The notes beneath the pieces are model-generated. The model did not search any database. It saw nothing but the letters and a program-made list of their open reading frames with translations, and was not told the DNA's origin. The position numbers were made by a program, and so were the translations under genes. This document shows, one piece after another, positions 1-64,000 of a DNA stretch of 64,000 nucleotides; within the stretch, counting starts at the first letter, position 1; each line of letters opens with the position of its first letter. This DNA comes from Perkinsela sp. CCAP 1560/9 (lineage: Eukaryota; Protista; Euglenozoa: Kinetoplastea): assembly GCA_965644495.1 (NCBI GenBank), contig CBFFSA010000004.1, positions 310,001 to 374,000 on the forward strand, read 5' to 3'.

Positions 1-293
1 GTGGAGGAAGGGAAGGACGTGTGGTGAGGGGCAGGAAGTGGGGGAAGGAAGGAAGTAGGGTGAAAGCTTTTTGGGTGAAGGATTGTGTGGAGAGTAGGAA
101 AGTTGGAAAAGTAGATAAAAACATTAGACTCAATACTAAAAAAAAATAAAAAAAACAATGGTTGGTTCAGGGGAAAAGAATGTGAAATGGTATTGTGAAT
201 AGCAAACGAGTTGGAGGTACGAAAAAAAATAAAACAAATTGTTTGGTTCACGGGGTCAACAGGATAAAAAGGGGAAAGGGGAGCATGCTTTCG

Positions 294-323
294 CTTTAGA
301 CGTATAAAGATTCAGTTTCTGTA
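294..323 (+). other. degenerate spliced-leader-like exon relic
   Basis: tttagacgtataaagattcagtttctgta resembles the SL-like copies at 59028 and 62847 and the kinetoplastid core CAGTTTCTGTA. Confidence 0.45.
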
Positions 324-415
324 TTTCACAGCGCCCTACTCGCTTCGCAGAAAATGAGTGTGTATTTTGTGTCAGAACCTGGCAACAATTTACATGATTC
401 TTGACTACGGAAGAA

Positions 416-665
416 AGTACTCATCCAAAGTACCATTCGCAGAGGTCGTTTCAATGAGTTTCTCATCCAAAGTACCATGTGGAGAGGTCGTTTCGATGAG
501 TGCTCATCCAAACTGCCATTACAACGCGATCTATGATTTGGATGAGTACTTCCATTTTCGTCAGAGGGCGGTGATAGTAGTTTGGATGAGTACTCATCGA
601 AACTACCACAACCCCCTAGGAGGCAATGGTAGTTTGGATGAGTACTCATCGGAGCTACCACAATC
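416..665. repeat. array of palindromic GATGAGTACTCATC-core repeats
   Basis: about 6 copies of (ggtagttt)ggatgagtactcatc(gaaactacc); a related array lies at 37412-37600. Confidence 0.8.
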
Positions 666-823
666 CCGATAGGCCTATCAAGGCAACAAAAAGGGGTATC
701 TTGTGTATTAAAAAAAGCTGTGGAAGCCTTCTACTAAAGAAGGCTAGTAGTAGCCGCAAACCTCTATATTATTGGAAAAAGGTAAATAGCTTAATAATTA
801 AGGGGTAAAGCACGTAAAAACAG

Positions 824-1861
824 TTAAAATTTGAATACGTCCCATTGATCATCGAATGACTGCCACCAAGGGTTCCCTGATTTAGAGCCGGATGGAGAAT
901 TTTCCTCCTTATCAGCGTCGATTAGGGTTTCGGGAACAGAACCGTTGTATACGTACCACACATCAGAAGACGTGTCCCACTTGGCAAACCGTGTTGGAAG
1001 CTTGCTGAGGTATAAGTTCTTACGTGGGGGATCGTACACACAAATCTTATCAAGGTGATTGGGCGCTTTGCTCGTATCCAGATAAACTAAAACTTCGTTG
1101 GTGAACAGCGAAAGGAAATATATTGAGTGGGGTAGCTGAGAAATATCAACCACCCCCTCAAACTTATTTCGTGCTAGCGCCAGCTGTGTGAGATCGGGAG
1201 GCACATGTGAGAAATCAAGTACCCCTGTAAATGAGTTATTGTGCAAAGACAAAGTATGTAGACCACGAGGCAGAACACTCAAATCAAGATACCCTTCCAA
1301 TCGATTGTGGTCTAGAAAAAGTTTGCTTATTGTAGGTGGCAAAAAGCCGAAAAGCACACTTCCCGAAAAATCATTCGAGTCAATTAATAGGTCTCGTATT
1401 GTAGGGGGCAAGGAGGTGAGGTCCACTTTCCCCGTACAGCAATTTGATCTTGCCCAAAAAAAGTGCAACGTGCGTGGAAGTTCACTAAACGCGATTTCAC
1501 CATTCAGTTTATTGCTATCTAGATAGCAATCTCGAAGTTTCTCCGCTGAGTGTCCAATATTGATTGGACCTGTCAAATGATTTCGTTCCACACGTAGGTC
1601 TTTCAATGTGTTTGGAATAAAGGCGAAGTTGAGGCTGCCTCGAAGGCCCAAAGCCGACCAGTAGATTGAGTGAATCTCACTGTTTTTAGATAACTGAACG
1701 CCACCCCAGTCTTCAGCAGTATTTTCTACGGTCCACGAGGGATGTGGATTGGAGATGTTCGCCACAAACTGAGCCAAGTGATATTCGGGCGCCAGGATTG
1801 ATTTATGTACTTTGGACGGCCTTGCATGAGAGGCGTCATAATTAAATACAGCCGAAAGCAT
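824..1861 (-). CDS. leucine-rich repeat protein (Perkinsela-type LPxxLxxLxLxxNxxxG family)
   Basis: about 9 LRR units after a W..WxGV cap; first ATG at 1861 (the ORF track starts at a TTG). Confidence 0.9.
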   Translation of the reverse strand: MLSAVFNYDASHARPSKVHKSILAPEYHLAQFVANISNPHPSWTVENTAEDWGGVQLSKNSEIHSIYWSALGLRGSLNFAFIPNTLKDLRVERNHLTGPINIGHSAEKLRDCYLDSNKLNGEIAFSELPRTLHFFWARSNCCTGKVDLTSLPPTIRDLLIDSNDFSGSVLFGFLPPTISKLFLDHNRLEGYLDLSVLPRGLHTLSLHNNSFTGVLDFSHVPPDLTQLALARNKFEGVVDISQLPHSIYFLSLFTNEVLVYLDTSKAPNHLDKICVYDPPRKNLYLSKLPTRFAKWDTSSDVWYVYNGSVPETLIDADKEENSPSGSKSGNPWWQSFDDQWDVFKF

Positions 1862-2044
1862 ATCAACGGATTGTGTAACTATAGAAGAAAAAACTCGCCA
1901 ATGTGACTTCAATGTTTGTCATTCGTTTATTCGCTAGTGCGTAGGTAAAAGGCTTAGACAATTTTAATAGATACACAGCAATTTTTATCCTAGTATGCAG
2001 TATATTTTATGTGGAGTTAAATGAGGGTTGTAGGGGGAACTTTG

Positions 2045-2362
2045 CCCCTAAATGACATTTTTACCCCTTAATGACATTTTTACCCCTTAATGACATTTCT
2101 ATTCCAAGATTAAATTTTTATCCCAAAAGCGACCCCCGCTAAATAGGGGGGAAGGTGGTAGTTGTGGGGTATGGAGGCCTTCACGCAACTCCGGGGCCTT
2201 ACCGGGAACAGAAATGGGACACCATGGTTCCAGTATTTATAGTCCGTCACTACTTTTTTGTAAAGCACTCCTTAAGTGATGAAAAAGTCATTAAGGGGTA
2301 AAAATGTCATTAAGGGGTAAAAATGTCATTAAGGGGTAAAAATGTCATTAAGGGGTAAAAAT
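2045..2362. repeat. foldback-like element with inverted arms of 20-bp tandem units (aatgacatttttacccctt)
   Basis: 3 units at 2045-2098 and 4 reverse-complement units at 2285-2362. Confidence 0.75.
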
Positions 2363-2384
2363 CGCCGGGTTGTAGAGTTAAATA

Positions 2385-2554
2385 AGGGGCTGCGGGTATG
2401 ATTTCGCGTGATCTCGTTTTGAGGTCGTCCAACCACCCTCCCGAGCCAAATCCGCTCTCGAGTGATCTGACGTGGTCTCGCATGATCTCGCGTGATCTTG
2501 CATGATCTCCTGTGATCTTGCATGATCTCGTCTTGGGCCTCACCCGCAGCCCCT
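2385..2554. mobile_element. MITE with AGGGGCTGCGGGT TIRs and internal gtgatctcgc repeats
   Basis: TIR pair visible; same TIR at 27694/28936 and 36343. Confidence 0.75.
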
Positions 2555-3337
2555 CGAATATGTATTTCGGAGTAAAATCTGTCCAGGGGCGTTGGACGTG
2601 TAAACTCATCTGAACGATCGCGAGCTCTCTACCCCTTACGTTCTGTGGGTTTTCTTTCATGTCTACGAACATAGCTGTATTTTCAAATACATCCGGAGCC
2701 TAGATCGGGTGACGACACGAGTTTCGGAAAAATTCCTAACTACTGAATACTGTATATTGGAAAAGAACTACCGACGGTGGCGCGTTTTGTACCGCGCCTC
2801 GTGTCTCGACCCAATAAAGTTCCATCAGCTTCTGTGCTGAATCGCAATAAAACTTTGAAAGAGCCTGGTTCTATTCAACATATCATAGAAACTGCAAGTA
2901 CCTTCTTGGAAAATGCTTCAAACGGAAGTTAATGGCAACTTCGGTGACCTGTGCCTCAGCACAGTTGAAGGACGAAATTCTTTTAAAGAATTTGGACCGT
3001 TCCCATACCACACGATTAAAACTTTCTTTTTCCTTCTGAGAAGCCATAAAACGTAACAAATACCAAAAAAGGTAAAATCCACCCCAGTGGAACCATTACC
3101 CGAAATGATGTGGTGTTACCTGAGCGGTGGAGGAGGGAAAGAAGGTCACAGAAATGTAGCTGAAGGTCGTGTTTGTAAGATAAGAAAGAGGGTGACTTTT
3201 CTTAACTTACAGATAGTCCAAACAGAAAAAACAACTACCGCGTTTAACGAAGCGAATAAAAAAATTAGTGACCAACCGCCGCATTAATAAAAATGAGCAT
3301 CGCAATAAAAAACAACTGAATAATTCTATGAAAAACA

Positions 3338-4165
3338 TCACCCCATTAAAAACAATTGCGGACTCATAGGTGTATCGAAGAGAACGTTTTCCGGGAGCGC
3401 GTGAACTGAAGGCGGCATCAGATACGATTGAAACATATTATCGTACAACGAGATCTCCAATGGAGCATCTCCTTTCCATTTGTCACCTAGAATGGGTACT
3501 AAATCAATAATCCCTTCAAAACGGTTATTGTGTAAGTCCAAATGAGTCAGGGATGCAGGTAACCCTTCGAGGCATACAGGCCCATGTAACAGATTGTTAT
3601 TCAAGTTCAGTTGCTGTAGCACAGGAGGTAAGCCCGACAAACATATGCATCCTTCAAAATTATTGCGTTCTGCAATGAAAACTTCAAGTTTTGGTGGCAG
3701 AGCACTTAACAAAATCTCTCCAGATAACTTGTTCCTGCGAATATTGAGAAAAGTTAAATATACAGGGAGCTCATTGAGTGCGATGTTGCCGCTTAGGTAA
3801 CTGCGGTGTTTCGCTACCTCACATTTCTCCAAGGTGGGAGGCAAATAACGCCAACATAAACTTCCTTTCAAAACAATTTCCTTGGCTTTACCAAACCAAC
3901 GAATGCCCATAACATTTCTTTGCGCATCACAAACGACACCTTTCCATGTACAGGGTGAAACTTCACGAACTTGACCAAAGAAATTACGTTTACTTCGTAC
4001 CCACGAGGACGGATGATGCGTGAGATTACTGACCAGCTTAGACATAAGCTCTTCTTGGGGAGCCAATAGTGCAGACACTTTTCCCCGACGATTGGACGAG
4101 GGTTGTGTGTCGGCGTTCGACACACGACGCATTGAGACGAAGTTGGCCAAAGCAACCGCAGTCAT
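3338..4165 (-). CDS. leucine-rich repeat protein
   Basis: CxWxGVxC cap plus LPxxL..NxxxG repeats; close paralogue of 26772..27584. Confidence 0.92.
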   Translation of the reverse strand: MTAVALANFVSMRRVSNADTQPSSNRRGKVSALLAPQEELMSKLVSNLTHHPSSWVRSKRNFFGQVREVSPCTWKGVVCDAQRNVMGIRWFGKAKEIVLKGSLCWRYLPPTLEKCEVAKHRSYLSGNIALNELPVYLTFLNIRRNKLSGEILLSALPPKLEVFIAERNNFEGCICLSGLPPVLQQLNLNNNLLHGPVCLEGLPASLTHLDLHNNRFEGIIDLVPILGDKWKGDAPLEISLYDNMFQSYLMPPSVHALPENVLFDTPMSPQLFLMG

Positions 4166-4255
4166 GGTGTGTAAACTGCGAGGTCCGAAATAAAATATTT
4201 GAATCGGTTTATGTTTGAAGCAAAAGCTCCCCGAAAAGTAGTCTGCCGTATAATA

Positions 4256-5865
4256 CTGTACCTCCCCTAGTTATCTGTCGCACCCCCACCCCCCCTAGTT
4301 ATTTGTCGCTTTTCGGCCCTTCGAATTTTTTTTTCCTTCGAACACCCCCCTAGTGATCTATCGCCTTTCTAAACAAAAATAAAAATTTATAAAATTAGAA
4401 GCGAAACTTCAATTCTTTTTTTCTGTTCTGCTTTCAGGATAATGGTTTTGCGTGGCGTTCTACGGTCATAATTGGAAAACAGGAGTCGGAGCTCGTTATC
4501 CCCTCCATCATCCCCTTCATCATCCCCATCATCGTCCGCTTCGGTATCTCTTCCATCATCCCCTTCATCATCCCCGCCCTTATCCCCTTCACTGCCGTCT
4601 TCGCCATCCCCTTTCTCTCAGAAGTCTCAGCCGTCTTCCCTTTCTCAGCGACCTATCGGCCCGCTTTCCTCTTGGATTAAAGCAAGGCCGCCTGCTCCAC
4701 GAGTGGGCCCTCTTATTACTCCACTGCACGAGAAATCTTCCGATGTTCCCACTGTGCTAGTTAAAACTTCTAAAGAACTAACTGCACAGAATACATTGTA
4801 TATGTCAGAGTACCCTGAAGACGAAGGAGCTTAGCGAATCCTTTTCGGTAACATTACGTACAATGCAACGCATCAAGGAAAAGGGTGCAACACATTGTCA
4901 GGCCACGATAACGAAAGCAGGAGGAAAAAGTAAGCGGCTGCGGAAATTTAATCACGACAGAGAAGACACCACCTTCTCTTGCCCCGCAACTATAAGAGCA
5001 GTCTCCGAAAGCAGATGAATGGGCACGTCTGCGACGAAAAGGTGCGCTGATTCCCTCCACCAAGCTTGACTTTCTTTGCGATAGACTTTTTCTTGTTTAT
5101 AAAGAGAAATTTCCTTCTGAAGATGTAATTTTCTGGAACGTGCAGAATATGCTTCTTATTATGGGACGAGCCAAATTTTCATCTCAAGCCTCACATAGCA
5201 CCCGCATATTTGCATGTTTGTACTATGCATATCACTACGTTCTAGTTCATGTGCGGGGTCATATTATAGCGATTTATGACAGTTTCAATGGGTACGCGTC
5301 TCAAATTTTCAATGATAATATAAAGAAATTTAAAGATCGTGTATGTGAACATTTGAAAACGGACTCTTCACCGTATTATAGTGCCATATTATAATAGTGC
5401 CAATGTGTTGTCCGCAGCAAGGTTCTGGTGAAAACAGTTGTGCAATTCACGTGATAAATAATATGTATTGCACCTTATTTGAAATCCGTGATATTGACAT
5501 TATTTCCCGTCGTGACATTTTTGAAAATTGGAGTCCGATAGCTCCCGATGTTTTACTTTAACCCATGGATGTAACATAATTAATATTTTAACTCTATAAA
5601 ATGTGTGAATTACTCGCTGGGCTTCTTTTAACCCGTAGGCGCATGCCTTCAGCTTGTAGTACCCTATTGGGGTAGAAAGGAATCTTCCTAGGCAATAAAG
5701 ATACCGTTTCTGTAACATTTCGTTCCCTCGTTTCTTTTGGCGACGGACCCCCCTAGTTATCTGCCGCACTTTGGCCCCCCTAGTTATCTGTCGCACCCCT
5801 ACCCCCCCCTAGTTATCTGTCACCTTTTCTCGAAAAGTAGCAACAGATAACTAGGGGGGGTACAG
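4256..5865 (+). mobile_element. non-autonomous pogo/Tc1-type DNA transposon carrying a Ulp1-like protease remnant
   Basis: TA-flanked TIRs CTGTACCYCCCCTAGTTATCTGT; internal YHYVLV..YDS..PQQGSGENSCAIHV fragments. Confidence 0.75.
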
Positions 5866-6666
5866 TACTTTTCTGAGAAATCCTTTATAGGATAATCCTT
5901 TAGCCGTTAAAGTCTAACGTTACGTAGCCCAAATCACTTACAGCATTTGGCGCGAGTTTTCTCTTATTTTAGACAAAAGTCAATCCTGTAATCTCCAATC
6001 ATACAGGGCACAATGTTTGTTGCCGTTTGCAGACAATCAACTTACGGTGTACACTAGTGAATACGTGTCGGGACGATTTACCCACTAGAACCTTCATGGG
6101 CCAGCCTTTGAAACGAGGTACATTCACATTTGCTACAGCAGGCGCATGTAAGCACGCACTGTAATCCCGCCCATCTCGCCAAGGAGGAGTCTATTAAGTT
6201 TTTTTGCATCTCGACATGTTTATCCTTGTTCAAACCCCATCGCACTTGCGACCACGATATATTTACTTTTTCCTGGAAAAGATCTACACCATCTTTTCGG
6301 ATGGAATGGATGCCTCGAGATCAGACGCCGTACTTCTCGCTGATTTGTTGAGCACTGCTACTCGAGTAGCACACATTCAACTTTTCCTGCATTGTTGGGT
6401 TCTTTCTTCCATGGGGTGATCCGACGGACACTGGTAATGTGACAGGCTCCGCGCTCGAAACTGTTGTTTCGTTGGGAGGCCCAACGCGATGAAGAGGGGG
6501 ATGAAGCTTACCACACTGTGAGTAATGGCATGGGAAAAAATACCGGAAATAAATTAATATCTAGCAATATCTCTACACACATCTCTAATTTTAATACAAA
6601 AACATGTAGAAAATTGTTAAAAAAATGCGCCGCTTCGCGGCACAAAATTTCTTGGCCGGAAGAATA

Positions 6667-7690
6667 CAGTCCAGGTATGGGTTTCCCCCCAGGCTCCTGA
6701 GCACACCGTAAGAGCTTTTGACCTAATTCCTTCGGCATTCAACAGATCTCGAAAAACTAGAGCTTTTCCCGTCGTTTGTTTGCCCATCACCCCCCCTGGG
6801 TTCTGGGTGGGTGTGATCAAAGATGACAAATTTCAAAAAATTAAAATATTTTTGAAGGGGGGTAAAAAATGACAAAAAAGGTGTATGAATTCCTATATTA
6901 ATACCCACAATGGTCTCCTTGAACGCTCTGCACTATTCGCAAGCGTTTAGGTACTGAAGTTATGCAATTTAAGACTTGGCGTCGATAAGGATGACGCTTA
7001 AGCATCATGAAGGCTTTCTTTATTGCCTTCCGGAGCTGTGTTTCAGTCTCTGGCTTCAGAATTTTTTTTACAATTCGGTCCATTATTGACCAAACATTCT
7101 CGATCGGATTGAGGTCAAGAGAGAGTGCTGGCCACTCCAATCGAGTAATTCCTTTTTCGAAAAGGACACGCTTCGTTTTGTTATGCGTGGCCGCGTTGTC
7201 GATTTGCACAATCGCTTGTTCTCTATTTTCAACTAAAGATTCAAGAATACCCCCCCTTTTTGCCTGCCAATTTTTTTTAGCTAAAGTATGAATCGAGTTT
7301 CCTTTTTTATATTGGCGGACAATTTCAAGGCGCTCTGGGAGTGCACATCGCGAAGTTTTATGGGTAATAGGGGGTGTCTTGTTTTTCGGCGAGTTGGAGT
7401 ACTGACCTTTAGTAGATTTAACGGGGGTATCCCTCAAATTCATAGAATAAGAAACCATATTTGAATTAAAAACTCCCAATTTTTTGAAATATTGGATTCT
7501 TTTTGGTAAAATTATGCTATTTTTTCGTGTGTTTTCAGAATAGTTTTGACCCAGGGGGGGGGGGGGTGATGGGGAAAAAAACGACGGGAAACGCTCTACT
7601 TTTTCGAGATTTGTTGAATGCCGAAGGAATTAGGTCAAAAGCCCTTACGGTGTGCTCAGGAGCCTGGGGGGGAAACCAGTACCTGGATTG
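6667..7690 (-). mobile_element. internally deleted Tc1/mariner (IS630-like) element
   Basis: ~150-bp TIRs flanked by TA; ORF 6898..7479 has an HTH start and DNAATH...WPALSLDLNPIENVW. Confidence 0.88.
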
Positions 7691-7881
7691 TAAAGCGGGG
7701 GTGCAGATTTTTCATCTGAATGAAAACGAAACTATAAAGGGGGTGACAGTATATTGATAGTTTTGTAATTTCGGCGAACCCTGTATACAAGTACGAAAAA
7801 TAAAATATTTATTCCGTGATAATAATAAAAATTTAATTTCCCAAAGATAACTGCCATCGATTTCAGAATTCAATTCAAAAC

Positions 7882-8634
7882 TCATTTTCTATCGTGTTGT
7901 ATTCCAACGTTAGCCACGCGTGGCGGAGGCTGAGGCAAAATCTGCGAAAAGCAGTTGTCGGATATGTCGATGGACTCCAAAAGTTTTGGCAGAGAGCCAA
8001 GACGTGCTGTCCCTTCAAACAAATTGTTTTCCATATCCAGCCGAGACAACTTGTCAGGTAGATGTTCCAGGTCAACGGTCCCAGTAAACTTATTTTGGCT
8101 TAGGAAAAGCCAACTCAATTTCCATGGGAGTCCCGAAAGGTCCAAATTTCCGCATAACTTATTGTGGTTTAACTGTATTTCTATTGAGAAGGGGGGCAAG
8201 ACGGTCAAGTCTACAGTACCCTCAAATATGTTGTGATGCACAGAAAAAAATGCTATTTCACGTGGCAAATCTTTAATGGATATCGCTCCCATAAACTGGT
8301 TCATCCCTAGGTCGATTATGTTCAATGACGCAGGCAAATAGTCCCACGCCACTGAGCCAGAAAGTTTGTTATTTTCTAAGCTGAGTTCTTCAAGAGACTG
8401 AGGCAATGCGCTCCATAGAATGGACCCACTCAAGTAACGATTTTCCCAAGATACGTTACGAATTTTTCCTTCATCACTACACACGACACCATTCCATTCG
8501 CAGACGTCTTGCTCTACACTCCAAGTCTTATCCGGATTATGGATCAAAGATACAACTTGGCTGAGCTGTACTTCCGGGGGCAATATAGAGCCCCGAACCT
8601 TACCCAGTTTTACGTCTGCGAGGGCGATAATCAT
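7882..8634 (-). CDS. leucine-rich repeat protein
   Basis: CEWNGVVC cap and about 7 LRRs. Confidence 0.92.
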   Translation of the reverse strand: MIIALADVKLGKVRGSILPPEVQLSQVVSLIHNPDKTWSVEQDVCEWNGVVCSDEGKIRNVSWENRYLSGSILWSALPQSLEELSLENNKLSGSVAWDYLPASLNIIDLGMNQFMGAISIKDLPREIAFFSVHHNIFEGTVDLTVLPPFSIEIQLNHNKLCGNLDLSGLPWKLSWLFLSQNKFTGTVDLEHLPDKLSRLDMENNLFEGTARLGSLPKLLESIDISDNCFSQILPQPPPRVANVGIQHDRK

Positions 8635-8923
8635 CTAAAAATATGGCAGATAAACAAGAAATTGTGTGATAGGGCTGCATAACTCTTATTGCCCAACCGT
8701 TAACACACACTCCATTTATCTTAGGTAAAATTAAACAAAAATCAAATTAATCTCAGATCTATCTAAGTAAAATTCAATAGCTAGATAATCTAGTAGGCAA
8801 TAAAATGAATCATTTCCACCATCATGAACGAGCAAGACAAAAAAGATAGTGAGTCGCTCTCCAATAAAAAAATACTAGTATGTGTTCACCCATATTTGTA
8901 CAAGACAATGCGAGAATGGTTTC

Positions 8924-11023
8924 TTAGCTCTGTTGTTCCATATCGATAAGTATGCGCCGTTGTGTTGTGTGGGAACTCGGAGGTGTGGTATTTTTCGCAA
9001 TGCTGTTATGCGTATCTCGACGTTCAGGTGAATCACATAGCAGCGGCTTCCGTGTGTTGTTAGGTGTGTTTGGACGATGAATGGTTTTCTCTCGCTCTGA
9101 ATCATCGTTCTTGCTTTTCTGCGACCTTTTTTTCAGTTCCACGTTAGACTCAGTTTTAGGTTTGCTTGATTTTTCTGACGTTTTCGTTTCCTTCACGCTC
9201 CTATTCTTTTGCAAATAACGATCGATGCATGTGTCTCGCAAAACCCCATGTGGTTTTGGTGGATTCGGTATCCAAATTTCTTTATCCAAATCCGTTGCTC
9301 GTGGTTCCTCCGTGGGGTCCGCCCTCCAATGAAGAGCCGAAGGTTCGGAATGGGCATACAGCGATGAGGCCTCCTGTGCCATTCGGTTTAGTTGACCTCG
9401 CTCATAGCGTGTAAGTCCTGTGGAAGAATTCGAGGAAGAGGCAGAAGATTCATCAGAAGAAGATGAATCTGTACCACTGGATATTGACGTTGGTGTCAAC
9501 CTAGACCTAGAAGGCGTTGAAGAACAAGAATGTGTCCGTTGCGAGAGATCACGATGAGCTGTGCGATTTGCCTTCGAGGCCCTAGTATGACCAGTGGATT
9601 CACTTGAGCCCGTGGACTGCGAGGAGGTTTCCGACTCGGTGGCGTAGAAACTGTCATCATCTTCCTCCTCCTCGTTGGTGTCATTGTGATGCACTCCCCC
9701 AGTAGCGAACCAGGAGTTCACCCCCGTTTCCTGACGTTCCTGCCGTGCCCTCTTTTCATAACCCTTCGCCAGAGCCTGAATCTCATCTTCCTCTTCCTCC
9801 TCTTCTGTTCCGGAACTCCCTGAGGTGCTTGTCTCCGACACCGAACCCGAAGAATCCTCCTCATCACTTACGATTTCAAACCTCCCTCGAGGCTTCCCCA
9901 CCCTTTTTTGTTTTCTCTTTCCCCGACCCTTCCCCGAGCTTGACGACGACAACGACGAAGAAGAAGAAGAACAGGAAGAGCTCTCTTCCCCCTCCTCCTC
10001 CCCTCCCCCCAACACCCCCTCCGGGTCCCCCTCCACTAGTGTGTTTTCCAGATCCCCCCCTCCCCGCCTCACCTCCTCCAGCAGCCGGTTGTACCGGTAC
10101 ACATTGTAGTGCGCGTCCGCGTGCCAGTACGCCGTGGTGGTCCCGTGCAGCCGGTGGTACAGCCGACGCGTACACAGCACACTGTTCTGCGCACACAGGA
10201 AAGCGTGGATGTGCTCCCGCGTAGTGTGCTCCTCGGCCAACAGGGTCTCATGAAACCCTGCCCCCTCCCGTCCATGATGTACAACAGGGTTCTTTTTTCC
10301 CTTCTTGTTGTTGCTCTTCTTCTTTTTTCTTTTTTTCTTTTGATTTCTATTCTCATCCCTATTATAAGTATTACCATTATCATCACTACAACTATACTTT
10401 ATTTTATTTACATGGTGTTTTTTAATATGCACTCTCCAGTCCCGGGCCCGGAGAAACCCGACCCGGGTCAGCGACCCGTCCCGCTGGTGCAGGAACTGCA
10501 GCACGTCCAGCGGGTCCACCCAGCGCTCCTGCAGCCCGTTACGAGCGGATTCCGAGAGCGCCCCGGTGCTCTGCAGGAAGTCGAGGTAGAGCCCCACGGC
10601 CCGGGGGTAGCACACGGGGCAGAGGATTAGGTTCTTAGGGCTCAGCGGCTCGTGGAGCGTACGCAGCAGGTCGTCGAAGCCTTCCATAGAGTGTTCCACT
10701 GCGGGGGAGGGGTCGAGGGTGTCGCTGGGGGGGGTGGGGGTCGTGGGAGAGGGCTGGGGGAGAAGGGGAAGGGGACGGCCCTCGATTTTCTCCAGGTGTT
10801 GGATGAAGGCGGGGTCCGCGGGTTCACGAAAGTAGGGGGGCATCATGAAGGTTCCGCGTTCGTTGGCGATACGGAGGAGGGTGGAGGTGTTGTAGTGGAG
10901 GGATTCGCCGGAGTTGCCGACGGGGATGGCGAGGTGGCGTGGACCGAGGGGTTCATTGGTGATGGCGTCGACTTTTTGAGAGCGTAGGGAGTGGAGACGG
11001 TCGCGTTTGGAGACGCGGGGCAT
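8924..11023 (-). CDS. hypothetical host protein with N-terminal D-IT-E...YNxSTL-RIA...PPYFREP domain, CPVC motif and acidic/Ser-rich C-terminus
   Basis: 700-codon open frame on the gene-cluster strand, first ATG at 11023; N-terminal domain has a paralogue at 15853..16137. Confidence 0.8.
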   Translation of the reverse strand: MPRVSKRDRLHSLRSQKVDAITNEPLGPRHLAIPVGNSGESLHYNTSTLLRIANERGTFMMPPYFREPADPAFIQHLEKIEGRPLPLLPQPSPTTPTPPSDTLDPSPAVEHSMEGFDDLLRTLHEPLSPKNLILCPVCYPRAVGLYLDFLQSTGALSESARNGLQERWVDPLDVLQFLHQRDGSLTRVGFLRARDWRVHIKKHHVNKIKYSCSDDNGNTYNRDENRNQKKKRKKKKSNNKKGKKNPVVHHGREGAGFHETLLAEEHTTREHIHAFLCAQNSVLCTRRLYHRLHGTTTAYWHADAHYNVYRYNRLLEEVRRGGGDLENTLVEGDPEGVLGGGEEEGEESSSCSSSSSSLSSSSSGKGRGKRKQKRVGKPRGRFEIVSDEEDSSGSVSETSTSGSSGTEEEEEEDEIQALAKGYEKRARQERQETGVNSWFATGGVHHNDTNEEEEDDDSFYATESETSSQSTGSSESTGHTRASKANRTAHRDLSQRTHSCSSTPSRSRLTPTSISSGTDSSSSDESSASSSNSSTGLTRYERGQLNRMAQEASSLYAHSEPSALHWRADPTEEPRATDLDKEIWIPNPPKPHGVLRDTCIDRYLQKNRSVKETKTSEKSSKPKTESNVELKKRSQKSKNDDSEREKTIHRPNTPNNTRKPLLCDSPERRDTHNSIAKNTTPPSSHTTQRRILIDMEQQS

Positions 11024-11620
11024 GGGTGGGGAAAATGAGAAGTAGCACGATAGAGAGAGAGAGAAAGAGTCGGGGGTTGGGAGTGGAATGGTACTGGTAT
11101 TCAATATGGTGGTATGGGGTAGAACAGGGTAAGCTCAGATCGAACAAGTGTCGTATTAGAAGCAAATAAACTAACAACCAAATTTTCGTTAAACGTACTG
11201 GCAAATTTAAAATTAAAACACCACAATTTTACCCTTGTTGTAAAGAGCTGCAAAAAAAATCAAAACTCATTGAATTTCGAATTATTTAAAATTAACAAAA
11301 AATTGGGTGACCCCAAAAGAGTTGTTGACCGAAAAGAAGCGTAAAAATTTGTTATGCGAAAAAGTGATTTTCTCATATTATTGAAAACTATCTCGCCACC
11401 CGAACTTGGATTATAGTTGTGAAAGCAGAAATATTTTGAAATTTAGTTTTGTATTCCCATGTGTGTGAAATTTCAGGTTGCACTAAACCTTAGAAAAGTG
11501 AAGGTGAGGCTCAGTGCAGGTAGCTTCGTTGTAAGGTCACAATAAATTCAATAGTGAAAATAGTAAAATTAATGATGTTTTTTCAAAAATGGTTAGTAAA
11601 TTTTATGCTTTTGAAAGATC

Positions 11621-12517
11621 TTACTCATTTTGATTAATGAGACTTATCTTCGTGTTTTCAACACCCAGGGTGAGAGACGCGGGGAGGCGACCAAAATCAA
11701 CTTCACCGTAGAGTTCGGCATTTTTATTGAGAATCAGCAGTTTCATTCCTGAAGGAAGGCTGCAAAGCTGCACTGGTCCTTTAAAACAATTGTCTTCGCA
11801 ACTGAAGTATTCCAAGGAAGACGGGAAGTGTTCGAGGTCAAGGGTTCCACTGAATCTGTTTCCAGATAAATCAAGAAATCGAATAGTTGGAGGGAGACAA
11901 TGTAGTTCAACATCACCATAAAGGTTTTGAGCGTTTTTCATAGAGTTAATTGACAACCACGTCAAACGCAAAGGCAAATGGCACAAATCTACCCTCCCTT
12001 CAAAGAAATTTTGCTCTAAATCAATTTCTTCTAATAGATGCGGTAGCTGACTAAACTCAAGCTGACATCTGAATAAATTAGTCCTTAGATTGAGATACGA
12101 AAGCTCACTAGGGAAAACATTGAACGGAAGAGTCCCTGACAACTGGTTGGCGTTCATCAAAATTTTTATCACTGTATGAGGCAACCGTTCCCAGCGCAAT
12201 GAACCCGCGTAGCCCATTTGACTCCAGCCGATACCTGTCACATAGCCATCAAGATTGCAATTCATTCCATTCCACTGACACGCCGGTATGGAAGTGTTCC
12301 AGGAGAGATTCGGATTTTCAATGTTTTCAACAAATCCCGCAAGTTCATATTCCTGTGGTATTTTTGCTCCTCGTACCTTCGCCGTACGACGGGCTTCAGG
12401 GTTTGCCTCATCACTTGTGGTCAGTGTGGTGTCTCCTTTGCTTCGTCCCTTTGTCACGGGTAGTTGTGTATCTGCTAGATGAGCGTGATATATTAGTGTC
12501 GTGAAGCACATATACAT
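11621..12517 (-). CDS. leucine-rich repeat protein
   Basis: CQWNGMNC cap and about 8 LRRs. Confidence 0.92.
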   Translation of the reverse strand: MYMCFTTLIYHAHLADTQLPVTKGRSKGDTTLTTSDEANPEARRTAKVRGAKIPQEYELAGFVENIENPNLSWNTSIPACQWNGMNCNLDGYVTGIGWSQMGYAGSLRWERLPHTVIKILMNANQLSGTLPFNVFPSELSYLNLRTNLFRCQLEFSQLPHLLEEIDLEQNFFEGRVDLCHLPLRLTWLSINSMKNAQNLYGDVELHCLPPTIRFLDLSGNRFSGTLDLEHFPSSLEYFSCEDNCFKGPVQLCSLPSGMKLLILNKNAELYGEVDFGRLPASLTLGVENTKISLINQNE

Positions 12518-12769
12518 GTAGTAAGATTTCGTAATGGATATACAAATGTCATTAGAGATTGATATTTAATATATCAGAATCCAAAAAAAATCGTGATCGG
12601 ACTCCAAAAACTTCGTGTAAAATAATTTTACACGACGAATCCAACACAGTTCTTCCTTTTTAGGATAAGAACATCAGGGTGGCGATGGATGCAGTGTGAC
12701 TGTACGTTTGATTGATGCAACAAAAGTTTCAAAAAAGCGGTGTTTTTCTTAAGCGGAAGTACAGTGTAA

Positions 12770-13296
12770 ATAAATTTTATAAAGGGGAGGGCTGAAAACG
12801 TCTGGATGAAAACGAAAGTATAAAGGGTGAAGTGACAGTATCAGTAAAATTGACCCCATAACTTTGAAATAAAAATCGAATTACTCGGCATCTTAGAAAA
12901 AGAATTGGGACATTGCAGGTTCATGTTGGATAATATTCGGTGGAATTTCGAGAAGCGAGTGCGGCAACAAATATTGCTCAAACGAATTTCCCGATAGCAG
13001 TACTCGAGGCGGCGAGGCTCCATTCCAATTTTCGCCTATAACAGGGGTTAAGTCGATAACCCCACTCAAGAGATTGTTGCTGAGTCCCAATTCATTCAAA
13101 TTGGCCATCAATAATGATGGCAATCCCATCAAGCTCGGAGAAAACTGATTATTGCTTAGATCAAGATTCGTAATCGAGGGAGGGAGATCTGAAAAATGTA
13201 GTGTACCACTAAATCCATTACGGGATAGGTCCAATGTGAAAAGGGACTCGGGGAGATGACTCAAGTCCACCTCTCCGTTAAGATGATTTTCTTTTA
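12770..13296 (-). pseudogene. 5'-truncated duplicate of the LRR gene at 26772..27584 plus its 3' flank
   Basis: near-identical DNA to ~26620-27168; N-terminal half missing. Confidence 0.85.
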
Positions 13297-14289
13297 GTTG
13301 TTTGTTCATACAGGGCAGTACCTGTAGAGATAATTAGGTCGAGCAGGGGTAAGCGCAATCAACGCTCCCTGCTGGACCTTTTCGCCTTCCGAAGCAACAC
13401 AGGGAAAAGCGCTGGATATCCTCCCCAGGAAAGCGAAAAGAGACGGCCTCATCGGGATAAGATGTCCCGAGATGTTTCGTAAGCGCAGTGCGCAAGGAAA
13501 GATATACGAATTTGTGGGACGCGGATGACATTCCCATCGTACATGCTACAAATGACTTCCATGGTTCATGATACAACATGGTCAGGGCCATGGATGCATG
13601 CTGGCAAATGGAGTCATGGTTCATGATGCATCATGGGCATCGGGGTCCCACAGAATCCGCCACGGCTGGTGAGCAAGAGAGGTGCATAGAACATCCTCTA
13701 GAACACGCATACAACGTGTTTGCTCGCCGTGTGGGAGACTTCCAGTATATGGAAGCCTCCTGCGCGCAGAAGTACCGGTGTCGCCGGATAGTGAAGGCAC
13801 GCCGCGTGGTCCCGTAGTAGGGTCCTGCAGCGCATGGGGACTCGGAACCGTGTTCCGAGCGGGGTGCTGGGAGATGAGGGAAGGGAGGCGCACCCCTACT
13901 TTGCGACAAGAGGGACAGTTCCTCTCCTAGCGCCATCCGGAAAAGAACGAATGGAGTGATAATATAATTGATAAACTTTTGGTAAACGTGGACGGAACCG
14001 AATTGTGTTATAACGGGCTCGTCGAGCTCGGTGTTTCACCAAAAGTCACTACGCTAAGTAATTTTTCTAAAGGAGACAAGCGCAGCTGTACCTTATTGAC
14101 TTCTGCATGACTTAGTGGAGACCTTTTTTTCCCATTTGTAGTGTGGAACGGGCTCGAAACATCGGCTCGGAGCAAATTGGTTGTCGATCATGCGCTCATT
14201 GGGGCAGAGATAATCCCCTTAATGCGACGGCCGATATCATCGGCACATAATCCGCTCACAACGGATGTCGCCAAAGGGGGTTCGACGCG

Positions 14290-14726
14290 GACTCTGTCGG
14301 TAGAGAGGTCCAGGCAACTCGCCTCTCTTTACGCAGCCGGAGGGGCGTACTGCAACCGACTCGGTCCCAGTCGGTAGAGGTGGTCCAGGCAACTCACCAC
14401 CTCTTTACGCAGCCGGAGGGGCGCACTGCAACCGACCGCTGCAGAGTCACGCCCAGTGGTCCTCAAGGGAGGCCACCATGGCGCATAGCTCCCGGGAAGA
14501 GACAGGCGCGAGAAGAAGAAAGCCGGGGAGGGAAGAAAACTCACTCAAGGAGTGAGCCGGGGAGGGGTGAAAAGTCGGAAGTACGTCCCCTACTTCCACG
14601 ACAAAGAGAGACAGTTCCCGCTAGCCGTCAGCCGGAAACGGGCATTAAAAGGGAAAATGTATGTCCGTTTCCGGGAAAAGAAAGGAAGGGCTAGCAAAAT
14701 GTACAACAAGGTACATAAACTGTATC
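14290..14726 (-). mobile_element. SL-headed non-coding structured retroposon (SINE-like), copy A
   Basis: SL-like 14704..14726; 14446-14703 is homologous to 60849-61112; conserved hairpins. Confidence 0.6.
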
Positions 14727-14764
14727 AACTCTACAATACACATTGTCAACAACACTATACCTAA

Positions 14765-15181
14765 AAGGCCGCAAGTATCATCCCTACCATTGAACTCAAG
14801 GTAGCCTCCCGGAGTACTGTCACCACAGACTGTTTTCGATCCTATCGGGGCGTGGGGACACGTAGCCGCAAGCACTTAACAGTGAACCATAAGAAAGGGT
14901 TCGTACCTCCGCAGGGTGTACATACCAATCATGTTGAACGGGCTAATGGTATGTGGAAAGATTCTATCTGTTCTCACTTTCGAGGAAATCTTGGGAAGAC
15001 CGAGCGACGTCGAAGGTGTGCGGAACTCCGAGCATGGTTACGAGCACGAAGTTTACTTTCTGCACGCAATGAGGTGCCTTTTGTAGAATTTTTAAAAGCG
15101 ATGAAGTATTATACAGAGAACAAGAACAAGTACAATGCGGCACTAGAAGCTGGAGCTTCGTATCTCCCTGAGAATGAGTAA
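14765..15181 (+). mobile_element. Merlin (IS1016/ISXO2-like) transposase C-terminal fragment
   Basis: STVTTD..RSY...HLTVNHKKGFV...GVHTNHVE motif set. Confidence 0.8.
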
Positions 15182-15852
15182 ACCGAGTGGATGTGCGTTT
15201 TTTTGTATTTAAGTGGCCTTTAAAATGTTTTAAAAAAATGGGGGAAAAAGGGGAGATTTGAATCTCCCTTTTCTTCCCCCGAATTTCTATATTTTCAGAA
15301 AATTTATTACTGTACCCCCCTACTTATCTGTCACTACTTTTCGCGAAAAGGTGACAGGTAACTAGGGGGGATAGGGGTGTGACAGATAACTAGGCGGATC
15401 AGTGTGTGACAGATAACTAGGGAGGGGGTCTGTCACAAAAAAAGTCAGAACATGGAATTACAGAAACGGTTTATATTGACGCCGCGCTAAAAGTAGGTAA
15501 AACGTAGGTTGGTAAAACTACTAGGTAAAAACGGTTTTACGCTAAAAATAATATTACTTGCATTTGTCGAAAAGTCAGTTTCTCCCTTTATAAAACGGCG
15601 GGAGTATATAGGATATTGGTACTGTCAAGGGGCAAGTTTTTCCCTTCGTGGAGTGTCATGATTTAAAAAGGAAGTGATGCAGCACTCTAAAAATAGTGTA
15701 AATACGGGCATCTAAGCAAAAGCAAGATAATTTATGAGAACCTTTGTAGCCAAGAACGGAATTCGGCATAAAATGCACCAAACGATGTTTAGCTTCATGG
15801 AAAAAATGATTTTGACTCTGATATTGTGGGTTAATAACTTATGACGATTGTG

Positions 15853-16137
15853 CTAATCGGTACGTACTTTTAGAATTCCTAAACACGATCCGTTGAGTGG
15901 CTCACAAAAATATGGAGGACATCTTAACTCCCCGTAATGAACGGCGATGCGAGTTATGGTCGACAAATTATAGTAAAAGGTCTCACCACTATACTTGTTT
16001 TTAAAGATAAGATAAGCGGCATCAAGATCCATGCAAGTAAGAGAATCAACTATTTCGTCGATTTCTTCTTCCATTTCAACAAATAGAGCTTTGGGATAGG
16101 GAACTTTTGGTCTAAAATTATGTTTGAAAATTGTCAC
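15853..16137 (-). pseudogene. stand-alone paralogue of the N-terminal domain of the 8924..11023 protein
   Basis: DSLTCMDL...YYNLSTITRIAVHYGELRCPPYFCEP vs DAITNEPL...HYNTSTLLRIANERGTFMMPPYFREP. Confidence 0.65.
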
Positions 16138-18243
16138 TTATTACTTTCTACTTTTTATACTCATGTCTAAGGGCAAGTACTGTCATGCCACCCCCTACTT
16201 AAGAGCCCACTGATTTCATGCATTTAGACTAAGAAGGGTGAAACCATTCAGGTTCAGGGTCGGTGCGCCTCGGTGCGCCTGGCGCAATCTATTCCCCTTC
16301 TGCTAATTATTTATGTTTATTTATTCGTCCTTTTTATTCGTTTTTCTGTTTTTTCGTGTATGTATTTATGTTTGTTTGGTTTGGCTGTATTATCCAACTA
16401 AGGGACGTAGCCGCCGGAGAAAGCCGGTACTTTTCCAATTGTACTGCCTTTGTGCTGTGCGAGCCATGCTATGTTTCCATAGACTTCATTTACTACGCTG
16501 ACAAATCAGCGTAGCATTGCAGGCAGTCACTTTATCAGCGGCAGATAAAAAAGATTCCGAATGGCATGCACCCTATTTGTTTGGCATCTTGTTGTATTCG
16601 ATACCGGGTGGTGTCACTCACGCATGGCCAGAAGGGGGGCGAAGACGGCGGCAGGGAAGACCGTCGAAGGGGACGGCGACGGTGGGGACGGAGATGGTGG
16701 CGGCGGAAATGGTGGCGGCGGAGGGGTGCGGCCCCTCCTACCCGAGCTAATAATCCTTGGCTTCCTTTATTGGAGGATTATTGTAAGTCGAGTGTGTGAC
16801 TTCTTGCGGTCGAGCTTCGGCTCTCGCGCCGTCACTGATGTCTCGTACATTCTTCACTTCGCGCAGCTACCTAGGCTGTCACTAGGAGACCATATCTCTT
16901 CGGAGACAAACGGTCTTATTTTCTTTCTTTCTTTCATGAAGATGCATCCAAAACGTCGCTTTGCGGGGTGAAGGAGAGGGAAATGCCATCATACTGGCAG
17001 TGGAACACCACTGGTTCAAAGTGGTCACATCAGGTTTCTGAGCTACCGGCAGAAAATTTGGCAAGTGTTTAAATTTCACCCCTCTAAGTGGGGGAGTCAA
17101 GTTACTGAAATTGTTCCTAGTTGATCACAAGCTTCTATAACTCATTGGCCCGGCGGCCCCTCCGAGCTTTTCGACCTAACAAAGACTTCCCGAAAACAAG
17201 TACTCCCCTTTTAAATAATTTTTATAAATGGGTCATTTAGGGTCATTTATAAAATTATATTATTTATACAATTTTTTTTTATAAGTTATAAATCAAAAAT
17301 CGTTAAAGTATGCCCCGAAAACACCCCTCCAGCTGCATAAATATTACAATGGAGGAGTGGGGTACTGTTTAGGGGAAGTCCGGGTACGTTTACTTCTTTT
17401 TGTCGTCTCCTACGAACTCTTTAAAAGAGTAAAGTAAATGATTTGTTTGATGTGCTTGAGCCATTATATTTCCCGAAAATATGAGATATGTTACACACTA
17501 GCTTTATATCCAATGTGAAAATTTTCTTCTCTATCTTTCAATCGTAGTGTAACGTCTAATCCAACAATTATTCCTCCAATATCATTTCGCGACAATTCAA
17601 ATGTCTGGGCCATTAAATCACCTACTGTTTAATGCAAGCCTTGTGCGACAGCGCTTTCTTCCAGTGGAGACACCGGTGACCATTATACCGGATTCTGAGG
17701 AAGTGTCTACAACTCCACCGACTGCAGAAATTGCTACCGAGCAGAATGCTGTACTCCACAATGAGCGTAAGGTTCGTGTGGACTTAACGATTCAACAAAA
17801 ATGCAACATGTGCGCTAGTCTGGATGCTGGTCGTACTTTGGTCAGTGTTTCCCGGGAATACAAAATAGATACTAGTACTCTGCGTAAAATATATCAAAAG
17901 AAGCAAGAATTTACAGTACTAATACTATACTCTATAGTAAATACTACTATAGTAAATCTTTCTTCATTTTTTTATTTTTTTCCTGACCTGGCGGTCTTAT
18001 CCCCGCTTCATACGGTACTAATACTATACTGTATAATATTCACTGTACTAAAACAAAATACAACTACTACGTATAACCCACATAATGTTAAGTCAATTAT
18101 GTTCTGTAAATTGAAAAATACGGGAAATGCATTATCACGTGACACGTAACTTTTCGAAAGCTCGCGAGTGCGGTGCTACTTTCCAAAATTGGACAAGTTT
18201 TACACATTTTAGACCCCCCCATATTTTCTTGCATCCCCCTGTA

Positions 18244-18470
18244 TAAGACGGACAGCAAAATGTGCTCAGACTTTGCTCGGTCGATTCCTGCATCAACGGC
18301 AATTCCGTACACCATGTGTAAGTCAATGGCAGCGCAAAGCTTCTCCCAGACTTCGTGGGCTAAAATTTCACAGTGTTGATGCCATTGCTTCAAATTTGTT
18401 TCCGGAATAGCCTTTTTGATAACATTGGGTGGAAGGTCGGGGCGGAGATCCTCATACTTGCGAATCACTT
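18244..18470 (-). mobile_element. hAT-like transposase fragment
   Basis: YGIAVDAGID motif; homologous fragment at 29590-29810 (CGMAINAGII). Confidence 0.45.
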
Positions 18471-19319
18471 TCTGCAGAAGTGCTTTACTTTCCCGTGCAC
18501 CAGATACAATCTGAACGGCATCCTTTACCCACGTAATATCGGGGTCCGTTCCATGAAAAAACCGAAATTTATCGAAACGAACTTCGAAATCAAAAAACAG
18601 ATCTTACCTCCTTGAGAAATTCAATTCCCCTTCCTCCTACGGTATTGTTCAAGTCCAATGCAGAAGAGGAAAAGTCCTACATATTGCGAGACGCTCGGCG
18701 TCATGTTGCTCGGACACTCGACAACGCTTTGAAAGTGTACGTCATTTCGACTGGTTGGATAAACCGTCAAGTATTTGAAGAGAACACGCACGATCAAGCT
18801 TCCTTACTTGGAGGTTCGCAACCTGCGACAGCTCTTGTGGTGGACGAGTACACAGCCCATCGGGTTCATAGAATCCCCAGTAATTGCGACTTCCACAGAA
18901 TTCCTGGGGGTTGCACTTATTTCGTTCAAGTACACGATTTTCGGATTATTGTATTCTTCAAAAGAGAATACGAATTAGCCTTACGGCCCTGGCGCCTAAA
19001 AGCTGGTGATCACATAAAAGTGAATCGCCATGTAGTATTAGGGCTGATTAAGGTTGCTCATGAAGTTACTTGGGCAAAGTATGGCGCCCAGATACAAAAA
19101 ATATGCCAAACCCATCTCTTTGAGCCCATGACCAAATATCCATGGAATTGGAACTCTAAGGATGAAACATCTAACTCAAGGCGAAAGCTAAAAAAGAGAG
19201 CCAAGGTATCTGTTCGAAACGAAAGCAGTACGAAACCCAATAAGATACCAATATCACCAGAAACCGGAAGGCGATTAATAGCCTCTGCGTTGGCTTCACG
19301 GAATACACTTTTCCAAAAA

Positions 19320-19398
19320 TATGATCAATCAACAAGATTATCTGATCAATCAACAAGATTATCTGATCAATCAACAAGATTATCTGATCAATCAACAA
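19320..19398 (+). repeat. 21-bp tandem repeat encoding DQSTRLS
   Basis: gatcaatcaacaagattatct x~3.7. Confidence 0.9.
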
Positions 19399-19825
19399 AA
19401 TTAAATAAGATTGATGTAGATGCTCTGCCATCAACTGAACAAACGAGTACTTCCTATAAAGGGGATCGATGGAACGCTATCCGTCGCCGGGGCTCTCTTA
19501 TTCCATGTGGACTTCTCGATATTTTATGCAACCGAGTAGTTGAGAAAAAAAGACACAAACGGGTGTAAAAGTCGCACTGTGGAATGCGTGGCAAACACAG
19601 GCACTTCTTGGGTTTGGGACTCCCGGAACTCGATCCTGTGCCGGAGTTGTACGCATACTTGTATTACGAAGTTCACTTCGTACTTGTTCGGGTCTCTTCC
19701 AATACCCTTCTAGTCTTTGAAAGTGTAAAGCAACACGCTCTTCGTGCAGCCATGGACAACTTAAATCGCTTTGTGGAAAGCTTAAAATTATCGCACGAAC
19801 GATATCATGGACTACAGGTCACATA

Positions 19826-19990
19826 CAGGGGTGTAAATTTGGGTGTGGGGGGGGTCTAAAATTTGTAAAACTTAGCCAATTTTGGAAAATAATAGCGCAT
19901 TCGAGAGCTCCCTGTTCGGGAGCTATTATTTTCCAAAATTGCGCAAACATAGCTAATTTTAGACCCCCCAGCATCTGATTTGCACCCCTG
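19826..19990. mobile_element. MITE, CAGGGGTG...GGGGGGTCTAAAATT TIR family
   Basis: TA-flanked inverted ends; related ends at 18100-18243, 27914 and 30890/32917. Confidence 0.75.
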
Positions 19991-19992
19991 TA

Positions 19993-20389
19993 TACGGACT
20001 TAGTCCGAACTGCTACATGGGCAAAGGCGGGGTCATTCGCCGAGCGCTACGCCTCGGAACATAAAATATCGGAGAGAGCAGAAGCTGTCGCTGCCGGTCA
20101 CCGTTTTGAAGCGATGGTTGTAGAATCCTTTGGATACTGGTCCAAAAGTGCCCTGGCCATCATAAAAAGCGTCGGGAAACACCGAGCTTCAACCTCCAAT
20201 GGCACTTTGAGCCATGCACAGGCCATAGCACAACTCATAAGGGGTATGAACATAGCCCTCATGCGTACACAGGCACGGATGTTGGTCCGACGTCTCCCGG
20301 ATGAAGATCCCACTGGCCAACTCGTCACACATGACGACCGGCTGGATTCATTCCGAGAGAGCACGAGTGCTGGTCGTTTGCGCCCATGA
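19993..20389 (+). mobile_element. CRE-like non-LTR retrotransposon, 3' (REL endonuclease) fragment
   Basis: FEAMVVESFGYW...NIALMRTQARM; paralogous to 21200-21548. Confidence 0.75.
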
Positions 20390-20400
20390 ACAACTGGGCG

Positions 20401-20603
20401 GGATGTTGGTCGGGTCGACAGGGTCTATACTCATGCCTAGCCCGCGAGGGCTAGGTACCCCAAGTGAGGTAGTACACGGGTAGTGAATCTCCTCCCCGTC
20501 GGCCAGCATCCTGTTTCGCGACCGTGTCGCTGTCGACACAAGCCCGCGCCTGCGCCCTCCCATAACAAGGGAAAGGTTCACAAGTCAGGCCGCGAAGAGG
20601 TCG
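20401..20603 (+). ncRNA. conserved multi-pseudoknot structured RNA, copy 1
   Basis: about 15 differences by hand count from 38821..39025(-); at least 6 helices; stem substitutions interconvert G-C/A-U and G.U pairs. Confidence 0.7.
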
Positions 20604-20639
20604 TTCAGTAGCTTTCGCTTCCGACAAGGATCGATGGGA

Positions 20640-21548
20640 TGCAAATGAGGCTGAGGGCTTTTCTTCCGCCGTGGAGGACATTAGCCGGCGTGTAGGGGGG
20701 TGTATGGTGGACAAATCTACCAGGAAAATCCACAAAGACTCCGTCATAAAGAGGTGCCCCTTCTCGCCCTCCCCCGATATTGACCTTTCTCAGGATTTGG
20801 CGATTCCTCGACAACGCGATCTCAGTCATGCGATTTCAGCAAGAGACTTTGAGGAAGATTACGCAAGAGCGGATCCCCGCACTCGGGCTAGGTGGCTCTC
20901 ACAAACGGGCGACGGGGCATCCAACTGGGCCTTCACGGTTCCCTCAACTCTATGCTGTCATGCCTACACCCCTACTGAATTTCGGACTCTGATTCGTTGG
21001 TGGCTCGGGGAGAGTATATACCCTCAAGGTCACAACTGCCCGATTCCGAATTATCGCCTCCCACTCGGCCCTGAAGGGGACCATGCGCTAGCCTGCAAGT
21101 GCGGCCACGGAATCATTACAAGGCACAATGCCCTAGCGGAACAGTTCTCCGCTGAATGCAGCAAGGCCGGGTTGAGCCCACAGAGAGACATGTAAGGCAG
21201 ACCCATGTACAGCAGCCCAAATATACGGACAACGTCCGGAATGCTAACTGGGTGGCCGCGGGGTCATTCGCGGAACACTACTCCACGAATAACAAGGCCA
21301 AAGAAAGAGCAGAGGCCGAAGCCGCCGGCTACGATTTCACCGCAATGACGGTGGAGTCGTATGGGTCCTTGAACGCCAGTGCTCTAGGGACCATCCGGAA
21401 AGTGGGCACCCGTCGGGCGGAAACATCCAACGGCAGTGTCTCCGCCAGCCTGGCCACGGCTAGGTTGGTAAGGGACCTGAACGTGACCCTGATGAGGGCA
21501 CAGGGCAGGATATTAATTGGAAAGTTGCCTGGGGAAGATATAGAATAG
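20640..21548 (+). mobile_element. CRE-like non-LTR retrotransposon 3' part (thumb, CCHC knuckle, RHN, REL) with internal deletion
   Basis: RARWLS..GASNW...EFRTLIRWWLG...C..DHALAC...RHNAL; VESYG; T-rich tail follows. Confidence 0.8.
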
Positions 21549-21791
21549 GTTTTCGTTTTGTTTTTTGTTCTTCCATTTAGATGTTTTTACTTTTCTTTGT
21601 AGATGTTGTTGTTTCCTTATAGATGTACAGTGTTATATGAAATTATTCGTAGATTTTCTTTGTAGATGTAAAAAAAACAAGTTTGATATACATTGATATA
21701 CTATAGTTTAGTTGGGATACATTGATATAGTTTGATGTAGGATAAATGGGGAGAGCGCCCTACCTAGACAAGACCCGGACACATATAGATA

Positions 21792-22109
21792 CTGTGACCC
21801 CCCCTTTATACTTCGCCCATTTTGAGCAGTAACGAAGTATAAAGGGGGGGTCTGAATTTTTTCCCCGCTGTGAAAAAAAGTGTAAAATAAAAGGCCGCGC
21901 CGCTTCGCGGCGCGGCTCCTCCAGTTTTCCCTTCTATATCACCTTCCATTTCTAGAAGGGAAGACTTAGAACGGTCTTGTTGGGTTTCTAATTTTTTTTG
22001 AAAAAATACGAAAAATTAGAACAACAGTCGCCCTCCTTTCGGGGGGGACACACGAAAAACGAAGTATAAAGGGGGGGGCTGACCAGCGAAGTATAAAGGG
22101 GGGTCACAG
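21792..22109. mobile_element. pogo-type MITE
   Basis: TA-CTGTGACCCCCCTTTATACTTCG TIRs. Confidence 0.85.
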
Positions 22110-22210
22110 TATGTACACAGTACGTAATCTTTGAAATTATTCGTTTGATAGTTGTAAATGAATTCTCTTTTTGTGCTTGGCGATGGATTCCCCGATCGCA
22201 TAGTTTAGAT

Positions 22211-23824
22211 TGTGAGGGTTGGTAGTCCTAATCTGGGCTTACCCAGAGAGGGTCCACCAACCCGTCATTATCACGGCGCTATAGACGCGCCATGGCAGGC
22301 CTGGCACCATGAAGGCCGGAAAAAAAAGGCACATTCATGGATACTCAGGCACATCCCACTGAAGGGGCCGACGACACGCAAGAAGTGGTCTCTCCAGCAT
22401 CCGAACAAGTCGAATGTCGAAAAGGCTTCAATACGCTGTCGGGAAACTCATCTAGAGAAAAATTAGGAAAACTAAAATAAATACTGTTACTATAGTAAAT
22501 AAATAAAGTTAGTAATAGTAAATACGAAACGAAATATTGCAACTGCAAACGTATAATTTATGCAGACACCGTGATACATGATTGAAGTTTGATACAGACA
22601 TCCTTTGAAAGGAAGGATACATACACGACAAGATGTGTATGAAGCCTCGCTCGCAATAATTTAACTTAACACTAATAAATTGAGGTACAGTGAGTCGTTG
22701 GTTCAATGAATGAAGCCGAGCACACCATCATTCTCGGAATCTTTATCACGTCTATTATTCGGACGACAACCCTACATATACACACGTTTAAACCACCAGA
22801 ATTATACAGAACTGTACTACTTCAACTAGTCTCTACTTGTATTACTAGGAATCTATGCTGAATTAGCATTCTTACTACTCTTACTAGCGGAACTACTCTA
22901 GGAAAGGCCGCTCCATTAAAACCTAGAAACCCTCCACTAAACGAGTAACTACGACTCAATCGCACTGGTCATTTAGGGTCCCACTAATTTACGCATCATC
23001 TAAGATGCAGGGATACCACACTTACAAAAGGTATGGCATATCAAAAACGCAAGTCAAAAGCGAGTCAGAGTCCACACGTGGAACTGTAGTCATCCAGACC
23101 GACACTGTATCCAACTGCCATGGCAATTCCACGAGAGGCAGTACCCTTGATGCGAGCGGTCATATTCTGTATCAAACGCCATATTCTCTATCAAATCAAC
23201 GTGACTGATTCAACGCTACACGCGGATCTACACTCCATGCGAGCGGATCTACGCTGCATCAAATCAGCATGAGTGACTCCACGCTGCTAAAACAGCGGCT
23301 CCACACTCCATGCGAGCGGCTCCACGCTGTGTCAAACAGCGGCTCCACGCTCCATCAAATCAGCATGAGTGGCTCCACGCTGCTAAAACAGCGGCTCCAC
23401 ACTCCATGCGAGCGGCACCACGCTGCGAGCGGTCATATTCTGTATCAAACGCCATATTCTCTATCAAATCAACATGACTGATTCAACGCTACACGCGGAT
23501 CTACACTCCATGCGAGCGGTTCGACGCTGCATCAAATCAGCATGAGTGGCTCCACGCTGCTAAAACAGCGGCTCCACACTCTATGCGAGCGGCTCCACGC
23601 TGTATCAAACAGCGGCTCCACGCTCTATCGAATCTGCTTGAATTCCGCCGAATTAGTTTTCGGATTTTGGTGCAGGCCGGGTTTCAAGCCCGGTGTCGTC
23701 AAAACATTTTTTTTTCTGGCCTTCATGGTGCCAGGCCTGCCATGGCGCGTATACTGCGCCGTGATAATGACGGGTTGGTGGACCCTCTCTGGGTAAGCCC
23801 AGATTAGGACTACCAACCCTCACA
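22211..23824. mobile_element. non-autonomous element with ~115-bp TIRs and TGT...ACA termini; internal hierarchical minisatellite
   Basis: 22211-22328 is the reverse complement of 23707-23824; gcggctccac repeats at 23150-23630. Confidence 0.8.
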
Positions 23825-23898
23825 TTATCACAACCTACGTATGCGCCTAGATACTGGTTCCAGGCCGGTGGGTGACAGGCATGCCTTTGGGGCTGTTG

Positions 23899-24068
<170 letters not shown>

Positions 24069-24762
24069 CTCTCTGTTTCTTTCTTTCTTTCCTTCCATCT
24101 ATCTTCCTCACACTTCGCTTCAATGATACTAGGTATCAACGAAGCGACGCCGGGCTTGGAACCGGTATCTAGCGTGTTTTCGTAGGTGGTGATAATGATA
24201 ATGTGGTTATGACAAGGCCTTATTATGATAAGGCCTTTCAAATAATTTTTGTTGATTAATTTATGTAGAAAAGCAATGAATGTTACTTGAATCCAAATAT
24301 CGGGTTTGGGCTTAAAGTTTGTAATTTTTTCTTTCGAATCTCTACAATTGAGTCGAGTACTTCATGGAATTCTTTCACCGTGCTCTGCCACACATTACCC
24401 AATCCCTTTATTTATGCACCCCCCCTTTAAGAGTTTATGCATCCCCCCTTTATTATGCACCCCCCTTTAATATGCACACGTTTTTGGAGTTTGTGCATAT
24501 TAAAGGGGGGGTGCATAATAAGGGGGGGGGGGATAAAAACAATTGCGCCGCTTATTTCCTCTCATAGTGTATAATTGGTCCTTGGAAATGCTGTTTTTGC
24601 TAATATTGGCGTTGTGTTGCGCCTTGTATTGCTTTATTGCGCTTTGTTGCTACTTTTCGCTCGACCATCTCTATAGCAAGAAATTTTCTATACCACTTCG
24701 TGCCAAGTTGAATGGCAAATGAAAAGCACGTAAAATGTTCTTTGCAATGTTTCAAGAGCGTT

Positions 24763-25160
24763 ACCCTAGATATTTAGTATCTTGTTATGTTGGCACCGGG
24801 CAAGCCTGCGTAAGCTCACGCGAAAGTTAGCTAGGGAGGTGGGGTGTGCCATGCCTCTGCACCTTAGGTAATGCAACAAGGTGCCCCTTGACCAAAAAAA
24901 TATTCTTGCTTTTGAGAATGAAAAAAAAGCACGTCACACATTCCAAAGATTAAGCTGAATGACACCCACCCTAGTTCCTTAATACCTTGTTATATTCGGT
25001 ACCGGGGGGTGCCATTCTCCTTCAGCGTTGTCTGGATGCCATCTACCCTAGTTTTTTGGTGTCTCGTTATGTTGGCACCGGGTAGTGTCATCTTCAAAAA
25101 AAGACTCTGAATCCAGCTCACCCTAGTTGTTTGGCGTCTTCTTATGTTGGCGCCGGGTGA
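24763..25160. repeat. degenerate ~76-bp period repeat (accctag...ttatgttggcaccggg)
   Basis: units start at 24763, 24968, 25045 and 25120. Confidence 0.7.
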
Positions 25161-26771
25161 TCTAGCTCGGGAAGCTGGGGTCGCTACGCCCCATCATTCG
25201 ACAAAAGTCGAATGCTCTGACATTGCCCTGATAAACTTTTAGGTATCCGAAGTGACTTTCCAAACAGAATAAAAAAAGGAAACAAATCAGTGAAAGTGAA
25301 GCAAATTTAGCCTTTTGTTTTTAAAGTGTTTATTTTGCCGATTTTTGTAATCATTTTTTTGGTTTTAAAGGATTTTTCTTGTACACCAATGCTTTGCCGG
25401 GGGTGTACGTGGTTTCCTTGCCGACGAGAGCTGACATTAGGCAAGGTTTCCCTTTGGACGGAAGTGGAATGCGTAGAGTGGTTGAAGTGACAAATTGGTT
25501 GCCCAGAAGGTTGTGTGTTACAAAACATTGCATAAAGCACCTAAGAATATGAAACTTGTTGAAGGGAAATGGAGGTGCAGCAAGAAATGCCACAGAAAGT
25601 ACGACGCACTAGGGCCCATGGTGCCCGGCCGAGCGCATAGGAGCGCGAAGCAAATGATTGGTACAAAAAAGACTAAATTTACTTCACTTTAACCAAAAAA
25701 TCAAATCAAATTTACCCAATCGGTCCCACTACACGAACTTACTTCAGCTTTAATTTCGTGCACTTTAAAGGGGGGGTCCCACTACACCAACTTTCCGCAG
25801 CCTGCATTTTGTGCATATTAAAGGGGCGTAAAGGGGGGGGGGTGCATATTAAAGGGGGGGTCACAATATTTCTCTTCATATTCACAAAATTAAATATCAG
25901 CTCTCTTTTGTACGCATGTGTTCTCTTCAATTTAAGAAAAAATGATCTTTTTAACTTTCGAGCCTTGGGGCACATGAGTGCACCATTACCCTGCGGAAGC
26001 ACCTACAGTGGTAAAAACTTCCTTCTGGGGGGATCTAAATTTTGCAAAAAATATCCAATTTTAGAGAAAAATATTGTAGTGCCGCTTGATAAGAAGTCGC
26101 GTTGTAGTCTCCAACTTCTTCTTTTTGTTGTTCAATTCCACGGCTCAAAATCTCTGAGAACAAAGAAATTCTCTGAGAACAAAGAACAGTTCTCGGAACA
26201 ACATAGTATGTAGATCATTCTAAAAACCGAATTTGGCGTTCGAAGCGGTTAAAACCGAAGTCTACGCAAAACCATCATGATTCAGAAGAAGTGAGTAAAA
26301 TGTGTTTCAAAGAGAAGTTGGTTCACTTTAGAGCGCGGGTCGAACACATTCTTTTTGCTTTCTTTTTGCATTCTTTCTTCCTAGTAATCCCCTAGTGCTC
26401 TCGTGAGGTAAAAATCTTGATCACAACCACGAATAGGGGGACCATAAAATAAGATTGTAAGGCCTTAAAAATATCCCCTCATAAGCAAAAAGTTATGAAC
26501 TCAATTAAATTATATCCAAACTGACAAAACAAAAAACTCTGTGCGCATTTCCAAATTTTTATAAGAAAACATGTAGAAAAGTATTCAAAAAAAGCGCAGT
26601 TTTTTTGGGCGAAAGTAAATAAATAAGGGGGGGTGCTGATTCATCGTCTGGATGAAAGTCGAACTACAAATATAAAGGGGGTTCACCCCCTGAAGGATAA
26701 AGGGGGCGGAGTGACAGTAGCAGCAAAGTTGAACTATATTTCGAAATAAAAAAATCAAATTACCCAGCAGC

Positions 26772-27584
26772 TCAGACAAAGAATTGGGGCATTGTAGGTT
26801 CATGTTGGATAATATTTGGTGGAATTTCGAGAAGCGAGTGCGGCATCAAGTATTCTTCAAACGAATTTCCCGATAGCAGTACTCGAGGCGGCGAGGCTCC
26901 ATTCCAATTCTCGCCTATAACAGGGGTTAAGTCGATAATCCCACTCAAGAGATTGTTGCTGAGTTCCAATTCATTCAAATTGACCGGTAATCCCATTAAG
27001 CTTGGCGTCCCCGAAAACTGATTATTGCTTAGATCAAGATTCGTAATCGAGGGAGGGAGATCTGAAAAATGTAATGCACCACTAAATCCATTACGGGATA
27101 GGTTCAGTATGCAAAGGAATTCGGGGAGATGACTCAAGTCCACCTCTCCGTCAAGATGATTTTCTTTTACATTAAAAACCAGCAAATTGGGAGGCAGATC
27201 ACCGAGAGGGAGCAATCCAGTCAGGAGACCGTGGTGCCCTGTGACATAGCATTGTAACAATGTCCGGGGTAAGTGCTCCCAACAAAGCGTACCGCGAAAT
27301 TTACTCGCGATGTGATCTTTATACCACGTGATGCTAATGATATTTTGCCGCGGATTACAAGCGACTCCTTTCCATGTACAGAGGGAAACTTCCCGGAGTT
27401 GTCCAAAGAAATTGCGTTTGGTAAGAACCCAGGAAGGGTGGCGTTCCGTGAGATTGCTGATAAGGGCTAACATGAGCTGATCTTGAGGGGTCAATAGTGC
27501 GGACACTTTACCTCGGCGCCCCGACGCGGGAAGTTGGGTATCGGAAGCGAGTACCACGTTGCAAAGCAGCATGACGTTCATCAT
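26772..27584 (-). CDS. leucine-rich repeat protein
   Basis: CTWKGVAC cap and LRRs; paralogue of 3338..4165. Confidence 0.92.
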   Translation of the reverse strand: MMNVMLLCNVVLASDTQLPASGRRGKVSALLTPQDQLMLALISNLTERHPSWVLTKRNFFGQLREVSLCTWKGVACNPRQNIISITWYKDHIASKFRGTLCWEHLPRTLLQCYVTGHHGLLTGLLPLGDLPPNLLVFNVKENHLDGEVDLSHLPEFLCILNLSRNGFSGALHFSDLPPSITNLDLSNNQFSGTPSLMGLPVNLNELELSNNLLSGIIDLTPVIGENWNGASPPRVLLSGNSFEEYLMPHSLLEIPPNIIQHEPTMPQFFV

Positions 27585-27693
27585 GATTCTTCAGGTATAA
27601 ATAAACAATTTTCATACAAATCGTTTGTATTAGTGTACTGATGGTACAAACGTTGTGCGTATTTTCTATAAAATATATTTGATAGATGGTACT

Positions 27694-28936
27694 TGAGGGG
27701 CTGCGGGTGGGGATTCGGTGCGGTCTCGGCGCGGTCTCGGTGCGGTGTGGCCACTTATCTCAGTGCAAGAACAGGAATGCGGAGTGTGGAATGGGTGAGG
27801 GGTGGGTGCAGGGGCGTAGAAGGCGAAGGCGTGGCTTCATGAATCCGAACATTATTGGAGAGGAAACCTCAATGAAATTTATGTAAGACTGCGACAGTAA
27901 TTCAACATTAACATACAGGGGTGGGCAAGAAAATGTGGGGGGGGGTCAAAATTTCTATAACATGGAGAATTTTTGAAAGCAGCACCGCATTCGAGAGCTC
28001 TCGCAGAGTTACGCGTCATGTGATAGTGCGTTTCCCGCATTTTTAAAGTTTAAAAAATTACAAAAAATATTGATTTTTCAAAGTGCGAAATTCTGCAGTT
28101 AGGCCACTTTTTCGCTTTTTCTTCTTCTTCCCGTCCTCCTTTTTATTTGACGGGCCAGAAAAGAGCTTTTTCAAATGACAGAAAACTACAGAAACGTGAC
28201 ATGGGCTGTTACAGTTCTTGTGGACAAATAAAAGTCTCTCATAGTATCTTCCAAGTAAAGCAAAATGGGGAAATTGATTCTTTTTCCGCCGCCGCACGCC
28301 AAGCAGGTTGTCCTGAGAAAATCGGTGGGAATTACATGTTGCACTACATTCAGACTTTGAATTATTAAAAGGAGAACAACATGGCGAGTTCTTAAGAGTT
28401 TTACGGAGCATGCCTAGGCGAATTATGATTGTACTTGAAAACAAATGAGGATCTTTGCGGATATTATTCCGTTTTTTAAATTTTTTTGAAATTGCAGTCC
28501 CTGCGATTTCATCCACTTTACTGCTGAGCTCTGCATTGCTTATCTCCAAACGTGGCCTGGAGAAAATGTCGGGCCTCTTCGTTAAGACCCGGACCGTCGA
28601 AGCCTTGATGACATCGAAGAGTTTGTCTTCGGCACTTGTCTCAGGCTCAAGAGCAGTCAATCGCTCTTGCAATGCGTCATTGCTCTCCATGGACATAAAA
28701 ATTTAGGAGAAAAGTTTACGGGAAAAGAGAAACGCACTGTTGTTAGTAGAAAGGATGAAAATGACCCAGACAAAGAAACAAAGGAAAATATAGCTAGAAG
28801 CGTACACCAACTCAGAAATTCCACATAAAAATAAGTAAACAAATGTAAACTTTTGACTGTTTTTTCTATTTCTCCCCACCGAAAATAGAAACCGCGGTCT
28901 CGGTGCGGTCTCGGTCGAAGTACCCGCAGCCCCTCA
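27694..28936. mobile_element. TIR element (TGAGGGGCTGCGGGT ends, cggtctcggtg subterminal repeats), possibly hAT-like
   Basis: 15-bp perfect TIRs; contains an unknown ORF 28058..28696(-) and a nested Tc1-type end. Confidence 0.7.
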
Positions 28937-29947
28937 CTTTTACTTTCGCTTCTGCTCCCGCGCTTCAAAGTTACTTGCCTCTGTGTGCCAACGACTTGTC
29001 AACAAAGAATAGGAAATCTTTTTATTCATACTAACAAAGCTTATTATTTTTTATGTCTGTGTAGTCCTTAATCACTCGTCAAGAGTGTTTGGGGAAATGC
29101 ATGAAAGTTACACCATTCACTATTCCTCGTGCAGGTCGCTCTAGGTTTTGTGTGTATTGTAAGTGGTGCCCCACTCCTGACGAAAAAAGGGATAGATGTG
29201 TGTTTTGCCTCGAGGACAGCGTTCTACAGGGCACTGAGTCTGCGTTCATTGTGGACAAAATCGAGTTGTTGAAGCATTTCCCCCTCACATTCAACAAAGT
29301 TTCGAAACGTTGAATATTGACGTCCCTGCTGCGCAAAAAACATCAAGTTCTTTTTATCTTCGATCTGTTGCTGGGTTTAGATTGACTTTCGTCCACATTG
29401 CCTACGTGTTAGTTGCATGTCAAAACGGCATAACATGGTCGGACTTATTACGGGATAGTTTAATCCCACCCCCACATTGTCTCTTAAATCTGTGGCTCAA
29501 TAGGGTATTTTTGGTTTTCACTAATTTTCAAGAATCTTCACGTGATTCTTGCATCAAGACTTCACGTGATATTTGCACAGACTCCATTGCTAAAAAAAAT
29601 TGAATCCTTCAGAGCTCAGGTGCCATCGGAGGATGTTGGTAATGTTCTTCCGAACAATGTCCGTACTCTCTACTGCGACATGCACAGATTGGAAGAACAT
29701 GTTTGGGGTGGTATTCGTAGTTCTGTCGATGAATACGATGTTTGCGGTATGGCCATCAATGCGGGGATCATTCGATTGCATCATGAGCATGTTCTTTTTG
29801 CAATCTCATAGATAGATGGCTGATGCCACCAATGTACCACCGAAAGTTTGAAGCTTTCAGCGGTAAAGATACTGCCGAAATTGTAGTCAGAGAAAAAGGA
29901 CCTCGGATTCGAAATGATTGGGTCGAAAAACGGTGGTATACCAAATA

Positions 29948-30277
29948 CAGTACCCCCCCGTTTATAATAGCCTCGCTTTTTCCCAAATGAACCTATAAAG
30001 GGGGGAGGGCGATGGAAGATTGAAAAATGGCACAGAAATCGCCCTACATTTGGGAGCGAGGGACCAGGAATTATTCAGTCGCTAAGTGGGCCCCGGCACT
30101 CTGCCAAAGTAAAATGTCCAGCACCACCCCGTGCCATACCTCGAAGAACCATGTGAAAATAAATATCAAAATACTTGAGACGGTGCAAGAAAATTTTAAA
30201 AAATCTTCCTCGGTTTGCCAAAAAAAGAACCTATAAGGGGGGGAGGGGTCGAGGCTATTATAAACAGGGGGGTACAG
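29948..30277. mobile_element. pogo-type MITE
   Basis: TA-flanked TIRs with GTTTATAATAGCCTC. Confidence 0.75.
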
Positions 30278-30889
30278 TATCTCCAAAGTCGGACAAAGTA
30301 CAAGACCTGTAGGGGGGTAAATATCGTTGCCCACCACTGTATTCGTCCGAATACCATAGTAAATTGCTGTAATGAAATGAATCGAATTGAATCGTTCGAT
30401 TTTTTTTGAAGTGCTGCACATGAGCACAGGAATCCCTTGTTTTGTTCACTCATTCGAAGTCGAAAAACCCATTTTTTCGACGTCGAAAGTCATTCGAAGA
30501 CGTCAAATTACAATTTTCGACGTCGAATGACAGCTACACGCATGTCGAATAGTATCAATACTTTATTCCCGGAGATTATTCCGTCCTTTAAAGAAAATTC
30601 CAACCTCCAATTGGAAAATTTTGAAACGCTCCAATTCGAATCCAATTGGAGTCCCAACTGTCATCATCACCCAAAAAATTGTCATATTTTGAAGAAACAA
30701 TTGTCAGAAATCCACGTAATTTTTTTACCTCTGCCCGGCGTTTCGTTTTGAGCTAAACTGAGCTAAACATAGCGGGAAACGCTCTACTTTTTTATTCTGC
30801 ACATTCTTAAAAAAAGGTGAGCTCTCAACTCCACCTGTACGAAAATTAAAGGGGCGACTGCTATCGATTAAGGGGTGTATACATGTATA

Positions 30890-32917
30890 CAGGGGGGGGT
30901 CACCAATTTCCGGGGGGGTCTAAAATTTGTGTCGTGTGAGCTTTTGACCTAATTCCTTCGTCATTCAACAGATCTTGAAATTCTAAGCTGTTTTGCGGTA
31001 TAAAAAGTCTCATAAAAAACCAAATCACTATATGAGAAATTTTTAAGGAAAAAGTAGGATTAAAATTCTGCAAATTATTCGAAATAAACCCCCGCTCACG
31101 AATAAGTGACCCCCCTCATTTTTAGTACAGGGGGGCGTCGGTGGGTTATCATACCACTTTTTCGTTCAAAATTTCGAGATCTGTACGTTTCCGCTGTTTT
31201 TAGCTCATTTTAAAATTTTAAAATTTAGTCAAAAAACATAATTGGTTTTTCAACTTTTTTTTCCAAAAATGACCAAATCACCATATCGGCTCCCAAAAGG
31301 GGGGCTTACGGATAGTGGTAAGGTTCTTTTGAAGATGAAACAGGCAGAAGGTGTTCCGATAAAACAATTATCCCGTCTCTAGAAGGATAATCAAAAAATA
31401 TCTGAACGAAAAAAAATCTAGCGGGGAATACACTTTGAGTCCTGTGACCATCTATTACAAGTGAGACATCCACAATGACACATCTATTACAAGAGAGACG
31501 TACATAGAAACATTAAAACAGGTAGATTTCCCCCCTAATAGTGTATTTCAACAGGATGGGGCACCGGCACATACTGCCCGTGCCTCCAAAGAGTATATTG
31601 AGAATCGAATGAGTGATGTTCTAAGAAACTGGCCCCCCAACTCGCCCGACCTTTCCCCCATAGAAAACGTCTGATCTATGGTCCAAGAGGCGGTAGACGA
31701 ACAAACGCCATCGGATAAACCTTCACTTATCCGATGTGTACGTGAAGCATGGTCTTCTTTAACTCAAAAAGTGATCGACAAAACAGTATTAAGTTTTGAT
31801 TCTCGACTTAAGGAGTGTATAAGATTGAAGGGCGAAAAAGTGACAAAATGGTAATTCTTCTCTAAATTGTGCGTATTCGTTTCTTTTTGTCTCATTTCTT
31901 CACGCGCAAAGTCCTTGTGTTGAGATCTGCAAAATGCAACAAAAATCAGCTCAAACGGACATTTGTACGAAAAAAAAGAGGGGGGTCACTTTTCGTGAGC
32001 GGGGGCTTATTACGAAAATTCATAATTTATGCTATATATTTGTTGATATTAGGAGAGATTCAGTCTACAAGTGTAACAAACTATTTATTTATGCCTAAAT
32101 CCCTTCGCCGACAGAGGCGCACACTTTCTACTCGACATTCTTCGTACCAGAAACGCATTATTTGCGTACATGAGGTAAAACAGGGGCGTTCCGTTACGGA
32201 AACTGCCTCCATGATGAAATGTTGCGAGGACACAGTGCATCGATGCGTCAAACAGCACCAAGAAAGTGGGGACGTATTGAGCAAAAGATACACTCGTGCC
32301 AATGCTACAGATAACGAGGAATTCAGAAAGATGATTTCTCTTATCGTGGATGGGGAAAATGAGAGGAGCCCAACTGGTTGTCCATCCTGGCGATGGGTTC
32401 ATCGACAGGTGGATCAAACACGGTTTCCATGCCCACTCTCATCCGTCAAAAGACCTTTAAAGAGGTGTGGGTATGTAAGTAAAAAAATGGTAAAAACACC
32501 CTACCTTACAACACAACACAAAGTAGCCCGCCTGGAATTGGCTGACCGTTTGGAAACCTTCACCCCTTATCAATACGCCCACATCTTATGGACAGAGGTA
32601 AAAAAAATTAAATGTGGTTTTTTTTCACGCAATATCTGGTACATTTCAAAAAAATCTAATTTGCCCCTGGAAGTACCAAAAGACGTAGAAAAATACTTTG
32701 GGGGAAAAGGGGTCCATATTTGGATGGCGGTAAGTCTTGAATGGGGGGTACCCAGAATCCATTGTTTTCATGAGTTTGCAGAAAATGAAACGGCTACGAA
32801 CGCAACCTTCCTTTCTGCGATGACAAAACGAAATAGATTCTTTAACTGGGTTAAAAGAAAGAAAAATGGACAGTTTTTACAAATTTTAGACCCCCCAGGT
32901 TCAAGTGCCACCCCCTG
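30890..32917 (+). mobile_element. Tc1/IS630-like element with truncated transposase (32091..~32880), hosting a nested element
   Basis: TA-flanked TIRs; HTH, KTPYLTTQHKVARL, ILWTE and IWMAVS motifs. Confidence 0.8.
31085..32009 (+). mobile_element. deleted Tc1-like element, copy 1
   Basis: TIRs AACCCCCGCTCACGAA; FQQDGAPAH...WPPNSPDLSPIENV* remnant. Confidence 0.88.
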
Positions 32918-32954
32918 TACATAATTTTTATATAATTTGTATAATTATTGTATA

Positions 32955-34256
32955 CTGTGACCCCCCCTTTAATATGGACACTTTTTCAGCTTTTGTCCAT
33001 AATAAGGGGGGGGGGGTGATGAAAAGGGTGTGGAAAAAAATTGGCGCCGCTTCGCGGTAATACATGGCCACGAATTACAAATGCATGGCCACGAGGGCGG
33101 GCTAGGATCCTACCAGGGCTAGGAACACCAGGGCTAGGAACACCAGGGGCAGACGACCTCGCGCCTACCCAGCCGTTGCCCTGCCAAGCTTTAAAGCAGT
33201 TCTCTACAGTCGTTAGAAAAAAATTGATGATTGCGACAGGCGAACGACCAGTGGTAAGAGTGCGTGCGGTTTTTCGTCGGAAAGACGAGCCCAACGAGCC
33301 CACGCAGATGGTGGAGCGAAAGATTCGGAAAGAAGGGCTGGAGCTGTGGGGTGTGTGGTCGGACGAGCCGGATAAGGAGTACCCCTTCCAGTTTAACGAG
33401 TTAAACTAAAAGGAACCGAACTACAACAAACAAAAAGAGTACAATTTGCTTTAAATTATGATCAGGAAACTGAGCGTGTCATATTTTCAGACGAAAAAAT
33501 ATTGGATACTAACAACCCAGGGTAAAGTGGACGAGGGAGATACCAATAGTGTAGGTGCGGCAGTTTCCACAGGAAAAACGGTATCTCCACCTTTTTCCTC
33601 TCCAACCATGTATCCGTGAATCCCGGTGTAAATCAAGTTCACTTTCCCTTGCGCTTTGCTGTTTCTTGTGACCTTTCCGGTGGAGACATTTAGGTCTGTC
33701 TTTCGGTCGAATGCCCAACCAACAGTGGATATTGCCCCAGCCTTACATCGAGAACTATTCCATATTTCGTGACTTGGGATCGGAAAATCTGTTGTAGGGT
33801 TGATAGTTTTTATTAGCTCTATTGTGTCGCAGCTCAAGACTGTGTCGTTGCTTTCGCATCTGTTTGGTGAAGTTGATGCCTGTGGGTTGAATGTTTCAGG
33901 TATGGAATCGTCTGCATGACACAAAATATGTTCCTGTTCGAAACATGCTCATTGTTCTTTGTTTTAGCCCGTTCCTGGGCGCGCAAATTTCTCTTGATGA
34001 GATCTTCAAAATGCAACAAAGTGGGAGGGTCACTTTTCGTGAGCCGGGGTTTATTAAACTTAGTTCGTTCCCTTTTCTTCTTTGTGTGATGTGAAAGCTG
34101 ACGAAATTCCCTAGCTACGGATACCCTAAAAAACTGAAAAAAGGACGAAAAAAAAGTGGCAGAAAAACTATGGCGCCGCTCCGCGGCGCCCGGTAGGATT
34201 TGTCCATAATAAAGGGGAGGATACCCCCTGTCCATATTAAAGGGGGGAGGTCACAG
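32955..34256. mobile_element. pogo-type non-autonomous element
   Basis: TA-flanked CTGTGACC..TTTAATATGGACA TIRs. Confidence 0.8.
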
Positions 34257-34809
34257 TATATTGGGGGAGATACTACTCCCTCGCTACCATAATATCAATA
34301 AATTTGGCCCGAAATTTGGCCCGGCAAAAAAAATTCCGGAAAACGTTTTTTCACAAAGAAACAAAGGCAGCACCATAAATAGATAATTTTAGGGAAAAAA
34401 CGCCCCTTTTGGACCACTCGAGACCCCCTTCTTCGGAAGTGATTTGCAAACCCGGTGAAACTGAACCAATATTCGCACTTTTCTCATTTCTGGTAAAAAA
34501 AGTTTATTTGAACTTTTTTCTGCCCCTTTTTTATGATGAATTGTGTTTGTGTACATTAAATTTATATAAACGGTGTGTTTTTTGAATTCGTTTGTACTTC
34601 TTTATCTTCTCACCTTTTAATGACGCGCACTGGATGCGTTAAGGTTCTCGTGTCGTTCAAGAAGTATCATTGGAAAAAAGTCCTCCAGGAGTGAGAATCA
34701 ATGTCTTAAAAGGATGCGAAAGCACTCTCCAGTGGCGCAGAAAGTGATATGTTACAAGAACCATTGAGATAATAGAAGAACCACAAATTATCTGCATGGA
34801 CTCTGGTCC

Positions 34810-35080
34810 GAATAGAACGTTCAAGAATCCTCTTCTCCAAACATCGAGAATCTTGCTTCAGGAAGTCGCATAAAAATTCTATCTGACACCCGTCACGATT
34901 TATCTCTACGCGAAAGTGTTAGCCACCAAAGACAGTGGATTACAACTGAAGGCGTGCACACGAGCACTATGGAGTGCGCTAACTCCATGGCCAAAAAGCG
35001 TCTGAAGCGGGACAGTATTGTTCCAGGTCGGAAGCTGAAAAAGAAGGGTACCGAATACAAGCATAAGCAGAGGTACGCAC
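34810..35080 (+). mobile_element. Merlin-like transposase fragment
   Basis: GSRIKILSD...VSHQRQWITTEGVHTSTMECANSMAK. Confidence 0.55.
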
Positions 35081-35301
35081 CGGAAGTTTTAAGTGTAATG
35101 GGGGTGATGCATTGTTTCAAGTTTTAGTAAATTTGAAGCAAGGCCGTGCATGAGTTCATTTGTAATAAGTAAGCATGTACAAGTTGAGAAAAGTTTAAAG
35201 TACGGGAAAAAAAGGATTTTTTTTGAAAATTTGTGAAATTGCGAATATTGGTTCAGTTTAACCGCAAACCCCAATTTATAAAGCAATTTAATAGAATATA
35301 A

Positions 35302-36219
35302 TAAACCCCCGCTCACGAAAAGTGACCCCCCTCTTTTTTTTCGTACAAATGTCCGTTTGAGCTGATTTTTGTTGCATTTTGCAGATCTCAACACAAGGAC
35401 TTTGCGCGTGAAGAAATGAGACAAAAAGAAACGAATACGCACAATTTAGAGAAGAATTACCATTTTGTCACTTTTTCGCCCTTCAATCTTATACACTCCT
35501 TAAGTCGAGAATCAAAACTTAATACTGTTTTGTCGATCACTTTTTGAGTTAAAGAAGACCATGCTTCACGTACACATCGGATAAGTGAAGGTTTATCCGA
35601 TGGCGTTTGTTCGTCTACCGCCTCTTGGACCATAGATCAGACGTTTTCTATGGGGGAAAGGTCGGGCGAGTTGGGGGGCCAGTTTCTTAGAACATCACTC
35701 ATTCGATTCTCAATATACTCTTTGGAGGCACGGGCAGTATGTGCCGGTGCCCCATCCTGTTGAAATACACTATTAGGGGGGAAATCTACCTGTTTTAATG
35801 TTTCTATGTACGTCTCTCTTGTAATAGATGTGTCATTGTGGATGTCTCACTTGTAATAGATGGTCACAGGACTCAAAGTGTATTCCCCGCTAGATTTTTT
35901 TTCGTTCAGATATTTTTTGATTATCCTTCTAGAGACGGGATAATTGTTTTATCGGAACACCTTCTGCCTGTTTCATCTTCAAAAGAACCTTACCACTATC
36001 CGTAAGCCCCCCTTTTGGGAGCCGATATGGTGATTTGGTCATTTTTGGAAAAAAAAGTTGAAAAACCAATTATGTTTTTTGACTAAATTTGAATATGAGC
36101 TAAAAACAGCGGGAACGTACAGATCTCGAAATTTTGAACGAAAAAGTGATATGATAACCCACCGACGCCCCCCTGTGCTAAAAATGAGGGGTGGTCACTT
36201 ATTCATGAGCGGGGGTTTA
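35302..36219 (-). mobile_element. deleted Tc1-like element, copy 2 (inverted, near-identical to 31085..32009)
   Basis: direct reverse-complement match including the same in-frame stop. Confidence 0.88.
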
Positions 36220-36342
36220 TATTCTATAATAGATAATATTCTATAGATCTATTCTATAATAGATAATATAAAGCAATTTAATATGCATATCAAATACCGA
36301 AAGAAGTAACAAAACTTAGTGATGTGGTCTCCTCTTTTAATA

Positions 36343-36460
36343 TGAGGGGCTGCGGGTGAAACCTCGCGAAACCTCGGTGAAACCTCGTGAAACCTCAGTG
36401 AAACCTCGTGAAACTTCGGTGAAACCTTGTTGAAACCTCGGTGAAACCTCGTGAAACTCA
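36343..36460. repeat. TGAGGGGCTGCGGGT end followed by gtgaaacctc(g) repeats
   Basis: about 9 units. Confidence 0.8.
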
Positions 36461-37411
36461 GCTAAAATCCCTCAAAGCCATGCCCAAGTGTTTGTCGTCC
36501 AACAACTCAGCAAATAAAATAAAATGGAAATACAGCAATAATCTTTCAAATCTTCAAAACGTATTTCAAAAATCGGTTCTTTCTATCATGTGGTTTTGAA
36601 TGCCTAAGCGCTGTAAATGGAGTTTATACTCCACTGTTGTGTATGGGTATTGCATGGCGATTGGCTTCTGGAAGGGTGGTGCGTTCGAGATTCTGATGAC
36701 AAACTCTCTAGGCTTTATCCAAAATGCAAGGTGGTTTTAAAGCTATAAAGAAGTCAGCAGAGTGCTCTCACTCTCTGCTCATCGAACACGTGAAGCTAAA
36801 TGCACAGCGAGTGGAAGGAAGTAATAGGGACAGTGGAGCATAATGAAGCATATTTGCTCCCTTGCTTTAAAAAATAAACTGTATCAACATGCAGAGAAGA
36901 TGAAACACGCTCGCGAAGAAGGAGAGGAAGCGGATCTCCAACTCAGTGAGGCAAGTGCATCACACCACACGTACCCTTCCGGAAGCATCTGAAGCGCACT
37001 TTTGCCTTTTATTCTACATCACTGCAGTCACTGCCTCACGTGGCACTGCTCTCACTCTCTTCAAGGCTTCTCGTTCGTTACGGCGTTGAAAACATTCGCA
37101 ATTACTGCTTGTCCTTCTCAAAGGAAAGTGATATTCTCTTCGTTGCATTTTCATTCCGTTCTCTTATACAAATTTTGGGTGGGTGTCGGCGATCACCCAT
37201 TCGTTCGTTCATAGCAAGTGAGAAAATAGTGAGATAAATATAGAGTGACTTTTTTTTTCATTTGATTCATGCTTTTATACGTTCACCGTATGCTTATTCT
37301 ATATTACTTTTAAATTAAAAAAAATATTTATATATTTGACCAATTTTTTTTCGGACAATTCTTTTCCGAACGGCACTATAAGTGGGGGGGGCACAGTAGT
37401 TTTGCGAAAAA

Positions 37412-37600
37412 AAGTACTTATCGAAACGACCTCTGTACATGGTACTTTGGATGAATACTCATCAAGACGACCTCTGCACGTGGTACTTTGGATGAATGCT
37501 CATTGAAACGACCTCTGCACATGGTAGTTCGGATGAGTACTCATCGAAACGAATTCTTCACATAGTAGTTTGGAAGAGTATTCGTCGGAACTACCACAAT
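37412..37600. repeat. 39-bp tandem palindromic repeat array related to 416-665
   Basis: tcatcgaaacgacctctgcacatggtactttggatgaRtac x~5. Confidence 0.8.
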
Positions 37601-38820
37601 ACCAATGCCCCGTGATGTTCCATCAGCTGTGGAACCATTTCTTTTGTAATGGCCTTGTGATTTTCTACATGTTCAAAAAGCTTCGCGTCAACTTTTTGAC
37701 CGCAGAGTTACCTCTCACTGTAACTTCGCGGCGCCTCGTGCCCAAGGCTCTGTCAAAAAGGACAATTAAATAAGGGGGGTAGAGGGGTGACAATTGAGTA
37801 AGGGGGTACAGTACCGCATACCTATGTGTTACGCGTAACCACGTAACTGTGTTACGTAACCACGTAACCACTTTTGGGCGACATTTATTATATAAAATCT
37901 AGTTCTTGTTATTGCACCTTTTTCAGCAAAGACCAGGAAACAGTCCGCATTATGAGCACGATACAACGAAAGTGGGTGATAGATAAACGCGAATGTTTCA
38001 TAACTTATTGTAATTAAATGTAATCGATGGATACGTACATGTCATTTGAAATAATCTCTACCTGAGTCTACTTACTTCTAGCTTCCATTCTTTACTTTTC
38101 CTCCACAGATGACATCTCATTGCACTAGGAAGCGCCATCGTAGCTCGTGTTCGAATAGCAACATGCAAGAACAGGGTGACACTCAGCAAGAATCTGAATC
38201 TCCGGTTGCAAATTCTCCTGAAGTAACAAACACGTCGTCATGGCACGAAAATACTTCTTTGCCTCCGGAAACGCTTGCAACGGCACAAGATCCAATCCGA
38301 TACAAATCCAAATAAATCGATTAATTTTTTTTTTTGCAATTAATAAGGGGGGAGAAGTATGAGTCGCGGCATTGCCTCTATATTTTAACCCAGTAGACGA
38401 ACCAAGTAGGTTTATTGGGGGATATACGAGTTGAAAACAAGCAATCAAATTAGCAATTTTACTTTGTTTTTATGTAAATAAAGAAAATTTTTCTCTCTCT
38501 TTCTCCTCTTTCTTTCTCACTTTCTCACCTCTTGACATACTTTACCCACCTTTCTCCCCACCTTTTTTTTTATGAATCGCGACATTGCCTCTATATTTTG
38601 ACCCAGTAGACGAACCAAGTAGGTCCATTGGGGGGGTATACGAGTTGAAAACAAGCAATCAAATTAGCAATTCTTTTTCTTTCCACAGATGTACCTTTTT
38701 TTTCTCAGCCCAAAACTAGCAATTTAATCTCCCCTAAGTATATACTACAAACAAGAAACAGTAAAAATTAAAACAAGCAATCCATGCCCAATCCATTCGC
38801 GCGTTCCGGACCGGGTCTTT

Positions 38821-39025
38821 CGACCTCTCCACGGCCTGACTTGTGAACCCTTCCCTTGTTATATGGGAGGGCGCAGGCGCGGGCCTGTGTCGACAGCGAC
38901 ACGGTCACGAAACAGGATGCTGGCCGACGGGGAGGAGATTCACTACCCGTGTACTACCTCACTTGGGGTACCTAGCCCTGACGGACTAGGCGTGAGCATA
39001 GACTCTGTCGACTCGACCAGCATCC
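38821..39025 (-). ncRNA. conserved multi-pseudoknot structured RNA, copy 2
   Basis: reverse complement matches 20401..20603. Confidence 0.7.
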
Positions 39026-39094
39026 GGGCCAGCGGTATGTGGCCCTGCGCATGGCAGGGCCACAACTCTTTTTTTTTCCTCTCCCCCGAGCCCA

Positions 39095-39733
39095 TTAGCG
39101 CACGCCCCTACGGTACCAGTTTTGTACCGCGGCGTGCGCTATCTGGGCGTTCCCCTTTTGGATGGCTACCCCGATTGCCATGATAAAGTGGCTGAGGCAG
39201 CCATTCTTCTCGCCGGTGGCCTTCCGAGCGACCTGATTTAGAAACTGGAGGGTCCCGGGGCCGGGGACACCGTACGTGGTGAAGGCCAAAGGGAAGAAAT
39301 CCATTTCCCTGGCCCCCGCCATTTCCTCGTGAGTGCGCCTTTTGAGACGCTCTGCCTGCCTCACGGTGAAGGAGGGCTCATCTGCCTCCTTATCCACGTA
39401 GGACGGGGCCAGTGGGTTTACCACCGTCACGTCCACTAGGACTAGTTTCCGCCCCAAAAGGAAACAAATGTCCGGTCCCCGACCGTTATCGAATCTAGGT
39501 TCGACCAGGTCTAGGGAGAATCCGTACTGGATTAATAGGTTGCGGAAAGTTTCCTTGACCCCCTTGTGGCGAGAGGCTTGTGTCTTTCCCCGAACCTTCT
39601 TACAATCCATGGCGTGGACGCAGAACTCCTCATTTTTGAGGGCCGCGCCACACGCACATTGGATTTCTGGTTCGGAGGTGGGGGCCACCATGTACCGGAG
39701 TCTGGCGGCGGTCTCCCATTCGGGATCCCGCAT
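39095..39733 (-). mobile_element. CRE-like C-terminal CCHC + REL endonuclease ORF
   Basis: CxC...H...C, RH, GPDI...VDVTV, K, FFPLAFTTYG, AIQKGNA. Confidence 0.88.
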
Positions 39734-42465
39734 GTAGATATCATTTCATCGGGGCCTCGTTGCCTTCCTAGTTGCACCCACGCTGTTTTAGCAGGGCCTA
39801 CTCCTATTCTTAGGTTCGCGGAGAGGGCTTGTTCCGCTGTATCCTCAATCATACTCTGTAGATCAGCCTTGTTATCTGAAAAGAAAAGGAGATCATCAGC
39901 ATAATTTAGATCCGTAAGACGTGTTTCCCGCAGGCCTCTGCTCTTGGTACCTTTGGATGATAGAAGGATGCCATGGGATTTTGAATCAATAGCTTTGCTT
40001 AATATACGATCCAGAACCATTGCGAAGAGATAGGGAGCGAGGACATCCCCTTGAAGAATGCCGGTTGTAATGGGGAATGTTTCTGTTAAACCATATGGTG
40101 TTCGCACGACCCCTCGCATATTCCGATATACTGACATAATCATTTCTCGCAATTTCGGTCCAATGTGAAACGCCACTAGGGATGCATGAATGGCACTAAA
40201 TGAAACGGATGGAAAAGCTTTCGCAAAATCTACAAAACCAATGCACATCCCGTTTCCTCTTAATGCTTTTACTCGTGCTTCGTTGAGAATCGCCTGGGCT
40301 TGCATTGTCGAACGGTCAGGTCTGAATCCATATTGATTATGGCGAAGCACAGGCTCTACATACGGACGAATTCGTTGTAATATTAAACAGTTCATAAGTT
40401 TAACAACACAATTTACTAAGCATATGGGCCTCCAATTCTTTAAAAGAGTCAAGTCACCTTTCTTCGGTATCGGAACTTGTAGGACGTCACCCCAAACTTC
40501 CGGAGCCAATCCCGTATCGTAAACGTGGTTGATAATGCTGAGCAACCACTTTCTAAGATAATCATTATCAACGATGCACGCAAAAGCCTCCATGGGGATT
40601 TCATCCTTTCCCGGTGCCTTACCCCCCCCAAAGTGTGAAATTCCGCTTCGAAGCTCTTCCTCAGTGAAAGGGGCGTCCTCAAGTGTGTTTGTTGGAAGAT
40701 TCGTCTCTAAGAATCTTATATTGTCGTCGCCCCCTGTGTCTCCAGCAAAAGCTTCAAAAAACGTTTTTATCTCCGCCAGCCTCTGTCTGTTTGAGGTCCC
40801 CGGTATGTTGAAGTCTGCTCGATCAACTCCACATATTTCTTTTACTGCTCTCCATGGGCTGGCGTGATTTTTCTTCAGCTTAGATTCTAGGACTTCACAA
40901 GACCTAGTTATAGCATCCTCGATTGCTCCCCTGTTGTGTGATACTAGTTCATTAAAGTCCTTATGCCTTCTGCTTTGCATGAAAATGTTGCGTAGGTTAT
41001 CTGTTTCAGCACCTTGCAATCCTTCAACAGGTGCCTGTATATCAAGAGATATTTTTGTGATTGGTTTCGGAATTTCCTTTCCCGAAGATCGAAGGCAAGA
41101 GGCAAGAAGATCCCAGGAAGGAAGATCTTCTGTATGCAGTTGCGCTGCGACCTGTTCACAAATTCTGTTGTTAAACTTATCTGCATGTTCTGGGTTTGAT
41201 AATTGAAACCAGTGTATTTTCGATCTTTTGATGTTGGACGATATCTTCCATTTGATTCGAATCTCTGCTCGCACAAGAAAGTGCACTGTCGGCGTAGGAG
41301 CGGCAAAAACTTGATGATGTCGCAGAGCGGATGCAAAGCGTGAGCACACTGCAATGTGATCCAACTGGCGTTTAGCATCATTAGGCAATATGCATGTCCA
41401 TACTCGCTTGCTAGGGCATAAGGAGTGTCCTGATTTGCAATCTATCCCTTCCAAAAGCCCCTTCAACCTTTCAACAGCAAGTTCGTCTTCTTCTGTCGTT
41501 TTGCTGAAAGTGAGAGGTGCATTTAAGTCCCCAAGTAGAAGTGCGGGTCTTCGAGGGGCTTTGCCTACTGCTTCGTGAAACGCGTTTGTCAAAGAAATAT
41601 CAAACTCTTGTTTGGCCTCCTCTGGGGAGTCACGCGTCGGCCCATATGCGTTGAGCATAAAGGCTGACCCTCCTTCGATGTTGAACTCGCCGGCCATTAT
41701 CCTATCATTTACTTTCCACGCTTTTATTGGCTCTTGCGTGATGAACCCCATACCGTTATACCCGTTCACTGCAGACATAAGGTAGACGAAAAAGATTTTA
41801 TTCCCGTGTCGAAGCTTGCGCTTTAAAATATCAAATCCTTCGCCAGAAGTAAAAGTAAACCTTGTCTCCTGGAGAGCCAGTATATGCAAGTTGGTTTGTG
41901 CCATGTATCGCACAATCTCGTGCAATCGAGCAGAAGCTTTCAGTTTGAAAACGTCGTCACCTTCAAGTTTCAATGATGTCGTATTAAGAGTGCCTACAGC
42001 CAGACACTTCTTCACAGCAGACCCTTTCGGGTCGTCGTCGCGTAGGGCATGCTTGCCACACAGTACCCTAGTTTTCCGTGCTTTTCTACGGTTGTTCGAA
42101 CGCCCAGGTTTTCGAATGCGTGCTCCGCATAACACGATTCGCGAATCATACGGCGGAAAGGGAAGCGTTTCCGATCGCTGGTGGTACTTTACCCGCCAGC
42201 GACCTAGCTGAAAGAGGAAACCAGGTCCTCGTTGAGTTACAGTGCCCTTCCAAATCCGAAACTCCGCACTGCTCGCGTATCTCCAGCAGAGTGCGATGTT
42301 GTAACCTGGGCGAAGAATTTTACTAATGCTCATCACTGCACGGGAGCGAAGTTTAGCATGCCCGTCTGACCCCAACATCGGGTCAAACAGAGCACCCCGA
42401 CCTAACGTGGACCTAACCAGAAGGTTAATAATTCCTAGCTGTGCAGGCCCTGACGCCTCCGCCAT
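39734..42465 (-). mobile_element. APE endonuclease + reverse transcriptase of a non-LTR retrotransposon (RTE/ingi-like), 3' truncated
   Basis: GTLN, LQETR, AYGPT, GDLNA, LDHI; KAPGKD, PKKGD, WRPI, QYGFRP, DFAKAF, QGDVLAP, YADD. Confidence 0.93.
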
Positions 42466-42542
42466 ATTTTTGAAAATGTTCAAAAAAGCAAAGGTCTTCA
42501 AAAAAACAAAGGTCTTCAAAAAAACAAAGGTCGGCAGTGTAT

Positions 42543-42665
42543 AATTTTCTTTTTTAGGCTCTTCGTTAAACGCGGTGGTTGCTTTCAACTTAGAAGTCAC
42601 TCATGCTGCGCGCTTCGCGTTGAAAACTACCGCCGCGTTTAACGAAGAGCCTAAAAAAGAAAATT
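42543..42665. repeat. ~120-bp palindromic mini-element
   Basis: aattttcttttttaggctcttcgttaaacgcgg and its inverse. Confidence 0.8.
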
Positions 42666-44573
42666 TAGCCTGGAAAACGGAAAGATTATAGCCAAAAATA
42701 GCCGAATTTCGGGTACAAATGGGGTCATTTTCGCATATTTTTGCTCTCAGAGCACTAAATCCGACATTTGCGCGTGGGAAATCACTCGCAGGCATGAATG
42801 AAAGCCTACCGAACGTATTGGGTAGAGAATACGACTCCAACCATACCATTCTTTCGACACAAAAATGCCCCTTTAGGTCCGAAAAATACTTTTTCACCTT
42901 TTTTAGTCAAAAGTGGGTCATTTTGAGGGCCGCACCACAGTTCGAAGAAGTGATACCTTGCGAAAACAACTGCGTAGAAAGCTAGTGTAGGTCCCAAACT
43001 ATCAAAATACAATAGGGGAAACGATTTTGGAAAAATATTTTTTTTGTCATTTTTTTCGCCAAGTTGAATTTTTTTTCGAAAAAATTTTTCCGAAAAAATC
43101 CGAACTTGGCGGACCCGTCCTGCGGATACGCGGGGGGGTCACCCCCGGGTAGGGGGGTGGAAAATGCGCGCCAAGACCCCGGCTACCCTTTCTGCGGTTT
43201 TTTTTCGAAAACTAATTTTTTCGAAAAAAATTGATCGACCATGCCCCCCCCCCTGGACCCCCCATTTTTTTCAAAAAAATTTTTCAGTTTTGGACCACCG
43301 GAGCCCCCTTTTATATTTTTTTCTTCTATTATATTACTGTGTTCCTCTTTATATTTTCACTGTTTTTGTTCACTTTTTTTTCAATAATCGAGTGTAGAGC
43401 GGTAGTTTTACAACCACCGCAATTATAGTTATAAAAAATAATGAAAGAAAATGGTAGTTGGTAGGCGTCAGTATCATCAGCGGAGGGGGTGCAGACGGTA
43501 CCTGTAGCTCGCTGTCGAACGGTGGCAACCAATGGCGACCGGTTGCGAACGCTGTAGGTAATTTTTCGAAGATCGAAGGGTTTACCGATTCATTGGAAGA
43601 TCAGTCGGACAGGGGGTGACGTGTGAGAGATAACTAGGGAGGAGGTACAGTACTTCGCTTGTATAGTTACTTATGCCCGCAAATGACCACATCACGGAGT
43701 AAGTGCCTTTTTTGCGATCACCCGATCAATTGTAGGAAAAGAAGGGACTTTTAACAGCATGGGTCCGAAATAGTGTATAAATTAAAGTTTAGTTTATCAT
43801 GAACTTGTAGTGCAGTTACCGACGTTATCTTTACCCGCCCCACATCTAGGCGGTGCCGCACGCTGGTGCACTGATCATTTCAAAAGCGTACAGTACGTGG
43901 CAGGAGAGTTCCTCTGATGTACAGTACAGTATAGCATGCAAAGACTCGCCGTACAGATCGGTGGAGGTCAGTGTGGATCGGAGGAGATCGCTGGAGATCA
44001 TTTTTGAACGCCCAAAGGGACTACCTGCAGACTCTCCATTTCAACAGCGGCGAAAATTGGTACAAAAATTCGTACCACAAAAAAAAATCGCGCCGCTTTG
44101 CGCCGCTGTTCTTCTGAACGATGCGTCAAAATTGCGCTTAAGTGGCCGGGTCAAACGGTTGCGCATAAGTAGAGGGGGACAGTATAACAAAAATGAAAAT
44201 TTATAATTATATTTATAAAAATTAATGAGAGAGGGTAGGTAGAAAGACGTGATATACAACACTTTAGCTGATAGGATGAACCAATTTGTTTCACTGTAAG
44301 GATAGATTGCGGGTAAACGAAGATGATAATTATGAGATGTTAACGATAAATATTTGCTTAAGCACCCATAGAGTAATGAAGGGAGGACTAAGGTACGAAA
44401 GGCAGATCTGCACTTTCTGGAGAAAATTCTTCCTGTCCCTTCGTCTCCACAAACGTGATTATACGCCAATTTCTACGAATTTCTTCTTGATCAGCGATGC
44501 GCTGCGGGGAAAAATAAAAGCCAAGTCCGCTGTCCGAGGTGAGGTCCAAATGTTTCGGGGACATAGAAATAAT

Positions 44574-44953
44574 GTAAACGGGGGTCCGGTTTGCATACCT
44601 GTGACCTGGTACCATACCTGGGGAGGGGTATGGTATCGTGACCCAGGGTCGATAGCATACCCCTCCCCCCCTGGTTTTCCAGGCAGACAACATGTGATGT
44701 CGACTTCTTGTTCGAGGTGGCCCACGTGGATCATAACCCTACAGAGCATTATTCGTTTGTTTTCTTTACTATTTATCGCGTTTTTTCACTTCTATGACTT
44801 TTACTGGTGATATTATTAACATCCACTGGTAACATTTGCTAGTAATCACTTTTTTACAAATTTAGCCAAACAACTTAGCATACCTGTGACCTGCTACCAT
44901 ACCTGTGACCTCGTACCTTACCGGGGGATATGTTGAACCGGACCCCCGTTTAC
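44574..44953. mobile_element. MITE with GTAAACGGGGGTCCGGTT TIRs and atacctgtgacc subterminal repeats
   Basis: 18-bp TIR pair. Confidence 0.75.
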
Positions 44954-45250
44954 TTCAGAAAAAATTGAAAGGGTATGACTCTGAACGAAATTATAAATTT
45001 TTGCAAAAGAATACCAAAGGTCATTTATAAAAATTAATGAGAGGGGGACCAGTTGCCTCCCCTCTAAAACAGTATTTCTTTGTACTTCATATCTTTAATT
45101 TTACCTCATTGGACCCAGTTCACGAACACACTCTAATGACCATTAGAATTTTATTCTAATTCATCACCATTAGTACTCTAATCCCATTTACTTTAATATT
45201 TTTTGTATATCACATACAACCTCCCCTCCCTCTCACTACCCCCCCTCCTC

Positions 45251-45961
45251 TCACACCTCCCCTCCCTGCCCCGACACCTTAATCCACTTTGGAAGCCTCT
45301 CCCTGTCCTCCACACCAAACCCGGAGAACCGGTTCCGGTCCAACGCCACCTCCACCATACAGGGAGGCAGTGCCGTGACATCCGCAATCCCGGAGAATTG
45401 GTTGTCGGACAAGTACAACATCCGCATCCCCGCCGGGAGCTTGGTTAACTCCACCTCCCCACCCAGGCGGTTCTTTCGCAGGGAAAGCAGCCGAAGCCCC
45501 GGGGGGAGTGCGGTGAGCCCCACGCCCCCGTAGTACACGTTATCCGCGAGCACGACTCGGGTCACGGAGCGTGGGAGCTGGGTGAGATCGAGCGTGTCGG
45601 ATATCACGTTGTAGGAGAGGTTCAAAACCTCCAGGGCGGGGGGGAGGGCGGTGAGGGCGTGGAACCCAGCCAGGTGGTTGCGTGAGAGGTTGAGGCTTTG
45701 CAGGGTGGGGGGGAGGGAGGGGGTGGTGAGGGTGCCGGAGAGTTTGCGGTACCCCCAGTGGAGGTGGGTGACGCGGAGGTTCTCGTTGCAGTGGACCCCG
45801 GCCCATGTACAGGCGGGGGTTTCGGAGGTCCAGGTGGGTTCGGAGTGGGTGAGGGAGGTGATGGCGCGCTCCAGGAGGAGTTCCGGGGGGAGGGTGGCGT
45901 GGGAGACTTTGGCGGGACGGCGGGGTGGGGGGGTGTCACGGCAGGGGGAGGAAAGGATCAT
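45251..45961 (-). CDS. leucine-rich repeat protein (GC-rich member)
   Basis: CTWAGVHC cap and about 6 LRRs. Confidence 0.9.
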   Translation of the reverse strand: MILSSPCRDTPPPRRPAKVSHATLPPELLLERAITSLTHSEPTWTSETPACTWAGVHCNENLRVTHLHWGYRKLSGTLTTPSLPPTLQSLNLSRNHLAGFHALTALPPALEVLNLSYNVISDTLDLTQLPRSVTRVVLADNVYYGGVGLTALPPGLRLLSLRKNRLGGEVELTKLPAGMRMLYLSDNQFSGIADVTALPPCMVEVALDRNRFSGFGVEDRERLPKWIKVSGQGGEV

Positions 45962-47697
45962 TTGTGGTTCGTAAAGTATTATGTCGGATGGGTAAAGTCA
46001 GTGTAGATAGGGGGCGGCGAAGTGAAGTTCAAGAAATCGGAAGGGGGGAGTAAAACGAAAAGATTGGATGTATTTTTGAGTCCTCTAGGTATCCACTTAG
46101 AATCGACAACTTAGAATACAATGTATTCTACTAACTTTTGCAACAGATCAATAATTTTTTCCTTAGACGTTTCTCTATATCTATCTTTAGCTTTGTTTTT
46201 CAATGCCCAAGAGCATCTCCTCGCGGAAGTCGAATCTGAACTTTTTTCTCCCAGGGGCACATTGCGAAGAGAAAAATCGCAAAATAAAAATCATGATGAA
46301 CTATTGAGCACCTTTGGTAAGGAGCATCGAATCGTTCTACAACAAATTCTTGATCAATATAATGCGGCCATTGTTACTCTGTTTAGTGAATCTGCTAACT
46401 TACTTATTTTGGGATCAGTTGATCTTTTGCTTGCGGAAGAGATTGAAACCCGAGGCAATCTGGTTCTTGAAAGCAGTGTTAGCTAGTGTAAAATCCAGTT
46501 ATTATTATTTTCAGACTCATTTGCAACGACCGAATCAGGACCAGTGTTTAATGTCAACGGAGAGTTGACTTTCCGCGTAAATGTTTTATGGAATATGCTT
46601 CCGCAGCCTTTGGTACAACAAAATTTGCAGCGCACGAAGCAACTTCCAACATGCTTAAGAATTGCTGTTTGTGATGCAATCGACCGGCTGGCATCTACTG
46701 TGTCCAGTTCCCTAGAGAAAAGGGTTCGGGAAAATATGTTCCTAATTTTCGATAAAATTAAAAAGAGATTAAATTATTGTTTACTTCTAATGCGGATCAG
46801 CTGTCTTATTAAAACATTCGTAGTTGGCATCATATTCGCCAAGACAAAGGCATCCAAGGCTTAACTCCATTAACTGGGTCGAACGCAAGGCCTTCACTCA
46901 AGAATCACTTTACGTCCTTCATAAAAAGGCTTGTCGAAAAATGTCACTTTTTTGGCATTCCTGTGAGCAAGGCATACTTCTGGAGGATGGTTTGTGAATC
47001 GATTCTTGCCCCTGCAAATGAAACGTCTGATTTGATTGAGCTTGTTGAGGAAATCAAAAAGGATCAAGGAGAAAAACAAGAATTATGGACACCACTTTTC
47101 TCCGGTGGTTGTAAGAATTTGACGTTGTTCTCAAATCAGCTAAAAGAACTGAGCAGTCTCTTCCACTTGATTGGGAAAATCAGGGGCGTGATATGCTCCT
47201 TCGTATGGTTTATCACATTTTGTATGCCCAACATGGAATAACTGAAGAGGATATAATTGTCAACATCGACGAAACTGGCATTGCGTACAACAAGCTCGCC
47301 GAACTTGGAGTCGGTTACAAAGGTCAAAAAACTTAGCTCTAGGAGATTATCTTCTATCTACGTCTATCTTAGATAGACGTAGTTGCACGCTTTTGGCCGG
47401 TATAACTCTGTCACGTTCCCTACTTTGTCCCTTCGTTGTCTGAAATAGCAAGGAGACATCTTGCAAAGTGAGTGTAGATAGGGAGCGACGAAGTGAAGTA
47501 AGTAAAGGGAAGCAGGAGGGAGCCCCCCTCTTCGCAGGAGGGTCCGACAAGATAAAAATTGTACCATTGTTTTAGGTGATCCAAAATGTTTCCAAACTGA
47601 TCAAGAACTAAACACATATTCATCTTTCTGTACTCAAAATGTACCCAAAAATAGCAATTTTTAGATTTTTAGTCTGGATAGTAAAAATAAGGACATA

Positions 47698-47875
47698 CTG
47701 TCCCCCCCGTTTAAGCGCACTTCGTTTTCCGTGAAAAGTGCGCTTAAACGGGGGGGTCTGAATCACTACATAAAAAAAAATTGGCGCCGCTTCGCGGCGC
47801 CGGTCTCTTCCCTTCAACTCTATGTGCGCTTAAACGGGGTGTTAAAACGGGTGCGCTTAAGGGGAGGGGGGACAG
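47698..47875. mobile_element. pogo-type MITE
   Basis: TA-CTGTCCCCCC..TTAAGCGCAC TIRs. Confidence 0.8.
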
Positions 47876-47987
47876 TACAATATTTCTGTTCTGAGATATT
47901 TGTGTGTTGGGCATTTTATGGCAGAAAGCTTTATGGCTTGATCGTTTTTCTACGTATCCGATATGAAAGAAATCAAAAGAAAGCGAA

Positions 47988-48733
47988 TCACACTTCAACC
48001 AGAATATTGGTACCATTGAGGTATAAAACTAGTTTGGGAACCTTCTTTCGATGAACCGTCCCCGAAAGGCCTATGTTATTTTCTAGCTGCAATGTTGCCA
48101 AATGCCTCGGAAGAGAGTCAAAGTCCGCCGTTCCAGTGAATTTGTTAAAAGACATCGCAAGAGTTTTTAATTGCCCCGGGAGGTATTGCAACACCAGGGT
48201 ACCGGTAAATAAATTGTGGCAAAGAAATAAACTTTTGAGTGAGTAGGTCAGTTGCGTCAGGCAAATTTCTCCGACGAGCTGATTATTGTTGACTGAAAGA
48301 GTCTCCATACTCGCGGACAAGGCTGTAAGATCGAGTGTCCCTGTAAAGTCGTTTCGTTGGAGGTTTAATCGAGCCAATGAAGGAGGGAGATGGTTGAGCC
48401 ACAGCTCTCCTGTCAGCAAGTTTCGATCCACCCGAACCGTGGTCATCCAGGGTGAGTCAGGGAGAAATCGTAACCTCAGCCTACCCCTCATTTTGCGTTC
48501 ATTCCACTTGATATCTGAAACCAAATTCCGATCGTTACAGGAAACCCCGTCCCACGCACAGGCTGGTGTTTCTTTGTTCCAAGACCAGTGTGGATTAGTG
48601 ACGTCTTGGATGAGATGTACAGTTCTTGCGGGCGTGCTACCCCTCGTACTTTACGGAGGCTACCGGTGTCTTCACTTGTAACCGTGTTACATGAGAGTTG
48701 ATAAACATCAAGAACAGGGAACGACCTCATCAT
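47988..48733 (-). pseudogene. frameshifted LRR gene
   Basis: N-terminus (EDTGSLRKVRG..PQE) is in one frame; NPHWSW..CAWDGVSC plus LRRs are in another; shift near 48615. Confidence 0.8.
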
Positions 48734-48957
48734 TTTAGTTAATATTAATTTAGAAAGAGGGTCTGAAAAGGACGTGCGTAACATATTAGTATTCATTTCG
48801 TACTCACCAGACGCGTTTCTCATATTGATTAGTCATAAGGTTTCTCCAACCGTTTCATCCACGGTAACCAAATTACTCAGCCTCACGCCCAACCTCCCTA
48901 CCCGAACCTCAACTCAAAAGCACACACACACACACACACACACCCTCCCCCCAACCC

Positions 48958-50463
48958 TCACCCCCGCCTCTTACTCACCCACGCCTCAAACTGCATCCCC
49001 ACACGATCCTCCGTAACCCTCGTCCTTAACGTCACCTCATCCCCCTCCCTTACCCTTAACCCACACACCTCCCCCCTTTTCTCCAGCAACTGCACCCCCT
49101 GCCCCCACTGCATATCCCGTGCCAGGTTCCCCACCGTGTCCCGTGGGTCCGTCGAGAGCACGGGCCCGACGGGCTCCCCCCCCGCCTCCTCCCCCCCCGC
49201 TGCCTCCTGGAACGCCTTCCAGTACAGCAGCACGGCGTGGGCGACCCCGGGGGCGGTGACGCGCACCGCCTCGGTGTCCCACGGGGCGCGGGGGGAGAGG
49301 GCGGCGGGGGTGGCGGAGGCGTAGTCGACGGTGAAGAGGGGGACGGGGTCGCACAGGGGGGTGTGGGGGACGTGGTTGAGGGGGAACCCGAGCTTCTTGG
49401 TGAAGACGACGCTGGAGGTGTCGCGGAGGGTGTCCATGGGGGAGAGGGAGAGGTGGAAGGGGTAGGGGGAGGGGGAGGGGGAGGGGGGGGTAGGGTTGTC
49501 GTTATTACGGTTGTGGTTGTGGATAGGGTTGTTATTGGGGTTGTTGTTGTTGTTGTGATTAGGGTTGTTGTTGTTAGGGTTGTTGTGATTAGGGTTGTTG
49601 TTGTTAGGGTTGTTGTTGTTAGGGCTGTTGTTGTGATTAGGGTCGTTGTTGTTGTTAGGGTTGTTGTTGTTGTTATTAGGGTTGTTGTTGTTGTTTGGGT
49701 TGTTGTTGTTGGGGTTGTGACCTGAGGTAGAGATGGAGGTGAGATCCTCGAGAGTGGGACAGTGTAACAAGACGGCGTACTGGCGGCCGTAACGTGGGAG
49801 GATGGTGGTGGTGGGGGGGAGGATAAGACCGCGGGAACGGAGGTCGGTAATGTAGTCCAGACTACTCTCTCCGAGGAGAAGGGTGCCGAAGAGCTCGCTG
49901 AGGAGAAGGTCGGGGGGTGAGCAGGGGTCAGGGAGGTCGTGAGGGGTGAGGTCGGTGCTCATTTTGTGAAGTACACGGATGGTGGGGGAGAGATGGTTGG
50001 CGGCAATGTTGGCGGTGGCGAGACGAGCGAGGTCGGCGCTTCCCTCGACGGCAAGAACGGTGCGAGCACCAAGTTTGGCGGCCATCATGGAGAGCAGCCC
50101 ACTGCCGGTTCCAATCTCAAGAACAGAGGTCACTCCGGGGATTATTTTGGCTCGTAAAAGGTCGTGGTAAAACGCATTCCGAGGGTGATCATTGATCATG
50201 GCATAGTGAAAGTCGTTTACGGCACTGACCAAGTCAGTGCTGACGTGACGAAGCCGAGGGGGGACGTAGAAGGAGGGGTCAAACTCGCTCTGAAAAAGTC
50301 GGCCCGAGAAGTGACCTGGGGGTGCAAACCCGATGCAAGATGGGGAATGCGAAGCCTCAGCGGAGGATTTTAATCGAGAGTTTGAAAGAGTTTTCTTTTG
50401 TGCAAATTTCTTTTTGTTTCGGGGTGCAGAGGCTGGTCGAAAAGATGCCGAAGGTGGAGGCAT
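48958..50463 (-). CDS. PRMT7: protein arginine N-methyltransferase, type III (trypanosomatid PRMT7-like) with Asn/Pro-rich insertion
   Basis: VNDFHYAMIND..RN.FY, VLEIGTGSGLLS, SELFGTLLLGES double-E loop and RDMQWGQ, as in T. brucei PRMT7. Confidence 0.9.
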   Translation of the reverse strand: MPPPSASFRPASAPRNKKKFAQKKTLSNSRLKSSAEASHSPSCIGFAPPGHFSGRLFQSEFDPSFYVPPRLRHVSTDLVSAVNDFHYAMINDHPRNAFYHDLLRAKIIPGVTSVLEIGTGSGLLSMMAAKLGARTVLAVEGSADLARLATANIAANHLSPTIRVLHKMSTDLTPHDLPDPCSPPDLLLSELFGTLLLGESSLDYITDLRSRGLILPPTTTILPRYGRQYAVLLHCPTLEDLTSISTSGHNPNNNNPNNNNNPNNNNNNPNNNNDPNHNNSPNNNNPNNNNPNHNNPNNNNPNHNNNNNPNNNPIHNHNRNNDNPTPPSPSPSPYPFHLSLSPMDTLRDTSSVVFTKKLGFPLNHVPHTPLCDPVPLFTVDYASATPAALSPRAPWDTEAVRVTAPGVAHAVLLYWKAFQEAAGGEEAGGEPVGPVLSTDPRDTVGNLARDMQWGQGVQLLEKRGEVCGLRVREGDEVTLRTRVTEDRVGMQFEAWVSKRRG

Positions 50464-51422
50464 TACTTTTTCAGACAAACAAGTAATAAGTAAGATTGGA
50501 TTCTAACAGTGTTAACAAACTCTGTATTTCCTACTTACAGTTTAACGAAACTACAGACGAAACTACTATTTTCACAGCCTCCACAAACACGCTTGTCACC
50601 GGTCCCAATCCCGGCAGGTCATGCATTGAAATATGCATGATCAGTGTGAGGGTAGGATAGCATTCAGTAAATTCTAGAATGTGAATAAATTAAAAGCTTT
50701 GTTTTCCGTATAAAGTTGTATAGCACACATCGTACCTAAACGATCATGCAAAGCAAATAGTAAACTCCACGTCTTTTTATCTCGGACCGCTACCGTTCAA
50801 GTTATATTTCTTACCAAATTATACACCCAATAATGTACACCGGCGGTAACCGCGCCTGTCACGAGGAAAAGAAGAGGAGAGAGGGCGCATTACGCCTGGC
50901 ACAGAATGGAGGTCTCAACACGCCGTGCTGCGCGTCCCGCAGCGCACGTCGATCCCGCGTGAGGCCTTGGGCAGCGGCCCTAGCATCCAGTCCCCGGGCA
51001 GCCCACTGCTCCAGGGGGCGTGCGATCCTCACCGGTTGTGTGATGTACCACGAGTGCTCACCAAGTATGCTCACCTCGCTGTGAAGATGAAATTCTCAAG
51101 GAGGTAAAATCTGTTTTTCTATTTTGAAGTTCGTTTGAAGTACGAAGCTTGAAGTACGTATCTTTTACTCGTTACGTTTTTAGTTCTTTAGTTTGAATTA
51201 TTCTCTTCTTACTAAGTAAGAATCTTACCTCCTAAGTAATGCTTAGGAGGCAAGATCTACAAGGAAGAAAGATCTGTTGTTGGATTTTGAAGTTTGTTTA
51301 AAAGTTAAAGTACGAATCTTTTATTCGGGCATTTTTAGTTGTTTAGTTTGAATGATTCTCTGCTTCCTTCTCATCTTACAATTTTTTTTGTCTGGGTCAT
51401 ATTTTATCCTGTAATTACCTAC

Positions 51423-52433
51423 ATGTACGGCATCACTAGGGACCAACTAATCGACTTTTTCCTTGAGCTTAGGCGATTAAATCCCATTGGCGTGACACAT
51501 ACAGATCTCAGACGCCTTAGCTCTTCGTTAGCTATGTGCGCTTTGAACTCCACGAGGGAGCAACTGTATGATTTACAGCCCATGTGGATAGGTCCCGAAA
51601 CAACCCCATTGTCCATCAGGACTCTGCGCGATGACTTTAGCCGCGTCGCTGAGCTTTGCCGCTCCAAGGTTCTCATGAACCCTAAGCTTCGTTTCGAGCA
51701 TGGGGTATCTTGGATGTCTGCATGGATGTACATACATGATGGACGTCACGACAATCTCATGTCGTGCAAGGAAACCGGGGGACGTATGGGACGAAGCCTC
51801 TCAGGAAATGAGAAAAAAAGATGCAACCTACTCCGGCAAGCACAGGGAACACTTTTTTAAAGTGGAGTTCTGGCTTACGCTTGCCGGAGTCCATATTTTT
51901 TTTCGTGGACCTGTTCAGGGCAGTGTACATGATGCGAGAATTTATAAAGAGGAAACCACGCACGGAACATTTCTTTTTGATCATCATGAAGATGAAATGT
52001 TTTTGGCGGATCTAGGATACGTGGGTTGCAACCACTGTTTTGTTCCATTCAAGGCACCGCGCAAAGGTTGCCTTGATGAACACCAGGATTGGTTCAACCG
52101 CATGCAATTCGCTCCAGAATCGAGCGCTGTTTTGCTCATTTCGATAAATTTCGGTTTTTTCATGGAACGGACCACGATATTACGTGGGTAAAGGATGCCG
52201 TTCAGATTGTATCTGTTGCAGTGTACGGTTTGCTTGCATCAGAACCCCAATACGACTTTGATAGTGAAATAAATGCACATTTACAAAATATCGATGACTC
52301 ATCTTTTTGTTGGTGTAGCAAAGGGTGCGGTTTCGTCAAAGCGATTGATGAACGGAGGGAGTGGCTCAAAGAACACGTATACGATGTGGGATATGTTCCC
52401 AAGAAACCACAGCATGGATCTAAAACTAAATAA
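51423..52433 (+). mobile_element. PIF/Harbinger-like (DDE_Tnp_4) transposase, frameshifted
   Basis: YSGK...K, GSVHDARI, LADLGYVG, FN..R..IERCF. Confidence 0.85.
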
Positions 52434-52687
52434 AATTAAGTATCTAGTCGTTTTCGATGAATCGCGAAATGTAAAGTACGTAGTCATATCGTCTATTATG
52501 GCTTATAATAATTTGTTATTATCGTATACATTGCGGTGGTTGTATAACTACCGCTCTACCCTCAATTATTGAAAAAAAGTGAACAAAAACAGTGAAAATA
52601 TAAAGAGGAACACAGTAATATAGTAGAAGAAAAAAATATAAAAGGGGGCCCCGGTGGTCCAGAACTGAAAAAGTAATTCAAAAAAAT

Positions 52688-52981
52688 GGGGGGTCCAGCG
52701 GGGGGTCCAGGGGGGGTCCAGCGGGGGGTCCAAGGGGGGGTCCAGGGGGGGGTCCAGGGGGGGGTCCAGGGGGGGGTCCAGGGGGGGGTCCAGGGGGGGT
52801 CCAGGGGGGGGATCCAGGGGGGGTACAGGGAGGGGTCCAGGGGTGGGCCCAGGGGGGGGTCCAGGGGTGGGTCCAGGGGGTGGGTCCAGGGGGGGTCCAG
52901 GGGAGGTCCAAGGGGGGGGCCAGGGGTGGGTCCCAGGGGTGTCCAGGGGGGAGGTCCAGGGGGGGGGATCCAGGGGGGGGG
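52688..52981. repeat. G-rich minisatellite (G5-8 TCCA)n
   Basis: about 25 units. Confidence 0.95.
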
Positions 52982-53542
52982 CGAAAACCTGGCGAAAACC
53001 GCATATTCCTCATTGACGTGGTGAAGGAAACTACTTTGTCAAAAATAGTGAAGAATCTTCATCGTGCGCTGCAAAACATTTTCGCGCCACAAAAAATGAA
53101 AATTTTGAAAAAAATATTTTTCGAAATGAACTCCCAGAAAGGGTAGCCGAGGTCTTGGTGCACATTTTCCACCCCCGTACTGAGGGACGACTCCCCCTGG
53201 TATCAACAGGACGAGGCCGCCAAGTTCGAGTTTTTCTGAAAAGAAAGTTGAGAAAAAAGTCAACTTGGCGAAAAACATGGCTTTAAAGACAGCTTTTCAA
53301 AATCGTTTCACCTATAGTAGTTTGAGAGTTTGGGACCTATACTAGCTTTCTACGCCGTTGTTTTCACAAGATACCCCTTCTTGAAGCCGTGACACGTCTC
53401 CCAAAATGACGTCCACAAAAATAGGTGTCCTTGCAAAACCCGGCAAAACTGAACAGGTTTCAAACCTCCTAATTACGGGACACTTTTGACCAAAAGGGTG
53501 TCCCTTAATTAAGATGTCCCGTAATAAAATTCCTCCCTGTAC

Positions 53543-53876
53543 TATACCCCCCCTGCTTATGAGTTCCTCCAATTCTGGTACGCTTATGAGTTCCTTTTTC
53601 TAAGGCGAGTGTTTTTGTACCAACTTTTTGCGAAACGATTTTTTTTGAACTGAACAAAAAATTATAAAATTCCCAACTACTGTACGTCAGGCTGCTGTAC
53701 ATACTTGCACACTAAGCGGACAATCTTTTTGGTGCCAGTATCATCGTAAAGGAGAGCCCGCGACGCTTCGCGCCGCGGACCCTAATTTTCGCTTTTTTAT
53801 GGCCCGATTTCTGGTCTGGTGCGCTTATGAGTTCCTTTTTCTCAAAACGAGGGAACTCATAAGCAAGGGGGGTATA
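53543..53876. mobile_element. MITE
   Basis: TATACCCCCC.TGCTTATGAGTTCC TIRs. Confidence 0.8.
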
Positions 53877-54156
53877 CATGTAGTAATATGACTTTTGCCT
53901 GATTTGATCTTGAATGTTGACATGTAAGATTGTATGGCCACGAGCTGAATGAGTACGAACACTCGGTACAAGGGAGTGCCAATTATTGCCCATGAACATG
54001 AATTGATTGAATGAAGCTAAGGAAAGCCTTCACCCAATCGTTCTACGGTTCTATCCGAAATTCTGGGCGAAGAGGTGAGTATGCAGGTGTCGCACTTGAG
54101 GTGCACCTTGCGGACTTCGATGATAAGCTTCAAAGCGCCATCGGAAAGCTGCGTCA

Positions 54157-55200
54157 ATGGCATGGAATGCTAGAGACGCACAGCAGCTAGATTGCCAGGC
54201 TAAGGTTGGGGTCCTGGAAATGTTATTAGACACTGTACAGGTGTTGATGCGAGTTGTTCCTTCCGCTCAGGACCTCTATGAAAAATTATCTTCGCCAGAT
54301 CTGACAATGAAAGAGATGCATCAGACCCTACGCGTTGCATTTTCTTCTCTTGATACTGATATTGAGACAGCTAAGCGTGCCCGTGTACAAGACTCCGAAG
54401 TTGGGTGGAGTTACGCGTTGGATTTCAGACAAATTTTTATCAATTCAGTGCCTTGCACAGGGGCTCCCAACTGTTGCTCGGTTCATACAACGTCTTGCGC
54501 TGGTCCCCGCGTGGACACCCGTTCGCGACAGGGAGAGTCGACGCATCTCTCGGTAAGTGAATTTTATAATATTATTAGTTTGGTCAAATTGGTTTCTACG
54601 GAAAGTTTCAAATTCAATTGTAAAATAAAACGGGTAATATGCAGTACAAATGTAGGTTGAAAGTGAAGTTTTTCGATATTTTTCGAATTCATTTTTTTTG
54701 AAGGAAATATGCAGGAGAAATAATTTCAATAGGAATTCGAACTTTTTTGGAAACATACTCCCTGTATTTCGGACCTTTTTCACTTTCTAAATGCTCTGTG
54801 CAACGTGTACTACTTTGGCCTATTTGCTGCCAAAGAAGGGTTTGGGTGTTTCTTGTCGTATCAAGCATCTATTGGAAACTCAAAATCAACTCTTCAAGCC
54901 TACCGCAGTGCCTTACTATTTTATCAAGAGTGTCAGGATTTCGACCTCGAGGCAGGTGAGCGCCCTTGGGCGTCAGACCGCCTCATACTTCGGGCAGTGG
55001 ACGGGGCTGCCGTGGAGGGGGAATATAACAGAAGGCGAAAATGTCCACGAGGATACGTATCAGAAGGTATGCTCCAGGAGCTTGTACAATGGCTTCAACC
55101 AGGAGTCAATGGACCGCAGCTCGCAAGAGCATTTCGTGTACAGTATTACGCTGCCCTTCGATCCTGCGAGGTGGAAAAATATGTGGAGGAGATCTACGCG
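54157..55200 (+). mobile_element. VIPER/DIRS-like retroelement fragment (gag-like + tyrosine recombinase N-half)
   Basis: STLQAYRSAL...PW...RG...YYAALRSCEV (first catalytic Arg). Confidence 0.6.
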
Positions 55201-55253
55201 GCGAAGGCTCGTGGTCGCACCTTCTCATCCGGCATGACAAAACAAAGCGATAC

Positions 55254-57103
55254 TCAACAGACAGATGCTAGGGGTAGAGATGCTAACTTGTCAACGAATC
55301 GCTGCATTTTCGGAACTTGGCCCTCTACCCATTTTTGCTCTAGGACTGGATCCCGAGCTACGTAAGCCCCCAATAATTTCTGGCCATCGTAGCTATGCGT
55401 GATCTCCGTGTCTTTGAAGGCTGAGAATTGTTCCGCTTGATGTGTACTCACCTGGCATTTGGCTTTATTTATTTTCAGACCGACTTTGGACAGCGAATTC
55501 AAAAGGAAGGAGAATGCATCCCGAACGTGTTCTGGGGCACCTAGGAGGGTGACATCGTCAAGATAGGCCTTCAGTTTCACCCGATTTGCGAAGCGCCTCA
55601 CTGTATCATCTAGGATTCATGTATTCATGAATGCCTCACATGTATCATCTAGGACATCATGTATTCCGATGGAAAAGAGGAATGTCGTTCGCCAAAGGGA
55701 TCCCCTTGGCGAACACCGCGTGTGCTCGCGACGGTGTCCTGATGCGGGAGGATGAGTCGCCCGGGCATTGTGTAGCAGAAAAAGAAGTATCCAAGTAGGG
55801 GCTTGAATTTGGCCCCGGACTTTAAGGCGCTTCGTATGCTGTCTCGATAGAGACAATCGAAGGCGTTGGCGACATCTACTGACATAAGAACATTGGATGG
55901 GTCCGCGCTGAAATCTCGGCGGGAGTTGACATGATGGCAGTCGTGAGCGGTTCCTACCCCGTACTGAGTACCACGGAAGTGATTAGGAAGGAGGTGAGAT
56001 ATCGCTTGTGTTACGAAGGAACCCGCTAGTTTCACAAATAGTTCACCCAGAGCAATTGGCCGGCACGGGGGAAGGGTCTGTTCTTCGTCGCTTTTACGGA
56101 TTAGTATAAGCTTCGAAGTTGTTAAGGCCTCACGGAGATCAGACGGTAAGGAATTTTCGACAATACCGTTAATGATCCAAAGGAGACAATGGTTCACTTC
56201 CCGGTCCTCTAATAGAGGGAAAAGAAGTTCTTTCGTCCATCCGGAGGGACCCGGAGCGGACCCACGAGCTTGCCTTCGATTGGCTTCCTTGATCGCCTCG
56301 ATTTTGACGTCAGCCCTTGGTACTGCGTCTGAGTCAGACTCCATTTTGGGTCCTCTCGGGTGTAGATGTTCCGCCACGGCCTTGGCTTGTTCTCTTGTGA
56401 GCGGCTTTCTCTCCTTGGTGTCCAGGGCTCGTGCAGCTTTGCCGATTGCCCCCACCTTTAAGAAACGTAAGGCCCGGGTGGTTGGGTCACCGTGCTGGGA
56501 CCCGAGATCGCAACGTTTTTTGATGTATTCCGGTTCGGCCTGCGTTGAGCGAAGTCGAAGTTCCTTTGCAAATTGTCTTTGAGTCAGCTTTTCGACTGGC
56601 AGAAAGAGGTAACGCTTGACTGCAGAGAGCAGCCGCCAGGCTTTAGTTTCTTTTCCGGAGAGGGTTGAGGAATCAAAGCCGGCACATATGTTTTGACACA
56701 CATCCTTCCATCCTGGCAGTTGGGGAAAAGATAATTTCCTGAAGGTGGGTCTGTGCAGGAGGCTTAGATATCGGTCCAAATGGGTTTTCCCACATGCAGC
56801 CGGTGGGCGAACAACGCTAGTGAGAGGGAAGCCTTTTGCTTCTTTCACTAACTCAGGTGTTGTCGTCTCAATGGGATTCGGATCGGACATCGAGCCCGCG
56901 TGGGTCTGGATAGTTGCGAGGTCCAACGTACCTGTAGGCGAGAACTTTTTTCCTGGGGGACGGCCTCGCTTCGTTCCTGGACCAGGATTGCTCTCGATGC
57001 CACCTCGAATGAGTTGGGTGCGCACTTGTGCCTTGGACCAGCCCGAGTTGGCGATTAGGCTTTTGGTCGGAAGGAAACAAAAAAATCCAAAAATCCAAAT
57101 CAT
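55254..57103 (-). mobile_element. CRE-clade retrotransposon ORF2 (2A-like peptide + RT), frameshifted and 3' truncated
   Basis: SAPGPSGW, RPIALGE, QYGVG, DVANAF, GVRQGDP, AYLDD, GLKIN..KC, LLG. Confidence 0.9.
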
Positions 57104-57362
57104 TCCGGATCGCTCCGGATGGTCACTGGCAAGCCAGACCCTTCACAGACAGATTTGGAAGTTCCGAGGCCGACGTCCTCTACCAGTTTCCGCTTGTCCA
57201 AGGCGGCACCAACGTGCTGTTGCCAACACGTTGCGTCGACGAACTGCACGCCAACACGGCTTACCCAAGAGGTGTAAGCCGGGTTAGGGAGCTGGTTCCC
57301 TGAGGGGAGGGTCCGGGACGGTCCTCCGAGTACTGGGCCTAGTCGGTTATCAGCCCAGCCTC

Positions 57363-59007
57363 TTAGAGTGAGGCCGCCAGGAATATTGCGATGAGTGGGT
57401 TTGAACTCGCCGTCTGAGCACCATGTGCTTCAAACTTTGAGTTCTTGCCACTCCGCCACCTCCGCTCCTTTGGTGCGCACGCCGGGAGACGAAGGAAACA
57501 CCAAACGGTGCCCATACGCTCCGAATGAAAGGCGCTCCATGCGCTACCCATCTCCACATCGATGCCTAGCTGCTCACACAGTAGTGCTGGGAGGCATTGA
57601 GGTTCGAAATTCATTGGCACACGCACCGCGTTTTTCGAGGAGTGTATTCCATAAATCTGAATCGGGTCACCCGTGTCCTCTAGATCTCCGGGGGGGGAGG
57701 TGAAGCGAGGCTACCATATTAGCAGACTCGGAGAGCCCCCCTAAGCGCAGGTTCGGTGGAAGAATAGCCCCAGAGGAACTTTCCATGAGGGCGATCATGT
57801 GTTTTCGTAGGCCAATGGCTTTGCCGACTTCGGTTTTCACCTCTTCAATCCGTGTCACAGGGCTCAAACCGTGGATACGAACCTGTCCAGATTGTTGTGG
57901 ACCTAACGAGAGAGACACTGAGATGCCAGTATCAGTAGAAAGGGGTTCCTCCAGATCCTCATCCACCTCGATGTCTTCCGGGAATTCGATATCGACCCAG
58001 TTTTTTGATCTCATCTGGTTGTTTCGAAGCCTATCTTCGCTGGAGCGCCTTTCTCGCTGCCGAAGAGCTGCCAAGCCTGCGAAGTGCCTCGCTGCTAGCT
58101 CCACTAGCTCGTCCTCCGATTCTCTTAAGAGCGCCTTGTAGGCTTTTTGCTTTGCGAAGAGCAGATATTGACCTCGTCGTGCCAAGGATTTTTGGAGTTT
58201 CACCACATGAATTTCTTTGTAGTGAGTGTCTAGTTGTAGTTTGTCGTTGAAGGTTTTGTGGCATACCGAGCACGCGTGTCCTTCGCGCTCGATGACTTCT
58301 AGAGATTTCTGGGTCCGAATGAATTCCGACGCGCACGCCTGAAGGTATGCATGCTCCAAGTTACGCCGAAGTAAAAATTCCTCGAATTCCAGCTCGATTT
58401 TCTGTGTCTCGGCTGTGTGTTGTTTAAGAGCCCTTACCCAAGGACGAGGGTCGAACACTTGTTCGGCTTCCGGGGGGATGAACTTGCTTTTTACGAGTTG
58501 CAGCCGATCGTCGAAGCTTAAGATTTGTTTGGACGGGAGGGTCCGTTTTTGCCTTAAGTTCGTTACACCGTCTGCGTTGCCGGACCGCACTGCTGATGCG
58601 TACGTCGGAGGTGTTTGGCGCTTGGGTCCGGGGTTGGGCCACGCCGAGCTTTCGCTCCGTGGGTTGATGAATGAGTTTACATTTCTTTGGGGAGTGCCTG
58701 TTCCCCGCGGGGGTCGGGAGGGTTTGAAGCCAGATCCTCGAAAACAAGGCGGGCAACAAGTGAAACTGCTGCGTCGAGGCCCAAACATAGCCTGACACTG
58801 GTCGCATTTGCGTCGCGGGTTCTCGTGGTCCTCGCGGCGTATTAGTTTGTTGCAGAGGAGATTCACTTTCTCTTTCATTTCTTCCATTCCATCCGATTCG
58901 TCTTGTGATTCAAAACATCGGAGGCAGGTGCGGTGGGTTGGCTTTTCTGGCTTGAACGTCCGGCGACAAGAGCTGCATCGTCTCTTGCCCACCTGCCAAG
59001 GAAGCAT
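57363..59007 (-). mobile_element. CRE-like element ORF1: two C4 zinc ribbons, C2H2 finger and ubiquitin-like domain
   Basis: CxxC..CxxC twice; CSVCHKTF..L..HYKEIH; continues into the 57363..57626 frame after a C8 run. Confidence 0.65.
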
Positions 59008-59027
59008 AGATGAGAGAATAAAAGAAA

Positions 59028-59080
59028 CAACAAGGTACAGAAACTGTATCTTTATCGTTAAAGACGTCTTTATCGTTAAA
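59028..59080 (-). other. spliced-leader-like exon with duplicated 5' part, 20 nt upstream of the ORF1 ATG
   Basis: TTTAACGATAAAGATACAGTTTCTGTACCTTGTTG on the minus strand. Confidence 0.8.
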
Positions 59081-59178
59081 CAGACTTTCGTACTAAGTAC
59101 GGATAGTACGGTATTAGGTACGGTACTATCGTACTAGGTAAATGTGTGTGTAGTAGACGTCAGCAATGTAATAATATA

Positions 59179-59250
59179 ATAGCGCACGCTGCGGTACAAA
59201 ATTGGTACCGTAGGGGCGTGCGTTAAGTGGGCTTTGGGGATTACAAAAAA
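59179..59250 (+). mobile_element. short 3' stub of the CRE family seen at 39095
   Basis: gcgcacgcYgcggtacaaaaYtggtaccgtaggggcgtgcgYtaa match. Confidence 0.75.
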
Positions 59251-59433
59251 CTGTAATAATGCCTTTGAAGTACAAATTGCAAATTATGCGTAGAAACCAC
59301 ACGCTCGGTGCAAGTGGTTATATACTTGTAGCTGTCGTACACACTTCGTTTATGAGAACAGCCGACTACTACTGATAAAAACGTACGCATACTACATTTT
59401 GTACATTACAGTATAATAAACTCATAGCAGGTA

Positions 59434-60195
59434 ATGAATGAGCCTGTTGATAATCTTGAATACGGAACGGTGTATGGAACCGCCTTTGCCCACCAGCCTT
59501 ATCCCATGCAACTACGGACTCTTGACCCTATCATGGTAGCAAGCCGCCTTCACCTAAAAACTCTTCATGATGTTGCAACTCAACGAAATTATATGTGGGG
59601 AAAGAAATGCATCACCGTGCTTACTAGTAGTCAAGAATTTATGCAGGCGACTAACTTTGAAGCCTTTCACGGTAAACTTGGATCAGGATCAGGATCTAAG
59701 TGGCGGGATCATCTAGTTGAGCTTTCTTCGTACGGAGTATTGCGTAGAGTACATGATTTTCGTACCGATTCTCGTCTTTATCTGCGATATTTTGAGGTTC
59801 CGAAAGATGAAGTTTCATCACGAAGCATCGTGGATGGTACTTTGATCAACGAAAGATGTGCGACTCCTCCCAGTCTAAACTGCCCTGGTCTAGCTGAGGT
59901 GATTCATGTTACATCATGCTTTCCGAGTGGATTTTTTTTGACAGCAGACATTCGCCACTTTTTCCATCAAATTCGGATCCCAACGGCTGTAGGTCGTCTC
60001 TTCTCAATAAAATGTAAGGATGAAACTTTCGAATTACAAGTTCTTCCAATCGGATTTTCGTGCGCACCCTATCTTGCGCAATGCCTTGCGTGGATAGTGG
60101 TCTTGGAAGCTTGCCCTACAGGTTATGAGATGGTACATGTCCGAAGCGCATCTGACCCACCTCCGGGGACATGTTCTTTAGGACGCCTTTTATGA
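59434..60195 (+). mobile_element. TATE/VIPER/DIRS-like reverse transcriptase fragment
   Basis: YFEVPK..R.IVD, ADIRHFFHQI, LPIGFSCAPYLAQ. Confidence 0.8.
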
Positions 60196-60321
60196 AACTG
60201 AAAATAATCTAAGATTCTAGTTAAGAAACTTATTCAACAGAATATCTAAGAGCCACTCCGCCATATTGTAGAAATCATGTCCATGTTACTAGGTCTTTAA
60301 AAATTATCATGTTGATTGCTT

Positions 60322-60830
60322 TTAAAATTCGGTGAGATTAATCTCCATTCCCAAAACGTGCGCTTCTTGCGTTGGGGCGAGAGTCATATCGTCCAAGGCC
60401 AATCTCGTACTTATCGCTCTTGATCTAAATTCTGAGCAGCGCCTCTCTAAGTCTTCTTTCGTATTTGCGTAAATGAAAAAATTGTCAACCCATGCTAGAC
60501 CTAAACCACGAACAAGACGGTTCGATGCGCGTTGCGCTATGGCCGGAGCCCATGACCAACCCATGGGCATCGAGGTGAATTGTACCGAAGAGTATGTACC
60601 GCGCGCCCGGCCTAGGTGAGCTCCAAAGAAAGGACGTATAGAGGGGTGCATTTCAAACTGGTAGAAGTAACTTTTTGCGTCTGTTTGAGTCATCCAGTTT
60701 GCGCTCAAAATCTCGCTAATAACCGTTTGAATGCGAGGTAAGTGCATATCGGGAGGCTTTTCGAACGCGCGAATTAATTTTCTGCAATCAGCCACGAGTC
60801 GAAGTCGGGCATCTTTCTTGGGGACCGTAA
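60322..60830 (-). mobile_element. TATE-like reverse transcriptase core
   Basis: FTVPKKD.RLRL, DAKSYFYQF, MPMGWSWAP, AWVDNF. Confidence 0.85.
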
Positions 60831-61112
60831 AGTTTCTGTACCTTGTTGGTACTTAACCTTAGTTTATCCTTTCTTTCCCCGGCAACGGGCATACTCTTAC
60901 TGTATTTTCATGCCCGTTGCCGGCCGGCGCTAAGGCTGGAACTGTCCCCCTTTATCGCTGAAGCAGGGGAAGCGTCTCCATCCCTTCACCCTTCCCCGAC
61001 TCACTCCCCTGGAGTGAGTGCTTCTCCCTCTCGGCTTCTTTCCTCCCGACCCGTACCTCTCCGAGAGGGCTAGGCGTCACGGTGACCTCCCTTGAGGACC
61101 ACTAGACGCGTC
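60831..61112 (+). mobile_element. SL-headed non-coding structured retroposon, copy B
   Basis: agtttctgtaccttgttg head; homologous to 14446-14726(-). Confidence 0.6.
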
Positions 61113-61710
61113 CCTCGCTGCCCGCGAGAAAGAGGAAATGTTAAAAATGGCAGAAAATGACAATGCAATTTACATTTGCACGACTGGTAAAATATTTTAC
61201 TTGTCCTTTACAAAAAAATAGGAAATCTAAGTTTTCAGCATTTTTTGGAAATTTTGATACCCCCGTGACTTTGCACATCAGGAAATTTTCAAAAACAGAA
61301 AAATGTGCAAAGTCAGGGGGGATGCAAAGTCAGGGGGTACTAACGGTAATTTTTTTCTGAAAAATTAGGAATGGCGTTTATAGAAATTAAAACTGGTCGC
61401 CAGTACATCCAGTGAGTGGTCATCGCTCATCTCCCACAGCCTTTGGTAAAATAGACGAGACCGTGTGATAGGGGCGATCTCGCCGTCGTTCCGGTAAACT
61501 CTTGTACTTGGTGGTTTACTTAGCTGCGTACGTGGGATTGAACTGTCTTCGTTGTGTTGCTTATGGGCAACTGCTGCTATTTCAGCGGAGTTTTGTACTA
61601 ATATAGGCTCTGGATTCGGTTCAATTAATGTATTCTATCAAAATTTAAATTTCCTATTTTAACTGGAAGATTATCTACCAAAAACTTTCGCAACGTCAAT
61701 GCAGCACTTT

Positions 61711-62664
61711 TCATAGAAGTTCGGTCGCATCTTGTAGCCCCAGAGCCATTGCCACCTCTAGCCTGGGAAGATACAGGGGTATCCATAAAATTTCGAGATC
61801 TTTGTGTTTCGCTAGGGCTTGAATTATCGATAAAGGAGCGCCTTGGGATAGAAGCGACACCGATGCCCCCCTTTTGACAGAATGCGCCGATAGAGAGGGG
61901 TTGACGCATTTCAAGACCGCGTTTGCTCTGGCTGTCGTAAGATTCTAAATTTTTTTCTCCAAGCTTAGAACCTCCATCTGTGTCTTGAAAATGCGAAATT
62001 CGTTGGCATTGCACTTTACCGGCACGGCCGTCCCCACTCGGAAGGGGTCCCCTTTTTGAACGGGAAAAACTACGGGTTTGATTCTCTTTTCCTCGTTTAC
62101 TATTTCCAAGTCCTTCCTTCGGAGATGAACGACATCGTCTATCCGACTGCATGTTTTCCACGCCGGGAGTAATCCTACTCCTTCTTGCCGGAGCATCCAT
62201 TCGTAGGCCTCGTCTATTTCTTCCCTCTTGGCGGGAGGGGCTTGGTGTTCGGGAATTAGTGCCCCTTTCCGACAGAGTGCTCGCATATAAGATTTTACTA
62301 CCGTGGCATCCATGGACCCTCCTGTTCGAAAGATTATTTGGATTAAGAATTTTGCGTAAGTGTGTGCTGTTTGCGTACTGATGAGAGGTTTCTGCGTTTG
62401 CGGATGTACCGTTCTTTGCTTCGCTTCTAAAAAACACACCACGCACCACTCCTCGGTTGGGCAATCCTCTCCCAATGTTTCCTTCCACGTCAGAAACTGC
62501 TTGTACACGCTTGATAGATGATTCCATCGACCTTCTGATTTTTCGTTGAGCAGTTGTTTTTGACCCGGTTCTATCAATTCCCGCACGCTTATATCGGGAA
62601 TCAAGGCTCTGGTCTCGCAGTTTCCTTCTATCCGATCGAGAAACAGCCCTGTCGTGTGTGTCAT
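61711..62664 (-). mobile_element. tyrosine recombinase of a TATE/DIRS-like retroelement (frameshift near 61945)
   Basis: WKTCSRIDD (R), KGDP, AHSVKRGA (HxxR), AKH, Y. Confidence 0.85.
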
Positions 62665-62846
62665 ATTTTTTGTTTTTGATCTCGCTATGATACCAGTTAT
62701 GGCCCGTCGGCTTGTGGATGGCTGAGTGTACTCCTCGCGATGATGATAAAAAGTATCCGCCTTCTGTACGGTTGGTTCTTGGTAGTCTTCTTCCTCCCCT
62801 AAACGAGTTAAAGAAATTTCTATCAGTGTTTTTTAGCGAAAACGTT

Positions 62847-62925
62847 CAACAAGGTACAGAAACTGTATCTTTATCGCTAAAACTTTATATTTATAGAAAC
62901 TGTATCTTTATCGTTAAAACTTTAT
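62847..62925 (-). other. tandem spliced-leader-like exons upstream of the recombinase ORF
   Basis: AAGTTTTAGCGATAAAGATACAGTTTCTGTACCTTGTTG (39 nt) preceded by a partial copy. Confidence 0.8.
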
Positions 62926-63399
62926 ATTTTAAATTTGAAGCGAAAACGTTCTACTGGTACAAAGGAAATATGAAAATTTTACATTTATTGAAAGAGACGG
63001 AAGACCAAAATTACTTACTCAAGTTTCAAGAACACGAATCATAATTTGAAGAAATTATGTGCCCCGGAGGCCAAATTTCAAAACGTGGACTATTAGATGA
63101 TGATGCATTGGGCCTTTTGACTCCGAAAAGTTATGGCCCCTCAACTCCCCAAACGGGTAGCCCGAATACGTCTGGCGGCGTATCCGGAGAGCCAGCCATA
63201 GGCTATGGCTGACCTCCGCTTGGAGAGAAATTAGATTTCCAAATATTATCCTCCAATAAAGGAAGCCAATAATTAACAGCTCGGATAGGAGGGGTTCGAT
63301 ACTCCCCAACATGGTTTAACAAGTTAAACCACGACCCTGCCTAAATTTAAATTGTTGTGTGGATACTGCCCTAGTTTTCTGACGTCTTGTTGACGACGG

Positions 63400-63790
63400 G
63401 AAGCTCGGCGGGAAGGGCTAAGCTCGGAAGGATGCGCGGCGGGGACCGCGGGGAGAAGCATGGCGGGGAGAGCGGTGGGGAGAACGGCAGGGAGGGCGGC
63501 GGGGGACGAGAAGGGGGGCGAGTAGGGAGCCAACGGGGGGGGGGGCGCAGGGAGCGAGCAAGGGGCGAGCAGGGAGCAAACAGGGTGGCGAGCAGGGCGG
63601 CCATCAGGGGGCGAGCAGGGCCGCGGGCAGGGCGGTGCACGGAGGGCGAGGAGGGCGGCACACGATCGGGGGAGGGCGACGCACGAGGGGGGAGGGAAGA
63701 GCGCGAGCAGGGGCGGTAAACAGGGGCGAACAGCGGCGGCGAGCAGGGCGGGGAGCAGGGGACGCGCATGGTGGCGGCGCTGGGGGTTAA
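63400..63790. repeat. GC-rich low-complexity gcgagcaggg-like repeats
   Basis: direct reading. Confidence 0.7.
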
Positions 63791-64000
63791 GGGGGAACGA
63801 TGAAAAGAAAGTTTACGCCTAAGGGCATCATCAAAGTAAAAGCAAAAAAAACAAGGTACAAAAAATATTCCTTAAGTTCCGTTTCTACGGTACTTTCACC
63901 TCCTTTATCCCAAATGTTTGATCAAAATATTTTTGTTTCATTTTTCAAAACGGTGCCATCAGTGAGGGCATAGCACAAACGTTTTTAGATTTTTACATTT

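Follow-up and report, generated by a model that had tools for sequence, protein, structure and literature searches.

Within the 64,000-nt stretch of DNA analysed here (the window), single-exon LRR-family genes and methyltransferase genes lie on the minus strand among many mobile elements. At least eight of the single-exon LRR-family genes occupy that one strand between 824 and 48650, interspersed with Tc1/DDE, pogo-like and IS1595/Merlin-like remnants, which makes the region unusually rich in DNA transposons for a kinetoplastid; a 930-bp inverted repeat with 98% identity (31084-32012 and 35299-36220) flanks a Tc1-like transposase frame. Close to the end of the window, a broken tyrosine-recombinase (YR) retroelement is preceded by two partial copies of a spliced leader (SL) exon, and these lie between two copies of a 12-bp direct repeat (Table 1). 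Along the minus strand, a T-rich tract and an AG (62952-62951) are followed by the 12-mer, 20-nt filler, SL nt 4-27, filler, SL nt 4-38, the 12-mer again and the YR frame.

Table 1 Features of the SL-YR locus and of the other SL-headed sequences in the window
Feature	Position	Strand	Remarks
Upstream 12-bp direct repeat AACGTTTTCGCT	62939..62950	-	immediately preceded by AG 62952-62951 (putative native splice acceptor), itself after a T-rich tract; candidate target-site duplication
20-nt A/T-rich filler	62919..62938	-	from upstream repeat to first SL copy
Two 37-bp tandem units	62855..62928	-	35/37 identical; each consists of 11 nt of non-SL filler and a partial SL
Second SL copy	62895..62918	-	nt 4-27 exact (24/24), one mismatch if extended to nt 30; lacks the 3' end
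SL exon copy, nt 4-38 of the 38-nt exon	62847..62881	-	34/35 match, one mismatch; 3' end intact
Downstream 12-bp direct repeat copy	62835..62846	-	abuts the final G of the SL
YR frame, 373 codons	61711..62832	-	R230-K260-H317-H343-Y354 conserved; in-frame stop at codon 296 (61947-61945)
RT N-terminal remnant	61410..61526	-	tblastn E 0.004 against Diplonema YR-RT polyproteins
Later insertion into RT	60831..61385 (right end approximate)	+	SL nt 21-38 heading a repeat also present at 14455-14724, with a MITE-like hairpin after it
RT core	60322..60831	-	41% identical to Diplonema YR-element RT, E 4e-35; RVT_1 E 6.7e-11
SL nt 3-38 (36/36) and upstream copy nt 4-17 lacking the 3' part	59028..59080	-	heads a non-LTR element, presumably CRE-like (to ~55260)
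SL nt 16-38	14704..14726	-	heads the second copy of the 60849-61113 repeat family

In a tree of 36 sequences chosen from 120 listed matches, the PRMT7 encoded in the window fell inside the kinetoplastid clade (support 100/99) and was placed near Perkinsela on a long branch (89/90, unstarred); its top named matches are trypanosomatid and Perkinsela proteins. As judged from these protein sequences, the host is a kinetoplastid. The SL reference exon came from locus L001, a metagenome contig not shown to be conspecific with the window DNA, which gave the only match to the motif in metagenome_contigs (viral_contigs and genome_contigs gave none). There, a 38-nt exon (26-63, minus strand) runs into a GTATGAG intron; exons of kinetoplastid SL RNA genes start with AAC and end at a TTG/GTA donor. 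A 5S rRNA gene (E 1e-21) lies near it at 450-568 on the plus strand, opposite to the SL RNA gene, a linkage that passages of PMC7859406 give as the usual arrangement; the tRNA-like stretches between the two genes received no ARAGORN call. The motif core is common to the euglenozoan leaders tabulated in PMC3795323. An Rfam scan of the window returned no SL family match, and the rows listed from the read runs include no SL gene array of the organism itself. Window copies match the L001 exon at 34/35 and 36/36 positions, and contigs of X5, a run with the same species label that is presumed to be RNA, carry the SL followed by a pyrimidine-rich UTR and an ATG; one X5 contig is shaped like a hairpin-primed SL cDNA. 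On the basis of the L001 exon match and the mRNA-like X5 contigs, the motif is this organism's SL, as an earlier note on this DNA had assumed.

The YR frame has 289 relatives at E <= 0.001, the named ones coming from Papus, Apiculatamorpha and Diplonema, and matches PF00589 at E 0.0023, below the curated cut-off. Across a 40-sequence alignment (A1), R230 is invariant and K260, H317, H343 and Y354 are each kept in at least 90% of sequences. The YR open reading frame reported earlier is present, with an in-frame stop at codon 296 out of 373; P0001, a copy of 96% identity, has its break at this position too. The RT N-terminal remnant (61526-61410, E 0.004) and RT core (60831-60334, E 4e-35) are collinear with it on the minus strand, as the earlier note had read them, and are separated by a plus-strand insertion with about 65 residues missing. 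That insertion carries the SL match at 60831, which had been counted among the SL-like heads; the match is above chance but lies on the plus strand and interrupts the RT of this element. No RNase H part follows the RT core in its frame, and the element is truncated; between 60250 and 64000 we found no split direct terminal repeats of the form A1...B1-A2-B2, the 3' end of the element being missing. Neither the 23 clusters looked up nor an alignment search for longer proteins yielded a named TATE or VIPER, and the 5' flank, as far as it is visible, carries no telomeric array, the 3' end being absent. The former label 'TATE-like' applies only in the broad sense of a VIPER-like YR element, and in its sequence features the element fits a decayed, broken VIPER-like YR retroelement. 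A second, divergent YR/RT element (54733-55260 and 59428-60195, plus strand) has no SL match and is apparently split by the insertion that we label CRE-like.

Members of the closest sister family (P0196, 57%, and P0002) align with the YR frame from residue 2 at 62832 (tblastn), with an N-terminal alignment score that 15 of 2,000 shuffles reached, Met1 of both relatives being a gene-caller start. Protein homology reaching 62832 places the SL 12 nt before the codon aligned with the first Met of the nearest relatives, and not about 180 nt from the YR frame as had been proposed. Upstream of 62832, none of 157 tblastn queries matched, so that neither gag nor other element homology was found there. 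A Pro-rich low-complexity frame lies at 63324-63871; gag is generally highly divergent. Close full-length relatives sit on contigs of 4.2-4.6 kb, which perhaps leave no room for a separate gag.

The SL copy at 62847 is real, although the exon measures 38 nt instead of the 39 first reported and the copy holds 35 of them. The partial second copy is likewise present, at 62895-62918, but it is cut at its 3' end and lies within a 37-bp duplication that includes 11 nt of non-SL sequence. Trans-splicing transfers the intact 3' end of the SL exon. Because the upstream copy lacks this end, and because the filler is common to both units, the pair is not a recycled leader of the dinoflagellate stacked type, contrary to the original reading of stacked relicts at this site; the tandem is the product of slippage or stutter at the DNA or cDNA level. 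True stacks do occur: one X1 contig (joint 59051 to 62847), at a single-copy depth of 46, holds a 3'-intact SL, 18 nt and a 5'-truncated SL that also keeps its 3' end, and is a stacked relic from elsewhere in the genome. Such a relic, together with the weakly SL-like context of the upstream AG, would suit two rounds of mRNA recycling at 62847, perhaps with the older relic decayed into the AG site. We regard this as extremely unlikely here, given the missing SL 3' end, the non-SL filler within the duplicated unit and two 12-mers that have stayed identical while the supposed old relic would be much diverged. The genomic copies also lack the flank of an SL RNA gene or orphon: on the 3' side, the copy at 62847 is followed by AACG and not a GTA intron, the one at 59028 by TTTC, and the one at 60848 by GTA with no further intron match.

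Absent from the earlier note is the exact 12-mer that stands on both sides of the SL insert at a spacing of 104. Repeats of 12 nt were found at 3 of 189,000 shuffled anchors and at 893 of 126,000 real anchors; the latter form 22 clusters, one of them the 62847 locus, and most of these anchors lie in tandem-repeat regions. The repeat at 62847 is beyond chance expectation. A flanking repeat of this kind occurs at only one of the six SL sites tested, namely this one. The SL is joined directly to the repeat with no 3' poly(A) between them; since the poly(A) is lacking, as expected under internal priming, the insert cannot be called an ordinary retroposon insertion. Target duplications in the ingi clade are conserved at 12 bp in the accounts given in PMC3820030, and the L1Tc target consensus described in parts of PMC5814959 is cut at G^A, as is found at the 62847 repeat.

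The SL at this locus likely originated by reverse transcription of the YR gene's trans-spliced mRNA. As the best explanation of its position, we propose that the SL was copied in place from that mRNA by a LINE-type reverse transcriptase acting at the gene's own splice site, a proposal that we hold to be about equally probable to be right or wrong. The YR gene would be transcribed on the host polycistronic strand and trans-spliced at AG 62951, and an ingi-type endonuclease would make two nicks 12 bp apart, directly after this AG. With the nicks placed just after the gene's own acceptor AG, the DNA 3' end freed there would be the complement of the 12 nt that open the mRNA body and could pair with them, and only the SL would be copied. 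Priming at the start of the mRNA body would yield the order AG, repeat, SL, repeat, as observed. Copying would stop near the methylated cap, the 5' junction would be closed by filler and slippage would duplicate the 37 bp. Reverse transcriptases stall at methylated cap nucleotides. All four copies in the window that reach the 5' part of the SL start at nt 3-4, which fits the four methylated nucleotides of the SL cap 4 described in passages of PMC4783070. A candidate source of the machinery is an endonuclease-RT non-LTR element within the window (39532-42600, minus strand, a frame of 1022 codons), not shown to belong to the ingi clade.

Several observations count against copying in place. An empty-site allele was not recovered, with no joint skipping the 104 bp in X1, X2, X3, X4 or X5, whose contigs drop rare variants. 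The 88-nt flank upstream may not be native element DNA: none of the 157 queries matched beyond 62832, and a high-copy repeat begins 88 nt upstream, truncated at 63038, its remainder not being found within the window. The pyrimidine tract before AG 62951 is weak, its pyrimidine content falling at the 84th percentile. In addition, the 3'-cut copy at 59067 is of the same kind as that at 62895 and has no flanking duplication, which, with a flanking repeat at one SL site in six, also speaks against this account. Finally, the 30 nt ending in AG 62951 resemble the SL 3' end more closely than do 2455 of 2500 AG-ending 30-mers, a likeness better explained if the SL were the 5' end of a dispersed SL-YR-RT retrocopy. 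On that alternative, the DNA end at an unrelated target would prime abortively on the cDNA by microhomology at the SL 3' end; copying of 12 nt, a jump and two restarts at the cDNA end would yield both the 12-bp repeat and the partial SL. The target end is indeed SL-like, to a degree that 45 of the 2500 30-mers reach. The lack of gag or element homology upstream, the similar stutter at 59067, other SL-headed insertions at new sites without duplications, and the template switching of L1Tc RT described in parts of PMC5814959 all agree with it. Conversely, a repeat of exactly ingi size that starts at G^A would be a coincidence, and no poly(A) run of at least 9 occurs within 5 kb downstream, though the 3' end has been overwritten by other elements; the missing gag is a weak argument, since the 4.2-4.6 kb relatives may have no room for a separate one. 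We consider a dispersed retrocopy, the main rival, quite possible, while somewhat expecting it to be wrong. Copying in place and retrocopying share the trans-spliced mRNA as template.

Eight SL matches in the window score at least 14, against a null mean of 0.005 (200 shuffles), at 304, 5695, 14704, 59028, 59067, 60831, 62847 and 62895. The weaker match that had been noted at 63850 did not hold up, its score of 12 lying within chance (null mean 0.34), as do matches at 44340 and 17299. SL-bearing copies in the window head mobile elements, and the earlier claim that the SL heads three unrelated repeat types is borne out by the YR element, the non-LTR element at 59028 and a non-coding repeat family; by comparison, none of ten host ORFs tested has an SL above background within 400 nt, some start positions being approximate. 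The 59028-headed element, for which we assume a CRE-like affinity, lies outside an SL gene and comprises a C2H2 zinc finger ORF and an RT ORF with a GIESNPGP motif, which we take to be 2A-like; a very high-copy MITE-like insert at 57069-57491 interrupts it and is absent from an X2 contig, and an atlas search with its CRE-like ORF gave only leads under 0.9. The non-coding family (60849-61113, plus strand, and 14455-14703, minus strand) is about 270 bp long and 73% identical between copies, and contains a perfect hairpin of 14 bp. At the start of each copy stands a 5'-truncated SL, and the next 10-15 nt differ between the two, which suggests separate retroposition events of an SL-headed SINE-like RNA. 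Matches to SL nt 11-30 at 304-323 and 5695-5714 (plus strand) and near 15470 (minus strand) depart from the SL over the following 8 nt, the last of which is nevertheless a G (SL position 38). The 304 copy has CAG at its end, and those at 5695 and 15470 stand at the head of a single MITE-like family; the three are perhaps relics of greater age or a variant SL.

The earlier note had further suggested that the SL might serve as a universal junction or priming handle. In target-primed reverse transcription the 5' end is copied last, so an SL lying there is not the primer. That the YR family carries the SL as a constant and functional 5' component, serving as junction or priming handle in replication, is in our judgement very unlikely, even though the SL abuts the likely start of the YR frame and CRE-clade elements of trypanosomatids target SL RNA genes according to sections of PMC12278014, so that partnerships between elements and the SL do exist. 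The SL-YR locus and its junction stand at single-copy depth in the read runs, the other YR/RT element of the window (54733 and 59428) lacks an SL, the YR copy is decayed and the element structures set out in parts of PMC6681497 carry no mention of an SL. The SL copy is most likely a by-product and not a working part of the element.

Read runs place the locus in genomic DNA. X1 behaves as DNA, with even intergenic cover and very high MITE depth. Run kinds are unrecorded; the assembly may itself derive from X1, which is hence not independent of it. In X1, record 1 (61427-62873) has a depth of 44.7, and record 8 (62852-63030, depth 48.4) spans the tandem and overlaps record 1 by 22 nt. No contig extends 31 nt to either side of the SL-YR junction at once, and the upstream flank is uncovered in X3 and X4; these gaps, with the possible dependence of the assembly on X1, would allow for cDNA or chimeric reads having placed the SL in the contig. 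Such an artefact has a next to negligible probability, given equal depth on both sides and a 22-nt contig overlap in a DNA-like run, the presence of the SL-YR junction in X3, which is another sample, and a point mutation in the SL copy relative to the true exon.

Contigs falling on a 271-bp stretch are concentrated on the SL (137 in X1, 77 in X4 and 105 in X3), and 12 of 24 pieces shown, from 322, are contigs of at least 200 nt in which an SL is embedded between flanks that do not resemble the window. Downstream, the loose ends are T/C-rich with an agreement of 0.58-0.85 (18 of the 36 rows shown), as expected for diverse 5' UTRs. Dispersed SL copies are likely present at many loci in the genome, and the widespread reverse transcription of trans-spliced RNAs proposed earlier looks real, with SL copies in unrelated flanks in DNA-like runs. 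Summed SL depth (1.2-1.6e5, against 45-48 in X1) was rejected as a measure of copy number, as it sums overlapping short contigs and would include any SL gene array. Among the loose ends behind 59060 and 62876, all five runs hold a recurring family in which a conserved upstream sequence passes into the SL at nt 7-9. This family, contained in an 825-nt X5 contig with a depth of 1180, represents an abundant RNA or a repeat that has a piece of the SL in its interior.

Should SL copies prove numerous, the genome itself provides a tag for mRNA that has been reverse-transcribed. If insertion in place does occur, a gene with an SL relic need not have moved, and the signature of an AG with a short flanking repeat can be sought in existing assemblies. 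A broader claim, that in this early-branching kinetoplastid LINE machinery writes the SL back into genes at their own trans-splice sites and that genomic SL copies are partly in-place edits, is one that we put forward tentatively and think unlikely; if true, hundreds to thousands of genomic SL copies would in part be such edits rather than dispersed retrocopies. Setting aside older subscription papers on SL orphons and CRE/SLACS, the literature that we searched does not describe a kinetoplastid in which several classes of element have dispersed copies headed by an SL, and an SL inserted in place is not described there either. Related statements come from portions of three papers: trans-spliced TE transcripts in Hydra (PMC12220107), about 80 Papus contigs with a partial SL motif, possibly reflecting similar copies (PMC7859406), and RT-driven intron loss proposed for the host's lineage (PMC11613528).

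Among known systems, the locus resembles VIPER and TATE, as covered in sections of PMC6681497, in having YR then RT on one strand with catalytic residues kept, and differs in that no gag, split direct repeats, RNase H part or telomeric target was found in this broken copy, which is nested in other elements; TATE in L. braziliensis inserts in telomeric hexamer repeats. As in CRE, SLACS and CZAR (passages of PMC12278014), SL exon sequence adjoins a retroelement, but those elements insert into SL RNA genes, whereas 62847 and 59028 lack an SL intron or SL-gene flank, and the element at 62847 is a YR element. The 12-bp flanking repeat recalls ingi/RIME, L1Tc/NARTc and SIDER, and the first cut at G^A the consensus of L1Tc, whose RT switches templates (parts of PMC3820030 and PMC5814959); unlike ingi-clade insertions, the insert here consists of SL and filler, with neither element body nor poly(A), and L1Tc's own transcripts are described without an SL in the relevant part of PMC5814959. 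Closest in kind are the relict DinoSLs of dinoflagellates, which lie in genomic DNA upstream of coding sequence and mark retrogenes there (passages of PMC5585692), and with which our read contigs share one true stack. By contrast with those described, the present copies belong to a kinetoplastid, head mobile elements and none of ten host ORFs, form a tandem by DNA-level stutter and, at 62847, carry a 12-bp flanking repeat that suggests insertion in place. If that suggestion is true, the mRNA made after such an event (new SL, 12 nt, filler, old SL) would mimic a stacked relic, and some dinoflagellate 'retrogenes' counted by their SL relics could be native genes.
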